Assembly: GCA_963841015.1 (NCBI GenBank)
Contig: CAWJAX010000002.1
Span: 352,001 to 416,000, forward strand
Length of the DNA stretch: 64,000 nucleotides
Reading direction: 5' to 3'
DNA from: an uncultured Methanoregulaceae archaeon
GTDB taxonomy: Archaea; Halobacteriota; Methanomicrobia; Methanomicrobiales; Methanospirillaceae
The translations under genes and the position numbers were made by a program. Under the pieces are notes generated by a model, which was given only the letters and a program-made list of their open reading frames with translations, did no database searches and was not told the DNA's origin. Numbering within the stretch: position 1 is the stretch's first letter; the number at the start of each line of letters is the position of its first letter. Of the stretch, positions 1-64,000 are shown in pieces.

Positions 1-771
1 GTTTTACGGTCAGCCCAGCCGAGTTTGGTGGCTATGTTGGAAACTGGTACCGGCTCAACAGTACCCGGAAAAGCCGATGGGACAGCCTTCCTCGTTGCTG
101 ATCCCCAGCTAGCATTTAAAGTTGAAGATAATTCCAGAGACGTTGATGTCGAACAGCTTAAATGGATTCCATCCGGAGACGATATACGGTTCAGGATTGA
201 TACAAATCTGGCTCAGATAGCGTCACAGCGTTCTACACCCGCTCCCATCACCATAAAAGTGCAGTCACCGGATGGTGCGATCTACTCATCGTTACGTAAT
301 GCAGGGGGAATGCCAACCTCAATCGTAGACATTCCCGTTAATACGCGCCCCTTTTATACAGGTTCTATCTGGAATATGGGCAATCCTGATGTCTATCCCC
401 CGGGAACCTATACAATCTGGGCTGAAAGCAACATAAATAACATGAAAGATAATTACGAGGTTATTGGCAAAACGGTAAGCACACCTTTCAATCTGCTCAA
501 CCAGGGTCAGAACCCGCTGATTACAAAAGCAACGACCATGGCAACTCAGATCACCAGGACACCAACGCAAACGTCTGTACCTGCAACAACGCAAATTCTG
601 GTAAGCACAACCGTGGCAACACCTTTACCTACGGAACCTCTGACCACGTTACCCACAACGGCTTCTACTCAGGTCCCCCCACCCAGCCAGACTCAATCTC
701 CGGGATTTGGACCAACCCTTGTGATTTCCGCGATCCTTTTCGGACTGGTTGCATTCCTCAGGAAAGGATAA
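1..771 (+). CDS. DUF3821-like cell-surface protein with Thr/Pro-rich linker and PGF-CTERM sorting signal (5' truncated by window edge; probable frameshift near 66)
   Basis: C-terminus SPGFGPTLVISAILFGLVAFLRKG (PGF + TM + basic tail) follows a Thr/Pro-rich linker. Frame +3 at the window start reads FTVSPAEFGGYVGNWY and joins the AFLVADPQL frame. Confidence 0.75.
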   Translation, partial: VLRSAQPSLVAMLETGTGSTVPGKADGTAFLVADPQLAFKVEDNSRDVDVEQLKWIPSGDDIRFRIDTNLAQIASQRSTPAPITIKVQSPDGAIYSSLRNAGGMPTSIVDIPVNTRPFYTGSIWNMGNPDVYPPGTYTIWAESNINNMKDNYEVIGKTVSTPFNLLNQGQNPLITKATTMATQITRTPTQTSVPATTQILVSTTVATPLPTEPLTTLPTTASTQVPPPSQTQSPGFGPTLVISAILFGLVAFLRKG

Positions 772-829
772 TTATCTTGTTTTTTACCCCTTCGCAATCT
801 TTTATTACCTCCGTTTCCCATTCCGGAGT

Positions 830-1336
830 ATGAACATTGTAACAACTGTGATAAAATCCCGCCATAGTGTACGGAATTTCAAACCCGATCCCGTGAATGA
901 TCTGGTTATTAAAGATGCAATCGAATGTGCGGCTCATGCGCCTACTGCAATGAACCTCCAGCCATGGCTGTTTGGCGTCATCAAAAACAAGGATATGCTC
1001 AAAAAGATTGGCGAAACCACGGATCACGGGAAATTCATTGCCGATGCCCCGTTGTGCTTTGCAGTTTTCGGGGAAAAAAAGGAAAAATATTATCTCGAGG
1101 ACTGTTGTGCAGCCACGGAAAATCTCATCCTTGCTCTCCAGGCACATGGCATCAATTCCTGCTGGGTGGCGGGGGAAAAGAAGCAGTACTCCGAGACAAT
1201 CCGTTCACTGCTTGGAGTTCCGGAAAAATATACGCTGGTCTCTCTCGTTGCTGCAGGTTGTCCTTCAGAAATGACCATAGCAAAGAAGAAAGAAATAAAA
1301 CATATCATGTTTTTTGAGGAGTATAAAAAAGAATAA
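830..1336 (+). CDS. Nitroreductase family protein
   Basis: [20 protein letters not shown] and [12 protein letters not shown] motifs; ATG at 830 after GGAG. Confidence 0.9.
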
Positions 1337-2242
1337 TTTTTTGGCTTTGTAGAATTCCTCAATGACGATCAGAACGAAGAACATGTCCAACAGTCTTGAG
1401 AGGTTATAGAGGATCACTTTAATCTTGATCTCCTTGATCTGGAGTCGGTATTTCCGAGCTTTGAGAGATTCCCCGAACTTTCTTTTTAAGACGGAGAACA
1501 CGGTTTCGACCTTATTTCTCTGATGATATTTTTTCTGATCAAATGACCGAGCGATTCTTCTTCGGTAATATCCGGAGATTCGTTTACGTTTTCTGTTTCT
1601 GACAGGAATAAGCGAACAAGACTTGAGGGTATCCCGAATCAATTCATGAATTTCTTCGGAATCATAGCCTTTATCCATGACATAGAGGTCAGATGGTCGG
1701 ATCCTGTGACATTGTATCAGGAGTTTTTCAGCGTGAGGAATATCGTGGATTGGATGCCGGGAGATCTTCAGACCGGTGATGATCTGTTGATCCGTGTCAA
1801 CCGAGATGGAAGTTTTCAGGAAACGTTTTCTCGTTTTACCGGTTCTCCAGGAATAATAATGGCTGGCATATGAACTGGTGAATCCGGATGAATCGATAGC
1901 AGTACACGGTATCTTCTCTCCCCAATCATAGAACATTTTCATGAGGCGGTTGAGTATTCTGGTGAAGGTGGAGGAGCGGATCCGTTGACAGAATTTGTGA
2001 ATCGTCGTAAAATGTGGTACTTCATCGAGATGGATCTTTTCCCGGAGTGATTCCATGATTTCAGTAAGTTCGACGGTGTCCCGGTAATCTTCAGACAGGT
2101 ACTCTTTCAGGAGAAGAAGAATGAGTAACTGGTGCTGGGTATAGATCTTTTTGGAATATTTTGATGAATACAACGGAATCCGGGAATCCCGGATCAAGCC
2201 AGAGGATAATTCAACAAACCTGATATACCGGTTTGCTGACAC
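1265..2242 (-). CDS. IS5-family DDE transposase
   Basis: AIDSSG, VMDKGYD and YHQRNKVE (YREK-like) motifs; the ORF runs past the IS end at 1343. Confidence 0.92.
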
Positions 2243-2349
2243 TATTCTGCCTCCTTATGGTTACTGAACATAACAAGGTAAGGAGGCGCCGTACCTTAGC
2301 TTTTGTGGTCAGATTTTTACTTCTGAAATCTTAGCATTTCTACAAAGCC
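1343..2349 (-). mobile_element. Complete IS5-family insertion sequence (probably ISH1-like group), 1007 bp
   Basis: Terminal inverted repeats GGCTTTGTAGAA (1343-1354) and TTCTACAAAGCC (2338-2349); 8-bp direct repeat AATTTTTT on both sides (1335-1342, 2350-2357); encloses a DDE transposase. Confidence 0.92.
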
Positions 2350-2488
2350 AATTTTTTTAACGATTATCCCCAGGTGGGAAGGATTCGATTGTTCTTTTCC
2401 CTGACAGGATTGAAGTACGGTTTTCATCTGCCAACAAATGAGTATTACCCAGTAATTATTAAGCATCCGGCAAGTCACATCATTGATC

Positions 2489-3776
2489 ATGAAAAAAGCG
2501 GTTCTGCAGGTTGCACTTGATATTCTTGAACTAAAAAGGGCGTTGCAGATCGCCCAGGAATCGCTTGACGGAGGTTCTGACTGGATTGAAATAGGGACAC
2601 CGCTGATTAAAAGTGAGGGGATGCAGGCAGTCCGATCGATGAGGGATCGTTTTCCAAATACCATACTTGTTGCAGATATGAAGATTGCCGATACAGGTAC
2701 CCTTGAGGTGGAGATGGCTGCAAAGGCAGGGGCTAATGTCGTATGCGTTCTTGCAGATGCAGACAACTCGGTGATTGAAGAGGCTGTGCGGGCTTCCCGT
2801 TTGTATGGAATACGGATAATGGCGGATCTGATCAATGTCAAAGATCCCGTATCCCGTGCACGTGAGCTTGAAGCATTGGGTATAGATATCCTTTGTGCCC
2901 ATGTTGGCATCGACCAGCAGATGATGGGTAAGAGTTCCTTTGACCTTCTTTTATCTCTGTCTGATCAGGTTCATATTCCTCTCGCAATTGCGGGAGGAAT
3001 TGACGCGGCAGGTGCCGGAGACGCGGTACAGTCGGGTGCGGATATTATTATCGTTGGAGGCTGGATTGTCCGGTCGGCAGATGTAACCGGATCTACAAAA
3101 AAGATTCGTTCATCAATGGATAATCCTTCGATCCAATCTATTGAAAAAAAATCACCTGATGAAGAAATTCGCTCCCTCCTCATGCAGGTATCTGCACCAA
3201 ATATCACTGATGCCATGCATCGGAAAGGTGCCATGTCTGGAATCGTTTCGATTTGCGGCAATGTAAAGATGGTGGGAAGGGCAGTAACCGTCCAGACATT
3301 TCCCGGGGACTGGGCAAAACCTGTAGAAGCCATTGATATTGCCAGAAAAAATGAAGTAATTGTGATCAATAACGATGGTGCGACCCATATAGCCCCCTGG
3401 GGAGAACTTGCCACACTTCAGCTGTGTGAAAAAAGGAATATCCGGTGTTGTCATTGATGGTGCAGTCCGGGATGTCGATGATATAAGAATAATGAAGTTC
3501 CCTCTGTTTGCAAAAGCTGTTGTGCCTAACGCGGGAGAGCCCAAGGGATTCGGTGAGATCAATGCGGAAATTCAGTGTGGAGGCCAGTATGTCCGTCCCG
3601 GTGACTGGATTGTAGGAGATGAAAGTGGCGTGGTTGTGATCCCCGGTGAGCGGGCGTATGAAATTGCACGAAGGGCTTTAGAGGTCAGGAAAAATGAAGA
3701 AAGGATCCGGGAAGAGATTCGCAGGGGAAGCACTCTTTCTGAAGTTGCAGAATTGATAAAATGGGAAAAGAAGTGA
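2489..3776 (+). CDS. 3-hexulose-6-phosphate synthase fused to RraA/HMG-aldolase-like domain (frameshift near 3419, probably an error)
   Basis: [15 protein letters not shown] and [10 protein letters not shown] motifs, then NITDAM, WGELAT and [10 protein letters not shown] split over ORFs 2483-3457 and 3408-3776. Confidence 0.85.
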
Positions 3777-3786
3777 AAATAATGGA

Positions 3787-4221
3787 TCAGTGAAACACCG
3801 AGCGCTCCAAAAGGGTGGCACCTGAATTCCTGATCTTTTGTATTGCCTCTTCAACCTGGTCAACACGGAGAATAAGCACGGCCCCTTCTTTCCCTGAATA
3901 GGCATAGGAATATTCGATATTAACCCCGGCGTCTCCAAGAATCTTTGCAACCTCATACAGTCCGCCCGGCTGGTCTTTCATTCGAACTGCGATCACATCG
4001 GTGAACGCGACATTAAATCCAAGAGATAATAGTTTGTCATGGGCTCTTTCAGGGTGATCCACAAGTGCCCTGACTACCCCAAATCCATTTGCTTCGGCGA
4101 TACTGAAAGCAAGAATATTGATCTTTTCCTCTCCCAAGGCATGCGCTATTGCTGCAAGACGTCCCGGGCGGTTTTCAGAAAATATCGAAATCTGCCTGAT
4201 AACATACTTTTGTGTGTCCAT
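3787..4221 (-). CDS. ACT domain protein
   Basis: QISIFSENRPGRLA and DQPGGLYEVAKILGDAGVNIEYSY tandem ACT motifs; follows the paaK genes. Confidence 0.9.
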   Translation of the reverse strand: MDTQKYVIRQISIFSENRPGRLAAIAHALGEEKINILAFSIAEANGFGVVRALVDHPERAHDKLLSLGFNVAFTDVIAVRMKDQPGGLYEVAKILGDAGVNIEYSYAYSGKEGAVLILRVDQVEEAIQKIRNSGATLLERSVFH

Positions 4222-5523
4222 TTACAACGACCTCTTGTCCACAACTCTTTTTGCTTTTCCTTCAAATCTGGGTAAAGAACCCGGTTCAACGAGTTCAACA
4301 TTGGCATTCACATTCAATGAGTTCCTGAGGCGGTGCTCTACTTTCTGCCGAATATGCATAAGATCATTGATTTTATCACTGAATGATCCCTTGGTCAACT
4401 CGACACGGACCAGCATATCATCAAGGGCTCCTTTCCGCTCAACCACAATCTGGAAATGCTGACCTACCTCAGGAATTCCCATCAGGGCATACTCAACCTG
4501 GGAGGGAAACACATTGATACCCCGTATGATTAACATGTCATCTACCCTCCCTTGTATTCTCTGGATTCTCGGATGTGTCCTGCCGCAGGAGCAGATGTCA
4601 CTCTCCATTGTCGTTATATCTCCGATGCGATACCGGATCATCGGAAGTGCTTCTTTCTGGAGGATGGTAATCGTGAGTTCACCTTTTTGTCCGGGTTCAA
4701 GAGGCTCTCCTGTCTGGGGATCGACAATTTCGACAAGGGCAATATCTGACCAGATATGAAATCCTTTTTGCTCCTTGCATTCGGTAAACATTGGTCCCGA
4801 AAGTTCACTTGTACCATAGATATCATATGCCTTAATTCCCAGCCAGTCTTCGATCCGGGTGCGCATTCCTTCTGTCCAGGGTTCAGCTCCCAGAATTCCC
4901 GTCCGGAGTTTTGTATCTTTTTTAAGATCAACACCCATTTTTTCTGCAACCTCGCCAATATGGAGGAGGTAAGAAGGTGTGCAGGCAATCGCTGTTGCAC
5001 CGAGGTCCTGCATCAGTTCAACCTGGCGTTCGGTGTTTCCCACGCTGGTCGGTAATACAGTTGCACCAATACGTTCTGCCCCGTAATGCATCCCAAGTCC
5101 CCCGGTGAACAGACCATACCCGTAACTTACCTGGATCACATCTCCCCTGCCAAGTCCAATTGAGGTCAGGGCACGGGCAAGTGAAGTTGTCCATGTATTC
5201 AGGTCATTCTGGGTATAACCAACGACTGTCGGTTTCCCGGTAGTACCGGACGATACATGATATCGGACCAGGTCCTCCTGGGTTGAAGTAAAGATTTTAT
5301 CAGGGTAATTGTCGCGGAGGTCACGCTTGAACATGAACGGGAGTTTCTTAACATCGGATAACTCGCGGATGTCATCCGGGTGGACCTTCTGTTCTTTCAT
5401 CCTGTCATGGTAAAAAGGTGAAAAACTGTAAAGCCGGTAGACAAGACTTTTTAACAGTTTATACTGCATTCTCTGGAGATCTTCTTTTGGCATCTCCTCG
5501 ATTCGTGGATCCCAGCTCTTCAT
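4222..5523 (-). CDS. paaK: Phenylacetate-CoA ligase family protein
   Basis: SSGTTGKP, YGLFTGGLG, YGTSE, RYRIGD and GRVDDMLIIRGINVFP motifs. Confidence 0.92.
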   Translation of the reverse strand: MKSWDPRIEEMPKEDLQRMQYKLLKSLVYRLYSFSPFYHDRMKEQKVHPDDIRELSDVKKLPFMFKRDLRDNYPDKIFTSTQEDLVRYHVSSGTTGKPTVVGYTQNDLNTWTTSLARALTSIGLGRGDVIQVSYGYGLFTGGLGMHYGAERIGATVLPTSVGNTERQVELMQDLGATAIACTPSYLLHIGEVAEKMGVDLKKDTKLRTGILGAEPWTEGMRTRIEDWLGIKAYDIYGTSELSGPMFTECKEQKGFHIWSDIALVEIVDPQTGEPLEPGQKGELTITILQKEALPMIRYRIGDITTMESDICSCGRTHPRIQRIQGRVDDMLIIRGINVFPSQVEYALMGIPEVGQHFQIVVERKGALDDMLVRVELTKGSFSDKINDLMHIRQKVEHRLRNSLNVNANVELVEPGSLPRFEGKAKRVVDKRSL

Positions 5524-6812
5524 TATACTGCCTCTCTTCGATCAATCACTCTCTTTGCCTTTCCTTCAAACCGTGGAAGTGACCCCGGCTCAACAAGTTT
5601 AACGGTTGTCCTGAGCTCGAGTGCATCCCGAAGTTCCTTTACAACTTTTTTCTGGAGTCTTGCAAGATCCGCAAGTTCCCCGCTGAAATACTCGCGGTTG
5701 ATCTCAACTTCGACGGTCATCTCATCCAGATGATTAATTCTGTCGATATATACCATAAACTGATTGCCTACCTCGGGTATTTTAAGAAGGATATGTTCTA
5801 TCTGGGACGGGAACACGTTGATTCCGCGGATTACCAGCATATCATCACTTCTCCCCGTGATTCTCGCAATTTTTTGTCCCCGTCTGCATAAACAACCGTC
5901 TTCCATCTTTACGGTAATATCTCCCGTGCGGTAACGGAGCAGCGGCATTGCTTCCTTGACCAGCGGGGTTACCACCAGTTCACCACGTTCACCCTCTGAT
6001 ACTTGTTCTCCGGTCCTAGGATCGATAATCTCGACAAGGAAACAATCATGCCAGATATGAAGCCCGTCTCGTTCAGGACATTCGAATGCGACACCGGGAC
6101 CAAAAAGCTCGCTTAAACCATAAGAATCATAGGCAGTTAGTCCGAGTCTTTTTTCAAGCATGTGACGTGTACTTTCCGACCAGGGTTCTGCGCCAAAAAT
6201 ACCCGTCCGGAGTGTATCGAGTGACGCCCCCATCTCTTCTGCTACTTCAGAGAGGTGCATTGCATAACTGGGTGTACAATGGATAGCAGTCACCCCGAAA
6301 TCCATGATCATTTCGATCTGGCGTTTTGTATTACCTGTAGCGCTTGGAATCACCGTCATACCAATTTTTTCTGCCCCATAATGAAAACCGAGACCTCCGG
6401 TGAACATGCCATAATTCACCATATTCTGGAAGATATCATTTTCACCAACACCCACCATAGTCATGTTCCGTGCAATGAGATTTGCCCACGTGTCAATGTC
6501 TTTTTGAGTGTAACCAACAACGGTTGGTTTTCCCGTTGTTCCGGATGTTGTATGAATCCGTACGATTTTTTTCATAGGAACAGCTAAGAAACCGAATGGA
6601 TATCCCCCCCTGAGATCCTGTTTTTTGGTAAAAGGGATTTTCCGGATATCCTCCAGTGTTTTGATGGATGATAGTTTCACGCCAGCATCTGAGAGAAGAT
6701 TCCGGTAAAACGCAACGTGCTGTACCTGGCTGATTGTTGTTTTCAGACGTTTGAGTTGAAGAGCCTCCAATTCACGAGGGTTCATTGTTTCTATCTTCTT
6801 ATCCCAGAACAT
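5523..6812 (-). CDS. paaK: Phenylacetate-CoA ligase family protein (paralog)
   Basis: TSGTTGKP, YGLSE, RYRTGD and GRSDDMLVIRGINVFP motifs. Confidence 0.92.
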   Translation of the reverse strand: MFWDKKIETMNPRELEALQLKRLKTTISQVQHVAFYRNLLSDAGVKLSSIKTLEDIRKIPFTKKQDLRGGYPFGFLAVPMKKIVRIHTTSGTTGKPTVVGYTQKDIDTWANLIARNMTMVGVGENDIFQNMVNYGMFTGGLGFHYGAEKIGMTVIPSATGNTKRQIEMIMDFGVTAIHCTPSYAMHLSEVAEEMGASLDTLRTGIFGAEPWSESTRHMLEKRLGLTAYDSYGLSELFGPGVAFECPERDGLHIWHDCFLVEIIDPRTGEQVSEGERGELVVTPLVKEAMPLLRYRTGDITVKMEDGCLCRRGQKIARITGRSDDMLVIRGINVFPSQIEHILLKIPEVGNQFMVYIDRINHLDEMTVEVEINREYFSGELADLARLQKKVVKELRDALELRTTVKLVEPGSLPRFEGKAKRVIDRREAV

Positions 6813-7029
6813 ATACTGCCCCTGTTATGCTATTGCATGACAGAGAATATATGGTGTTTTTAACTCTTTAAATTCACCGAATTTATGTAAACAACATTCA
6901 TAGGAAACTCTCCTTAAAAAAATTGGTGAAATTCAGCCTGGAATTGATGTTGGCTGAAAAAACGATGAATTAATCAGGAAGAAATAGCGTAGTAATTAGA
7001 TTAGTAGAAAAATATTTTTTTTGAGGTGG

Positions 7030-7938
7030 ATGGTGACTGATTATCCCTGGTTGTTGGTGAGCGGATTTGGTGTCCATATAAAATCCACCCAGAAAAAACT
7101 GATTATTCAGAAAAAAAAAGGTGTCGAGGAATATCCTCTTGAATCGGTAAAAAACCTGCTTGTTATGGGAGGCCACACCATCAGCTCGTCAACGATTGTA
7201 AATCTTGTGAAAAATGGTGCATTTATATCATTTTTTGAACCCGATGGCAATCCAATAGGAATTATCCGACCCTTTGGAGATCGGAGTGATACGGAGATTT
7301 ACAGAATACAGCAGGCTATCCCCCGACATCGATATGCTATTACCCTTGCACAAACAGCAATAAAATCCCGTCTCTTTGCGATTCAATATGTTCAGGAAAA
7401 CCAGAATATTCACCTGTTTTATGAAGGTGAACAGGAATTTCTTCATAAAGCTCAGGAGGAACTTCAGTATTTAATCAAACTGGATGAAATACAAAGATTA
7501 CACCGGCTTACTTCAGATATGTATTACGAGATAATGTCACGGAATACCCCTCCGGATTTCGGATTCCGGAGGAGAACAATACGGCCCCAGTCAGATCCAA
7601 TCAACGCAATGCTTTCATTCGGGTACGCGATGTTGTTTGGAAATTGTTGCGTCTCTCTTATTGGAGCCCGACTGGACCCGGATTATGGCTTGATATATGA
7701 AGGGAAAGGGTGCCTTGTACAGGATCTCATTGACCCTCTTAAAGCTGGAATGATTGATGGTGTAGTATTTCAGATAGCAAGAAATTCTCTCTCAACCTTG
7801 GATTATGAACTGACGCCAAACAGGTGCATACTCTCAGATGAACTTATACAACAGCTGATTGGATTATTTCATTCCTCAATAAATACTGAAAAAATTGATG
7901 AACTGGTATTCAGACTTCTCTCAAGCGATCACCAATAA
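7030..7938 (+). CDS. cas1: Stand-alone Cas1 homolog, catalytically degenerate
   Basis: Cas1 hallmarks GFRRRTIRPQSDPINAMLSFGYAML, LDPDYG and LVQDLIDPLK; N-terminal beta domain; ATG at 7030 after GAGGTG; no cas2 or CRISPR array nearby. Confidence 0.85.
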   Translation: MVTDYPWLLVSGFGVHIKSTQKKLIIQKKKGVEEYPLESVKNLLVMGGHTISSSTIVNLVKNGAFISFFEPDGNPIGIIRPFGDRSDTEIYRIQQAIPRHRYAITLAQTAIKSRLFAIQYVQENQNIHLFYEGEQEFLHKAQEELQYLIKLDEIQRLHRLTSDMYYEIMSRNTPPDFGFRRRTIRPQSDPINAMLSFGYAMLFGNCCVSLIGARLDPDYGLIYEGKGCLVQDLIDPLKAGMIDGVVFQIARNSLSTLDYELTPNRCILSDELIQQLIGLFHSSINTEKIDELVFRLLSSDHQ

Positions 7939-8244
7939 CGGTGAATTCAGAGTCCGGGTACTGAGCCGCCCTTCTCCTTTAATGATTGAAAAGTCATTAA
8001 AAGTCATAAAAGAAATATCAGAGGTTCGTAAATCACGGATGACTGCACGTGGACAGCTATAAATCATTGAAATAAACTTTTCAAGAATCATTGACTCCGC
8101 GGATGCATAGATATGAACTCTTCCATCGGGAAGATTTATGACCGTCCCGGTAACATGTAAATCGGTTGCAATCCTTCTCACACATGCCCTGAATCCAACT
8201 TTTTGAACTCTCCCGCTGATAAAAATTTCAACGGTTTTCACCAT
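7921..8244 (-). CDS. acyP: Acylphosphatase
   Basis: SGRVQKVGFR and GTVINLPDGRV signatures with catalytic Arg and Asn. Confidence 0.9.
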   Translation of the reverse strand: MVKTVEIFISGRVQKVGFRACVRRIATDLHVTGTVINLPDGRVHIYASAESMILEKFISMIYSCPRAVIRDLRTSDISFMTFNDFSIIKGEGRLSTRTLNSPLLVIA

Positions 8245-11200
8245 TACAACCCCTGCATAAGTTTAATTGCAAGACCAAGCTCGTCAAAAACCTCATCGCG
8301 AAGGGATGACTGACGGATATTCGTTGCAGCGTCAATTGCAAGATCAAGAACCTCCTGTGCCGTCTTCTCAGAACCAGCTGCATGGATCTTCATGGCTATA
8401 TCACACATGATAAAAGCTCTTCGGGAAAGCGGTCGGATTATCCGTGCCTCTTTTATAGCATTTTGTAGCAGGCGGTTGAATATTTTCTCCGCCCCCACTT
8501 TTCTGAACAGTAGTGCGATATCACAGAAAAGAATCGCTCCTTTTCCACGATCCGCTACAGAACGGATCAATTTTTCCAGAGAAGTGATCTGGTTCGGATG
8601 GGCGCCATCTTCAATTATTTTTTCAACAAGAACCTTGATTTTTTCATATTGAGCAGGTATTTCGTAGGTATCTTTAAGTCCCATCTGCGTGAGGCGATGG
8701 AGCCGTATCTCGTCATTTTCAATTGTTTTTGTAACTTCTTTTGCATATTGCTGGTATTTTGTGTTGTTGTGCTTGTGATAGAGCACAATGTACATCTGAG
8801 CAATTTTATCACGAATTGTATCAGCAATCTGTGGAATGTTTATTTTTCTGGTTAATGCATCCGCTTTCTTAAGCAAAATCACCGGGGTGTCGTCATCGCT
8901 GTTTTGTAGTGCAAGCGGGATGATATCAAGAAGGGCTGATGCTTTTTCATAGGGCGAAGGAATTCTTTCGACAGCTTCTGACATGCGGGTTACTATTGTT
9001 TTACCTCGATCCCTGTCATTACTGGTCATACTGAAAACTGCAATAAGTGAATCTACATAGTCAACAGGTTCGGTGATTTTTGATGAAACCTGTAAAGCAA
9101 CATCGAACAATTTGTTGTCCGGCTCAATGACGTTCATCTGGACAATTGCCAATACAATCTGTTTGCTTGCCATCGCATTTTTGTCATCCTCAACATTGCG
9201 TAATCGTTCAATTCCCTGTTCAAGGCATTTTTTTGCTTTTTGTGGATCGATAGTACTAAACAGCAGTGTAAGATCAGCGAGGATGAGAACTTTTTTGTAT
9301 TCAGCAGGAATTTTTTGGAGTGAATGGCAGACATCGTTTAAAATTTCCCGTGCATGATCGAAATCGTGCAATTTGATGTACGTTTCTGCAAGATTGCACA
9401 TCCCTGAAAGTTCCATATAGGGATCATTAATCAGCTGGAGATAGCGGAAAATCAGAACAATCATGAGCGGATTTGATGTCGAGTGCTCATTTCTCTGAAG
9501 GAGAAATGCCATAATCTCGTAAGGATCAGTTGAGTCCGGATACGTGACACTGTAGTTAAGATTTGAAATGATCCGGGACATCATGGCGTCTCTTTCCAGA
9601 GGATTTTCGATTTCAACAGCGTACATTGCCAGTGGTATAATATAATCCGGGTTGTCGCTGACAGATGAATATGAAATAAGAATATCAATCATCCCTGCGA
9701 TCTTCAGCGATATTCGTGGTTTTTTAACAGTTTCTTTTATTATCGATAATCCTCGTTCAAACGGGTATATTTCTGATGAAAAAACCTCTGTATCTGTATG
9801 TGATTTTGGCTCTTTTAAGAGGATACACCCAATTTTTACGAAACACTCGGCAATTCTCCCAAATTGTTGGGTTTTTAACCCGGGATCGCCGATGTCTTTT
9901 GCGATTTTATACGCTTGTTCAAGTGCAGAGGGAGAATGTTTATCGATTGCATATTGTATTACCCCATCAATTATATTCACCATCGCATTTTCTGCGAGAT
10001 TTTTTTCAAGTAAGGAGTTGATCCATTCTTTCATCCTGAGGAGAAGGTCCAGATCCCCTTGTTGTGCGGCAAAAATTGAAGCTTCATCGATTATTCCGCT
10101 CAGTGCTGAAGAACGGATGTCCTGACCGTTAATATCGCAAGTGAGACCTACCGCTCTTTGGAGATAGTCGCGGTTTTTTATTTTTACCCCGATTTTTGCT
10201 ATTTGGAGGGCAATGTTTGCAATCGCTTCTTCCTTAAGGTGGTGTTCCTTGATGAATTCGGCCATTCGTATCAGAATGTATGGATCATGTAATGCCAGAA
10301 ATCCCCGGTTGATGAGAATGGTAATACTTTCGAGAAGCAGGTGGTCCTGCAGAGGATGCAGGCGGATGAGGTCGGTAATAGAATGAATGTGAGAAATTAT
10401 ATCATTAAACGGGTCATCCGTGCTTAATTCTATGATTGCCCGATTAATTGATTTATGTACAATCTCTTCGTTCAATTGTTTGAGGATCATCTCGTTGACC
10501 AATGGGATACTATGCCGAAAAACTCCGGTTTTAAGCATGTGGGTGAGGTTGTCTTCATATTGGGGAAGATTTTCTGTCTCGTGGCTGATTTTTTTAAATA
10601 TCCCGATTGCAGAGTTAAAATCCCCGTAGGAAAGCATGATCTGGGAAAATTGAAGGTAGATTCTTGATATAACAACCGGATTGCTGTGTTTATCGATAAT
10701 GGGAATCAGATCCGAGAGAACATGCATATTGTTTGAATGTTTGGCAACAGAAATGCCCGCCCTGACCAGTTCCCTGAGTGGGTAAGCCTCGGTATTTAAA
10801 AAAAGACTGATGTAGGTTTATGGCAGAGGAGAGGTACCATAATTCTCCTGACAGTTCTGCTTTTTTAAGAAGATCGATAACAAGCGTATTGGTGACAAAA
10901 GGTAGTTTTTCACAAAGAGTCTCAATGAGAGTGATAATATGGACTTTATCCTTTTCCCGATCCAGGAGCTGTTCTGTCAGGGCATTCACAATTTCAAGTT
11001 GTATTTCAGGTGAAAGGGCCTCAAAATTTTGTATAAAGAGTGAAATATCCAGTATTTCTTTTCCGAAAACAGATTTCACTCCCTTTTCAATAATCGCTGA
11101 AATACATGCCTGTCTTCGGATCTTCTGATGGATTTTGCATGCACTTTGGATACTGTCAATGAATAAAATACGGTTTTTTTCGAGAATGGCAACAGTTGCC

Positions 11201-11802
11201 AATGCTTTTGCAAGTTCTGCATGCAATACTGCACGTTTTGAAATATCACTGATCTCCTCAATGATATGGTGTGATTGATAGAGGAGTTTTTCATCATGGG
11301 TTGTAATCGCCCAATCAATCAGAAGAGGAATAATATCGATCATGATATCCGATCGATATTTCTGGAAACTGATCCGTTCGAGCAGGATTATACCATGATC
11401 AATAAATTCCGCATTGGATTCATGAACACCGGCGCTGATAAGAGCCTGTGCCATCATGGCAATTACCCGGGACTGATGACTTTTTTTATTTAGCCTTTCC
11501 GACAGCACATAAACAGATTTTAACCATTTCTCATTCTTGGTTATAATGAATTGGTGAACTATCTGCGAGAACAAGTCATCAATTTCACTACTTGGGAGAT
11601 CCGGTAGAGCAAGTAACAGTTCAGGTTTATTTTTTTTAATTGCGGTAGTCGTGATTGATTTGTTAATGTCTTTAATGAGGGTTTTTTGTGCCCTTTTTCC
11701 TTTTTCCTGATGTATTTCTGCTATACTACTCTCTATAATTTTCCAGTCTTCAGCTGATAGTGCCTGCTGGACCTTTTTGACAATTTCGGTAGTGTTGACC
11801 AT
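8244..11802 (-). CDS. Large (~1185 aa) alpha-helical repeat (TPR/HEAT-like) protein; ORFs 10690-11802 and 8244-10727 joined by a frameshift near 10800
   Basis: Repeated A..I..I.....R...L..IA helical pattern. Removing one base from the A-run near 10800 gives continuous HQSFLNTEAYPLRELVRAGISVAKHSNNMHVLSDL. Confidence 0.75.
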
Positions 11803-12084
11803 TCTTATATCACAGATATGAAACTATGGGTTGATAAACACAATTTAACTCAAATAGTTATTAAATTTTTTGTTTTTATTTACGCTTAAATTTAATTTTT
11901 TTTATCATAATTGAAGAAAATTTCCGATTTTTTTCAAAAAATCTCCAAAAAAACATATTATTTTTTAACAATCGGCAAAATTATCAATTATTTCCCGAAT
12001 TATCACCCGAAAAAGGGTATAATTTTGTAATAAAGGACCAGGATATTATTTCACGCCTGTCCAGGGAAACGGATATTCGTAAAC

Positions 12085-13452
12085 CTATTCTGTGGTAATT
12101 TTTAAAATATGGTCCATCAGTTCACCATGAAAAATCTGGCTATGGTGATCAGAGTCCGCGTCAATTATTATCCGGATTATGGGCTCAGTACCTGAAGCAC
12201 GAACAAGCGCCCACGAATCTTTCCTTAAAATTTTTACCCCATCTGTCAGGTCCAACGATTCCTGAGAATATGACTTTTTAAGGGATTCAAGCACTTGTGT
12301 TCCGCGTGATGTACTGATTTTATCCTTGATCATGGAGCGTCTGGGCAACGCGTTCACCAGTGTCGAAAGTTGTTGACCCGTCGAAGCAAGAATAAAAACC
12401 ATCATTGCAGCTGTCATACCCCCATCACGGCAGAACTGGTGATCGGGGAAAATAAGTCCCCCGTTTCCCTCGCCCCCGAATATAACCTTATCTCCCTTCT
12501 CCATCATTGACCGCATAGTACGTGCAACATAGATACTTCCAACCGGTGTATAGGTGATCGTGCAACCTTCATTTTTCACCACCATTTCCACGACAAGCGA
12601 TGTGCTAACCGGAGTAACCAGTGTTCCTTTTTTCTGGTGACATGTGTGCTGAGCTATCAGGGCAAATTCTCTGTTTTCTTCAATAAATCGTCCCTTCTCA
12701 TCGATGAATACTGCCCTATCTGCATCACCATCATGCGCAACGCCGAATGCTGCTCCACTGCTGACTACGAGTTCAGCCAGATCTTTGAGACCCTCAGGAG
12801 AAGGTTCGGGTAACCTTCCGGGAAATGTCCCGTCCATAACTCCATTGAGCGTGAGAACCCTGCATCCCATTCCGTTGAGGATCTGGGGTGTTGTGAGGCA
12901 TGCGGGACCGGATCCCGGATCAACCACAACGGATATTCCTGATCCCACATTTTCAGGGAAATGATGCACAATTGCCTGTATGTATTTCGTGATTAGATAT
13001 GGAGCATTTGTTTCCTGCCCGATGTATTCCCACGATTCAGGAGAAAATGAAGGTTCAAATATCAGTTGTTCGAGCCTGAGTGTTTCCTCATCACCCATTT
13101 CCGTGCCATCGGCCTCTATGATCTTGACCCCGTTATATTCAGGTGGATTATGCGATGCGGTTATCATTGCACCCCCATCAAACTGCTCTTTAATGAGGTA
13201 TTGGAGTGCAGGGGTGGGCAGGATGCCACAATCAACAACATTACAACCTGTTGCAAGCAGACCTGATTTAACTGCCTTTACGAGCGTTTCACCAGATGTC
13301 CGGGTGTCTCTTCCAACTGCAATACAGCCTTTGCGCATTGTTCCAAGTGCTTCCCCAATGGTTAGTGCTAAATTGGGCGTCAGATCTTTACCCACTATTC
13401 CTCTGACCCCATTTGTACCAAACAACCTTTTCTGAAATTTTGTTGATTGCAT
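12085..13452 (-). CDS. glmM: Phosphoglucosamine mutase / phosphomannomutase
   Basis: LFGTNGVRG, TASHNP, DGDADR, GGEGNGG and VRASGTEP motifs. Confidence 0.9.
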   Translation of the reverse strand: MQSTKFQKRLFGTNGVRGIVGKDLTPNLALTIGEALGTMRKGCIAVGRDTRTSGETLVKAVKSGLLATGCNVVDCGILPTPALQYLIKEQFDGGAMITASHNPPEYNGVKIIEADGTEMGDEETLRLEQLIFEPSFSPESWEYIGQETNAPYLITKYIQAIVHHFPENVGSGISVVVDPGSGPACLTTPQILNGMGCRVLTLNGVMDGTFPGRLPEPSPEGLKDLAELVVSSGAAFGVAHDGDADRAVFIDEKGRFIEENREFALIAQHTCHQKKGTLVTPVSTSLVVEMVVKNEGCTITYTPVGSIYVARTMRSMMEKGDKVIFGGEGNGGLIFPDHQFCRDGGMTAAMMVFILASTGQQLSTLVNALPRRSMIKDKISTSRGTQVLESLKKSYSQESLDLTDGVKILRKDSWALVRASGTEPIIRIIIDADSDHHSQIFHGELMDHILKITTE

Positions 13453-13477
13453 GATTCCTTGCCTCCATTATTCTTTT

Positions 13478-13894
13478 TTATTTGCGAAAAGTTTCGAAGA
13501 GATTAAGCGATGAAATGACCTCATCAACTGAAGGATTTGTCAGGATAGTGGTATCAGCAGTCAGACTACCGATAACTATTTTGGGAAACGATCGTTGTTT
13601 AAAGCCCTCAATTATGGCAAAGTCCATACTTTGATCGAAGAGCATTCTCAAAACATCGTCAAGGGAGTTCTTACGTAACGCCACTACTGCTTTGTGGGTA
13701 TCTATTCCTGCAGAAATGTCTGCACCTCCATCAAAAAAAACCGTGGTGTCTTTTCCCTTATCGATATTGTAGGTATGATCTGCCAGATGTTTGATCACTC
13801 CTACTTTTCCTTTTTTTTTGAGTTCGGGAATCAGGCTTTTAATAAATGTTGTTTTACCAGAATTTGAGTTTCCCACAACCTGGATTATTTTCAT
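13478..13894 (-). CDS. mobB: Molybdopterin-guanine dinucleotide biosynthesis protein B
   Basis: VVGNSNSGKTT P-loop, VIKH, GKDT and IIEGFK motifs. Confidence 0.88.
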   Translation of the reverse strand: MKIIQVVGNSNSGKTTFIKSLIPELKKKGKVGVIKHLADHTYNIDKGKDTTVFFDGGADISAGIDTHKAVVALRKNSLDDVLRMLFDQSMDFAIIEGFKQRSFPKIVIGSLTADTTILTNPSVDEVISSLNLFETFRK

Positions 13895-13943
13895 ATGTTT
13901 CTCTCCTTCTTTAATCGATTAGAATTACTAATAAGTTGTACCA

Positions 13944-14780
13944 TTATATTTCCGAATTTTCCTGATGTTTGGTTTTAATTTCTCCTGCGTTGATATCTGA
14001 AATCTTTTCCTGATCACGGGTACCAGGAAACTCACCCGAAACAAAACTCATTGTAATTGATCCGTCCAATGCAATTTTTTTATCTACGGTAGGAAGAATT
14101 TCTGGTGTCCCTGTTTCCTGAATTGGTGTCCCAAATGGAGGGCCCTGGGCTTCTGGTTTTTTATCGTCGCCAATTTTTTCTCGGCCTGGTGCTTCATTAA
14201 GAACAGTATTATTTTCGGGTATCGATTTTTGTGATAGAGGATGGATTATTTGATCGTATGAATCTCCCTCTTCTGCCCTTGATTTAAGAATGGTTTTTGC
14301 TGCTTCCCCAACACTTCTCATCACTTTGGTGATCCGATCCTCAATATCAATCTCTTCATCAATATCCAGTGTGGTTCCTTCCACCTCGAGAAGAAACCGT
14401 GCTACCTCGCTTGCTTCAAAAAGCAGATCATCAAGTTCATCAGTGGTAAAAAATCCACACATTGCTCCATAGAAAAATGTGGCGCTTGCTTTTCTCACCT
14501 TCTTTTTGAATGAGTTACGTGCCTGGTTGACAGCCTGGGGTGTATAGGTATCTTCCATAAACGGTACAAGTTCCGGGAGATGTTTTCCAATAAAGGTCAT
14601 CTCTGCACCCCCTGATGTTCGGAAGTCCGTACATAACCGTGCAAGCGCCCATTCCCGTGCTGTTATGTAGGTTCTCTTACGCAGAAACTGGTTTACTTTT
14701 CGATAAGTAGCCCCATCAACTTTTTTAAATTTTCTATATTTACTTATCTCCTGACGGATACGGGAATCGTCCATTTTCAA
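13944..14780 (-). CDS. Conserved archaeal protein (DUF5806-like) with disordered C-terminal tail
   Basis: RTYITAREWALARLC and PFMEDTYTPQAVNQARNSF recognised from haloarchaeal/methanomicrobial homologs; GGAGG RBS upstream. Confidence 0.7.
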   Translation of the reverse strand: MKMDDSRIRQEISKYRKFKKVDGATYRKVNQFLRKRTYITAREWALARLCTDFRTSGGAEMTFIGKHLPELVPFMEDTYTPQAVNQARNSFKKKVRKASATFFYGAMCGFFTTDELDDLLFEASEVARFLLEVEGTTLDIDEEIDIEDRITKVMRSVGEAAKTILKSRAEEGDSYDQIIHPLSQKSIPENNTVLNEAPGREKIGDDKKPEAQGPPFGTPIQETGTPEILPTVDKKIALDGSITMSFVSGEFPGTRDQEKISDINAGEIKTKHQENSEI

Positions 14781-14854
14781 CCTCCTGTCTGATTTGTGGT
14801 TTATCCAAAAACCAGGCCTGCTGGTGGGATTATCTATGATCTCTCTGTTTTGTG

Positions 14855-14880
14855 TATAGCAATATATGGTTTATTGCTAT
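14855..14880. promoter_or_regulatory. Palindrome ATAGCAATA-N7-TATTGCTAT upstream of the DUF5806 gene; partial copy of the repeat at 15781 and 18104
   Basis: Perfect 9-bp arms (14856-14864, 14872-14880) around TATGGTT; overlaps a TATA-like CCATATAT on the minus strand. Confidence 0.65.
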
Positions 14881-15298
14881 TAAAATTATGATAAACTCTT
14901 CTGGTTTTTTTGTCAACAATACGTCTGAAAAATACGTTTGAAAACAGATTTTTTTAAGGATAAAGGTCCACGATCGTTTTATTGTCCTGTATGACCGTTT
15001 TCATGAGATTTCAAGACATAAGATCAACCGGGCACGATTGCACCCTCCTATTTCCTGCTTTGATTGTAAAAGCAGCTGGTTAAATTTTTTCCTGGTCAAT
15101 AGCAATGCATCAGCCCTCCCAAAAAAATTGTCCGGTCCTTCCGAATTGCACGATTGCACCCATGCTATTTTTCGTTTTCTCTTATTGGCTTGCTGCCTTT
15201 TGTTCGAATGATTGTTCAAGGTGATCCGGATAAAGCACCCCGGGAAATCTTGCCCTTCAATTTTACACACTATGCAGTATATTTTTTTTGCTCTGTTT

Positions 15299-15500
15299 TG
15301 CTCTTTAGAACTCCTTTTTTTACTGTGATATGAAATTCGAGATGCTGGTACGATGAAGGAGGGGGGACCGTGCCTGTCCCCTCATACCACCCCTGCGCTG
15401 AGCGATCAGGACTTAGCACCTGTGTTCGGATTTTTTTGCAGCGGCGGGGGTGAAATCCCCCTTGAGCGTATAGCTTGTAATTGAACATCTCTACAGAGTT
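15299..15500 (-). mobile_element. MITE-like GC-rich repeat with degenerate IS5-like ends
   Basis: Ends TGCTCTTTAGAACTCC and AACATCTCTACAGAGTT resemble the IS ends GGCTTTGTAGAATTCC and AGCATTTCTACAAAGCC; body is homologous to 61808-61960. Confidence 0.6.
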
Positions 15501-15780
15501 TTTTTTAAATTTTACGGAATCTTTGCGAATTTTTTGTGTATGATTTTGTTGTGTTCTTCTTTATGCAAAGGCACGCGAATTCTCCTTCATTTGATACTGG
15601 GCAAGCCAGAATAATTCACGAATATTTCTATTCCCTATAACCTGATATTTCGGCTCTTTTTTAATGAGGTGGCTGTTGCATAATGTTCGATTAATTTTGT
15701 GATGATTGTAGTGCAGCTTTTCATGGGAAGGCCAATTTACTCGAAAAATGGTGAGAAGGGAAGAAATCCAGCAAAAAAAT

Positions 15781-15812
15781 TGCCTTTAGTATATAGCATC
15801 ATATGGTTTATA
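15781..15812 (+). repeat. Left arm of 32-bp inverted repeat flanking xerA
   Basis: TGCCTTTAGTATATAGCATCATATGGTTTATA; 30/32 identical to the reverse complement of 18104-18135. Confidence 0.9.
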
Positions 15813-16924
15813 ATAAAAAGAGGGCTAACAGAAAAAATAATCATAAAATTAAAATTTATGCATATTTTTTAAAAATAACTCTATTTGGGGGATTTATAAT
15901 TGTTATACCAAAAATTATGTACGTGTGTGCATATAATCCTTACACCAGGGTAAAGTCAGATTAAATGTGGAATTTAGAATACTATTCTTGTATTTTATGC
16001 AAAACATATCCTCCATCGGAAAACACACCCCTGAATGTCCACTAAGATTTTTATTTGTATGATTAAATTTTTTTTAAGAAGATTTTCGTGATTTATAGGA
16101 AAAACCTAGACAATTTGCTTATTACCAAAAGAATGTTCGATGTATTTCGCACGAATTACCTTAAAATGTCCTCAATTTTAGAGTTTAACGCGAAACTATT
16201 CTCTTTTGGAATTATAATTTGGAACCAATCGATCTTGTCGGAACTTTTACGGTACTCCGGGTTTACGAAAGAAACTGGTAAACGAATTTTTACCAGAGTT
16301 CGTTCTCCTTTCACAAATATTTGATAATGTCACGAAATATCCACTAACTTCAGGTTTTCTTCCAATTTTTAACAGATTCAACGCTAAATTATCTGGATTA
16401 ATCGGTTGATATATTCTGGAACATCCCTGGTTGGAGCAGGATTGACTTAAAGCACAACCGGATTCTGTTTTTCTGTCATAAAATTCCAGAAAAACCTCAT
16501 ATCTGGTGCATGAAAGATAATGAGAAGACTACTGATCAGGACAAATCCTGTGCCGTATTTTAATAAGGGGAAAATGGTGTCCTTTCATTTTCAAAGACCA
16601 TTATTACGCCGGGTACAAATCAGACTAGTGATATAACTAAATCTTGTATCTTCTGTCTGAATGAACCAGTCTTCAATTTTCCACAGACGACAGAACTCAA
16701 TAGTGGGCTTCTGGCAACGTTTCTGATATGGCTTGAATCGAATCTACCCTATCTGATGAAAAAACCCCCTTTTTTAATATCTCTTAATCGAAGTGTCAAC
16801 TTACTTTCAGATAGAGATACCAGTAAAATATGTACACAAGGGATGATGCTGCAGTTTGTATGAGTTTTGACAACATACCTTCAAATTGGCATTCCAAGCA
16901 GCATCGAGATACAGCGATTTCAGA

Positions 16925-16952
16925 CTTTCGCAGAACAGGTATTCTGCGCAAA
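16925..16952. promoter_or_regulatory. dif-like 11-6-11 palindrome immediately upstream of the xerA TATA box
   Basis: CTTTCGCAGAA-CAGGTA-TTCTGCGCAAA (inner 7 bp perfectly inverted), followed by TTTATTTA and ATG at 16986. Confidence 0.65.
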
Positions 16953-16985
16953 CCTTTATTTATTTGAGATAAGATAAATTAGACC

Positions 16986-17903
16986 ATGGAAAGCGGGTAT
17001 TTTTCGGAGTGGCTCAAAAGCTACCGCAACTACCTCCGGATGCGTAATTACTCCCCCCGCACGCTCAACAGCTATGAACAGGTCATTAAACATTTTGCTT
17101 ACTACGTTTGGCTGCGCCGTCACACGGATGTGACGAAACTTGTAATATACTGGAAAGATTTTGAAAATGCCCGGCTTGATACTGACGTAGAGGTTACTCC
17201 AGTAATTATTACGGATTTCCTCTCATTTGTATCGTCAATGCAGACATACAAACCCAAAACGTTTCACCGTATTATATCAACCCTGAGCTCATTCTACCGC
17301 TTCCTGTTTACGCAAGGAGCTGTCACATCCAACCCCCTGACCGGTATCGATCGTCCTCGGATAAAACAACAGGATGTAAAATATCTCAAGCACAACCAGG
17401 TGTTGCGACTGCTTGATTCAATAGAAGATCCTCGTGACAAACTTATTGTCAGGACCATTTATGCTACCGGTGTCCGGGTATCAGAGCTTTGTAATATGAA
17501 TATCGAAGATATCGATTTTGATGAACATACCATCAGAATCCGGGGAAAAGGTGACAAGATAAGAACAGTTTTTGTCGATGATGATACCCTTGCTGATATC
17601 TTAAAGTTCATTGGCAACAGGATTACCGGGCCCGTTTTTGTAGGTCAGCAGGGTAAAAATATCTCATCAAGAGCCATTCAGCATATCTTCAAACATTATG
17701 CACCCACGGGGATAACCCCACATAAGATTCGTCATAGTTATGCAAGTGAACTTTATAAACGATCAAAAAATCTCAGGGTTGTCCAGGAAAATCTTGGTCA
17801 TACCTCCATAAAAACAACAGAAATTTACCTCCATACCGATATTGACGAACGAAGACAGGTTTATCAACAGTTTTTCCCGCTTTCTGACAATGATGAGAAC
17901 TAA
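16986..17903 (+). CDS. xerA: XerA-type site-specific tyrosine recombinase
   Basis: SAM-like N-domain (RNYSPRTLNSYEQ); intact catalytic set YATGVRVSEL (R), GKGDK (K), TPHKIRH (HxxR), LGH and TTEIY (Y). Confidence 0.9.
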   Translation: MESGYFSEWLKSYRNYLRMRNYSPRTLNSYEQVIKHFAYYVWLRRHTDVTKLVIYWKDFENARLDTDVEVTPVIITDFLSFVSSMQTYKPKTFHRIISTLSSFYRFLFTQGAVTSNPLTGIDRPRIKQQDVKYLKHNQVLRLLDSIEDPRDKLIVRTIYATGVRVSELCNMNIEDIDFDEHTIRIRGKGDKIRTVFVDDDTLADILKFIGNRITGPVFVGQQGKNISSRAIQHIFKHYAPTGITPHKIRHSYASELYKRSKNLRVVQENLGHTSIKTTEIYLHTDIDERRQVYQQFFPLSDNDEN

Positions 17904-18103
17904 TACGGCCAGTGCTTCTTTATTTAAAAAAAATTGGTAATGCCAGTATCTTTCCAGTTTTCATAGTGATTCAATATTGGTAAAAAACTTCGAATCGCTC
18001 AATCACAAATAACAGTAATTCAGTCTTATTTTTGTGTTTAAACCACATTTCTATCGATAATCTCTCCCAAAAAAACTGTGAAAACCTCTGAATTTTTTTA
18101 AGG

Positions 18104-18135
18104 TATAAACCATATGTTGCTATATACTAACGGCA
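18104..18135 (-). repeat. Right arm of 32-bp inverted repeat flanking xerA
   Basis: TATAAACCATATGTTGCTATATACTAACGGCA. Confidence 0.9.
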
Positions 18136-18460
18136 TCATTTTCTCCCTCGATTATATGAGCTTTTAGAATTTTCTGTGCTTTCTCTGGTGCACCAGCTTC
18201 CAGAATGAAAAATCAGAAAGGATAGATACGGAAATTATCCGGGATGGTTCATATCGATGAATTCTGTTGCAGTATAGTAGAGAAAATTTTCTTCACGAGT
18301 ATCTGATGATGCATTCACCCGCAGTAATTCATGGAATTTTTGGTGTGGATCTCGCTGGTAGACTATGAATAATGAGACTTTGCCTGGGTTCCCGGCGAAG
18401 AATGCAAAGGACCCAATCGCCATTATTAATAGCAGATAAATCTCCTGACATTTGATGAGA

Positions 18461-19452
18461 AAAATCCAGATAACTCTAATTATATTCAATGTCTGGTGAA
18501 GAACCTGTGGTATCGAAATGTTTGGGATGGGGAATTTACCGATGAGGATATGAGAAAAATCCAGATAAATCCAATTATAACTAATGTCCGAAGAAGAAGG
18601 TAAAGTATCTTATCTTTCCGTTTAAGAAGCCAGCCGGTGAAAGAACCAGTAAAATCCAGATAACTCTAATTATATCCAATGTCTGGTGAAGAACCTGTGG
18701 TATCGAAATGTTTGGGGTGGGGAATTTACCGATGAGGATATGAGAAAAATCCAGATAAATCCAATTATAACTAATGTCCGAAGAAGAAGGTAAAGTATCT
18801 TATCTTTCCGTTTAAGAAGCCAGCCGGTGAAAGAACCAGTAAAATCCAGATAACTCTAATTATATCCAATGTCTGGTGAAGAACCTGTGGTATCGAAATG
18901 TTTGGGGTGGGGAATTTACCGATGAGGATATGAGAAAAATCCAGATAAATCCAATTATAACTAATGTCCGAAGAAGAAGGTAAAGTATCTTATCTTTCCG
19001 TTTAAGAAGCCAGCCGGTGAAAGAACCAGTAAAATCCAGATAACTCTAATTATATCCAATGTCTGGTGAAGAACCTGTGGTATCGAAATGTTTGGGGTGG
19101 GGAATTTACCGATGAGGATATGAGAAAAATCCAGATAAATCCAATTATAACTAATGTCCGAAGAAGAAGGTAAAGTATCTTATCTTTCCGGTTAAGAAAC
19201 CAGCCGGTGAAAGAACCAGTAAAATCCAGATAACTCTAATTATATCCAATGTCTGGTGAAGAACCTGTGGTATCGAAATGTTTGGGGTGGGGAATTTACC
19301 GATGAGGATATGAGAAAAATCCAGATAAATCCAATTATAACTAATGTCCGAAGAAGAAGGTAAAGTATCTTATCTTTCCGGTTAAGAAGCCAGCCGGTGA
19401 AAGAACCAGTAAAATCCAGAAAACTCTAATTATATTCGATGTCTGGTGAAGA
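18461..19452. repeat. Non-coding tandem array: 5 x 190-bp units plus a partial unit, containing 11 dif-like cores at 95-bp spacing
   Basis: Type A cores AATCCAGATAA-CTCTAA-TTATATCCAAT start at 18463, 18653, 18843, 19033, 19223, 19413 (first and last slightly diverged). Type B cores AATCCAGATAA-ATCCAA-TTATAACTAAT start at 18558, 18748, 18938, 19128, 19318. Confidence 0.97.
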
Positions 19453-19595
19453 GCTCCGGAGAAGCAACTTGTGTAATCTGATTCATTGAGTAGCCTACGA
19501 AATCAGGGTATATTTTTGTATTTACCTATCAGGTTACATAATTGTATAACCACAATTCTTTATTTCATATTTGCTGACATAATGTGGGAACAGAT

Positions 19596-20051
19596 ATGCC
19601 AAAAGTCCAGAAACGGAAATACGAAAAAATCGATGATCTGGAAATTGACCTGGTTATCCAATGTAATGACAGTCACGAATTCTATGAACGATACCGACAG
19701 GTTTTCCCTAATAAAAAGAAAGGAATTGACAGCATCAGTAAAATCTGGAAACGACGCAGCGAATTTATTAAAAAACAACATGGTGATTTGCAACCTGCCG
19801 AATCTCATTCAGGATCCTCACGTGAACTCGAGATCCTTATCACTGATCAGAACAAAATTCTGGCTGAATTATCCGGTGTTATGAAAGAACACCTCAGGGT
19901 AAGTAAGGAAATCCTGGCGCGTTTCCCAAAACAGATACAGAAATCCGATGAGCCCGTTCAGAAAACTGCAGAAGTCAAAATCCCTGATCACAAAGAACCT
20001 GAAAAGAAAATCAGTGGGGAAAGACGTAAGGATATTATGATAGGGTCCTGA
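19596..20051 (+). CDS. Hypothetical protein: basic helical N-domain (possible HTH) plus coiled coil
   Basis: HEFYERYRQVFPNKKKGIDSISKIWKRR, then heptad-like LEILITDQNKILAELSGVMKEHLRVSKEIL. Confidence 0.7.
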   Translation: MPKVQKRKYEKIDDLEIDLVIQCNDSHEFYERYRQVFPNKKKGIDSISKIWKRRSEFIKKQHGDLQPAESHSGSSRELEILITDQNKILAELSGVMKEHLRVSKEILARFPKQIQKSDEPVQKTAEVKIPDHKEPEKKISGERRKDIMIGS

Positions 20052-20259
20052 ACCCTGAATATATAAATCAAAAAGTAAAAAACCAATTCAATGAACTCTG
20101 ATGATGAATGTAATATTATGATTCGGCATTCGTTACCTTCCTATGAGGGAAAATATTTTTTTTTGACAAAGGTATCCTTATAGTCCTAAAATGCAAATAT
20201 GCCTAAGCATCTTTCTGAATAAAAGGAAGGTAGCCGAATTCGCAATCGTTTAATTAAAT

Positions 20260-20332
20260 ACCCCCGTAGTGTAGCGGTCAATCATGCAGGACTTTGGATC
20301 CGGCGACACCAGTTCGAATCTGGTCGGGGGTA
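20260..20332 (+). tRNA. tRNA-Gln (anticodon UUG)
   Basis: Acceptor ACCCCCG/CGGGGGT with archaeal A1-U72 pair; D arm GTGTAGCGGTCAATCATG; anticodon loop CT-TTG-GA; T arm ACCAG-TTCGAAT-CTGGT. One mismatch in the anticodon stem. Confidence 0.93.
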
Positions 20333-20656
20333 TTGAAAAGCAGGCACTGGTATTGTCACTCTTTTTGGACAAATTGATCAACAAAATGACTTATTGTTGT
20401 TTAAAAAAATCTTTTTTCGCGTTAAAATAAATGGTTGCCCGGACAGGGACACCTATGACACCAGTCAGGAACTCTCCTGGATTGGGACAGAATCATTATC
20501 CGGCAATCCCTTTTTTTAAATTTTGACCGACCACGAATGCCCACGCGACAGGCCCCTAATGCATCCCCATCTCCAGCGCACCCTCTTCTCTGTGCAAGTG
20601 TATATATACGGAATCATTCCCACATTATCAGAACATATTACCAGGAGCTTTTGATA

Positions 20657-21193
20657 GTGAAGTGGCTGTCTACTCTTGTGATAATGATCATCGTGACAGC
20701 TGTTATTGCAGCAGGTTGCGCTGACGAAGAAGATTCCGGCCCTGTGATGCCTGCAGCTGATGCTGCTCTACCGGGCCAGGTACTGATAGATATCGGTAAT
20801 GTGACCGGGAATGGTATACCCCGGGGTACGATCGATACCATCACCTTCACTCTCGGTCTTGTTCCTGGAGAGAAATCCGTTAATGTGGAGAATATCTCAA
20901 TTGTCTATGCTGATGCAATCCGGACCGAGAGCCTGGTTCCTGTCGAAGGTTTTTATGGTGATCCTCCGCCGGGCTCCTGGGGAATTCTGGAAGTTCAGAA
21001 CCAGGTGGGCACCCCAAACAACCGGCTCGAATTTGAGGAGCGGTTAGTCATCCGGATCAATCCCAAAGCACCGCTCGTTCCCCTGCAGTTTGTAACGATC
21101 ATCGTAAAACCCCCTTCAGGTACATCTCTGACTATCCGCAGGGTCTCTCCCCCAACCATAATCAAAGAGAATAATCTCCTTACCCCTGTCTAA
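20657..21193 (+). CDS. Lipoprotein with archaellin-like globular domain
   Basis: Hydrophobic N-terminus ending IAAGC; C-terminal NNRLEFEERLVIRI and IVKPPSGTSLTIRRVSP resemble the archaellin beta-domain. Confidence 0.6.
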   Translation: MKWLSTLVIMIIVTAVIAAGCADEEDSGPVMPAADAALPGQVLIDIGNVTGNGIPRGTIDTITFTLGLVPGEKSVNVENISIVYADAIRTESLVPVEGFYGDPPPGSWGILEVQNQVGTPNNRLEFEERLVIRINPKAPLVPLQFVTIIVKPPSGTSLTIRRVSPPTIIKENNLLTPV

Positions 21194-21505
21194 TCAGAAA
21201 AGTCTTTTCATTTGGCCTGACATAGGGATTGCGCCTGCTTCTTCGTTCCTTTAAATAGTTTTAAATTACCCTCTGTGATGTGGTATCAGCAGAAAGACGG
21301 ATTTTATTTTCCTTCTTGAATCTTTTAAGAAGAGCCACCGTTGATATCTTTACGTTTTTTTGAATGACGATACCCGGGCATCCTCGATACCTCCAGACCA
21401 GACTACATCAGACAATGTCCGGATGCTCTTTGCAGGTAGAATTTTGCCGGATATTGTTTTTCAATCGTATCTCTTTTATACCATCATGCTGAAGAACAGT
21501 GAATA

Positions 21506-22327
21506 ATGAAAACCATAAGTTTACGATTCCGCATCTACGTTTCAATCCTTGCTGCGGTACTTTTCATCGGCATGGTAGGGTTAATCGTCATCGAAAGTTT
21601 TTCCCCGCTGGATGCGTTTTATTTCCTGATCGTAACGATTGCAACCGTTGGTTATGGGGATCTCCACCCGGTTTCTCCTCTTGGAAAATTGCTGGTTATT
21701 GGAATTATTCTTGCCGGTGTCGGTTGTTTTGTCGGTGTTGTGGCTAACGCTATAGAATATATGATCGAGAAGCGGGAACACTCCAAGCGGATTGAGAAAC
21801 TGAACATGATCATCGGAACTTTTTATTCTGAAGTAGGAACAAAACTCCTTAAAAAGTTCAGCGCAATAGATCCGGGCATTCACCGAATCCAAGCCGCTCT
21901 GGTGGTATCCGATAACTGGTCGGATGATGATTTTAAAAAAGTACATGCTTTTCTCAAAGAGCATTCATTCCGGCTGAACAGTAGTGAGATCTCTTTGGAA
22001 GAACTGCACACTTTCCTCTCGCACTACAAGGGATTCCTGCTCACACTTCTCGAAAATCCCCAGCTGTTCGAGAACGACAGGTTTACTGATCTGCTTCAAG
22101 CAGTTTTTCATCTCGCTGAGGAACTGAACGCTCGTGAGCGCCTCATCGATCTCCCGAAAACGGACTATCTTCACCTTTCCAAAGATCTGACCCGGGTATA
22201 TAGCCAGCTCGTAATCGAATGGCTGGAATATATGCAGCATCTTAAGAAGAAATATCCCTATCTTTTCTCATTATCGATGAGAACAAATCCCTTTGATACA
22301 AACGCGTCAGTGATCATAAGAGAATGA
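21506..22327 (+). CDS. Potassium channel family protein (2TM)
   Basis: Selectivity filter TVGYGD between two TM helices. Confidence 0.9.
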   Translation: MKTISLRFRIYVSILAAVLFIGMVGLIVIESFSPLDAFYFLIVTIATVGYGDLHPVSPLGKLLVIGIILAGVGCFVGVVANAIEYMIEKREHSKRIEKLNMIIGTFYSEVGTKLLKKFSAIDPGIHRIQAALVVSDNWSDDDFKKVHAFLKEHSFRLNSSEISLEELHTFLSHYKGFLLTLLENPQLFENDRFTDLLQAVFHLAEELNARERLIDLPKTDYLHLSKDLTRVYSQLVIEWLEYMQHLKKKYPYLFSLSMRTNPFDTNASVIIRE

Positions 22328-22515
22328 CTGGTTGACGGTGCGTAAAAGTATACTCTCTCCTGCAAATCCTCAATAATGATATAAAAAAAGCATGATGTTT
22401 GGATAGTGGATTACATCAAAGGTAAATTGCGAAAACAATTTTGAGAAGAAAGTCAGGAAATTTTTCCGGAAAAATGATAAATCATGATGATTTCCGGGTC
22501 CTCACCTGGATTTTA

Positions 22516-24267
22516 CTAGACAATAACGAAATAGGCTATCAACGACAACAGGAATGCCAGGAGCAGCATTGCAAGGGAAAGCGGTGCAACAAATACGAGC
22601 ACTGCGTTTACCGTACTGGCAAGCTCGGAGATCCGGTTGGAGCCGAAAACAACAATGTGTTCACAGCGTGCGGTGCTCCCGGCAACCTCTGATGGTGCAA
22701 GATCATCGATAACTGTTTGTAACGCCTGCATCACAAATGGCAGGAACTCTGAGGCCGGAACATGCATTCCCACCGGATTTTTACCGGTGATAGTGTTCAC
22801 GACATGAGAGTCTGTGGTCATCACTTCGGCATTATCAACGACAGTCAGGATTTGTTCAAGCAACACCTCGCGTACTCCCTGCGCCATATTGTTGCCATCG
22901 ATGAGAACGTAGGCGGTGCGCTGCCCGTCAACCTCGGTAACCAGTACCTGTAACCCCAGATCCCCAAACCCCTGCTTTCTGCTGTACGGTAATAAAAGAT
23001 GAGCAACTCCTGTCCTGAATGGATACAGCGATGTTGTGCGGCATCTTTCCATCGCATCCAGCGAAACATGCTGGTACTCGGTTGCTGTCAGTGTTGCAAG
23101 GAGCACAGGTGAAGAAAGATCTGTCATGCAGTTATGCGCATCTACAACAGCAACATGTGGGAACCAGCGGTGTCCTTCTGCCATGATTGTCATCCCGATT
23201 GAAAAATCAACATCTTCAGTTCGTTGTGGGGAACGGGTGGTAACAAGCAGAACAGAGTCGCCAAGCCGCTGGTAGAGAACCTGCACGGAACCCTGGGTGA
23301 GGCGCTCTGACTTTCCCGCAAGACCGGAATAGGTAAGATCATTTTGCGATTTTTTCAGTGCATCGAGCACTTTGTCGATTTCTGTTTCTGATACAAGATT
23401 GAAGTCATGTGTGGCGCAACCATGCACGACAAGGGTTTCATCCTCAAAGTTATCGTGCAATACTTTGGGAAGATTACCCCCGCCGATTTCACCCAAAGGA
23501 CCGGGGTGCAGGTTGGGGACCGTGAAAATTATCGGCTTATTACTCGCCCTGCGGAAAAAAAAGCTCACTTGGGGAACAAATATCTCTTCCCCGATTTCCC
23601 GGAAGAAATCCTCCATTCGTTTGGAACCATCGGTCATATGAGCGATAAATGCATTGAGCAATGCAAGCCCGCGAATTTTAAATGCACGGTCGAGCGGACG
23701 TTCGAGCATCCAGATGAGAATTACAAATCCAAGACCGAAGACAACATGGAATACCAGCGCATAGATACCGAATGTTGGCGGGAAGAGGAGCATACCGGCA
23801 AGTATACCCACACCACTCTGGGTGAACGCCGGGATGAGCATACGGGGAATCCGGTAATCGGCTATTGCAACGAGAACGAGCAGCCGGAGGCCGAAGATAA
23901 AACCCAGCGAAATCGCGTAGAACAACGGGATGAAATTGACCGATAAAAGGAGTGGAATAAACGTGATGATAACAGCAAAAACCGTACAGGCGAGTGCGAG
24001 AAGTGCTGACCGGTTCCAGGTCATCGTTTTGCCGTTAAACTCGATGATTGGCTTTGTAAGGACAAGTGCAACAATGGCCGGGATAGTGAAAGCAAGCGTG
24101 CCGGAGAATGGCAGTGCTGAAAAAGGTAAAATCCCCCATGCTGGTACACCTGCCCCGTCGATCAGAAGACCAAGGATGATGATAAGAAAAAGTGAACGTT
24201 TCCATGAGGGGGCAGTGAAAATAAACCGGGAGATCTGCATGAATTTGACATCACTCCCCTGGTCCAT
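22516..24267 (-). CDS. DUF2070 family membrane protein
   Basis: Multi-TM N-half; HPGPLGEIGGGNLP, HGCATHDFN, DAHNC, DGNNM and TTDSH motifs. Confidence 0.85.
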   Translation of the reverse strand: MDQGSDVKFMQISRFIFTAPSWKRSLFLIIILGLLIDGAGVPAWGILPFSALPFSGTLAFTIPAIVALVLTKPIIEFNGKTMTWNRSALLALACTVFAVIITFIPLLLSVNFIPLFYAISLGFIFGLRLLVLVAIADYRIPRMLIPAFTQSGVGILAGMLLFPPTFGIYALVFHVVFGLGFVILIWMLERPLDRAFKIRGLALLNAFIAHMTDGSKRMEDFFREIGEEIFVPQVSFFFRRASNKPIIFTVPNLHPGPLGEIGGGNLPKVLHDNFEDETLVVHGCATHDFNLVSETEIDKVLDALKKSQNDLTYSGLAGKSERLTQGSVQVLYQRLGDSVLLVTTRSPQRTEDVDFSIGMTIMAEGHRWFPHVAVVDAHNCMTDLSSPVLLATLTATEYQHVSLDAMERCRTTSLYPFRTGVAHLLLPYSRKQGFGDLGLQVLVTEVDGQRTAYVLIDGNNMAQGVREVLLEQILTVVDNAEVMTTDSHVVNTITGKNPVGMHVPASEFLPFVMQALQTVIDDLAPSEVAGSTARCEHIVVFGSNRISELASTVNAVLVFVAPLSLAMLLLAFLLSLIAYFVIV

Positions 24268-24923
24268 CAGGTAAAACCCCCGAGAACTATCTCCTGGCGG
24301 TCAGGATACCTCTGGATTTTGCTGGTTGTGTAGGTGATGGGACGAGAATAAAACGGTGCGTTAAGAGCAAGTGTCTCGTATTCCCCACCTTCACCGGCAA
24401 GGTTGATGCGGTGGGTTGTTGCCACACGTTTTAATCTGTCGATAAGATCATCATTAAAATGTGCGCCCAGAAAGCGTTCATCCAGTCCGTCCGCAGCAGT
24501 GACAATGATTATCGCATCCATTCGTCGGGCTACTTCCTTGAGAAGCATTTCTGTATCCATATGCCAGAGCGGTGTGAAGAGTGATATCCCGAGTCGGTCA
24601 GTGATTGCCCTCACCCGCTCTGCCTGGTACACAGATGCAACTGCTCCTGCAATCAAGCCTTCTACCTCAAGTCCAACCAGTCCCGCTTCAAGATCAGCAA
24701 GCTCCTCTTCTTTGCGTCCGTGGGTAGGTATCTCTCTGTACTTCATACCGGCAACCTTGGCAATGGCAGCAACTGCATCGAGGTTTGCGGAGTGGAACAT
24801 ATACGAATCCCGGTTTTCTGGATGAACGGTGACCATAAATTCCACATCCTTTCCTGTATCAATTGCTTTCTGTACGGAAAGGATTGAGTCCTTTCCCCCA
24901 GAAGTAAGTGCTGCCCAGCTCAT
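24267..24923 (-). CDS. dph6: Diphthine-ammonia ligase (PP-loop ATPase)
   Basis: SGGKDS, SYMFH and GEGGEYET motifs. Confidence 0.88.
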   Translation of the reverse strand: MSWAALTSGGKDSILSVQKAIDTGKDVEFMVTVHPENRDSYMFHSANLDAVAAIAKVAGMKYREIPTHGRKEEELADLEAGLVGLEVEGLIAGAVASVYQAERVRAITDRLGISLFTPLWHMDTEMLLKEVARRMDAIIIVTAADGLDERFLGAHFNDDLIDRLKRVATTHRINLAGEGGEYETLALNAPFYSRPITYTTSKIQRYPDRQEIVLGGFT

Positions 24924-24925
24924 GA

Positions 24926-25825
24926 TCAGCCATTCCGGAAATTTGGTGAATCGAACGTACCGAAGTTATTCTCGTATCTCATTTGCATAGCGTTCCAGTC
25001 TGGCAGATGGGTCTGGCAACCGACATGTTCCACGACAAATGAAGCGGTGACTGTGCCTACCTTGCAACATGTCAGTGGTGGATATCCCTTTACAAACGCG
25101 GAAAGGAACCCGGCGCGGTACGAATCACCGGCACCAGTAGGATCGGCAAGGGTAACAGGAATAACCGGGATAAAGTGCTCGATACCGTCTGAATGAAGTG
25201 TGCTCCCGTCACTGCTCATGGTAAATACTGCAGTTTCGACCTGCCGGATGATCGAATCTTTTGTTGTGCCCAGTGTAGTGCACATCTGCCGAATCTCGTG
25301 CTGGTTGGCAAAAAGGATGTCTGTGTTAGAAAGGATAGTTTCCAGCTGTTCTTTGGTATACCAGAAAACATCCTGCCCGGGATCAAATGAGGTGAACTCA
25401 CTTCTCTCGGCAACCCGGCAATTGAATTCTGGATCTGCAGTTGCCATATGAACAAACGGAAGAGAAGGAGCTTCTGCATGGGCGAATGCTTTGGATGCAC
25501 CCCATTCAAAAAAAGTCATCTGGTCCCCGTTATCGTCTGTGAACATGAAAGCTGTGGGTGTATGAGCGTCGGGAACACTGAAGAACCGTTGATGGACCCC
25601 GATCCTGTTCATCCAGAGGTCATACTCGCTACCGGGGAAGTCACTGCCGATACAGGAAATGAGGGTAACCTGTTCACCTAATGTGGCAATTCCTGCTGCA
25701 ATATTTGCCGCTCCTCCACCAAAATAGATCTGCCGGTCAGAGATATGTGTTGAGCAATTCTTCGCTGGTAGATGAGGTACCCGTGAAATGTGATCAATAG
25801 CAGTGTGCCCGACAACAGAAATCAT
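24926..25825 (-). CDS. PfkB family carbohydrate/nucleoside kinase
   Basis: [13 protein letters not shown] and [12 protein letters not shown] motifs. Confidence 0.9.
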
Positions 25826-26160
25826 AGTGCCTGCACTTCCAGTAGTTTCAGCGGCACATCTCTTAGCGCCTTTCCTACCACTGATTTTGCAATGCGCTCA
25901 GCATGTTCCGGTGATTCAGCCCGGAAAACTTTCATCTCAAGGACGAGTCCTACAAGGGCGGTGTCAGCAACGACAATCGCACTTGAAAGTGTCTCCTCAC
26001 AGTACGGGCAGGTGAGAAACCCTGCTTCAACTTCTACATATTTTGCTGCCGGGTTAAGCCGCTTTCCTGCTTCACTGATTGCAATTCCAATCGCATCGTC
26101 AAGTGATTTGACATCACGCAGGATCCACGCTGATTCCAGTGTCACTACATAATCAGGCAT
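25822..26160 (-). CDS. DUF555 (UPF0212) protein
   Basis: [29 protein letters not shown] and [12 protein letters not shown] motifs. Confidence 0.85.
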
Positions 26161-26172
26161 ATTTTTCCCTCC

Positions 26173-26700
26173 TTACCAGATATCATGGTGCACGTGCCCT
26201 CCGGTATCCATCCGGCCGGTGAGCACGGCCGGGGGGTGTCCTTTCCCCACCGCAAGCAGTGCAATGGGCCGGATATGCTGGGGCAGAGCAAGTATCTCGC
26301 GAACTTCGTCATCATTAAAAGAACCTGTCCAGCAGGAATGCAGTTTCTTTGCATGGGCTGCAAGCATCATGTATGTGCAGGCAATTGTTGCGTCTTCCAA
26401 CCCGTACAGGATCCCACGCTCTCCGTAACGGGACATTGAGCGGACATAGTTTGCGCATACCGCAAAGATTGCACCCGCTTGCTCTACATGTTTCTGATCA
26501 AATGCAGCCTGGGCGAGTGCAGCCTTAACCTCTTCATCGGTAATGACAATCACGTCCCAGGATTCAAGGTTTCCGGCGCTCGGTGCCGCACTTGCACAGT
26601 TGAGGATATATTCAATCTCATCCTCTGTAAGTGGGTCACTTTCGTAGGTACGTACCGAAGAGCGACTGTTGAGAAAATCCAGAAACTCAGAGGATTCCAT
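26173..26700 (-). CDS. Nitroreductase family protein
   Basis: SRSSVRTY, APSAGNLESW and HSCWTGSF motifs; true start MESSEF at 26700. Confidence 0.9.
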   Translation of the reverse strand: MESSEFLDFLNSRSSVRTYESDPLTEDEIEYILNCASAAPSAGNLESWDVIVITDEEVKAALAQAAFDQKHVEQAGAIFAVCANYVRSMSRYGERGILYGLEDATIACTYMMLAAHAKKLHSCWTGSFNDDEVREILALPQHIRPIALLAVGKGHPPAVLTGRMDTGGHVHHDIW

Positions 26701-27052
26701 GTTTTTCAAGTACCTGCCATGCTTCCTGCGCCGGGGTTGTGGATGCGCTGATTGCAATGGCGATCTTTTCAGATGCCTGTTCGGGTTGATTACTTTCCAT
26801 GAGCGAGATTGCCACGTTGAGTGCATCGATCGCCTTTTTGAATTCTGCCTTTCCGGTACTGTGGGCAGCAAACTGGAGTTCACTCCTCACTGATTCCATC
26901 AGCATGAGAAGCATTCTTCGCCCCCCGGCACGCTCATTGTCAGTAAACCCTGTCAATGCGAGGCATAACTGGGACGTTATGATTAGTTCAGATTTTGCCC
27001 GTTCACCGAACTGATAACTCTTTACTGCGGTTCCAAGATCCATACTAACCAT
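26687..27052 (-). CDS. Conserved hypothetical helical protein
   Basis: Clean ORF overlapping the nitroreductase start; all-helical composition. Confidence 0.7.
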   Translation of the reverse strand: MVSMDLGTAVKSYQFGERAKSELIITSQLCLALTGFTDNERAGGRRMLLMLMESVRSELQFAAHSTGKAEFKKAIDALNVAISLMESNQPEQASEKIAIAISASTTPAQEAWQVLEKHGIL

Positions 27053-27186
27053 AGATGTTGCCAATAAAAGATAATTAGTATTGGGAGCAGGAATCCTCCA
27101 TACTACCTTAAAAGCGATAAAAAACCAGCCGGGTTGGGTTGACCCCTGTTAAATGTTAGATTATGGATGATATCCTGTTTCAAAGA

Positions 27187-27513
27187 TTATCGTGTGGCCT
27201 TTGCCTTCGCACCAAGAGCGGAGACCTTTGCCCTGCGCATGCGTCTGCGGATGAGCGGACTCGCCGTGGACTCGTTTAAACCGGATCCCCCGGATCTGTC
27301 GCCCCCACGTCTTCCCCCGCGCTTGCCTCCGCGTGCCCCGCCCCGACCTTGTGCTGCTTCATCCATGGCGTTAACTTTTTTCATGTTCACGCCTGCTTTG
27401 AATCGCTGGTTCGGGCCCGGTGTTTTGAGATCGCCTTCACTTTTTGGTACAAGGCGAATCTGTCCCTTCACGCCTTTTACCTGTGCCCAGATGGTTGTGC
27501 CTGTTTTACCCAT
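27187..27513 (-). CDS. DUF5350-like small basic protein with RGG-rich insert
   Basis: MGKTGTTIWAQVKGVKGQIRLVP and PGPNQRFK motifs; GGAG RBS. Confidence 0.75.
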   Translation of the reverse strand: MGKTGTTIWAQVKGVKGQIRLVPKSEGDLKTPGPNQRFKAGVNMKKVNAMDEAAQGRGGARGGKRGGRRGGDRSGGSGLNESTASPLIRRRMRRAKVSALGAKAKATR

Positions 27514-27596
27514 ACTTAAACTCCTTATCTAATTCTGCTGCCCCACTCATAAATGTTCGCGCCTGGTATTCATGGGATGTGGATCCAGGAAAAAAA

Positions 27597-29450
27597 TTAC
27601 GGTTTTTTTGCCGCAAGTATTGCAGAAATTTCCTTTTTGAGGGTTTCGCTTACCACTTTTCCGTCAACAGATCCTCTTACTTCACTCATTACCACACCCA
27701 TAAGCGGACCAAGCGCGGCTTGTCCTTTCTGGAGTACAAAATCTGAACGTTCTGTAGTGATCTTGTGTATAATTGATTCGAGATCCTGCCGGGAGATAGC
27801 GGGAGCAAGCTTCTGGAGAACTTCATCAATTGAATCTCCGGATGCAAGTCCTCTGAAGAGATCAGGTATAGCCTCTTTTGCTGCCCTGCCGCTTTCTACG
27901 GCGTGCCATGTTGCAAGATAATCTTCATCGGATATCTTGCCCATATCCACACCTTCCCGCCGGAGTTCAGTAGATGTCGAAAGGATTGTAAATACTGCAA
28001 GTTTGGGTTTTATTCCCTCTGCTACGGCACGTTCGAACAGAGGGAGTTTTTCTGATAAAGCCAGTTGGGTAGCGTAATTACGATCAATTGCATACTTCTG
28101 TTCGTAACGTTGTGCTTTTGCGGACAGCAGCTCGGGAACTGTTATCGTATTCAGGAGAACATCATCAATAATCACCGGGAGCACATCGGTCTCGGGATAC
28201 ATACGCGCTGCGCCGGGAAGCGGCCGCATGTAGGCAGAGCTGCCGGTTTCAAGCATTTTCCGTGTCTCTTCAGGAACCGGCTTGTCCGAAAGTGCAATCC
28301 GTGCGCGGATGATGACCTGGTTTACTGCACAGGCTGCCTGGGTATCGCTCACCGCTGCAACAATCACCACACAGTCATGGATATCCGCGTTCATATATGT
28401 CCGCAATCGGGCGACCTCTTCTGCAGTGATCCCATATGCGGGAAGTTCATCGGTATGAAAAATCCCCCCGACCCCGCATTTTTTTGCGTAGTCGGACATT
28501 TCGCTGCCGAGACGACGGTCCGGTTGGATCTCGCGACCTGCCAGGCCGGCAAAACCTTCAAGGCGTACAGCATAGATTCGTTTCGCCTTTTTCAGCACGG
28601 TGGATTTAGTTTCTTTGAAGATTTCAGTAACATTCTGTGCATTTTCGTTGACAGATGATTTTTTCTGCAGGAGTTCGTTCCTGATTGCGAGGAGATTTTG
28701 CTGCCTCTGCACTTCACGCCTGACAACTTCTGCGATCAGTTCGAGCTCCTGGACACCTTTGATCTCGACACGTGCTCCGCCACGAATTGATATATTCACA
28801 TCCTGACGGATCGTGCCAATACCCCGTTTTACCTTACCGGTTGAACGGAGGACCATACCAATGTACTCGGCTACTTCCTGCACCTCTTCTGGTGTGTGCA
28901 TACACGGAGAGGTAGTGATCTCAACGAGCGGGATTCCCAGCCGATCAAGAGAAAAAAAATCATCCTTGACCCGTTGGGCGGCCTCTTCTTCAAGGCAAAT
29001 CGTCTCGATCTCACCCCCTTTGGGTAGTGCCCCGTTCAGGGCAACCAGCGCTGTACGCTGGAACCCGCTGGTGTTCGATCCATCAATAACGAGCTTGCGC
29101 ATCGTATGCACTTGCCGGACTGGTGTCATGCCAAACATTTTTGCAATTGTAAGGCAGACGGAAAGTGCCTCATCATTCATCGGCGCTGGTGGCTCCTCAT
29201 CGTTTTCCACAAGGCAGGTAGTATCATAGGTATAATAGTGGAATTCCCGATCACGCTTCATCTCTTCCTGGGCAGCGCGATCGATCTCTCCCATCTCACT
29301 CTCAGTGACCCTGAGGTAGCGGAAGAATTCACCCGAATGGTCACCGCTGTCGCGAAGGAGCGTCTGGCAGTGGCAGAACAGTTTTTCCTTTGTATTCAGC
29401 TGCTGGTGGATTTCAATCCCGGCTGTAAGTCCTGCTGCTTTATAATCCAT
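27597..29450 (-). CDS. gatE: Glu-tRNA(Gln) amidotransferase subunit E
   Basis: MDYKAAGLTAGIEIHQQL, DGSNTSGFQRT, LDRLGIPLVEI and RPLPGAARMYPETD motifs. Confidence 0.95.
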   Translation of the reverse strand: MDYKAAGLTAGIEIHQQLNTKEKLFCHCQTLLRDSGDHSGEFFRYLRVTESEMGEIDRAAQEEMKRDREFHYYTYDTTCLVENDEEPPAPMNDEALSVCLTIAKMFGMTPVRQVHTMRKLVIDGSNTSGFQRTALVALNGALPKGGEIETICLEEEAAQRVKDDFFSLDRLGIPLVEITTSPCMHTPEEVQEVAEYIGMVLRSTGKVKRGIGTIRQDVNISIRGGARVEIKGVQELELIAEVVRREVQRQQNLLAIRNELLQKKSSVNENAQNVTEIFKETKSTVLKKAKRIYAVRLEGFAGLAGREIQPDRRLGSEMSDYAKKCGVGGIFHTDELPAYGITAEEVARLRTYMNADIHDCVVIVAAVSDTQAACAVNQVIIRARIALSDKPVPEETRKMLETGSSAYMRPLPGAARMYPETDVLPVIIDDVLLNTITVPELLSAKAQRYEQKYAIDRNYATQLALSEKLPLFERAVAEGIKPKLAVFTILSTSTELRREGVDMGKISDEDYLATWHAVESGRAAKEAIPDLFRGLASGDSIDEVLQKLAPAISRQDLESIIHKITTERSDFVLQKGQAALGPLMGVVMSEVRGSVDGKVVSETLKKEISAILAAKKP

Positions 29451-30677
29451 GAGTGCTTCTCCGGTTGCATTCACCTTTGAGATCTGCCTGCATATGCTCA
29501 GCAGCTTTTCCGGATCCCGCTCGTTCCCCAGTACCCACATCAGTTTCACGAGTGCTACTTCGGGAAGCATATCCCCGCCTTCGATGACGCCAGCCGATAG
29601 CAGGTCACGCCCGGTATCATAGACCCTGTCGCAGACCCTTCCCTTCATGCACTGGGTGGTCATCACCACTACCGTGCCTCCTTTAATGAGTTTTTGCAGG
29701 GAAGGGATAAGTGTGGTACTGACATGCCCGAGTCCTGTACCTGCGAGGACAAGGCCTTTGTAGCCCTCGTACGACTTAAGCAGGTCAGGAGACATCCCCG
29801 GGAAGAACTGGACTAGCCCGCAGTGTTTTTCCAGTTTGTCGTGAAGGGCGAGTGTCTGGCTCCCCCGGTGCACTGCATGACTTTTGAGGGCAACTTCGCG
29901 GGATGGATAGGCCACAAAGCCGAGGGGGTCAATCCCTATACTACGGAACGCATCACGACGTGAAGAGTGCATCTTGCGTACACGCGTTCCCCGGTGAATT
30001 GCGCATTTGTCATCGTTTGTAGTGGCATGCATTACCACCGCAACCTCACCAAGATCGCAGGTTGCTGCGCTGGCGGCGCATACCGCATTCATCGCATTAT
30101 CACTGGATGGCCGGTCAGCGGATCGTTGTGATCCAACAAAAACAACAGGCACTGGAGTGTCGATCATGAAACTGAGTGCTGCTGCACTATACGCCATTGT
30201 GTCGGTACCATGGGTGATGATAACACCGGTAACCCCGTTTTTAATCTCTTTATAAACAGCACGGGCAAGTTCCTGCCAGATCACCGGTGTCATATTCTCA
30301 GAGAGTATGGTAGCAAGGGGAATTGTCCGGTATTGTGCAACCTTTGCCAGTTCAGGGATTGCCACAAGAATTTCACCTGCATCGAACTGGCTGGTGACTG
30401 ACCCGGTCCGGTAATCGATCCTGCTTGCAATTGTGCCGCCGGTTGATACGATAGAAAGCACAGGGAGATCTTTTTTTTGCGGGACTTCAGTTTTCTTTGC
30501 AGATGATTCTGCAGGATGCCCGAAAAAAGTGCAGGAATCCGGATTCACGCCAATATTGTAGCCGGAATCCAGTTTCACTACTGCCATTCCGTCGCGTTCT
30601 GTGATGAAAATCCCTTTCCTGGTGGAACCTCCATATGTGCATACAACCACGTCCCCAGAAGTGAAATGCGGATTTAT
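29440..30677 (-). CDS. gatD: Glu-tRNA(Gln) amidotransferase subunit D (1-nt deletion near 29494 fuses it to gatE; start possibly ATA at 30677)
   Basis: KLDSGYNIG, STGGTIAS, HGTDT and SQRSADRPSSD motifs. Restoring one base gives the C-terminus MQADLKGECNRRSTHGL*. Confidence 0.92.
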
Positions 30678-32155
30678 GTTACCAGCCTCCGAACTTTTAC
30701 GATCATGTCCTCTTTTACCTTTGAAAGTTTTCCAAGCCTTTGATCGAGATGGGAAGAATCCGTATCGAGCTGCTTTTTGCGTTCATCTAGAGCAATCCTT
30801 ATTGCAAAGGGCGCGGGTCCTCCGGGAGCTTTCCTGAGAGCGATGGAATGGGATACAACCAGCACTTCATCGATTATCTCCTGGGTGAGTCCTTTTGCCA
30901 TAAGGGATATTCCTCCCCCGACTTCCAGTGCTGCTTCTTCAAGGGTGGCAAGCGAAAGGTTTCCTTTCTGCACGGCTCTTCCGACAATGTTGTGTGCAGT
31001 GCGGAAGGGAACACCGTATGATCTGACCAGCGTATCGGCAAGTTCAGTTGCGGTTGAAAACCCTTTTCCAGCCTCGTCTTTCATCCGCTCAGTATCAAAT
31101 GTTGCACTTGAGAGCATATCGATAAGAAGGCGAAGGCTCTCTTTTGCGTCCCGCATACCACGCCAGATATTAGGGGTGAGCTCCTGGAGGTCACGGTTGT
31201 AACTCATGGGCAGTCCTTTCAACGTAAGGATCGCACCGGTAAATGCACCGAAGACGGACCCTGACTTTGCCCGCATGATCTCAGCTGTGTCCGGGTTCTT
31301 CTTCTGCGGCATTATCGATGAAGTTGAACAGAATGCGTCATCAAGCGTAACAAACTTTACAAACGATGTGCTCCAGATAATCAGATCCTCACAGAGCCGG
31401 CTCGTATTAACCATCAGGATGGAAAGATCAGCAAGCGTTTCCAGTGCAAAATCCCGGGCAGCTACCGCATCCATGGTGTTTGTTACGAGTCCTTCAAATC
31501 CCAGCAGGCTTGCAGTATATTGACGATCAATCGGGTAACCGGTCGAAGCGAAGGCTGCTGCACCAAGCGGGGATTGGTTCACCCGCACGTAGCTATCCTT
31601 AAGCCGGTCGAAATCTCGCGAAAAGGCCTGTTCATACGCAAGAAGATGGTGCGCTAGCGTCGTAGGCTGGGCATGCTGCATGTGGGTAAATCCTGGCATC
31701 ACGGTCTCAATATGTATCTCAGCGAGGGCAACAAGCACCTCCCGCACTTTGAGAAGTGCCGACATTTGTTTTAGTATGTCTTCCCGCAGTTTGATCCTGA
31801 TGCAGGTTGCGACTTCATCGTTACGTGATCGTCCCATATGCATACGCCCGCCAACATCTGGTCCGACAGATTCTATGAGGAGTGATTCTATTCCTGCATG
31901 GACATCTTCAAAACGCTCGTCAAACACCTCTTCGGGAATCCCTTCATCAAAGAGCTCAAGCAGCGCTGAAAGGAGCTGCCGGGCAATATCACGGTCGATG
32001 ATCTTCTGTTTTTCCAGCATTAGCACATGAGCAAGATCTACAAGAATATCTGCGTCAGCAATACAGCGGTCTGAACGCATTGATGAGAGAAAATGCATCA
32101 TCTCCCCCGTCCTCTCACCGGAAAGGCGCCCCAACCTTACAACATCTGTTCGCAT
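30674..32155 (-). CDS. argH: Argininosuccinate lyase
   Basis: EDVH, GRSRNDEV, PGFTHMQHAQP, SSIMPQKKNPD and SYNRDLQE motifs. Confidence 0.96.
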   Translation of the reverse strand: MRTDVVRLGRLSGERTGEMMHFLSSMRSDRCIADADILVDLAHVLMLEKQKIIDRDIARQLLSALLELFDEGIPEEVFDERFEDVHAGIESLLIESVGPDVGGRMHMGRSRNDEVATCIRIKLREDILKQMSALLKVREVLVALAEIHIETVMPGFTHMQHAQPTTLAHHLLAYEQAFSRDFDRLKDSYVRVNQSPLGAAAFASTGYPIDRQYTASLLGFEGLVTNTMDAVAARDFALETLADLSILMVNTSRLCEDLIIWSTSFVKFVTLDDAFCSTSSIMPQKKNPDTAEIMRAKSGSVFGAFTGAILTLKGLPMSYNRDLQELTPNIWRGMRDAKESLRLLIDMLSSATFDTERMKDEAGKGFSTATELADTLVRSYGVPFRTAHNIVGRAVQKGNLSLATLEEAALEVGGGISLMAKGLTQEIIDEVLVVSHSIALRKAPGGPAPFAIRIALDERKKQLDTDSSHLDQRLGKLSKVKEDMIVKVRRLVT

Positions 32156-32203
32156 CCGTTCCCTCTCCGCTTTTTATTTGTTTACCTATTGATTGTACAG
32201 TGA

Positions 32204-32738
32204 TTAAATCCACGCTTTTCGCGCAGCGAGTTCAATCGCCCGCTGCACCGATTCGCGGGGTATTATAGTCGCGACAGGTATACGGACAAGCTGCTCAATC
32301 ACACTCGAGAGGATTGGGGCACACACAATTGCCACAGCACCCTCTCGCTCAGCCCTTACAGCGGCCACAATTGCATCTTCCATCGTATGGACCGGATATT
32401 CGCGTACTCTCACACGTTGTGCATCCACCTCAGCCGTCCGCTCCTGGATCGTATCAAGGACAGACCTTGCAACAATAAGGCCGATAAATTCCCCTTCAGT
32501 TGTACGGTAGAGCTGGCGGAGGGTGTGAATTATTGCGCGCAGTGTGGAAAGGTTGGGCGAGCGTTTCCCGTGCATGATCTTGTATAAGGAGTCTCTGGGC
32601 AATTCCGCTTTTTTCTGATAACTCCCTGACACTTATACGGAGGTCATAACGGAGGAGATCATTCAGTGTTCCAACAAATTCCTCGTCTGAGGCAAGTGCG
32701 GCACGCGTGAGCCGGTCAATTGGGTCCACTTGTATCAT
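32204..32738 (-). CDS. XRE-type HTH transcriptional regulator (frameshift near 32592)
   Basis: SVRELSEKSGIAQ joined to SLYKIMHGKRSPNLSTLRAI, split over two ORFs. Confidence 0.8.
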
Positions 32739-32934
32739 ATAATAGATACAATAAGGCCAATTCAAGAAAAATATTTCCTCTCTTGTCCTCGATTTTTTAG
32801 ATACAATAACTTTTTTGGACAATTAAGATAATTAATTAACCTTAAAGTAAAAATTTTTGAAGTCTTTTGATACAAAAAGAGAGAAAAAATGTCCATATCG
32901 TGCAATTTATGTATTGCCAGAACAATTGTCACCT

Positions 32935-34162
32935 ATGAAAATGATGAAAATTCCGGTACTGGCGCTCTTTGCCATTACTCTCTTTGTTCTCATTGCCGGT
33001 TGCACGCAACCAGCAGGAACACCCGGCCCGGTCTCCCAGACAAATGTCGGAATCCTGTACAGCAAAGGTGTCGGTCCTATGCCGATGCTCCTTGCAACAA
33101 AACAGATAGACGGGTATATCGCATGGCAGCCTTTTGTCTCGATCGGCACCGAGAGCGGCATTGCCAGGCTTGTCGAGTATTCAGGCCAGCTGCCGCCGGC
33201 TGGAAGCAACATTGATCACCCCTGCTGTATTCTCTTTGCCCGCAATGATCTCCTCGCACAGAACCCCGACCTGGTCACCGCAATGAGTGCGCTCACCCAG
33301 GCTTCAAGTACGTGGATCAATGAACACCCGGCCGAAGCCGCTGAAATTGAAGCAGAATTCCTTGTCGGTAAAGGAAACTTTACCTATGGCAATGTCACTG
33401 TTTCATCCGTTGATGTGCTTAATGATGCGTTCCCCACGGTAAAATACACAAACGTGCCCTCTTCTGAATGGATTGCAGGAACAAAGAACTTTGTCAAGAC
33501 GGAAATTGAGCTTGGCTATATTACGGGCGAATTAAAAAATACGAGTGCAGATCAGCTCAATGCAAAGTTGTTTGCATTCGGACCGTACGAGGATGCAAAG
33601 AAGCAGCTTGCAGCGGGCACCATAAAGACTCCTCCCAAGGCAACCAAACCGATCACAATCGGGTACCTGAATGGTGATATGCACTCTGCAGCCCTCCATA
33701 TTGCTCTAAAGAAATGGCAGTACTTCAACGATACCTATGGCGTAACCCTGAAACCGCGTGACATGTCCCAGGCTCGTCCTGACGTAGCTGACCTTATTGT
33801 CAACGGTGTTCCCGTAGCAGAAATCAAGCTGGTTGGCGGGGATGCCGGCCCCCAGGTTATGCAGATGGCATCAACCGATATTGTGCAGATGGGATATGTC
33901 GGTGTACCACCAACGGTCGCAGCAATCGATAAGGGAACCCCGGTCAAGATTATCCACCCCGTTAATACTGAGGGTTCAGGTCTTGTTGTTGACGTAAATG
34001 CCCCTGTTTCGGACTGGAATAGTTTTGTCACCTGGGCCAACGTACGGTCAGCAGAAGGGTAAACCGTTAAAGATTGCGGCTCCCGGTAAAGGATCAATAC
34101 AGGACGTTATGCTCCAGTATGCATTGAAAGACAGCAATATTACCTACAAGGAAACTTCCTGA
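32935..34162 (+). CDS. ABC transporter substrate-binding lipoprotein, NitT/TauT type (frameshift near 34059)
   Basis: Lipobox IAGC; IDGYIAWQPF, HPCC and NTEGSGLVV motifs; continues KPLKIAAPGKGSIQD after the shift. Confidence 0.85.
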
Positions 34163-34238
34163 TCTGTGTGCGGGGAATGGTATTCCCCTACACCTTTTTC
34201 AGTCAGAATACCAACAATTATACAGGAACCAGGTTTCC

Positions 34239-35035
34239 ATGTACCGTATTCTTTTTAAAAATCCGCTGTGGAAAAAATGGTTTTTACGGTTTCTCGTCCC
34301 GATAGCGATCATTGTCGGATGGGAAATATCTGTCAATCGTGCTGAATAACCCATTTATTCTCCCCAGCATAGAATCCGTGCTTGAAGTCCTGCTCCACCC
34401 GTTCAGGGACATCCTGGGAAACGGAAGTCTCTTTGATAACGCGATGATCAGCCTCGGACGGGTTATTCTCGGATTTCTTGTTGCTGCAGCGCTTGCCATC
34501 CCGCTCGGTATCGGCATGGGTCGGTCAGAGACCATTTTCGAGCTCTTCGATCCGGTGATGCAACTGCTTCGTCCTATCCCACCGCTGGCCTGGGTACCCC
34601 TGGCACTTGCGTGGTTCAAGATCGGTCTTTTCTCCATGGTTTTTATCATCGGGCTGGGTGCATTCTTCCCGATCCTTCTCAACACGCTCGATGGTGTGAG
34701 AGGAGTAAAAAAGACATGGGTCGAAGCAGCGGAGATTCTTGGGGCACGTGAAGCGGCAGGTCTTATCCCAGGTAATTCTCCCGGGAGCCGCACCAACCAT
34801 CTGGACCGGGATGCGGGTTGGCTTTGGTATCGCCTGGATGTGCGTGGTTGCTGCGGAGATGATGCCCGGTACAAATTCCGGTATCGGCTACCTGATTATG
34901 TCATCCTACAACTGGGGACAGGTTGAAGTAATTATTGCCGGTATCATTGTCATCGGGATTATCGGGATTGTTATTGATTATGGATTCAAGTTTGTTGACC
35001 AGCGTTCGTTTAAATGGCGGGAGCTTGAACGATGA
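34239..35035 (+). CDS. ABC transporter permease, NitT/TauT type (multiple frameshifts)
   Basis: LRPIPPLAW, EAAEILGA and VILPGAAPTIWTGMR motifs. Confidence 0.85.
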
Positions 35036-35793
35036 CCCTGATCATTGACCACTGTCAAAAAAGTTTGCCAAAAACGGCAAGGAGACGGTCGATTCCTTAA
35101 CGGATATCAATGTCAGGATCGATGACGGGGAATTCATCTGCATCCTCGGGCCCAGCGGGTGCGGGAAGACCACGCTCCTGCGTATTGTTGCCGGGCTTGA
35201 AAATCCGACTACGGGAAGAGTCCTGATTGATGATGTACAGATTGATCGCCCCAACCCGAAACTGGGAATGATCTTCCAGGACTATTCGCTCTACCCGTGG
35301 CGCACGGTGAATGAAAATATCGTGTTTGGGCTTGAGCTGCGTGGTGTCGGCAAGGAGGAAAGGGCAAAGATTGCGCAGGAGTACCTTGAACTTGCCAGGC
35401 CTCTCCGGTTTTGGCAACAGTTATCCCTACGAGCTCTCGGGTGGCATGCGACAGCGAGTTGCCGTTGTGCGGGCGCTTGCGGTAGACCCGAGTGTTCTCT
35501 TAATGGATGAACCGTTTGGAGCTCTCGATGCCCAGACACGCAACCGGTTGCAGCATGATCTGCTTGAAATCTGGGACAAGACAAAAAAGACGATCCTGTT
35601 TGTGACGCACAGTGTAGATGAAGCGGTCTTCCTTTCAGACAGGATTGTTGTCCTAACCCCGCGCCCCGGTCATGTCTGCGAGGTCCTGCCGATTGAACTT
35701 GAGCGCCCACGGGACCGTACCAGCGTGGAGTTTGCCAAAATCCGCCGCTATGTCCTTGATCTTATCAACCAGCCAAAGTGCAGCTTCTCGTAA
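35032..35793 (+). CDS. ABC transporter ATP-binding protein (frameshifts near 35055 and 35398)
   Basis: GPSGCGKTT Walker A, LSGGMRQR, LLMDEPF and VTHS motifs. Confidence 0.88.
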
Positions 35794-35914
35794 GGTTTAA
35801 TACGCCCCATCTCCATTTTATAAAAGCAGTTTGTGAAGCGTACCGGCACGAATATCTGGTTATATCTGCGTATTAATGCCCGCTTTTAACAATATTTCAC
35901 AGGAGTAGGACGCG

Positions 35915-36655
35915 ATGGTTAGAAAACCGGCAAAGATGTACAGGAACATTTCAAAGAAAGCCTATACGCGACGCGAATATATGGGTGGTGTTCCAGGGAG
36001 TAAAATAGTACAGTTTGAGATGGGAAACCTCTCTCAGGAATTCCCGACAGAAGTAGACCTGGTTGTTGAAGAAGCATGCCAGATCCGGCACAGTGCCCTC
36101 GAGGCAGCCCGAATTACGGTCAACCGCAGGTTAATGAAAGATGTCGGAAGATCAAACTTCCATTTCAAGGTCCGCGTCTTCCCGCACCATGTCCTGCGCG
36201 AGAACAAGCAGGCAACCGGTGCCGGTGCTGACCGTGTTTCTGAAGGTATGCGTCTTGCATTCGGTAAGGCGGTCGGTACTGCAGCGCGTGTGGATGCAAA
36301 CCAGAAAATCCTGACGGTCTACTCGACTCCGCAATACCTGGAAAAGATAAAAGATGCCCTTAATCACGGTGGTCACAAGCTCCCGACACCCTCCCACCTG
36401 AAAGTGAGTGAGATTAAGGTCAGTGGAAGGATAATTGCAGCGCCCAAACTTGTGGGTGAGAAAGTTGTTGCAGCGCCCGTGGTAGAAGAGGCAGCAGCAG
36501 AACCCGCCAAGGGAGCCGAAGCACCGGCCAAGGGTGGCAAGGCAGGAGCAACAGGCAAGGGAGCATCTGCCGCAGCCAAGGGAGCAGAACCCTCCAAGGC
36601 CGCCGATGAGAAGAAGGGCGCAGGTCATGCCAAGGGTGGCAAGGATAAGAAATAA
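35915..36655 (+). CDS. rpl10e: 50S ribosomal protein uL16 (L10e) with Ala/Lys/Gly-rich C-terminal extension
   Basis: [22 protein letters not shown] and [17 protein letters not shown] motifs. Confidence 0.96.
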
Positions 36656-36928
36656 TTTCTTCCTGTTTTATTTTTTCATCAAATACGTATTTTTGCCATT
36701 CCACACAACTCCCGTTTGCCCACGAGCCTGTGTTCTGGTAAGATATCGGTATGGTATAAAAAAAGACGGCTATTTTTGGTAAACCAGGTTTTCTCCAGGG
36801 AATTTCTTTGAGTTTCCAGGAGATTTCCCTGTGGAGATCCCACGGCAGGGACATGCACCAGACGATACCTGCGCCTTGCACAGAGCTGCCCGATCCGCTT
36901 ATTATCCTGCTCTCCTCAGTGTATATTT

Positions 36929-37765
36929 ATGAAGACACCGGATGCTACCGCGATCCACTCCTCGCTTACTGATGCAACCTTCCAGGCATACCGTGATGCT
37001 GTCATCCGCCTTCCGCCGGATGTACTGGAGGTGATCCGGAAGGCAGCCGCTGCCGAGACAAGCCCGGTAGCTCAAGGCGAGTTTGCCAACATCCTGAAAA
37101 ATATCGAAGAGGCAGAGGGTCTTGGAGTGCCGCTTTGCCAGGATACCGGTGTCCCGATCGTGTACCTGACCATTCCCCCCGATGTTCCCCTGACCCTGGG
37201 CATTTATGATGACGTTGCAGAAGGTATCCGCCGCGCAACCCGGGAAATACCGCTGCGTCCCAATGTAGTAGATCCGCGCTCGCGGCACAACACCGGGGAC
37301 AATACCGGTCCGGGAATGCCGGCAATCCACGTCCAGCCAGGGGATAGATTCACGGTAACCGTGCTCCCCAAGGGTGCGGGTGCCGAAAACAGTTCAAGGA
37401 TTGCCATGCTCCTTCCTACGCACCAGTACGGTATAGAAGGGTTCATCGTTGAAACCATGCTTCATGCAGAGGGGAAACCCTGCCCTCCCGTGTTTCTGGG
37501 TATTGGGATAGGGGGGACATTTGATGGCGCAGCAACACTTGCAAAGGAAGCGCTCCTGCTCCCTGTCGACAGGATGGATGACTACGAACAGAAGATCTGC
37601 AATGCAGTGAACCGGCTCGGGATCGGTCCTATGGGACTGGGTGGTGATACGACCGCTCTTGCGGTGAAAGTGAAAACAGCTGCATGCCATACGGCATCCC
37701 TGCCCGTTGCGGTGAATGTTCAGTGCTGGGCACACCGGCATGCAACCGTGGAAGTGAATCGATGA
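36929..37765 (+). CDS. fumA: Fe-S fumarate hydratase / tartrate dehydratase alpha subunit
   Basis: PLCQDTG, KGAGAEN, KPCPP, GPMGLGG and QCWAHR motifs. Confidence 0.9.
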   Translation: MKTPDATAIHSSLTDATFQAYRDAVIRLPPDVLEVIRKAAAAETSPVAQGEFANILKNIEEAEGLGVPLCQDTGVPIVYLTIPPDVPLTLGIYDDVAEGIRRATREIPLRPNVVDPRSRHNTGDNTGPGMPAIHVQPGDRFTVTVLPKGAGAENSSRIAMLLPTHQYGIEGFIVETMLHAEGKPCPPVFLGIGIGGTFDGAATLAKEALLLPVDRMDDYEQKICNAVNRLGIGPMGLGGDTTALAVKVKTAACHTASLPVAVNVQCWAHRHATVEVNR

Positions 37766-38316
37766 CCGGTAAGACTGTTCAGTTGCATACTCCTCTGGGA
37801 GACGAAGTTCTTTCTCTTTGTGCCGGCGACCATATCGAGCTCTCCGGAATTGTCTATACCGCCCGGGACGAAGCACATATCCGGATGAAGACTGAAGGTA
37901 TCCCGTTTGAACCAAAAGGGGCGGTTATCTACCACTGTGGACCGGTAGTGAAGGATAACAGGATCATTGCTGCAGGTCCCACTACCTCTGCCCGGATGAA
38001 CGATCTCTCTGGGTTCCTCCTTGAGAAAGGCGTGCGGGCACTCATTGGCAAAGGAGGCATGGGTGCTCTTGTGCGTGAAAAGCTGAAAAACCGGGGTGTC
38101 TATCTGGCATTTACCGGAGGCTGTGCTGCACTTGCATCCTCACATATGATCGTAAAAGGTATTTTTTTCAAGGATCTTGGCATGGCAGAAGCGATCTGGG
38201 TGATCGAACTTGATCACCTCCCGCTTGTGGTTGGTATCGATGCAAAGGGCAATGATCTCTTTGATCAAGTCATGCAACGTGCGAAACAGGAATATAAGCA
38301 GATTAGAAAATTCTGA
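37762..38316 (+). CDS. Fe-S fumarate hydratase beta subunit
   Basis: TARDEAH, YHCGP, GPTTSARM, IGKGGM and LGMAEA motifs. Confidence 0.9.
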   Translation: MTGKTVQLHTPLGDEVLSLCAGDHIELSGIVYTARDEAHIRMKTEGIPFEPKGAVIYHCGPVVKDNRIIAAGPTTSARMNDLSGFLLEKGVRALIGKGGMGALVREKLKNRGVYLAFTGGCAALASSHMIVKGIFFKDLGMAEAIWVIELDHLPLVVGIDAKGNDLFDQVMQRAKQEYKQIRKF

Positions 38317-38391
38317 AACCCGTCCGGGACTGAATATAAAGAATAGGTTTTTTTCACCCCAGCTGCAATAGTATACGATAGGACACTTCTC

Positions 38392-38664
38392 ATGAAACTC
38401 GCCATTGACGAGACCAGGTGCAAGGGTTGTAACCTCTGTACAAAGGTTTGCCCGTATAAGATTTTTAAGGAAGGCAAAAAGCTCAACCGCAAGGGAATAG
38501 CCATTCCGGAACTTGATCGTCCCGAGCGCTGCGCAAACTGCCGGCTCCAGTACCTCTACGGACGGCAGATCTGCGGTGTCTGCCAGCTTACATGCCCGGA
38601 CCAGGCCATTCACTGGATCGTGGAAGAGCCGTATGAACCTCACAAGGTGGTGATTGAATATTGA
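38392..38664 (+). CDS. korD: 2-oxoglutarate:ferredoxin oxidoreductase delta (ferredoxin) subunit
   Basis: CKGCNLCTKVCP and a second cluster motif with an insertion; precedes korA. Confidence 0.85.
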   Translation: MKLAIDETRCKGCNLCTKVCPYKIFKEGKKLNRKGIAIPELDRPERCANCRLQYLYGRQICGVCQLTCPDQAIHWIVEEPYEPHKVVIEY

Positions 38665-39761
38665 CGCGTACTGAATTCTGGCAGGGTAATACTGCCTGTG
38701 CGGAAGGGGCGCTTGCAGCCGGGTGTAACTTTTTTGGCGGGTACCCCATCACCCCCTCGACCGAAGTCGCCGAACATATGGCGGCAAAGCTCCCCAAGAA
38801 AGGCGGGGTGTTCATCCAGATGGAAGACGAGATTGCAGGGATTGCTTCAATCATAGGTGCTGCATGGACCGGTGCCCGGTCAATGACGGCTACGAGCGGC
38901 CCTGGTTTTTCACTGATGATGGAAAATATCGGGTTTGCCGCGATGACAGAAACACCCTGCGTGATTGTCAATGTCCAGCGGGGAGGTCCCTCCACCGGTC
39001 AGCCGACAATGTCGGCACAGGGAGACATGATGCAGGCAAGGTTCGGCTCGCATGGCGATTACGCGATCATTGCCCTCTGCCCGGCCACTGTCCAGGAAAT
39101 GTACGAGCTGACGGTGAAAGCCTTCAACCTCGCGGACAAGTACCGTGTGCCGGTCTTTTTAATGGCCGACGAGACCATCGGACATATGCGGGAAAAAATT
39201 CTGATCCCGGACAAGGTTGAACGGATCGGGAGAAAACCGCTTGCACCCGGGACACTGCCCTTCAAAGCGGATGCTGACCTGATACCGGGGTTCGGTCAGT
39301 TCGGCACCGGCCACCATGTCCATGTCACCGGTCTTACCCACGACGAACGGGGATATCCCTGTGCAACCAACCCGAAAATGCACTTTGCTCTTGTGCAGCG
39401 GCTGGTGGACAAGATCGAGAAAGCACGAGATGAAATGGCAGACTACGATGTCATCAATCCTGATGCCCTAAAAATCTTCATTGCCTATGGAGCCCCGGTA
39501 CGAACCGTCCAGCAGGTCATGCATGACACGAAAGACAAAGATATCGGATTCCTCCGTATCCGTACCGTCTGGCCATTCCCGGAAAAGGCACTCGCCCGAT
39601 TTAAAAACGCCAGGGCTTTTTTTGTCCCTGAGATGAATCTCGGGCAGATCGCCCGTGAAATCGAGCGGCACGTGAAGGTACCGGTCATCAGCATCCCCAA
39701 GCTGGGCGGCGACCTTCATACTCCTGCAGATCTTGTCGCAGCACTGGAGGCCTACCCATGA
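38661..39761 (+). CDS. korA: 2-oxoglutarate:ferredoxin oxidoreductase alpha subunit
   Basis: GYPITPST, QMEDEI, TSGPG, QRGGPSTG and PEMNLGQ motifs. Confidence 0.9.
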   Translation: MTRTEFWQGNTACAEGALAAGCNFFGGYPITPSTEVAEHMAAKLPKKGGVFIQMEDEIAGIASIIGAAWTGARSMTATSGPGFSLMMENIGFAAMTETPCVIVNVQRGGPSTGQPTMSAQGDMMQARFGSHGDYAIIALCPATVQEMYELTVKAFNLADKYRVPVFLMADETIGHMREKILIPDKVERIGRKPLAPGTLPFKADADLIPGFGQFGTGHHVHVTGLTHDERGYPCATNPKMHFALVQRLVDKIEKARDEMADYDVINPDALKIFIAYGAPVRTVQQVMHDTKDKDIGFLRIRTVWPFPEKALARFKNARAFFVPEMNLGQIAREIERHVKVPVISIPKLGGDLHTPADLVAALEAYP

Positions 39762-40545
39762 CGTTTGAGGACTGGTACCGGCAGGACCGCCTCCCCCACA
39801 TCTACTGTGCCGGCTGCGGGAACGGGACGATCATCAACTGCACACTTGCCGCTATCGACCAGATGGGGTGGAAAAAGGAAGAGACGGTCTTTGTCTCCGG
39901 TATTGGCTGCTCATCCCGTGCTCCGGGTACATCATTACCGACTCGCTTCATACCACCCACGGGAGGGCGCTCGCATTCGCCACCGGTGTCAAGATGGCAA
40001 ACCCAAATCTCAATGTCGTCGTTTTTACCGGTGATGGTGATCTGGCAGCCATCGGTGGCAACCACTTCATCCATTCCTGTCGGAGGAACATCGACATCAC
40101 CGTCGTCTGCATGAATAACCAGATCTATGGGATGACCGGGGGACAGGGGAGCCCGACAACCCCGAAGGGCTGCCTCTCGTCCACCACCCCGTTCGGGTGT
40201 GCGGAGATGCCTTTTGACCTTTGCGAGCTTGCAACGGCAGCCGGGGCAAACTATGTCTCCCGCTGGACTTCCTACCACGTGAAGGAACTGGAAAAGGCAG
40301 TGAAAACCGGTCTTGAGACACCCGGTTTTTCGTTTATTGAAGCCCTTGTCCAGTGCCCGACTGCCTTCGGGCGGCGTAACAAATTCCGGCAGGTCGCAGA
40401 CCATGTCGAATACTTAAAGTCGCACTCGCTCCTGAAAGCAAAACGCGACCGGATGCTCGAGAACCGGGAGAAGGTCCCTGAAGATATGTTTGTTGTCGGG
40501 GAACTCACCAGGAGAAGCCGCCCGGCCATGGGAGTAAAACCATGA
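39758..40545 (+). CDS. korB: 2-oxoglutarate:ferredoxin oxidoreductase beta subunit (missing G near 39926)
   Basis: CAGCG, SGIGCS, HGRA, GDGD and NNQIYGMTGGQ motifs. Confidence 0.9.
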
Positions 40546-41081
40546 GGAACGAGGTCAGGTTCTCGGGATTCGGCGGGCAGGGGATCATCCTGTCAGCAGT
40601 CATTATCGGACGGGCAGCCGTGATGTATGACAACAAGTACGCAGTCCAGACGCAGGTTTACGGGCCCGAAGCCCGCGGCGGGGCATCCATGAGTGCAGTG
40701 ATCATTGATAACGACCCAATCCTGTACCCCAAGGTCACTGCCCCTGATATCTACGTGATCATGTCGCAAGAAGGATTCGAAAAATACGGTGTGGATGCAA
40801 AGGAAGATGCAATAATGCTCATCGACACCACGCTTGTTCACTCCCGCCCGAAGTGCCGATGTATCGAAATCCCGGCGACCCGGCAGGCAAAAGAGGTGCT
40901 TAAAAAAGATATCGTGGCAAACATCGTGATGCTCGGGGCACTCGTTGCCTCCACGCACGTGGTATCAGAGACAGCACTGGAAAAAGCAATTCTTGACTCA
41001 GTACCAAAAGGTACCGAGGCACTGAACCAGAAGGCAATGAAGATGGGCTTTGAGCTTGCAGGAGCGCTGTCAGGAGGATAA
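40542..41081 (+). CDS. korC: 2-oxoglutarate:ferredoxin oxidoreductase gamma subunit
   Basis: SGFGGQG, YGPEARGG and NIVMLGA motifs. Confidence 0.9.
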   Translation: MRNEVRFSGFGGQGIILSAVIIGRAAVMYDNKYAVQTQVYGPEARGGASMSAVIIDNDPILYPKVTAPDIYVIMSQEGFEKYGVDAKEDAIMLIDTTLVHSRPKCRCIEIPATRQAKEVLKKDIVANIVMLGALVASTHVVSETALEKAILDSVPKGTEALNQKAMKMGFELAGALSGG

Positions 41082-41087
41082 AAAAGC

Positions 41088-42172
41088 ATGAAGTTACGCG
41101 AATACGAGGCAAAGAACGTGTTAAAAGAGGCTGGGATCCCAGTCCCGGCAGGATTTTTGATCAGATCCGCTGATGAACTCGCCCCTCATCTCGGTGCACT
41201 GGGTGATGCCTTTGTGCTCAAGGCGCAGGTGGATGTTGGTGGCAGGGGAAAAGCCGGGGCATCCTGATGGCTGGCAAGGCAGATGGAATAAAGGTGGCAG
41301 AGGAACTCTTCGGAAAGCAGGTCAAAGGCCTGCCGGTAAAAGAGGTACTCGCTGAACAGCGGCTCGGCATCCAGCATGAGTACTACCTCTCAATAACTGT
41401 CGACCGCTCAAGCAAACAGCCCCTTATTCTTTTTACCGAAGCCGGTGGAGTAGATATCGAGATCACCGCAAAAGAGCAACCTGAAAAGATCCGGAGGGTA
41501 ATAGCAAATCCTCTTATGCGGGATATTCCTCACTTCATGCTCCGTGAACTGCTTGGGACAGCGCCAAAGGAGATCGGGCCGATCATCGGCAAACTCTACC
41601 ATGTATTCCTTGAAAAGGATGCACTGCTTGCCGAGATCAACCCACTTGTGACTACCCCGCAGGGTGTATTCGCAGGGGATGCAAAACTCATCATTGACGA
41701 TAACGCTCTTGGCAGGCAGGGATTTACGGTGAACCGCGACCTCACTGACCGCGAACGTGAAGCAGAGAAACATGGTTTCTCGTATGTTGAACTGGAAGGT
41801 TCGATAGGTGTCATCGGAAACGGGGCAGGACTTACAATGTCCACCCTTGACCTCATCGAGTTCTATGGCGGGAAAGCAGCGAATTTCCTGGATGTTGGCG
41901 GCGGTGCCGAGAGCGAGCGAGTGATGAATGCGGTCCGGCTTGTGGGCAGTGTTCCTTCGGTGAAGGTGATTGTTGTCAATCTCCTCGGCGGTATTACCAA
42001 ATGCGATGAGGTGGCTAAGGGTATCATCGCAGCCAATATTCCGCAGAAAGTGATCGTCCGCCTTGCCGGTACCAACGAGGCGGAAGGAAGGGCGATGCTT
42101 TTAGCGAAGGATTACGAGATGCTGGATACGATGGACCTCGTGGTCAAAAAAGCAGTTGAGGTGGCTGCATGA
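41088..42172 (+). CDS. sucC: Succinyl-CoA synthetase beta subunit (missing G near 41258)
   Basis: MKLREYEAK, KAQVDVGGRGKAG, EINPL, GNGAGL, NFLDVGGG and RLAGTN motifs. Confidence 0.93.
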
Positions 42173-43047
42173 TTTACGGTGATAAAAAGACCGGTGTCCT
42201 TGTGCAGGGTGCAACGGGAAAACAGGGAGAGTTTCATATCGGCCTGATGAATGCCTATGCAAGGCAGGTTGGTGGAAGGGGTGTCGTAGCCGGTGTTACT
42301 CCGGGAAAGGGTGGCAAGGAAGTTCACGGTGTCCCGGTCTACAATACGGTGAGGGAAGCGATGCGGGACCATGATATTTCAGCAAGTGTTATCTTTGTAC
42401 CTGCAGGTGCCGCAGCTGACGCGATCATGGAGGAGGCGAATGCCGGCATCCAGACTATCGTGGCGATTACCGAGCATATCCCGGTCCACGACTCAATGAA
42501 GGCGATTGCCTATGCAAAAATGGAGGGATGCAGCGTGATTGGCCCGAACTGCCCGGGGCTCCTGTCTCCCGGTGAAGTCAAGATGGGGATCATGCCATCA
42601 GGTCTCTTCTTACACGGAAACGTTGGGGTTATCTCACGGAGCGGGACACTTACGTATGAAGTGGTTGACGAGCTTACCCGTGCCGGTATCGGGCAGAGTA
42701 CCGTTGTCGGTATTGGTGGTGACCCGGTCATCGGCCAGACCTTTGTCGATGTTCTCGACAGGTTTAAAAAAGATCCGCAGACAAAAGCCGTGGTCCTCAT
42801 TGGCGAAGTCGGGGGAAACCTCGAAGAAGAAGGGGCAAAATCAACGGACATGCCGATTGTATCGTACATCGCTGGTATCTCGGCGCCTCCGGATAAACGT
42901 ATGGGCCATGCCGGTGCTATAGTCGAGGGAGGAGAGGGTGATGCCCGATCAAAGATCGCCCGACTCAAAAAAATGGGTGTACCTGTTGCATCCCGCCCTT
43001 CGGAGATTCCTCAGATGGTGCGTGATCTTTTCAAGGAACACTGCTGA
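42169..43047 (+). CDS. sucD: Succinyl-CoA synthetase alpha subunit
   Basis: VQGATGKQG, IGPNCPG, SRSGTLTYE and RMGHAGA motifs. Confidence 0.95.
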   Translation: MIYGDKKTGVLVQGATGKQGEFHIGLMNAYARQVGGRGVVAGVTPGKGGKEVHGVPVYNTVREAMRDHDISASVIFVPAGAAADAIMEEANAGIQTIVAITEHIPVHDSMKAIAYAKMEGCSVIGPNCPGLLSPGEVKMGIMPSGLFLHGNVGVISRSGTLTYEVVDELTRAGIGQSTVVGIGGDPVIGQTFVDVLDRFKKDPQTKAVVLIGEVGGNLEEEGAKSTDMPIVSYIAGISAPPDKRMGHAGAIVEGGEGDARSKIARLKKMGVPVASRPSEIPQMVRDLFKEHC

Positions 43048-43082
43048 TTACCTCATCTTCATTTTTTCTCCGGGACTGGTAA

Positions 43083-43601
43083 CTATCTTGTGATTTCTAT
43101 ACCAACCTCGTTCCTCCGAAGGAATCCGGGAGTCCATGGTGCATTATACCGCATCAGTACAGGATGACCATTGGTTGTGATACCTGATTTTTTAAGATGC
43201 TCCTGCAACCGTGATGTTATATCCTGAACCTCTCCGGGTGAGGCATACCCCTTGAACCGTATGACAGCAATCTCCCGCTGAGGAAGTGAGGTTATTTTCA
43301 CCCGGTGATCCAACGGCTCTGGCAACTCATCAATTTCTTTTTCCTTTGGCATCACAAACGACATTGACTGTGCATCGGAAACAACCGGGGAAGTCATCGG
43401 AATCTGAGTTGATGATACAACCGGAGCAGTCATTGGAATTTGTCTCTTCGTGCGATTGTTCCCGGTGATGTAGGAAAAGAGCAGATTAAATCCACGGTCA
43501 TTGCCAGGGCTCTCAACAGTAGCAAAGACCATACGAGGGTATTTCCGGAACTCGATCTCACCTATCTGTCCGGTTATTTCGTACACAACAGTCTCGGTCA
43601 T
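43083..43601 (-). CDS. SOUL heme-binding family protein
   Basis: GFNLLFSYITGNN, IPMTAPV (duplicated), MSFVMP and RYNAPWTPGFLRRNEV motifs. Confidence 0.88.
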   Translation of the reverse strand: MTETVVYEITGQIGEIEFRKYPRMVFATVESPGNDRGFNLLFSYITGNNRTKRQIPMTAPVVSSTQIPMTSPVVSDAQSMSFVMPKEKEIDELPEPLDHRVKITSLPQREIAVIRFKGYASPGEVQDITSRLQEHLKKSGITTNGHPVLMRYNAPWTPGFLRRNEVGIEITR

Positions 43602-43803
43602 AATATGTATACCAACTACATCTCGTGGTTTATCTTTCGTGACCTTATGGATTTTTTGGTTACCGGGAATATGTGGTGTGAAATCCCGGGAACCTCCAGC
43701 TACCAGATACAATTATGTGATACCTGAAAGGAAATCCACAACAGATCCCGCAGAGCGATTCTTTATCCTTTATGCGTGACAACCGATAGGAACAGCACAT
43801 AAA

Positions 43804-45171
43804 ATGTCAGCACCACAATATTTCCCCCTGTCCCCTGAAATGTTTGCACTTGCCTGCGAAACGGTCAGCCGTCGTGTTTCACGACTGCCATTTTTAAGAA
43901 GCGGTATTATGGTCACCGGTGAATTAATCGGTGTTGCCATGGAATGCCTGAATGCCGAATTTAATAAAACCCTTATACTCCGCACTCCGCAAGATACGGT
44001 TGAAAAATCCCTTGATGGACTCGACCGGTGTATCGAAGCACGCTTGAAGATCCCAGGAAAAACTGTTGTTCCGGTTATTGTCGATGTGTTATGCAGTGCA
44101 GGTATCGCAGAAACAACTGAAATCATGGACCGTGTTTCTCACAGGCCCCGGAACGGAATCCGGCTGCTTCACCCATGGACGTGGCATGCAGCCTCAGCAA
44201 TGGCGTCGACAATTGGACTTCAGGGATCAGGAAATGACAATGAATCCTCCCTGACCTCCTGGATGAGTATGTGCCCGGTTTGCCGCACCGGGATTTTAAA
44301 CCGGGTTGTCGGAAAACAGCTGTTTGGTATTCCCCACACGGATTTCTACATCGAATGTACTCACTGTGGCGCAAAATTTATTCCCGTCGGTACGCAGTTC
44401 AGGTTAGTATCCATTGCTACTGTCCGTGATCCGCTCTGGAGAAAACACTTAAACGAGACGTTTTCTGCAGAGACGTGGTCAACTCTCGCGCGGGGGACAG
44501 GATCCGGTGTAAAACCGCAGGTGCGCCAAAATGAAAAAAAACCAGCCAGCCAGTCCCGGCAACCACCCCTGGGAGGGCTCACGCAGCTGAAGGATGGTTC
44601 ATTGACTGTACCATTTCAGGAAAAGATCCTCTATTTTAAACCGGTAAAACTGAATTTTTCTGGCCTTGTAAAGGAAGATGCATTCGCCCGGGCGCAAAAA
44701 CCTCTTGAGGATCTCCTGAAAATTCCCGCGTTCAGCCATCTGCTCCCCCATGTGAATGCTAAATACTCCCGCTATCTTTCCATGAAATCAGGTCTCTTTT
44801 TAGGCCAGCTCAAAGAACGCCACGATCCCTTTTACCGGGAATTCCTCAACTCCCACGGTGATGAAAAGTTCGGGACATTCCGGCTCGGGGATTCAAATGA
44901 AGCAGATAAAAAAGGGGTACTGATCGTTGTTGTGAATAAAGGAATTTACCATGCGGTCAACTGCCAGGACACATTCCGTCTCATAATCAACGATGTATTT
45001 GGCAGAATCTCAGCAGAAGACTGTCTGCTGAGCGGGAATAGTACACGCTGCCGGATGAACGCGCTTCTTTCTAATAACAGGAGCGCTTCGGGCGTCTCTG
45101 TCCACCAATGTGAAAATGAAGAAGAGCGGCAGCATATCACTGAAATACTAAAAGGATCAATTTCGATCTGA
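43804..45171 (+). CDS. Multidomain hypothetical protein with zinc ribbon and possible degenerate GIY-YIG-like C-terminal domain
   Basis: CPVC..CTHC; C-terminal KKGVLIVVV..IYHAVNC..FGRISAEDC..GNSTRCRMNALL. Confidence 0.65.
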   Translation: MSAPQYFPLSPEMFALACETVSRRVSRLPFLRSGIMVTGELIGVAMECLNAEFNKTLILRTPQDTVEKSLDGLDRCIEARLKIPGKTVVPVIVDVLCSAGIAETTEIMDRVSHRPRNGIRLLHPWTWHAASAMASTIGLQGSGNDNESSLTSWMSMCPVCRTGILNRVVGKQLFGIPHTDFYIECTHCGAKFIPVGTQFRLVSIATVRDPLWRKHLNETFSAETWSTLARGTGSGVKPQVRQNEKKPASQSRQPPLGGLTQLKDGSLTVPFQEKILYFKPVKLNFSGLVKEDAFARAQKPLEDLLKIPAFSHLLPHVNAKYSRYLSMKSGLFLGQLKERHDPFYREFLNSHGDEKFGTFRLGDSNEADKKGVLIVVVNKGIYHAVNCQDTFRLIINDVFGRISAEDCLLSGNSTRCRMNALLSNNRSASGVSVHQCENEEERQHITEILKGSISI

Positions 45172-45281
45172 TGCACATGAAAAGCGCATAGAAACGTGAC
45201 AGATGCCAACCAGAGAATTTTTCATATCTTGTGAGAACATTATAGTTATCTGCTCTGGATAATGGAAAAGGGAGCTCACCC

Positions 45282-46670
45282 ATGAAATGCCCTCATTGTG
45301 GAATGAATATACGTGATAATATTGTTGTTTGCGGCTATTGTGGCGGAAAAATAGCAAAGGAATCAGAGAAATCTCCTTCTGACGCGGGCAGACCGAATAG
45401 CACTGGTGGCAGTACAGGGCAAAAAGGGGCAGGGGCGAAAATTACACAAACACGACAGGAAGACCCTGAAGCCGACGAAGAAGAAGGGGGGATTTCGGTG
45501 TACCTGCAACCGGGAGAACAGGTACTCATCGGATCCCTGAATATCGCAGTAAAAAAATTTTTTTTCCATGCATATCTGACCAACCAGCGTATCTTTTTAA
45601 TTGACACACAGGAAAAAAAGGTTAAGGTTACCGCAAAAGATATTGCCCGTGACACTATCGCCGGAAGCATCATTGAGTATTCGGATAGTTCCGACCCCGT
45701 TCTTGTTCTCTCCCTTAAATCCGCAGATGATGAAATCAAGACGATGAAACTTATTTTCATCCAGAACGGGATGGACCGGTCCGTTGAGATCGACGAATGG
45801 ATCTCTCTTCTCCAGGAGCAGGGCCAGCAGAAAAAAACTCCTGTACAAACTTCTGAAGAAATCCCGGAAACTATAGCGGAATCCGGACCTGTCCAACTGG
45901 AAAAATCCGTGCAGAAGCAGGAACTGCAACCTAAAAGAAAACCGGGAAAAGATCATGAAAAGCAACCGCCGGTCAAACGGCATATCCTGTTCCACAAAAT
46001 GCAGGAGCAGGAACCTGAAGTTGAGGAATCTCCCCCTCCTCCACGACGTGCACAAGTCAGAGAGGTATCGGAACCGGTGAAAAAGCAGGTCACAAAACAG
46101 GAATCCGACAATGAGTTTTCCCCGGTAAAAAAAGCAGATACCTCCCATGTGCGTAAATATGAAGTACAGTCAGCAATGAAAGTCGCAATGAAGAGTGCAA
46201 TGCAACCGCTCAAACCCTCATCGCTTCAAACTGCGAAACGCCCGGTGATAGAACCGGTATCACCCCCCTTGAATGAACCCGAACCAGCAGACAACGGAGT
46301 TTCAACCGCTCATACCACTTCCCAGGAAAAAGCACCGCGAAAGACAGCACAGGACGATGGTGCTGAAATTCCCCCATTCTGCCAGAATTGCGGGAAAAAA
46401 ATCCCTCCCGCAGCCAACTTCTGTCCCGGTTGCGGGACAAAACTGGGAACGCACAGGGGCGTTTCTCCTGACTTAATACCTGAATCCCCTCACAAAAAGA
46501 AAGCGACTCATCATGAGGCACCCGTCCGTGAGAAGAAAGGAGCTCCACGCGATGAAGAAATCGATGAGAATGAAAAGGATGATGAGATACCCGTCCCGAC
46601 AAAACCCCCTGTAAAGAAGGGACCAAAAGGCAGCGAGATGACGATTCTCCATAAATTCCTGAGGCGATAA
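45282..46670 (+). CDS. Zinc-ribbon / PH-like domain protein with long disordered linker
   Basis: CPHCG..CGYCG, AYLTNQRIFLID and FCQNCG..FCPGCG motifs. Confidence 0.75.
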   Translation: MKCPHCGMNIRDNIVVCGYCGGKIAKESEKSPSDAGRPNSTGGSTGQKGAGAKITQTRQEDPEADEEEGGISVYLQPGEQVLIGSLNIAVKKFFFHAYLTNQRIFLIDTQEKKVKVTAKDIARDTIAGSIIEYSDSSDPVLVLSLKSADDEIKTMKLIFIQNGMDRSVEIDEWISLLQEQGQQKKTPVQTSEEIPETIAESGPVQLEKSVQKQELQPKRKPGKDHEKQPPVKRHILFHKMQEQEPEVEESPPPPRRAQVREVSEPVKKQVTKQESDNEFSPVKKADTSHVRKYEVQSAMKVAMKSAMQPLKPSSLQTAKRPVIEPVSPPLNEPEPADNGVSTAHTTSQEKAPRKTAQDDGAEIPPFCQNCGKKIPPAANFCPGCGTKLGTHRGVSPDLIPESPHKKKATHHEAPVREKKGAPRDEEIDENEKDDEIPVPTKPPVKKGPKGSEMTILHKFLRR

Positions 46671-46898
46671 TTCTCTCTTTTTCATTTTTTTAATTTCTAT
46701 CCGTCATACAGAATAGAACGTGGTTATAATTTCAAGGATGGTAAACAATTCCGGTCTTCAAAATGAAAGAGATAATATTGCTGGAGGTAATAGTCTGAAT
46801 TACTCCTAATCATATAAAAACAAAAAACTATTGTAAATTAGAAATCGTTATATGAATTCCAGTCCCTTTTAATAGTACGTATTGTTACGAGGAAATCA

Positions 46899-48101
46899 AT
46901 GAAGAGAAACATCCAGATTGAAGCATTGGCCCAGATTCCTCTGGAAAAACAGCGGATTGAGGTGGTTGAGCGTAAGTGCATCGGACACCCTGATAGTATC
47001 GCTGATGGAGTTGCTGAAGCTATAAGCAGGGCACTCTGTAAGGAATATCTTGAAGAGTTCGGTGCTGTCCTGCACCATAATACTGATCAGGGTGAGATCG
47101 TAGCCGGCGAATCAAATCCAAAGTTTGGGGGTGGAAAGGTCATCCGGCCTATTTTTATCCTGATTGACGGCCGGGCAACAAAACGGTTTAATAACGTATC
47201 CATCCCTACGGATGCAATTGCGGTTGAAGCGACACGGAATTATCTTCGGTCCCATTTCAAGACCCTGAACATGGAACGCGATGTGATTATGGACTGCCGG
47301 CTGGGAACAGGTTCGACTGATCTCCGCGATGTATTTAAGCCTCACAACGGGAGAGTCCCGAGGGCAAATGATACTTCATTTGGTGTCGGGCATGCCCCGT
47401 TTTCTGATGTTGAAAATATTGTAAAGAGTGTCAGCGATTTTATTGATGAGAAACTGCGGCTGAAGTATCCTGCGATTGGGCAGGATATCAAAATCATGGG
47501 ACTTCGCGATGGGAACGCAATCACCCTGACTGTTGCCTGTGCAATCGTCGATAAATACTGTGCGGATATCGGGCAATACACAGAATACATGGCGATCCTC
47601 AAAGAACAGATCGGCAAAGTGGCAAAAAAGAGCACCAAACGAAAAGTAGTTGTGCACCTCAATACTGGCGACGATATCAAAAATGAGAGTATCTACCTGA
47701 CTGTTACCGGCACTTCAGCCGAAATGGGTGATGACGGGTCAGTCGGACGCGGCAACCGCTGCAACGGGCTCATCACTCCCAACCGTCCGATGAGTATGGA
47801 GGCAACGAGCGGGAAGAACCCGATCAACCACATCGGTAAGATTTATAACCTGCTTTCGACCCAGATTGCAACTGATTGTGTGGCACAGGTAGAGGGTATT
47901 GAAGAGATGTACATACGTCTTCTGTCCCAGATCGGTCAACCTATTGATCGCCCGCTTGTAGCAAGCGTGCAGGTCCTGCCGGTTTCCGGTGTCAGAATGC
48001 AGAAGATCCAGGGAGAAATTGAAGGAATTGTCGATCAATCGCTCGAAAATGTAACAGATATTACCGAACGGGTAATCCGCGGCGAGCTCAAAACCTTCTG
48101 A
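46899..48101 (+). CDS. mat: Archaeal S-adenosylmethionine synthetase
   Basis: [33 protein letters not shown] and [13 protein letters not shown] motifs. Confidence 0.95.
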
Positions 48102-48107
48102 ACACCC

Positions 48108-49022
48108 ATGGCAAAACAGGTAAAAACCGGCCGGAAAAACAGTAAATCCGCCTCTTTTTCAGCTATTGTCCGACTTGCTATTCCTAACAAAGGAAGGATT
48201 GCAGCACCGATTCTGGATCTTGTAGAGAAAAGCGGTCTCCACTTCCCGGAGTTTGGGGAGCGACGGCTGATTACAAAAACGCTCGACCCGCATGTGGAGA
48301 TCCTCTTTGCCCGCCCGGTTGATATTCCCGAATACGTTGCAACCGGTGCTGCTGATATTGGTATCACGGGTCGGGACATGGTAGTCGAGCGGGAGTCTGA
48401 TGTTGAAGATCTCCTGGATCTCGAGTCAGGGAAAGCAAAACTCGTGCTTGCCGTGCATGAAGATTCACCGGTTACATCGGTACAGCAGCTTGCGGGGCTG
48501 AAAGTGGCTACCGAATTTCCCGTCATTACCAGGGAATACTTCGCGAAAAACAAAGTAAACATAAATGTTGTACTGGTTGGCGGGGCTTGTGAGGCGACAC
48601 CGCACCTTGGGATTGCCGATGCAATCGTTGACCTTTCGAGTTCGGGAACAACCTTAAAGACCAACCGTCTCCGTATTATCGATGAGGTGATGGAGACCTC
48701 CACCCACTTGATCGCAAACAAGAAGTCACTTCGGACAAAGAAAGGAAAAATCGATGAGATCCATCTTGCCCTGGAAAGTGTGATCCGGGCACGTGGGCAG
48801 TGCTACCTGATGATGAATGTCAAGCGATCTTCCCTTGAGGCCGTAAAATGTGTACTCCCCGGCCTCTCAGGTCCCACGGTGATGGAAGTTGCATCAAGCG
48901 AAAACCTCGTCGCAGTGCATGCAGTCGTGAACGAGGAACGGGTTTATTCCCTGATTAACTCCCTGAAGCGCGCTGGTGCGAAAGATATTCTGGTGATGGC
49001 GATCCAACGGATGATTAGCTGA
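48108..49022 (+). CDS. hisG: ATP phosphoribosyltransferase
   Basis: [31 protein letters not shown] and PGLSGPT motifs. Confidence 0.95.
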
Positions 49023-49027
49023 GTCCT

Positions 49028-49738
49028 ATGCGCATTTTTCCTGCTGTTGACATCCTTGGAGGGCAGTGCGTTCAGCTGATACAGGGGAGACGTGAGAGTG
49101 CGACAGTGTTTGGGGATCCGCTTTCCTGCGCAACACGCTGGCTCGACCAGGGGGCAGATGCCCTTCATGTGGTAAACCTTGACGGGGCATTTGGAGGTTC
49201 AGCAAAAAATGCTGAGCTCATCATGGACCTGATCAAAAAAACCGGCGTCGAGATCGAGCTTGGCGGGGGTATCCGCACCTTGGAAGATGCTGCTCAATGG
49301 CTGAACACCGGTGTCTCCCGGATTATTATTTCAACGCTTGCAACCCGGAAACCGGAAAGCATACGGATTCTTGTTGATGAGTATGGGAGTGAACGGGTGA
49401 TGGCAGGAGTTGATGCAAAAGGCGGGCAGATTGCAGTCCATGGCTGGCAGAAGACAGCAGGGGATTATCTGGCTTGGTCACGATATTTTGAAGAACTGGG
49501 TGCCGGCTCCCTACTCTACACCAACGTGGATGTGGAAGGACTGCAGCAGGGAGTCCGGTTCGAGCCGGTCAAACAACTGATTGATTCTGTACGTATACCT
49601 GTTGTTGTTGCCGGGGGTGTATCGGCACGATTGGATATTGCGGGTCTGCGGGATGCCGGGGCGTTCGGAGCGGTGCTCGGTTCTGCCCTTTATAGCGGGA
49701 AGATCACCCTTAAAGAGGCTCTGGAGGAAAGTCAATGA
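49028..49738 (+). CDS. hisA: ProFAR isomerase
   Basis: [29 protein letters not shown] and VAGGV motifs. Confidence 0.95.
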
Positions 49739-50316
49739 GGAAAGTTACGGTAAAGCGGGAGACAAAAGAAACGAATATCACGATCACCCTGAACCCGGAT
49801 GGCACCGGGAAGGTCTCAGTTGACAGCGGTGTCCCATTCCTGGACCACATGCTCACCGCGATGGCAAAGCACGGGGGTTTTGATTTTTCCTGCATCGCCA
49901 AAGGTGATCTCGGTGTCGACTGCCATCATACGGTCGAAGATATCGGTATTGTGCTCGGGGATGCCGTCAAGCAGATAATTGGTGACGGTTTGGGTATGCA
50001 GCGGTTCGCTCACGCCATAATCCCGATGGACGAGTCACTGGCAACCGTGGCGATCGATTGTGGGGGCCGGGGATACCTCGTCTTTACCGGAAGGTTTGGG
50101 AACAAGACTATCGGGACGATTCCAGTCGAGATCTTTGAGCATTTCTTTTATAGTCTGTGTACCCGGGCAGGTATCACGGCACATATCGATTTTTCCGGTA
50201 AGAACGATCACCACCAGTGCGAAGCAGTATTCAAAGCGTTCGGGATTACGCTTGGCCAGGCGCTTTCTATTCGCGGGGATACAAAAATGATCCGGAGCAC
50301 AAAGGGAAGATTTTAG
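49735..50316 (+). CDS. hisB: Imidazoleglycerol-phosphate dehydratase
   Basis: [30 protein letters not shown] and STKG motifs. Confidence 0.95.
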
Positions 50317-50722
50317 GTTTTTTTGCTGTTTTAATTTTTTTCTTACAATGCCTAAATTTTTATAAGTGGTTTATCCTTGCCGTTTCGCTTTACCTGTGAT
50401 GCAATATCTATAAAATGAGTTGGGAAACTAAAAAATAAAAATTGAGAGTTTACATGGGCCGCTCCCGAAGGCGCGGTGCCCCCCCAGCGGACTGGTGACT
50501 TTTAAAAATCCCCCGCAGTGCCTGAAGAGATCTGAAGCGGAAGTCATTCGTAAATAATACAATTTTCATGGATCATGAGTGTACTCGATCGGTTCACATT
50601 TGGTTCGATAATGTCGATTTTTTTAGATCTACCTGTAAAAATTTTAATTTTTACAGCAAAATCTCATGAAAAAATCAAACTATTAAAAAAAAATTTCAAA
50701 TGCACGAGAAAAAGAGTTGATT

Positions 50723-50926
50723 TCAGGATTTTGAAGCCAGGTCAACATCTTCCTTCTTGATCGTCTTTCTTCCCGCGTGCTCAGCGAGCTTGTTTGCTTC
50801 CTTGGTGAGCTGGGCGATGTACTTCTCTGCCTTGACAACAAGGGCTTCAGCTGCATCGCTGCCGACTCTTTCGGCTCCGTTTTTCTTTGCAATCCTTACA
50901 ACTGCGGCGATTGGTAAATCTGCCAT
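50723..50926 (-). CDS. Archaeal histone (HMf family)
   Basis: MADLPIAAVVRIAKKNGAERV...HAGRKTIKKED; GAGGT RBS. Confidence 0.95.
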   Translation of the reverse strand: MADLPIAAVVRIAKKNGAERVGSDAAEALVVKAEKYIAQLTKEANKLAEHAGRKTIKKEDVDLASKS

Positions 50927-51122
50927 TTTTCTAACCTCAAAAAGAAAGTCTATTGGTATATATAAATACTTTTTGGGAAAATACCTCATTTTATTCAGCA
51001 TTACGATATTGGAACGCATATTGTTAAGCAAGTGGAAAACGAAGCGCAAAATTTCGCAGAATATTTTTTAAATACATTAAATCGGTTCATTCTAAAAACA
51101 GATTGATTATAGGGTTTTTAAA

Positions 51123-51887
51123 TTATTCCAACAAAGCAGCAGCGAGCAATAGCGCATTCGCATAATTTGGTGAGGCGCGCGAAGTATCCACGAAAATTCT
51201 GCTGATATTTACTACAGGCGCGCCATGCCCGAGCCCCCCTCCAAGAAAGGTGAGCGTACGGAAGACCAAATTGCCGGAAATCCCGTCTGGTGCGATGATC
51301 AGTCCGCAGGTTTCAACAGCCTCCTCAATCAGGATTTCGCAGTGTTCTGCATCGCCAAGCCGTGCAACCAGTTCTGCGTCGGCCATACTCGCATCCACCT
51401 GGCTGTGTCTGCCAATATCTCCCAACCTGCCGCCGGAAAGGACCCCGACCTTTCTTAAAAGGCCGAATTTTTGCGCAATCACTCGCCCTTTTTTTATCAG
51501 TTCAAGTTTTTCAGGAACTGTCCATCCTTCATCTACCCCAACAGGTGTGAGGAGGAATTTTTTTCCGTGCACTGTCTCAAGCAGAGCAATGCGTTCGAGA
51601 TGATCGACACCCTCTGCTTTTTTTAATGCCCTGAGCGTAGAATTTGCGGGGAGCGTCCCTCGTACGGCAGCATCAATCCTGCGTGCCATGAGGTCGTCGA
51701 TGAGCGCCTGTTCAGGGTTCGTGTGCTCCACGATCTGCACAGCATTCACGACATTTTTAATAGCAACAATTCCCGGACGGCAATAACAGATCGTAATAAA
51801 ATTCCCGCTCACCTGTTTTGCGCTGTCAATAACTTTTTGTGCATCTTCTGCGATTCCGATGCCAATGCGTTTTATCGCGCCAGACAT
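51123..51887 (-). CDS. mtxX: Methanogenesis marker 4 / MtxX family protein
   Basis: DAAVRGTL, PVGVDEG, LSGGR, APDGISGNLVFR and VDTSR motifs. Confidence 0.85.
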   Translation of the reverse strand: MSGAIKRIGIGIAEDAQKVIDSAKQVSGNFITICYCRPGIVAIKNVVNAVQIVEHTNPEQALIDDLMARRIDAAVRGTLPANSTLRALKKAEGVDHLERIALLETVHGKKFLLTPVGVDEGWTVPEKLELIKKGRVIAQKFGLLRKVGVLSGGRLGDIGRHSQVDASMADAELVARLGDAEHCEILIEEAVETCGLIIAPDGISGNLVFRTLTFLGGGLGHGAPVVNISRIFVDTSRASPNYANALLLAAALLE

Positions 51888-52885
51888 GCAACGTCCTCGT
51901 CAGAAAGGTGCATGATCCCGTCTTCGATAAAATCAAAGACCTGCGTTTCCTGCCCGTCGTAGGTTATACGCAGCTCACGTGTGCTGTTGACGGTCCCTAT
52001 TACCTGTGCAGTCATTCCAACACCAGAAAAGAGCCCGATAAGCTCCGGAATATGTGCTTTTTTCGCGGTCAGGATAAAGCCCATGCCCGGGTACATCCGA
52101 ATCCATTGTTCAAATGTCATGTTGTTTGCAGCAAGGTTCGGCCTGGGGATCAGTTCAAGATTGATCTCTGCCCCTTTCCCGCTGACTTCCAGAAGCATTC
52201 CCAGGGTTCCGATAAGGCCTGGGTTGCTGATATCCTTGCCTGCCGTAACCAGGTGACGTTTGCCGATCTCCTCCATCACGGAAATCTGTGACCTGACTTC
52301 CCGGGCTGATTTCATCGTGACCGAGTCCCAGTTAAGAGCGCAGGAAGGGTGAACACGTCCCGAGAGATCGATAGCAGCTACCACACTGTCCCCTTCTTTT
52401 GCAGTATGGCTGTAGATGATCGAGTCAAGCGGGGCTGAACCAAGAATCGAGACATCGATGACACTGTAGGGTGCATCCGGGTGCAGGTGTCCCCCGACAA
52501 TAGGCACGCCAAACTGTGCGGATGCGTCATGCATCCCTTTAACCACAAGTTCCTGTACTGTGGTTTTAGCAATGGAGAATATATCCACCATCGCTATGGG
52601 ATGACCACCCATTGCCGCGATGTCATGTATATTGACGAGCACTGAACAATATCCCGCCCAGTATGGGTCCGCTTCCATGAGTCTGCTCCAGATGCCATCA
52701 GCTGCAAGGAGAAGAGCCTCACCATTGTGCTCTATTACCGCAGCATCCTCCCCGAACGAGGCGACAACATGAGGGGCGTCGATCTTCAAAGCCCTGACCA
52801 TCTCTCCGATGGAATGCTTCCTCCGGACACCCTCATATTCCCTTACTACTTTTGCAATCGTCTCTGTGGAGCAGCTGTGGACCAC
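51872..52885 (-). CDS. Methanogenesis marker 2 protein (PurM/SelD-like fold)
   Basis: [34 protein letters not shown] and GKDISNPG motifs. Confidence 0.88.
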
Positions 52886-52979
52886 GTTATCACCTGAAGA
52901 ATGGATTGTTGATTATTTCGTGTATCGTAGTTTCACTTGATCAGAGATAATTTATTTGATATACAGTCAACGTGTTGGT

Positions 52980-54359
52980 ATGGACTGGGCAGAAAAATAC
53001 CGTCCCGCACGGCTTGAGGATATCGTCGGTAACACAACCGCAATCCGACAAATTGAGGCGTGGGCGAGGAACTGGACGAATAAATCCAAGCCGCTGCTTA
53101 TCTATGGAAAACCTGGTATTGGCAAGACCTCCAGTGCGTACGCGCTTGCCAGCGATATGGGATGGGACGTTATTGAGCTCAATGCAAGTGACCAGCGGAC
53201 TGCTGCCGTCATTGAGCATATTGCAGGAGTCGGGAGTGTCACTGCAAGTCTCACCGGGTCAGCAAGGAAACTGATTGTGCTCGATGAAGCGGACAATCTT
53301 CAGGGAACTGCGGACCGGGGAGGAGCAAAGGCCATTATTGAATGTATCCGGAAAGCACAGCAACCGATGATCCTGATCGCTAATGATCTCTATGGTCTCT
53401 CACCTGAACTACGGTTCCGCTGCGAACCGGTCCAGTTCAAGGCAATTCCGTCCCGTTCTATCGGACCGCGCCTTAAATATCTCTGCGCTTCAGAAAAGAT
53501 TACCTGCAGCGATGCTGCTATCCGTTCAATTGCAGAGAGTGCCGAAGGGGATATCCGGTCTGCGGTCAACATGCTCTATGCATCAGCTATTGGCAGGGAT
53601 CGGCTTGAAGATGTGCAGGTTCATACCTCCCAGAAAGATGAGCGGGTATCAATCTTCTCGCTGATCACCGCTATCTTCCATACCACACCAGATAACGAGC
53701 TGATGCGTCTCTCGTATGATGTTGATGATACTCCGGAAACAATTGAGCAGTGGGTTGAAGGAAATGTTCATCTGCTGCCCACGCCCTCCGCCGTTGCAGA
53801 GGGGTACCGCCACCTCTCTCGGGCAGATGAATATCTCGGATATACCTATCGGAGGCAATACTATACGCTCTGGCGGTACGCGACAGCGGTTATGCTGCTG
53901 GGTGTTGCTGATGCAGCTGGGGGAAAAGGGATCCATACGCGGATTATGCCCCCTGAACGATGGCAGAAAATGTCAACGGCAAAAAAGCAGAAAGCTATCC
54001 GAATCATTACCCTCAACAAGATTGCCGGAACCATGCACATACCACAGAATACGCTGCGCGAGAACTATCTGGACATAATTTCCCTGTTAGTCGAGAATGA
54101 TCCGGCCACCTGGGTGCATGAACTGATGTTCGATGCCGATCAGCTCAATTTCTTCCTGCATGACAAAGTGCGCTCGCAGGAGATCATAAAATCCCTGCTT
54201 TCAGATGAAAAGGCGGGAAAAGAGCAGGAGAAAAAATCCAAAAAAGAAAAAGTCCAGAAACCGGCCCAGCGGGAGCTGGATGAACCCTGCACCTCACCAG
54301 AACCAGAGGAGAAAAAACTTCCTCCCCGATCTCAGTCAACGCTGTTTGACGGGTTCTGA
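52980..54359 (+). CDS. rfcL: Replication factor C large subunit
   Basis: WAEKYRP, GKPGIGKT, ELNASDQR, LDEAD, GDIRSAVN and C-terminal PIP box QSTLFDGF. Confidence 0.95.
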   Translation: MDWAEKYRPARLEDIVGNTTAIRQIEAWARNWTNKSKPLLIYGKPGIGKTSSAYALASDMGWDVIELNASDQRTAAVIEHIAGVGSVTASLTGSARKLIVLDEADNLQGTADRGGAKAIIECIRKAQQPMILIANDLYGLSPELRFRCEPVQFKAIPSRSIGPRLKYLCASEKITCSDAAIRSIAESAEGDIRSAVNMLYASAIGRDRLEDVQVHTSQKDERVSIFSLITAIFHTTPDNELMRLSYDVDDTPETIEQWVEGNVHLLPTPSAVAEGYRHLSRADEYLGYTYRRQYYTLWRYATAVMLLGVADAAGGKGIHTRIMPPERWQKMSTAKKQKAIRIITLNKIAGTMHIPQNTLRENYLDIISLLVENDPATWVHELMFDADQLNFFLHDKVRSQEIIKSLLSDEKAGKEQEKKSKKEKVQKPAQRELDEPCTSPEPEEKKLPPRSQSTLFDGF

Positions 54360-54755
54360 AGCTTTGAAATAGCGGTGAAGCAGAACACCGCAGTCAATTT
54401 TCTCGCCACCATTCCCATAGCATTCAAAACCCAGGTGATAGACGATAAGATCACAGTTTATTGTTTGGGCTAGCTTGAGCAGTGGGGGGATCATCTCGAT
54501 AGCAGGGCGGATGGCGTAGATGACATCTGCGCCTTTATACAGACAGATATCCGGTGAAAATACATCATCTGTTGTGAAACAAAGCCATTCGGGGACTTCA
54601 CAGTCTTTGACATCGGTACAACGGACACGGGTCTCCGCATTGAAGAGAATGCGTGCTGCCTCCGTGTTTTTCCCGATCCCGACCTCAATAGCGTCTGTAT
54701 AATGTTTCGCAATATATTCCCCGATGCACGTCTCAATATGTTTATAGGAGCCCAT
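54336..54755 (-). CDS. UPF0146 family protein
   Basis: EVGIG, DDVFSP and IYAIRP motifs. Confidence 0.85.
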   Translation of the reverse strand: MGSYKHIETCIGEYIAKHYTDAIEVGIGKNTEAARILFNAETRVRCTDVKDCEVPEWLCFTTDDVFSPDICLYKGADVIYAIRPAIEMIPPLLKLAQTINCDLIVYHLGFECYGNGGEKIDCGVLLHRYFKASEPVKQR

Positions 54756-54772
54756 TTAAACAGAATATAGCG

Positions 54773-55312
54773 ATGCATATCCATATTTTTTGGGATTCCC
54801 AGTCTCCGCCCGGTCTTCAGATACCGGTCACCCGTATGATGTCTTCTATTCTTGGAATGCCGGCAACGGTGTCGGAGAACCATGTACGTATGATGGGATA
54901 TGTTGACGGGCGCAAACAGATCGATGCGTCAGTGCTGTTAGACAGCATCCAGGCGTACAAACACCGCCATGTCATAAAGGATCCCCTCCTTCTGGTTGTT
55001 CACCAGGACCTTTTTAAAAATGGCAATAGTTTTGTATTCGGACTTGCCCGCGAGTCTGTCGGTGCAGCGGTGGTCTCGACTGCCCGGCTCAGCAATGAAT
55101 ATTACGGGAGAGGCGTGAACGATGACGACCTTATTGACCGGATAACAAAAGAAGGAGCACACGAAGTCGGCCACCTGCTTGGTCTTGACCACTGCCACGA
55201 CCGGGAATGCATCATGTTTAAACCGGACACCCTGGATGAACTGGATCGGAAGAAAAAGGTGCTCTGTAAACTATGCAGTGAACGGCTGGAAGGGCATCTC
55301 GATTCATACTGA
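54773..55312 (+). CDS. amzA: Archaemetzincin zinc metalloprotease
   Basis: HEVGHLLGLDHC..CIM, FVFGLA and C-terminal CKLC. Confidence 0.9.
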   Translation: MHIHIFWDSQSPPGLQIPVTRMMSSILGMPATVSENHVRMMGYVDGRKQIDASVLLDSIQAYKHRHVIKDPLLLVVHQDLFKNGNSFVFGLARESVGAAVVSTARLSNEYYGRGVNDDDLIDRITKEGAHEVGHLLGLDHCHDRECIMFKPDTLDELDRKKKVLCKLCSERLEGHLDSY

Positions 55313-55519
55313 CGTGATACAGGATAGATGGATCCGGGACTGTGGCTTCCCCCTGCACCCGACCGAACAGGTACTACATCATCATTACCAAGCGCAGAGC
55401 GATAAGGGGGACGGGCAATAATCTTCCGTCATCATATTATTTCTTCAGATTTCATAATCTTACCAAAAATATTCCCCGGAGCGCTGGTATTCAGGCTAAC
55501 ACTCCTCTCATGAGAGAAT

Positions 55520-56485
55520 TTACAGATCCGGCATCTTCCGGGCAATATACCATGCATGGAATGCCAGGACAAGATAGACTGGGAAGAGCATGCCATAGGA
55601 ACTTACCTCGCCCTGATATTTGAACAGCCATACGGTTAGGGTGATATCAATCTGGAATATCATCACTCCCCACCATTTGCCCAGGTACCCGTATCCCAGG
55701 CCAGGCAGCATGAAATTCAAAAATCCCGCGATCAGGGGATTTTTTTTCAGCCGTGGCCTCCGGCTCAGACCCCGGGGAATATGCAACACTGATATCCCGC
55801 ATTTCGGTGACGCAAGAACGGTCTTCCACCGGACATCAGCATTCTCATCACGAAGTGACTGCATGAGTGCCGGGATCGCTTTTTTATCTCCAATCAAACC
55901 GAGGATTTCAATAGCCTGTATCCTTACGCTGCTGTCCTGGTCCTGCAGAACAAGTGACAATGCGCTTATTGCTGCCGGACCACAATCCTTTACTGCCTGC
56001 CATTCCTGCATTCCCACATGATAAAATGCCTTTTCCTCATCGGTTACCGGGTTCCAGCCAATCTTAGCCAGCGCAGATGCTGCACCGTACCGCACATACT
56101 TGTCCGGATCCCTCAGGGCATTTTTGAGGGGTGACGTTACATCCGGACCGCCGATCTCTCCCAGAGCGATCGCTGTCTCCCACCGCACCTCACTGCTTGG
56201 ATCGTTGAGCAGCTCAATGAGCGGCGGAATCGCCCGCCGATCCCTGATCACTGACAAGGCCTCAATAATGCCCAGCCTGACATCCCGGTCTTTGTCTTTT
56301 AACGCGAGAATCAGCTTGTTTATCCCTTCAGTGCCCAATGTACCGAGTGCCTGAGCTGCGCTGGTCTGCACCTCAAAATCGTTGTAGCGTAAAGTCTGGA
56401 TAAGGGCCGGAATATCTTTTCTGTGCCTGAGTGTCTCAACATCCGGCTTTTTTTGAAAAGGGAATGAAACTATCGTCAAGGGCAC
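55520..56485 (-). CDS. HEAT-repeat (PBS lyase-like) protein with C-terminal TM2-like membrane domain
   Basis: Repeated L.D....VR..AA.ALG; KNPLIAGFLNFMLPGLGYGYLG. Confidence 0.85.
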   Translation of the reverse strand: MPLTIVSFPFQKKPDVETLRHRKDIPALIQTLRYNDFEVQTSAAQALGTLGTEGINKLILALKDKDRDVRLGIIEALSVIRDRRAIPPLIELLNDPSSEVRWETAIALGEIGGPDVTSPLKNALRDPDKYVRYGAASALAKIGWNPVTDEEKAFYHVGMQEWQAVKDCGPAAISALSLVLQDQDSSVRIQAIEILGLIGDKKAIPALMQSLRDENADVRWKTVLASPKCGISVLHIPRGLSRRPRLKKNPLIAGFLNFMLPGLGYGYLGKWWGVMIFQIDITLTVWLFKYQGEVSSYGMLFPVYLVLAFHAWYIARKMPDL

Positions 56486-56486
56486 C

Positions 56487-57449
56487 TCACATATACTCCT
56501 TTCGTTTTGCCAAAAAGAACGTCTGGACTGCGAATAGTGCCGTTACCGGGTACACGATCAGGTAGGGAATGAATGGTCCCATCGCCATCTGGGAGAGTAC
56601 AAGAATACTCATGTAACTCATAAAGACCAGAAATCCCCACCAGTACCCAAGATAGTTATACCCCAGACCGAGAAAAAGGAAATTTAATATCGCTGCTGCC
56701 CATGGATTCTGCCCGGAACGGGAGCGTTTTGATAATCCTCTTGGAAGGTGGGTAAGCGGTACACCACATTTCTTTGATGCAAGGATTGCTTTCCAGCGGA
56801 CGGTGCTGCTGGGATCTTTAAGAACCAGTTCACACGCCCGCTGTGAGGGGGAATCCCCAATCTCTCCCAGAATTTCCACGACCTCTGCCCGTGTTGTGGC
56901 ATTCTGATCCTGGAGAGTTTCAATCAAGGGTCCAGTTGCCCCGGCACCGATCTGCGCTACGTGTTTCCAGTTCTGGAAAGCAATGGAATAGTACGCCCGT
57001 TCAGTATCGGTTTGGGGAACCCAAGCCAACGACTGGAGTGCCTGGGCTGCCCCATATCTTACGTACCGATCCGGGTCCTTTAACGCTCTGACAAGTGGGA
57101 TGATGGCTTCAGGACTTCCAAGGTTGCCAAGTGCCAGGGCGGCAACCCAGCGTATTTCAGCATTCTCATCCTGTTCGAGCAGGGAGATCAGAGATTTACC
57201 TGATCGCTGGTCACGGATAGTCCCGAGCGCTTCTATCGCACCAAGCCGCACGGCTGTTATCCTGTGGTTGAGCGCGGCAATAAGGGGCAGTGTGGCGATG
57301 GACCCCAGAGATCCCAGTGCATCAGCGCTCTGCCACTGGATATCAACATCACGGTGATCAAGCAGGCTTATCAGCCCTTTGATATCCTGTTCAGCTTTCA
57401 GTGCTTCAACGTCTGGTAACCGTAAGCTGAAGAAACCCGGAAATGCCAT
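56487..57449 (-). CDS. HEAT-repeat protein with C-terminal membrane domain (paralog)
   Basis: Same architecture; shares DPD.YVRYGAA and P..AA.LNF...GLGY.YLG.WWG. Confidence 0.85.
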   Translation of the reverse strand: MAFPGFFSLRLPDVEALKAEQDIKGLISLLDHRDVDIQWQSADALGSLGSIATLPLIAALNHRITAVRLGAIEALGTIRDQRSGKSLISLLEQDENAEIRWVAALALGNLGSPEAIIPLVRALKDPDRYVRYGAAQALQSLAWVPQTDTERAYYSIAFQNWKHVAQIGAGATGPLIETLQDQNATTRAEVVEILGEIGDSPSQRACELVLKDPSSTVRWKAILASKKCGVPLTHLPRGLSKRSRSGQNPWAAAILNFLFLGLGYNYLGYWWGFLVFMSYMSILVLSQMAMGPFIPYLIVYPVTALFAVQTFFLAKRKEYM

Positions 57450-57642
57450 ATCTCGCCAAAATTATCTGGTTCTTTAGTATAATTCCAAACCATATATGAA
57501 CATTATGAAGAACACCGCATTCTTCCCTTGCGCTATGGCCGGAAAAAAAGAAGTGCAGTGATTTATTAAGCATACAACGGCTATTCTCATACCAAAAGGT
57601 AGTTCCCTGTCGCATAAAATCACCTCATCAGGATGATCCGGA

Positions 57643-58626
57643 ATGGGACGCTGTTGTGCAATCATCGATCCGATCTGTGCCAATCATGACAATCCGTCAC
57701 ACCCTGAGTCCAACGCCCGTCTTGTAAATGCATGTTCAGGAATTCCCCGGAATATATCGCTGGCTTCGTCCGAACCTGCATTACGCGAAGATGTTGAGCG
57801 TGTTCATGATCCCGGTTATCTTTTCTGGCTTGAGCAGCGGTGTGCCGCAACCAGGAGCCTTGACTGGCTGGATTCTGATACCTATATCACCCCCCGTTCA
57901 TTCGAAGTTGCCCTTCACGCTGCCGGCGCAGCGGTTGCTGCTGTGAAGCGATCCATAGATGGTGAGCATTGTTTTGCCTTTGTGCGCCCTCCAGGCCACC
58001 ACGCTGAGTTTGATCGTGCAATGGGATTTTGCCTGATTAACAATGTGGCGGTCGCTGCAAAAAAAGCCCTGGAACACGTCGATTCCATTGCGATTGTTGA
58101 CTGGGATGCTCATCATGGGAACGGAACGCAGAATAGTTTTTATGGAACTGACCGGGTGCTGTACTGTTCAGTACACCAGGAGCATTTTTTCCCCTATTCC
58201 GGCTCCATTGATGAAACCGGTATCGGAGACGGCAAAGGATATACCATAAATGCACCGCTGCAGGCAGGATCGGCTATTATCGATTACCAGCATGTTTTTT
58301 CTGAGATCTTTGTCCCTGCAATTGAGCGTTTTTCTCCAGATGTTATGATCGTTTCCGCAGGTCAGGATATTCTCTTTGATGACCCGATCGGCAGAATGGA
58401 TATCCGGCCACAGGATTTTGAGCTGCTGACCCGGATGCTTGTCCAAGGGGCAGGGATTCCTCTTGCGCTGGTGCTTGAGGGAGGATATAGTCCGTCGCAT
58501 GGTGCGGCGATCCATCACATATTCGCCGGGCTCAGTTCTGATCGAAAGGTAAAAGCACCCGGGATGCCTTCAGAACGAACGCGGACGATCGTTTCAATGC
58601 TGAAATCAGCACACTGCCTGCCCTGA
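57643..58626 (+). CDS. Histone deacetylase family protein
   Basis: HPESNARL, RPPGHHA, GFCLINN, DWDAHHGNGTQ, SAGQD and LEGGY motifs. Confidence 0.93.
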   Translation: MGRCCAIIDPICANHDNPSHPESNARLVNACSGIPRNISLASSEPALREDVERVHDPGYLFWLEQRCAATRSLDWLDSDTYITPRSFEVALHAAGAAVAAVKRSIDGEHCFAFVRPPGHHAEFDRAMGFCLINNVAVAAKKALEHVDSIAIVDWDAHHGNGTQNSFYGTDRVLYCSVHQEHFFPYSGSIDETGIGDGKGYTINAPLQAGSAIIDYQHVFSEIFVPAIERFSPDVMIVSAGQDILFDDPIGRMDIRPQDFELLTRMLVQGAGIPLALVLEGGYSPSHGAAIHHIFAGLSSDRKVKAPGMPSERTRTIVSMLKSAHCLP

Positions 58627-58630
58627 GATC

Positions 58631-59194
58631 TCATGGCGAGGAAAGGATATCGATCTCCATGGTGCTGATTTTTTCGTATGTTTTTTTCAACTGAATGATG
58701 GGCCAGAGTTGATAGAGAAGCACGGTGACAGGTTCCCACATGGCAACCCAGCCGATAATCAGGAGCGCATCAGCAAAAATCTGGGCAAGTAAATGGTTTT
58801 CCAGAGATGACACAAGCTGCCGGCCAAGCAGGGCGATGGTGAGGAATGTGAGGCCGATGAGGAAGGTACTCCTGCCATATCTGAGGTGCGAACGGTATTT
58901 CCTTTCTGCGACCAGTGTCTTGTACTGGAAATGATTTTGGATTGCACGGGGGATCTTCATAGCCCGCTCAGTCGTGGCAATATCCGGGGGAAGGTAAATG
59001 ACTATCTTGAAGGGAGTCTTTGGCGGGAAGTCCTTGACCGTATCGACAATGTAACGTTCTGCCGCGGAGTCGAGTTCTTTTTCATGGAATGGTGCAGGAT
59101 CGAAAGAATTGAAGAGCTGTGCGACAGAAGAGAGTTTGATCTCGATCAGGATCCTGCCGTTTTCTTTTTTATACAGTGATTCTATATCCCCCAT
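58631..59194 (-). CDS. Conserved membrane protein (2 TM)
   Basis: QLFNSFDPAPFHEKELD and IIGWVAMWEP motifs. Confidence 0.75.
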   Translation of the reverse strand: MGDIESLYKKENGRILIEIKLSSVAQLFNSFDPAPFHEKELDSAAERYIVDTVKDFPPKTPFKIVIYLPPDIATTERAMKIPRAIQNHFQYKTLVAERKYRSHLRYGRSTFLIGLTFLTIALLGRQLVSSLENHLLAQIFADALLIIGWVAMWEPVTVLLYQLWPIIQLKKTYEKISTMEIDILSSP

Positions 59195-59330
59195 ACCGGT
59201 ATTTCCTGAATTGCTATACACCGGCAAAGTCGATAAACCTGCCTTTGGCAGCGTTTAAACCTGTGACAACATGCCTGTAGGTGTGAGGAGTTACGTGTGG
59301 TGTAAGGGTAGATACCAAATCATCTGGGTA

Positions 59331-59714
59331 TTATCGCTGGCTTAACCGGAGATTAATCTCTTCAATAGCTTCAGTAATTATCTCCCGTACACTCTCATTT
59401 TCCATGCGGTACAAACGCCTGAGGGGAGGAATCGCCCGAATATCCCCGATCTGGCCCAGCGCCCAGGCTGCTTTCAGTCTTACCCGGGAATCGTCATCCC
59501 AGAGGGTATCGATGAGTGGATCCACTGCTTCAGGATCCCTCATTCTTCCCAGCGACTCAGCGGCTTTCCAGCGACTGGTTTCGTTATCCTCGGAAAGCAT
59601 ACGGATGAAATATGCCCGGCGCTTCTCCCTACTGGTATCGGATCCCCCGATGTCCTGCCCGGTATCAGTCCTGTCGTTTTCTTTTTCCTGTTCTGGTATT
59701 CCCGTATCTCTCAT
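59331..59714 (-). CDS. HEAT-repeat protein
   Basis: RWKAAESLG and VRLKAAWALGQIGD. Confidence 0.85.
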   Translation of the reverse strand: MRDTGIPEQEKENDRTDTGQDIGGSDTSREKRRAYFIRMLSEDNETSRWKAAESLGRMRDPEAVDPLIDTLWDDDSRVRLKAAWALGQIGDIRAIPPLRRLYRMENESVREIITEAIEEINLRLSQR

Positions 59715-59766
59715 CCCCCCTCACAGATACTCAGGGACCGGGACCAGTAGTGTACCTGATACCGCG

Positions 59767-60162
59767 TTATTCAACGATGACAAGTGAGGATCTCCCGCCT
59801 CCTATCTGCGGGTCCCCATATTCATACCTGCCTTTCTCTACAAACCTATAACTGAAGCTCTGCCCGGAAGAGAGTGGACCGGAATTGAAGAGTTCCGGAT
59901 TAGTAACTTTCGGAAGATGAACAACACGGTGCATCATTGAATCTTCGTTTATCCATGTAACGGTGGTACCCTCTTTGATGCTGATTGTAGAAGGATCAAA
60001 AGCCCTTGCTTTAATAATCACCGTAACTGTCCCGGTGTTCGGGACACTCGTTGTGATCCGGGTGACCATGGACGTCTCTTTGGAGACGGATGGGACAGAG
60101 GTACACCCGCAGATTAATACTAAGGTGATAAATACGATCAGCAGAATTGCATAGTTCTTCAT
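59767..60162 (-). CDS. Cupredoxin/plastocyanin-fold lipoprotein lacking C-terminal Cu ligands
   Basis: Lipobox ICGC; AFDPSTISIKEGTTVTWINED..H and SGPLSSGQSFSYRF..GRYEY. Confidence 0.8.
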   Translation of the reverse strand: MKNYAILLIVFITLVLICGCTSVPSVSKETSMVTRITTSVPNTGTVTVIIKARAFDPSTISIKEGTTVTWINEDSMMHRVVHLPKVTNPELFNSGPLSSGQSFSYRFVEKGRYEYGDPQIGGGRSSLVIVE

Positions 60163-60188
60163 GAAAGAGAGAATGGATGTATACCTGA

Positions 60189-60704
60189 TTATTCTTTTTC
60201 CCTGACGTACAGGATACCCTGTGGTTCCCGGTAATCAGATTTTATCACAATAGTATTTGATATCCGGTTGAACACCCGCAATTTTGTGCCCGGCATGGCA
60301 AGCCACCCGATCAGGCAGTCCAGCGGGAGAAAAAATGCTTTTCCCAGGCTCTCGAGAGCAGCGGTTGGGTAGGTAATTTTCGTTGCATCCCGGTTGACAA
60401 CTTTTAAGTTCATAACCATCTTCCCGATTGACTGACCACGGAAGCCATCCATGACTGTCCAGTAGGCGAAGAAAAATATGGATTCAAAGCCGAGAGCAAA
60501 TACTTCCCAGTGCTGGTAATCCCAGAGAAGAGGCAATTTCCAGAACGGGTCGAAAATACCCCGGATAATATTTAAAAAAAGGATAATGAGGATGATATCA
60601 ATGAGCCATGCCCAGAACCGGGCACTCCACTTGGCAAGATAGATCGTCTTTTCTGGAACCGGTTTTATAAGAGACGGATCATCATTTAGAGTTTCTTCAG
60701 ACAT
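60189..60704 (-). CDS. RDD family membrane protein
   Basis: ARFWAWLID and GQSIGKMVMNLKVV motifs. Confidence 0.88.
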   Translation of the reverse strand: MSEETLNDDPSLIKPVPEKTIYLAKWSARFWAWLIDIILIILFLNIIRGIFDPFWKLPLLWDYQHWEVFALGFESIFFFAYWTVMDGFRGQSIGKMVMNLKVVNRDATKITYPTAALESLGKAFFLPLDCLIGWLAMPGTKLRVFNRISNTIVIKSDYREPQGILYVREKE

Positions 60705-60836
60705 TGTAAAAAAGATATTGGCATCCTTCAGGAATGAAGTTTGCTCCTGCTCCTGGAGAGGGGAGAAGGACGGATTTTCCGGGACCGGTTCAGGTCTTAT
60801 AAAAACGGATAAAAAAAGATGGATTCGCAAACGAGA

Positions 60837-61019
60837 TCAGTCACACCGCAGTTTTCCCGCTTTGCCGATATCTTCCAGCTCGTGTTCTTCGATAAGGATA
60901 GTCACAAGTTCCGGTGTGATTCCCGTGGTTCTGACCAGCGTTTCGGTAAATTCGCGCACAATTCTTCGCTTCTGCTCTCTTAAAAGGCCTTTTCTTGTTT
61001 TGAGGATTACAACGGGCAT
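60837..61019 (-). CDS. 4-oxalocrotonate tautomerase family protein
   Basis: N-terminal Pro (MPVV), EQKRRIV and VTILIEE..IGKAG; GGAG RBS. Confidence 0.85.
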   Translation of the reverse strand: MPVVILKTRKGLLREQKRRIVREFTETLVRTTGITPELVTILIEEHELEDIGKAGKLRCD

Positions 61020-61438
61020 TGTAATAATCTCCTTAGGTCCGGAAGTATTTGTGAAACGAGTATATAGAACACATCTATTCCGGATGACTGTTCGTGGAGA
61101 TCTCTTCAATTATCCAGGTCGTTCAGGTACATATCCGGAATAAATGGTATGGAGAAATCATAAAGGTCGATTAGGAATAAGGTCATCCTTTTTGTGGCTT
61201 CGTTCCTGGTTTCTCTCATAACAGGTGGATATATCCATTCAGCCTATTTTATGAACAACGGTATTTCGGGTATTTCATTTCTGTTTCAAATCTCCTAATT
61301 CACACTCAAAAATTTTTATTTATTTTCTCCATTGACCTATTAAATATGACCTATTCTTTTAATAAATTTGATATATCCTTATAATTCTTTATATTTTCAA
61401 ATAAGAATTATTATATACTATAATGTCAATTAGTAATC

Positions 61439-61765
61439 ATGAATGTAATGGATTACAATAAGTGTATGCATTGCAGCAGATTTGAGAAATTCGCTCATGC
61501 ACCAGGTAGTGACACAAAACTTTATACGGATTGCTGGTTGTGCGAGGATGCAGCACCTTTTGTTGTACCAGAATATCCGACGTTCGAAAAATTCAATAAT
61601 AACTATATATATGGATTATTTGCATTTTTTTTGGGAATAGTGCTATTATATTGCAATAAATTTATGGACCTGTATTCCACCGGCTGGTGGGTTCTTACCG
61701 TAAAAGGATCTGTATTAATGCTATTATGTGGAATCCTGATCTTCTCCGAATTCTCAAAAAGGTAA
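61439..61765 (+). CDS. Small AT-rich hypothetical protein (CxxC..CxxC plus 2 TM)
   Basis: CMHC and CWLC followed by two hydrophobic segments. Confidence 0.55.
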   Translation: MNVMDYNKCMHCSRFEKFAHAPGSDTKLYTDCWLCEDAAPFVVPEYPTFEKFNNNYIYGLFAFFLGIVLLYCNKFMDLYSTGWWVLTVKGSVLMLLCGILIFSEFSKR

Positions 61766-61807
61766 ATAAAAATTAACCGGCAAAATACTTTTTTTTAAAA
61801 AAATTCT

Positions 61808-61960
61808 GACTATGTAGAAATGCTCAATCGCAAGACTAAACGCTCAATGGGGTTTCACCCCAGCCGCTGTGGCTCCCCCAATGCGATAAACCCCGAACGG
61901 GTGCTCCATCATCATCGCTGAGCGCAGGGGCGGTAAGGGAGAACAGACACGCTTCCTGAC
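61808..61960 (+). mobile_element. MITE-like GC-rich repeat (second copy)
   Basis: Starts GACTATGTAGAAATGCT, 15/17 to the IS end GGCTTTGTAGAAATGCT. Shares CGCTCAA, TTTCACCCC.GCCGCTG and ATCGCT.AGCGCAGGGG.GGTA blocks with 15299-15500. Confidence 0.6.
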
Positions 61961-62052
61961 ACCTGCTTCAACGATATCCTGCCCTATATAAGATGAGCTG
62001 GCGTTATCCTTAAATCTTTAAATAGTAACGGCGATGTATTTCACACATCAGC

Positions 62053-64000
62053 ATGAAAAATATTGTCATCAAAGGTGCACGCCAGCATAACCTGAAAAAT
62101 ATCAGTGTTGAGATCCCCCGCGACAAGCTCGTGGTGATCACCGGAGTATCAGGTTCCGGCAAATCAACCCTTGCATTCGATACTCTCTACGCAGAGGGCC
62201 AGCGAAGATATGTCGAATCGCTCTCCACGTATGCCCGCCAGTTCCTCGGCCTCATGCACAAGCCGGACGTAGACAGCATCGAAGGATTGTCCCCGGCAAT
62301 CTCCATAGAGCAGAAGACGACCTCAAAAAATCCCCGCAGCACGGTTGGTACTACCACCGAGATCTACGATTATCTCCGTCTCCTGTTCGCTCGTATCGGT
62401 ACACCCTATTGTCCGGACCATAACATCCCCATCGCTTCCCAGACTCCCGACCGGATCACCGACCAGATTGCTGCTGAACACCCCGGCATGGTCACGATCC
62501 TCTCTCCCGTTGTCCGCCAGAAGAAGGGGACTTACCAGCAGCTCCTCCGTGACCTGAACAAAGAGGGCTACTCACGCGTCCGGGTGAATAAAAACGTCAT
62601 CCGGACTGATGAAGAGATCAACCTCGACCGGTACAGGAAACAGGATATCGAGATCGTGATTGATCGTCTGGTAACTACGGACCGGTCACGACTTACCGAA
62701 GCTGTGGAGAACGCACTGAAGAAATCCGAGGGGCTAATCCTCGTTGTTGACGAAGCAGAGAAGGAATCCACCTACTCATCTCTCATGGCCTGCCCTGTCT
62801 GCGGGATTGCCTTTGAGGAACTCCAGCCGCGGATGTTTTCGTTCAACAGCCCGTTTGGCGCGTGCGAGGAATGCCACGGGCTGGGCGTGAAGATGGAGTT
62901 TGACCCGGACCTGATCATTCCGGATAAGAACCGGTGCATCGCAGATGGAGCCGTGGCTCCTTACCGCAACCCTATGGACGGCTTTCGCGGGCAGTATCTT
63001 GCAACCGTTGCAAAACACTTCGGTTTCGATGTGCTTACTCCCATAAAAGACCTCACAGAAGAGCAGTACAACGCCCTGATGTACGGATCTTCTGAACGGA
63101 TGAAGTTCTCCATGAGCATGAAGAACGGGGACGCCCACTGGTCGCATACCGGTGAGTGGGAAGGACTTCTCCCCCAGACGGTACGGCTGTATTCCCAGAC
63201 CCAGTCAGATTACCGCAAGCGTGAACTTGAAGGGTATATGAGGGTGTTTGACTGTCCGTCATGCAAAGGCAGGCGGCTCAAGGACAAGATCCTTTCAGTC
63301 AGGATCAGCGGGAAATCCATCATTGATGTAACAGATCTTTCCGTCAGTGACAGTGTGGCGTTTTTTGCCGGTCTCAATCTTAGCGAAAGGGAAGTGGAGA
63401 TCGCAAAACAGATCATCAAAGAGATCCGCTCCCGTCTCGAATTCCTGGAAAAAGTGGGTCTTGGTTACCTTACTCTCTCACGCAATGCCGGCACCCTCTC
63501 GGGAGGGGAAGCACAAAGGATCCGGCTTGCCACCCAGATCGGGTCGAACCTTATGGGGGTGCTCTACGTTCTTGATGAACCTTCCATCGGGCTGCACCAG
63601 CGGGATAACCGCAAACTGATCGGGACGTTGAGAACCCTCCGGGATCTTGGCAACACCCTCATCGTAGTGGAACATGACGAGGATATGATCCGGTCGGCCG
63701 ATCATGTTATCGATATGGGGCCTGGTGCCGGGCTTCATGGTGGAGCAATAGTGGCGGAAGGGACTCCTGCCCAGATCGAGAAGAACAACAACTCTCTCAC
63801 CGGGCAGTACCTTATCGGTGCAAAACAGATCGGGATACCTGAAAAACGCCGCGAGGCCACAAAATTCATCACGGTGAAAGGCTGCCGGGAGCATAATCTC
63901 AAAAATATTGATGCAAAGTTTCCCATTGGGCTGCTCACCGTAATTACCGGGGTCTCGGGAAGCGGGAAGTCCACGCTCGTCTATGAAACACTCTACAAGG
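62053..64000 (+). CDS. uvrA: Excinuclease ABC subunit A (3' truncated by window edge)
   Basis: [58 protein letters not shown] and a second GVSGSGKS. Confidence 0.97.

Follow-up and report, generated by a model that had tools for sequence, protein, structure and literature searches.

The stretch of DNA analysed here (the window, 64,000 nucleotides from an uncultured Methanoregulaceae archaeon) carries, between the gene for the archaeal tyrosine recombinase XerA and a gene for a small protein of 151 residues (orf151), a tandem array of eleven 95-bp units. Our preferred reading, to which we give a probability of roughly 0.45, is that this array is a non-recombining, helically phased, multivalent platform for protein binding. 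The selected part would be a 30-bp core with three ATCCA boxes on the same strand, one helical turn (10 bp) apart; the cores would be presented every 94-96 bp, or about nine turns, with a fourth box some 48 bp further on. A sequence-specific protein could then load onto the array and build a nucleoprotein or architectural element of about 1 kb within the AT-rich spacer between xerA and orf151, with the copy number drifting by 190 bp at a time as near-identical dimers exchange unequally. Both the binding and the identity of the ligand are matters that we infer from the DNA. The candidates are XerA, which might recognize the half-site-like right arm of the core, and the product of orf151; neither is probable, but each is plausible enough to be named.

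Tandem Repeats Finder describes the array (18461..19452, plus strand) as 5.2 copies of a 190-bp period with 99% matches (score 1928) and a 95-bp sub-period with 67% matches, that is, 5.2 dimers of two unit types, A and B. The core pattern ATCCAGATAA-N6-TTATA occurs eleven times at 18464+95n, ten times exactly and the last time with one mismatch, and the 28-bp cores themselves begin at 18463+95n. Their order is ABABABABABA; 5 of the 28 positions distinguish the two types, and two linkers recur alternately. The eleven cores, their exact 95-bp spacing and the alternating order had been proposed in the original prediction, and all are confirmed by the repeat finder and the pattern scans; the unit listing likewise agrees with its statement that the terminal cores (first, TTATATTCAAT; last, GAAAA...TTATATTCGAT) are the most diverged. 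An inner ATAA-N6-TTAT, attributed there to every core, is present in ten of the eleven and is replaced by AAAA in its first half in the last. The first core, at 18463..18492 on the plus strand as delimited by the sequence and by a profile built across species from 16 arrays (92 distinct units), illustrates how the 30 bp divide into 10-bp boxes, all three on one strand: the first is AAATCCAGAT, the second AAATCCAATT or AACTCTAATT, the third ATATCCAATG or ATAACTAATG. At three mismatches or fewer the core pattern has 16 matches in the window against 2.18 expected from shuffled sequences (0 of 100 shuffles reach 16), and at one mismatch or fewer the whole 2.28-Mb, five-contig assembly has these eleven alone.

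The array begins 558 bp past the xerA stop (17903), in a region where the GC content is 0.37-0.38 from 18 to 20 kb. Its linkers are 65 bp long and hold neither ORFs nor gene cargo, and all of the cores lie on one strand. As had been predicted, it fully contains no ORF of at least 50 aa that has a start codon; the sole ORF of that size to touch it (18235..18489, minus strand, 84 aa) overlaps only the first 29 bases, and stop-to-stop frames within the array reach at most 72 codons. The plus strand of the array has 17 A4 runs and no T4 runs. The power of AA and A-tract signals at 9.5 and 10.56 bp only echoes the 95-bp period, and we therefore make no claim of curvature.

The recombinase gene (xerA, 16986..17903, plus strand) encodes a 305-aa protein that matches Pfam PF00589 (1.3e-35) and NCBIfam recomb_XerA_Arch, scoring 283 bits against NF040815, well above the cut-off of 220; its original identification as xerA is thus borne out. 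The residues R, K, H-x-x-R, H and Y, which are candidates for the catalytic roles, are invariant in an alignment of 19 orthologues. It is the single such match in the source genome, which also encodes SMC and ScpA, and each of the 29 high-quality genomes sampled from the order has a tyrosine-recombinase match (E<=0.001), in some only to a distant recombinase. The gene order of the locus runs DUF5806 (minus strand), a gap of about 2 kb, xerA (plus strand), 1.1-2.1 kb of non-coding DNA, orf151 and tRNA-Gln. In the window the non-coding, low-GC spacer that precedes the array occupies 17904..18460, orf151 (19596..20051, plus strand) follows directly downstream of the array, and the conserved right neighbour of the module, tRNA-Gln(TTG), lies at 20259..20333 (plus strand). 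Among the 26 fetched loci that hold orf151, 21 have xerA upstream of it; in four of the remaining five the contig stops just before orf151, and in the fifth (L113) there is no xerA in the 5 kb upstream.

Arrays with a 94-96-bp period are present in 11 of 108 species-representative Methanoregula genomes, in the same place and the same orientation within the xerA-orf151 interval, these related genomes being non-independent samples. In the window, as in 10 of the 26 fetched loci, they stand directly upstream of orf151 and on its strand. Array sizes range from 2 to about 15 units, several being interrupted by contig ends or N gaps, and one metagenome scan added eight contigs whose 95/96-bp arrays have 3.5-12.6 copies; on seven of these contigs xerA and/or orf151 is present and arranged as expected. 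The unit length is not strictly fixed, given a spacing of 85-112 bp in two arrays. The A/B dimer is common to the window and the two nearest species, 381-bp higher-order periods are seen elsewhere, and close relatives differ in copy number by dimer steps (5.2 versus 3.7). In the array loci that have xerA (7 of 10), XerA is at least 93.75% identical to that of the window, whereas in the array-less loci it is at most 91.1% identical, a split compatible with a single origin of the arrays. In most Methanoregula xerA and orf151 occur with no array, which must therefore be dispensable. There were no matches to the core among viral contigs, and the box is not enriched beside xerA in the other families of the order.

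That some part of the array is selected is indicated by the comparison of the core with its surroundings. In a profile of the 92 distinct units, with the 16 arrays weighted equally, the mean agreement of columns 1-30 (the core) is 0.84-0.95 against 0.57-0.78 for the linker columns; nine of the 30 core columns are fixed by the anchor used to pick the units, and the free core columns, three excepted, lie at 0.85-1.00. The cross-species consensus of the core reads AAAATCCAGA TAAATCCAAT TATTTCCAAT, and after it come a purine-rich stretch, the fourth box (some 48 bp away from the first, TATCCAATC), a run of T and a block resembling GATGA. For the 557-bp spacer in front of the array, end-to-end alignment is possible with only the three nearest relatives, at 73-89%; in the more distant array-bearing genomes just 70-85 bp or so of it can be aligned, yet the cores still align. 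Units are 99% identical within the array and, for the same unit type, 81-88% identical in the two nearest species, where the flanking spacer is 87-89% identical. This difference between 99% within and 81-88% between arrays, together with a core that is kept while its linkers drift, argues for concerted evolution accompanied by purifying selection mainly on the core. We take the array to be a tandem repeat specific to this lineage and subject to concerted evolution; the arrays show nested periods of about 10, 47, 95, 190 and 381 bp.

Are the cores dif sites? Their resemblance to the archaeal Xer/dif system of Pyrococcus abyssi is considerable: a 28-bp site of 11-6-11 layout with an inner TAA-N6-TTA (in ten of the eleven window cores), one arm identical at 11 of 11 positions, and a position close to xerA within a large intergenic region rich in AT. 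The P. abyssi dif oligonucleotide, as given in an excerpt of PMC2958812, reads ATTGGATATAA-TCGGCC-TTATATCTAAA, and the type-A right arm is the exact reverse complement of the arm ATTGGATATAA; the Thermococcales dif arm cited in the original prediction was thus correct. The type-A cores are also the genome's best P. abyssi-like palindrome match among 482 TAA-N6-TTA sites. Their short distance from xerA recalls haloarchaea and Sulfolobus, for which excerpts of PMC11840125 and PMC2958812 place dif close to xerA, and dimer-step copy differences such as 5.2 versus 3.7 are what one might see if the cores recombined A with A and B with B, expanding and contracting the array by 190 bp. We nevertheless consider an actively recombining array of this kind quite unlikely. 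The left arm is direct instead of inverted, its outer ATCCA being a direct copy of that of the right arm, and the resulting palindromy (7 of 11 arm positions in type A, 6 of 11 in type B) is unremarkable, as 176 of the 1235 genomic TAA-N6-8-TTA sites are at least as palindromic as type A. Even the matching right-arm 11-mer is expected by chance about 1.35 times per genome, and has one occurrence outside the array. Between species the agreement of the central hexamer ATCCAA is 0.90-1.00, as high as in the arms, which one would not expect of a crossover region. Moreover, TAA-N6-TTA is present in most units of only 9 of 19 arrays and gone from the majority in the other 10, the anchors being noisy.

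Copy number and distribution also speak against an active dif array. In an excerpt of PMC8371274 dif is described as single-copy, whereas here there are eleven direct copies of the core within 1 kb, and eleven direct repeats of an efficient site should, we would expect, collapse. A dif site should also be conserved among species that share the recombinase, and the original prediction had itself looked to conservation of the core near xerA in relatives. Instead, at three mismatches or fewer the core was detected in 3 of 24 congeners and not found in the other 21, even though XerA is 82-95% identical in the sampled congeners with a full-length copy, and arrays are confined to the 11 of 108 genomes. 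In nine array-less Methanoregula loci (XerA 86-91% identical) there is no TAA-N6-TTA site between xerA and orf151, and the spacers of such loci share no conserved dif-like site. Multiple copies, a direct second arm, a conserved hexamer and congeners that mostly lack the core thus separate the array from the archaeal Xer/dif pattern, and the view of it as a XerA-expanded series of dif sites is not supported. The type-A right arm may well be a XerA-type half-site; the cores are unlikely to be the dif of the genus, and efficient recombination at them is unlikely. As for the 190-bp steps, ascribed originally to A x A and B x B recombination, the dimer steps are there, but unequal homologous exchange fits them equally well. 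We also looked for dif elsewhere: a P. abyssi-like palindrome that recurs in relatives falls inside a 585-aa ORF and was not found in the source genome, and ranking the TAA-N6-8-TTA sites of the source genome by palindromy proved uninformative as a dif search.

Systems in which several Xer-like sites, or accessory DNA, lie near a recombinase-related site offer a partial likeness, as in pdif modules, integrons and cer/psi. In pdif modules the sites alternate in orientation, and integron cassettes carry attC hairpins; here the cores have one orientation, the 65-bp linkers are without genes and no attC-like hairpin is predicted. XerA itself scores 97.6 bits against the integron-integrase profile, for which the cut-off is 265. 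An empty cassette platform, the second option of the original prediction, is likewise not supported, given the single core orientation and the lack of cargo, and a phased protein-loading array is the sole one of its three options to survive. The repeat layout (two repeat types and only two, alternating "spacers") is not that of a CRISPR array. On the features tested, then, the array would be placed outside the dif, pdif, integron and CRISPR classes. A full-text literature search returned no account of a comparable array beside xerA in an archaeon; the supplementary dif listings of PMC2958812 and PMC11840125 were outside the scope of that search and may bear on the dif comparison.

The orf151 product has no Pfam, NCBIfam or PHROG family. 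In alignments its N-terminal 60 or so residues are invariant and are followed by a long central helix and an invariant C-terminal DIMIGS. In the AF2 model (mean pLDDT 74) a helix of 38 residues is accompanied by four short ones and by a tail that is disordered. Foldseek searches of PDB and BFVD returned nothing at E<0.7, with no recognisable DNA-binding fold; an HMM search of PDB gave designed helical proteins only, and one of the Atlas its own cluster only. About 40-50 bp upstream of the orf151 start, the motif ATAACCACAATTCTTT (19546..19561, plus strand) is kept upstream of orf151 homologues in all contexts and is thus likely to be an orf151 promoter or operator. Of more direct concern for the array, 12 of the 16 Methanoregula loci without an array have an ATCCAAT/AATCCAA box in the 100 nt that precede orf151, against a background of 0.051 per 100 nt. 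These boxes take at least three configurations (forward at -15/-17, reverse at -56 to -62 or at -70/-71, forward at -74 or at -92/-93), and one locus, L108, has both forward and reverse boxes; the 12 loci are related and so do not represent 12 independent events. Among distant orf151 homologues away from xerA (41-55% identity), none of 16 has the box upstream, and every one of them retains another motif, ACCACAATTCTTTT, around -45 to -50. The absence of the box from these homologues counts against a simple model in which the orf151 protein binds its own box.

Plasmid centromeres such as parC/ParR and sopC/SopB combine phased direct repeats with a small adaptor gene downstream. The array has something of this arrangement, its repeats lying directly upstream of a gene for a small protein, helical and coiled-coil, whose terminal peptide is conserved. 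Its setting is chromosomal, unlike that of the plasmid systems, and there is no partition NTPase gene among the neighbouring genes scanned.

A second element of the locus is distributed far more widely than the array. It is a sharply bounded, imperfect palindrome of 21 bp, ATAAACCATATGATGCTATAT, with only three copies in the genome, all around xerA: one at 14855..14874 (minus strand), 75 bp upstream of the start of the DUF5806 gene; one at 15792..15811 (minus strand), 1.17 kb upstream of xerA; and one, ATAAACCATATGTTGCTATAT, at 18105..18125 (plus strand, opposite to the second), 200 bp past the stop codon of xerA and preceding the array by 336 bp. With two mismatches or fewer it is found in 28 of 29 xerA loci from six families of Methanomicrobiales, and every locus with downstream sequence has a copy about 20-600 bp past the xerA stop. 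In the loci inspected by hand (not tabulated) we read its orientation relative to xerA as constant. In eight loci another copy is found 67-87 bp ahead of the start of DUF5806. The flanks of the element are unconserved. In one family xerA is inverted relative to DUF5806. The palindrome does not follow the TAA-N6-8-TTA rule stated for archaeal dif in an excerpt of PMC11840125. Judged by these comparisons, it is a better-conserved putative xerA-linked cis element than the array; a full-text literature search did not find its sequence.

Turning to explanations other than recombination, the one that we take most seriously, while thinking it improbable, is that the array has no function and is a minisatellite that arose in a rapidly evolving, AT-rich spacer and persists only through slippage or unequal crossing-over. 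Much of what we observe is characteristic of satellites: the hierarchical periods from about 10 to 381 bp, the 99% homogeneity inside the array with divergence between species, the decayed edges, the turnover of copies between 2 and about 15, and the restriction to one subclade, in a genus whose array-less spacers are themselves long, AT-rich and unconserved. A satellite would not, in contrast, be expected to keep a 30-bp core near-invariant between species while the linkers drift, to have that core outlive the surrounding non-coding DNA, to occupy a fixed place beside xerA and orf151, or to find its box repeated upstream of orf151 in species that have no array. It is extremely unlikely that the array is an artefact in which one unit was expanded during assembly. 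The read-level evidence consists of Logan contigs that leave parts of the array without cover; those from two DNA runs break within the array and fail to bridge it, so that 5.2 copies is the number as assembled, and a close relative has an N gap inside its own array. Their summed depth climbs at the array edges, a rise that speaks against an artefact but that according to the tool's own warning is not a copy number. Arrays of several to about 15 units, with differences from unit to unit, recur in many independent assemblies and in metagenome contigs.

Transcription of the array, as a non-coding RNA or as a long orf151 leader starting from the 21-bp element 336 bp upstream, strikes us as very doubtful. 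One 173-nt metatranscriptome contig lies on 19145-19311 with nine differences, and the position of the 21-bp element 67-87 bp upstream of DUF5806 in eight loci is compatible with a promoter or operator. The library may contain DNA, however, and its contigs give neither strand nor ends; it also has contigs on orf151, which is not proof of transcription, and a 21-bp element directed towards the array would be putative. RNA structure is not predicted (z = +0.31 and +2.18), and the Rfam search gave nothing at gathering score. A C/D-box sRNA was considered and dismissed: the SNORD65 match is weak only (E=1.1, 19.7 bits against 41) and the C/D-like words of one relative are not kept in other arrays. 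Still less likely is a replication origin or iteron cluster, which an AT-rich non-coding region with phased direct repeats and inverted copies of a conserved element might suggest. The nearest Orc1/Cdc6 gene is 43 kb off (C2:327435, against C2:370461 for the array), the other match in the genome being at C5:276217; the GC skew is flat at the locus, without an extremum, no Rep-like gene is present, and most congeners do without the array.

The protein-binding platform is favoured over these alternatives by the fixed location, the greater conservation of core than linker, a core that outlasts its spacer and the recurrence of the box upstream of orf151, and also by concerted evolution with diverged edges and by the lack of an RNA-structure signal and of any ORF. 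It is weakened in that orf151 has no recognisable DNA-binding fold and none of the 16 distant homologues has the box, that the array is dispensable and its unit length variable (85-112 bp in two arrays), and that a 190/381-bp higher-order structure and edge decay would also be expected of a neutral satellite. Such a platform would find its nearest described analogues in the XDS sites bound by XerD and in an SMC boundary known from Thermococcus kodakarensis. According to excerpts of PMC11840125, XDS sites are dif-like and non-recombining and an artificial XDS array makes a boundary, while the AT- and A-tract-rich boundary that surrounds dif in T. kodakarensis needs neither XerA nor dif. The likeness lies in dif-like sites beside some 1-2 kb of AT-rich spacer that belongs with a Xer system; it is drawn here from sequence, and XerA binding and any effect on conformation are putative. 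Going one step further, the array of XerA half-site-like boxes, the 21-bp palindromes and the AT-rich 1-2-kb spacers could together form a dif-associated domain boundary of Methanoregula, or a cer/psi-like accessory scaffold that gives an archaeon without FtsK directionality in dimer resolution, in either case loading XerA or the orf151 protein without recombining. This is a speculation that we think unlikely to hold as it stands.

The locus would bear on how archaea, which lack FtsK, control the site and the direction of XerA action, and on the question, raised by PMC11840125, why dif regions coincide with SMC domain boundaries. Amplified and phased boxes resembling half of a dif site, placed beside xerA, would be a ready substrate for tests of binding and of chromosome architecture, and the 21-bp palindromes that bracket xerA in every Methanomicrobiales family examined would be a likewise testable one. 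Should the array prove to be only a satellite, it would still be a clean case, on an archaeal chromosome, of concerted evolution with a conserved core.

The 2.2-kb gap that separates xerA, the tyrosine recombinase gene (16986-17903, + strand), from its upstream neighbour, the minus-strand DUF5806 gene, occupies window positions 14781-16985; it is low in GC (0.36-0.38) and contains no convincing ORF. Conservation of this stretch in relatives is limited to the xerA promoter region and an imperfect palindrome of 21 bp, ATAAACCATATGATGCTATAT. In two loci of family f4 (L025 and L026), xerA is flipped relative to the DUF5806 gene, unlike the arrangement seen in Methanoregula and in two further families, and the segment that differs in orientation from the window is the one lying between opposed copies of the 21-bp element. 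The xerA sequences of some long-read MAGs (L095 from genome G017, L094 and L109) are split into two or three frames or carry a stop; these broken frames may reflect assembly error rather than gene decay.

Directly downstream of the 95-bp repeat array lies orf151 (19596-20051, + strand), whose 151-aa product has no match among known families. In this protein the first 60 residues and the C-terminal DIMIGS are invariant, and the gene was found in 78 of the 108 Methanoregula genomes; some of these also have, elsewhere in the genome, a second copy that is more distant in sequence. All of the orf151 homologues examined are preceded, some 45-50 bp upstream, by the motif ACCACAATTCTTT(T), located at 19546-19561 in the window and also present in loci L170-L185. 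The motif is retained even by the distant copies situated away from xerA (16/16). Further downstream, an ORF at 20537-21193 has a hydrophobic N-terminal segment and a borderline match to PF01917, the archaellin family, scoring 29.7 bits where the cut-off is 29.5.

Locus L026, from another family, carries about 700 bp upstream of xerA a 235-bp tandem repeat (3106-3745; 2.7 copies, 80% matches) unrelated to the window array. In L017 (genome G014), eight boxes of the ATCCAAT type lie on one strand within ~600 bp, at 890-1470 downstream of xerA. TRF detected no array in this stretch, and the cluster may be a decayed or a nascent array.

The 21-bp palindrome is present in just three copies in the genome, each of them near xerA: 14855-14874 (-), 15792-15811 (-) and 18105-18125 (+). 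It also occurs among loci L012-L040 and L093-L118, and is conserved at 28 of 29 xerA loci from six Methanomicrobiales families, usually with one copy soon past the xerA stop and another ~75 bp upstream of DUF5806. The element might act as an operator or promoter, or serve a recombinase as an unconventional site.
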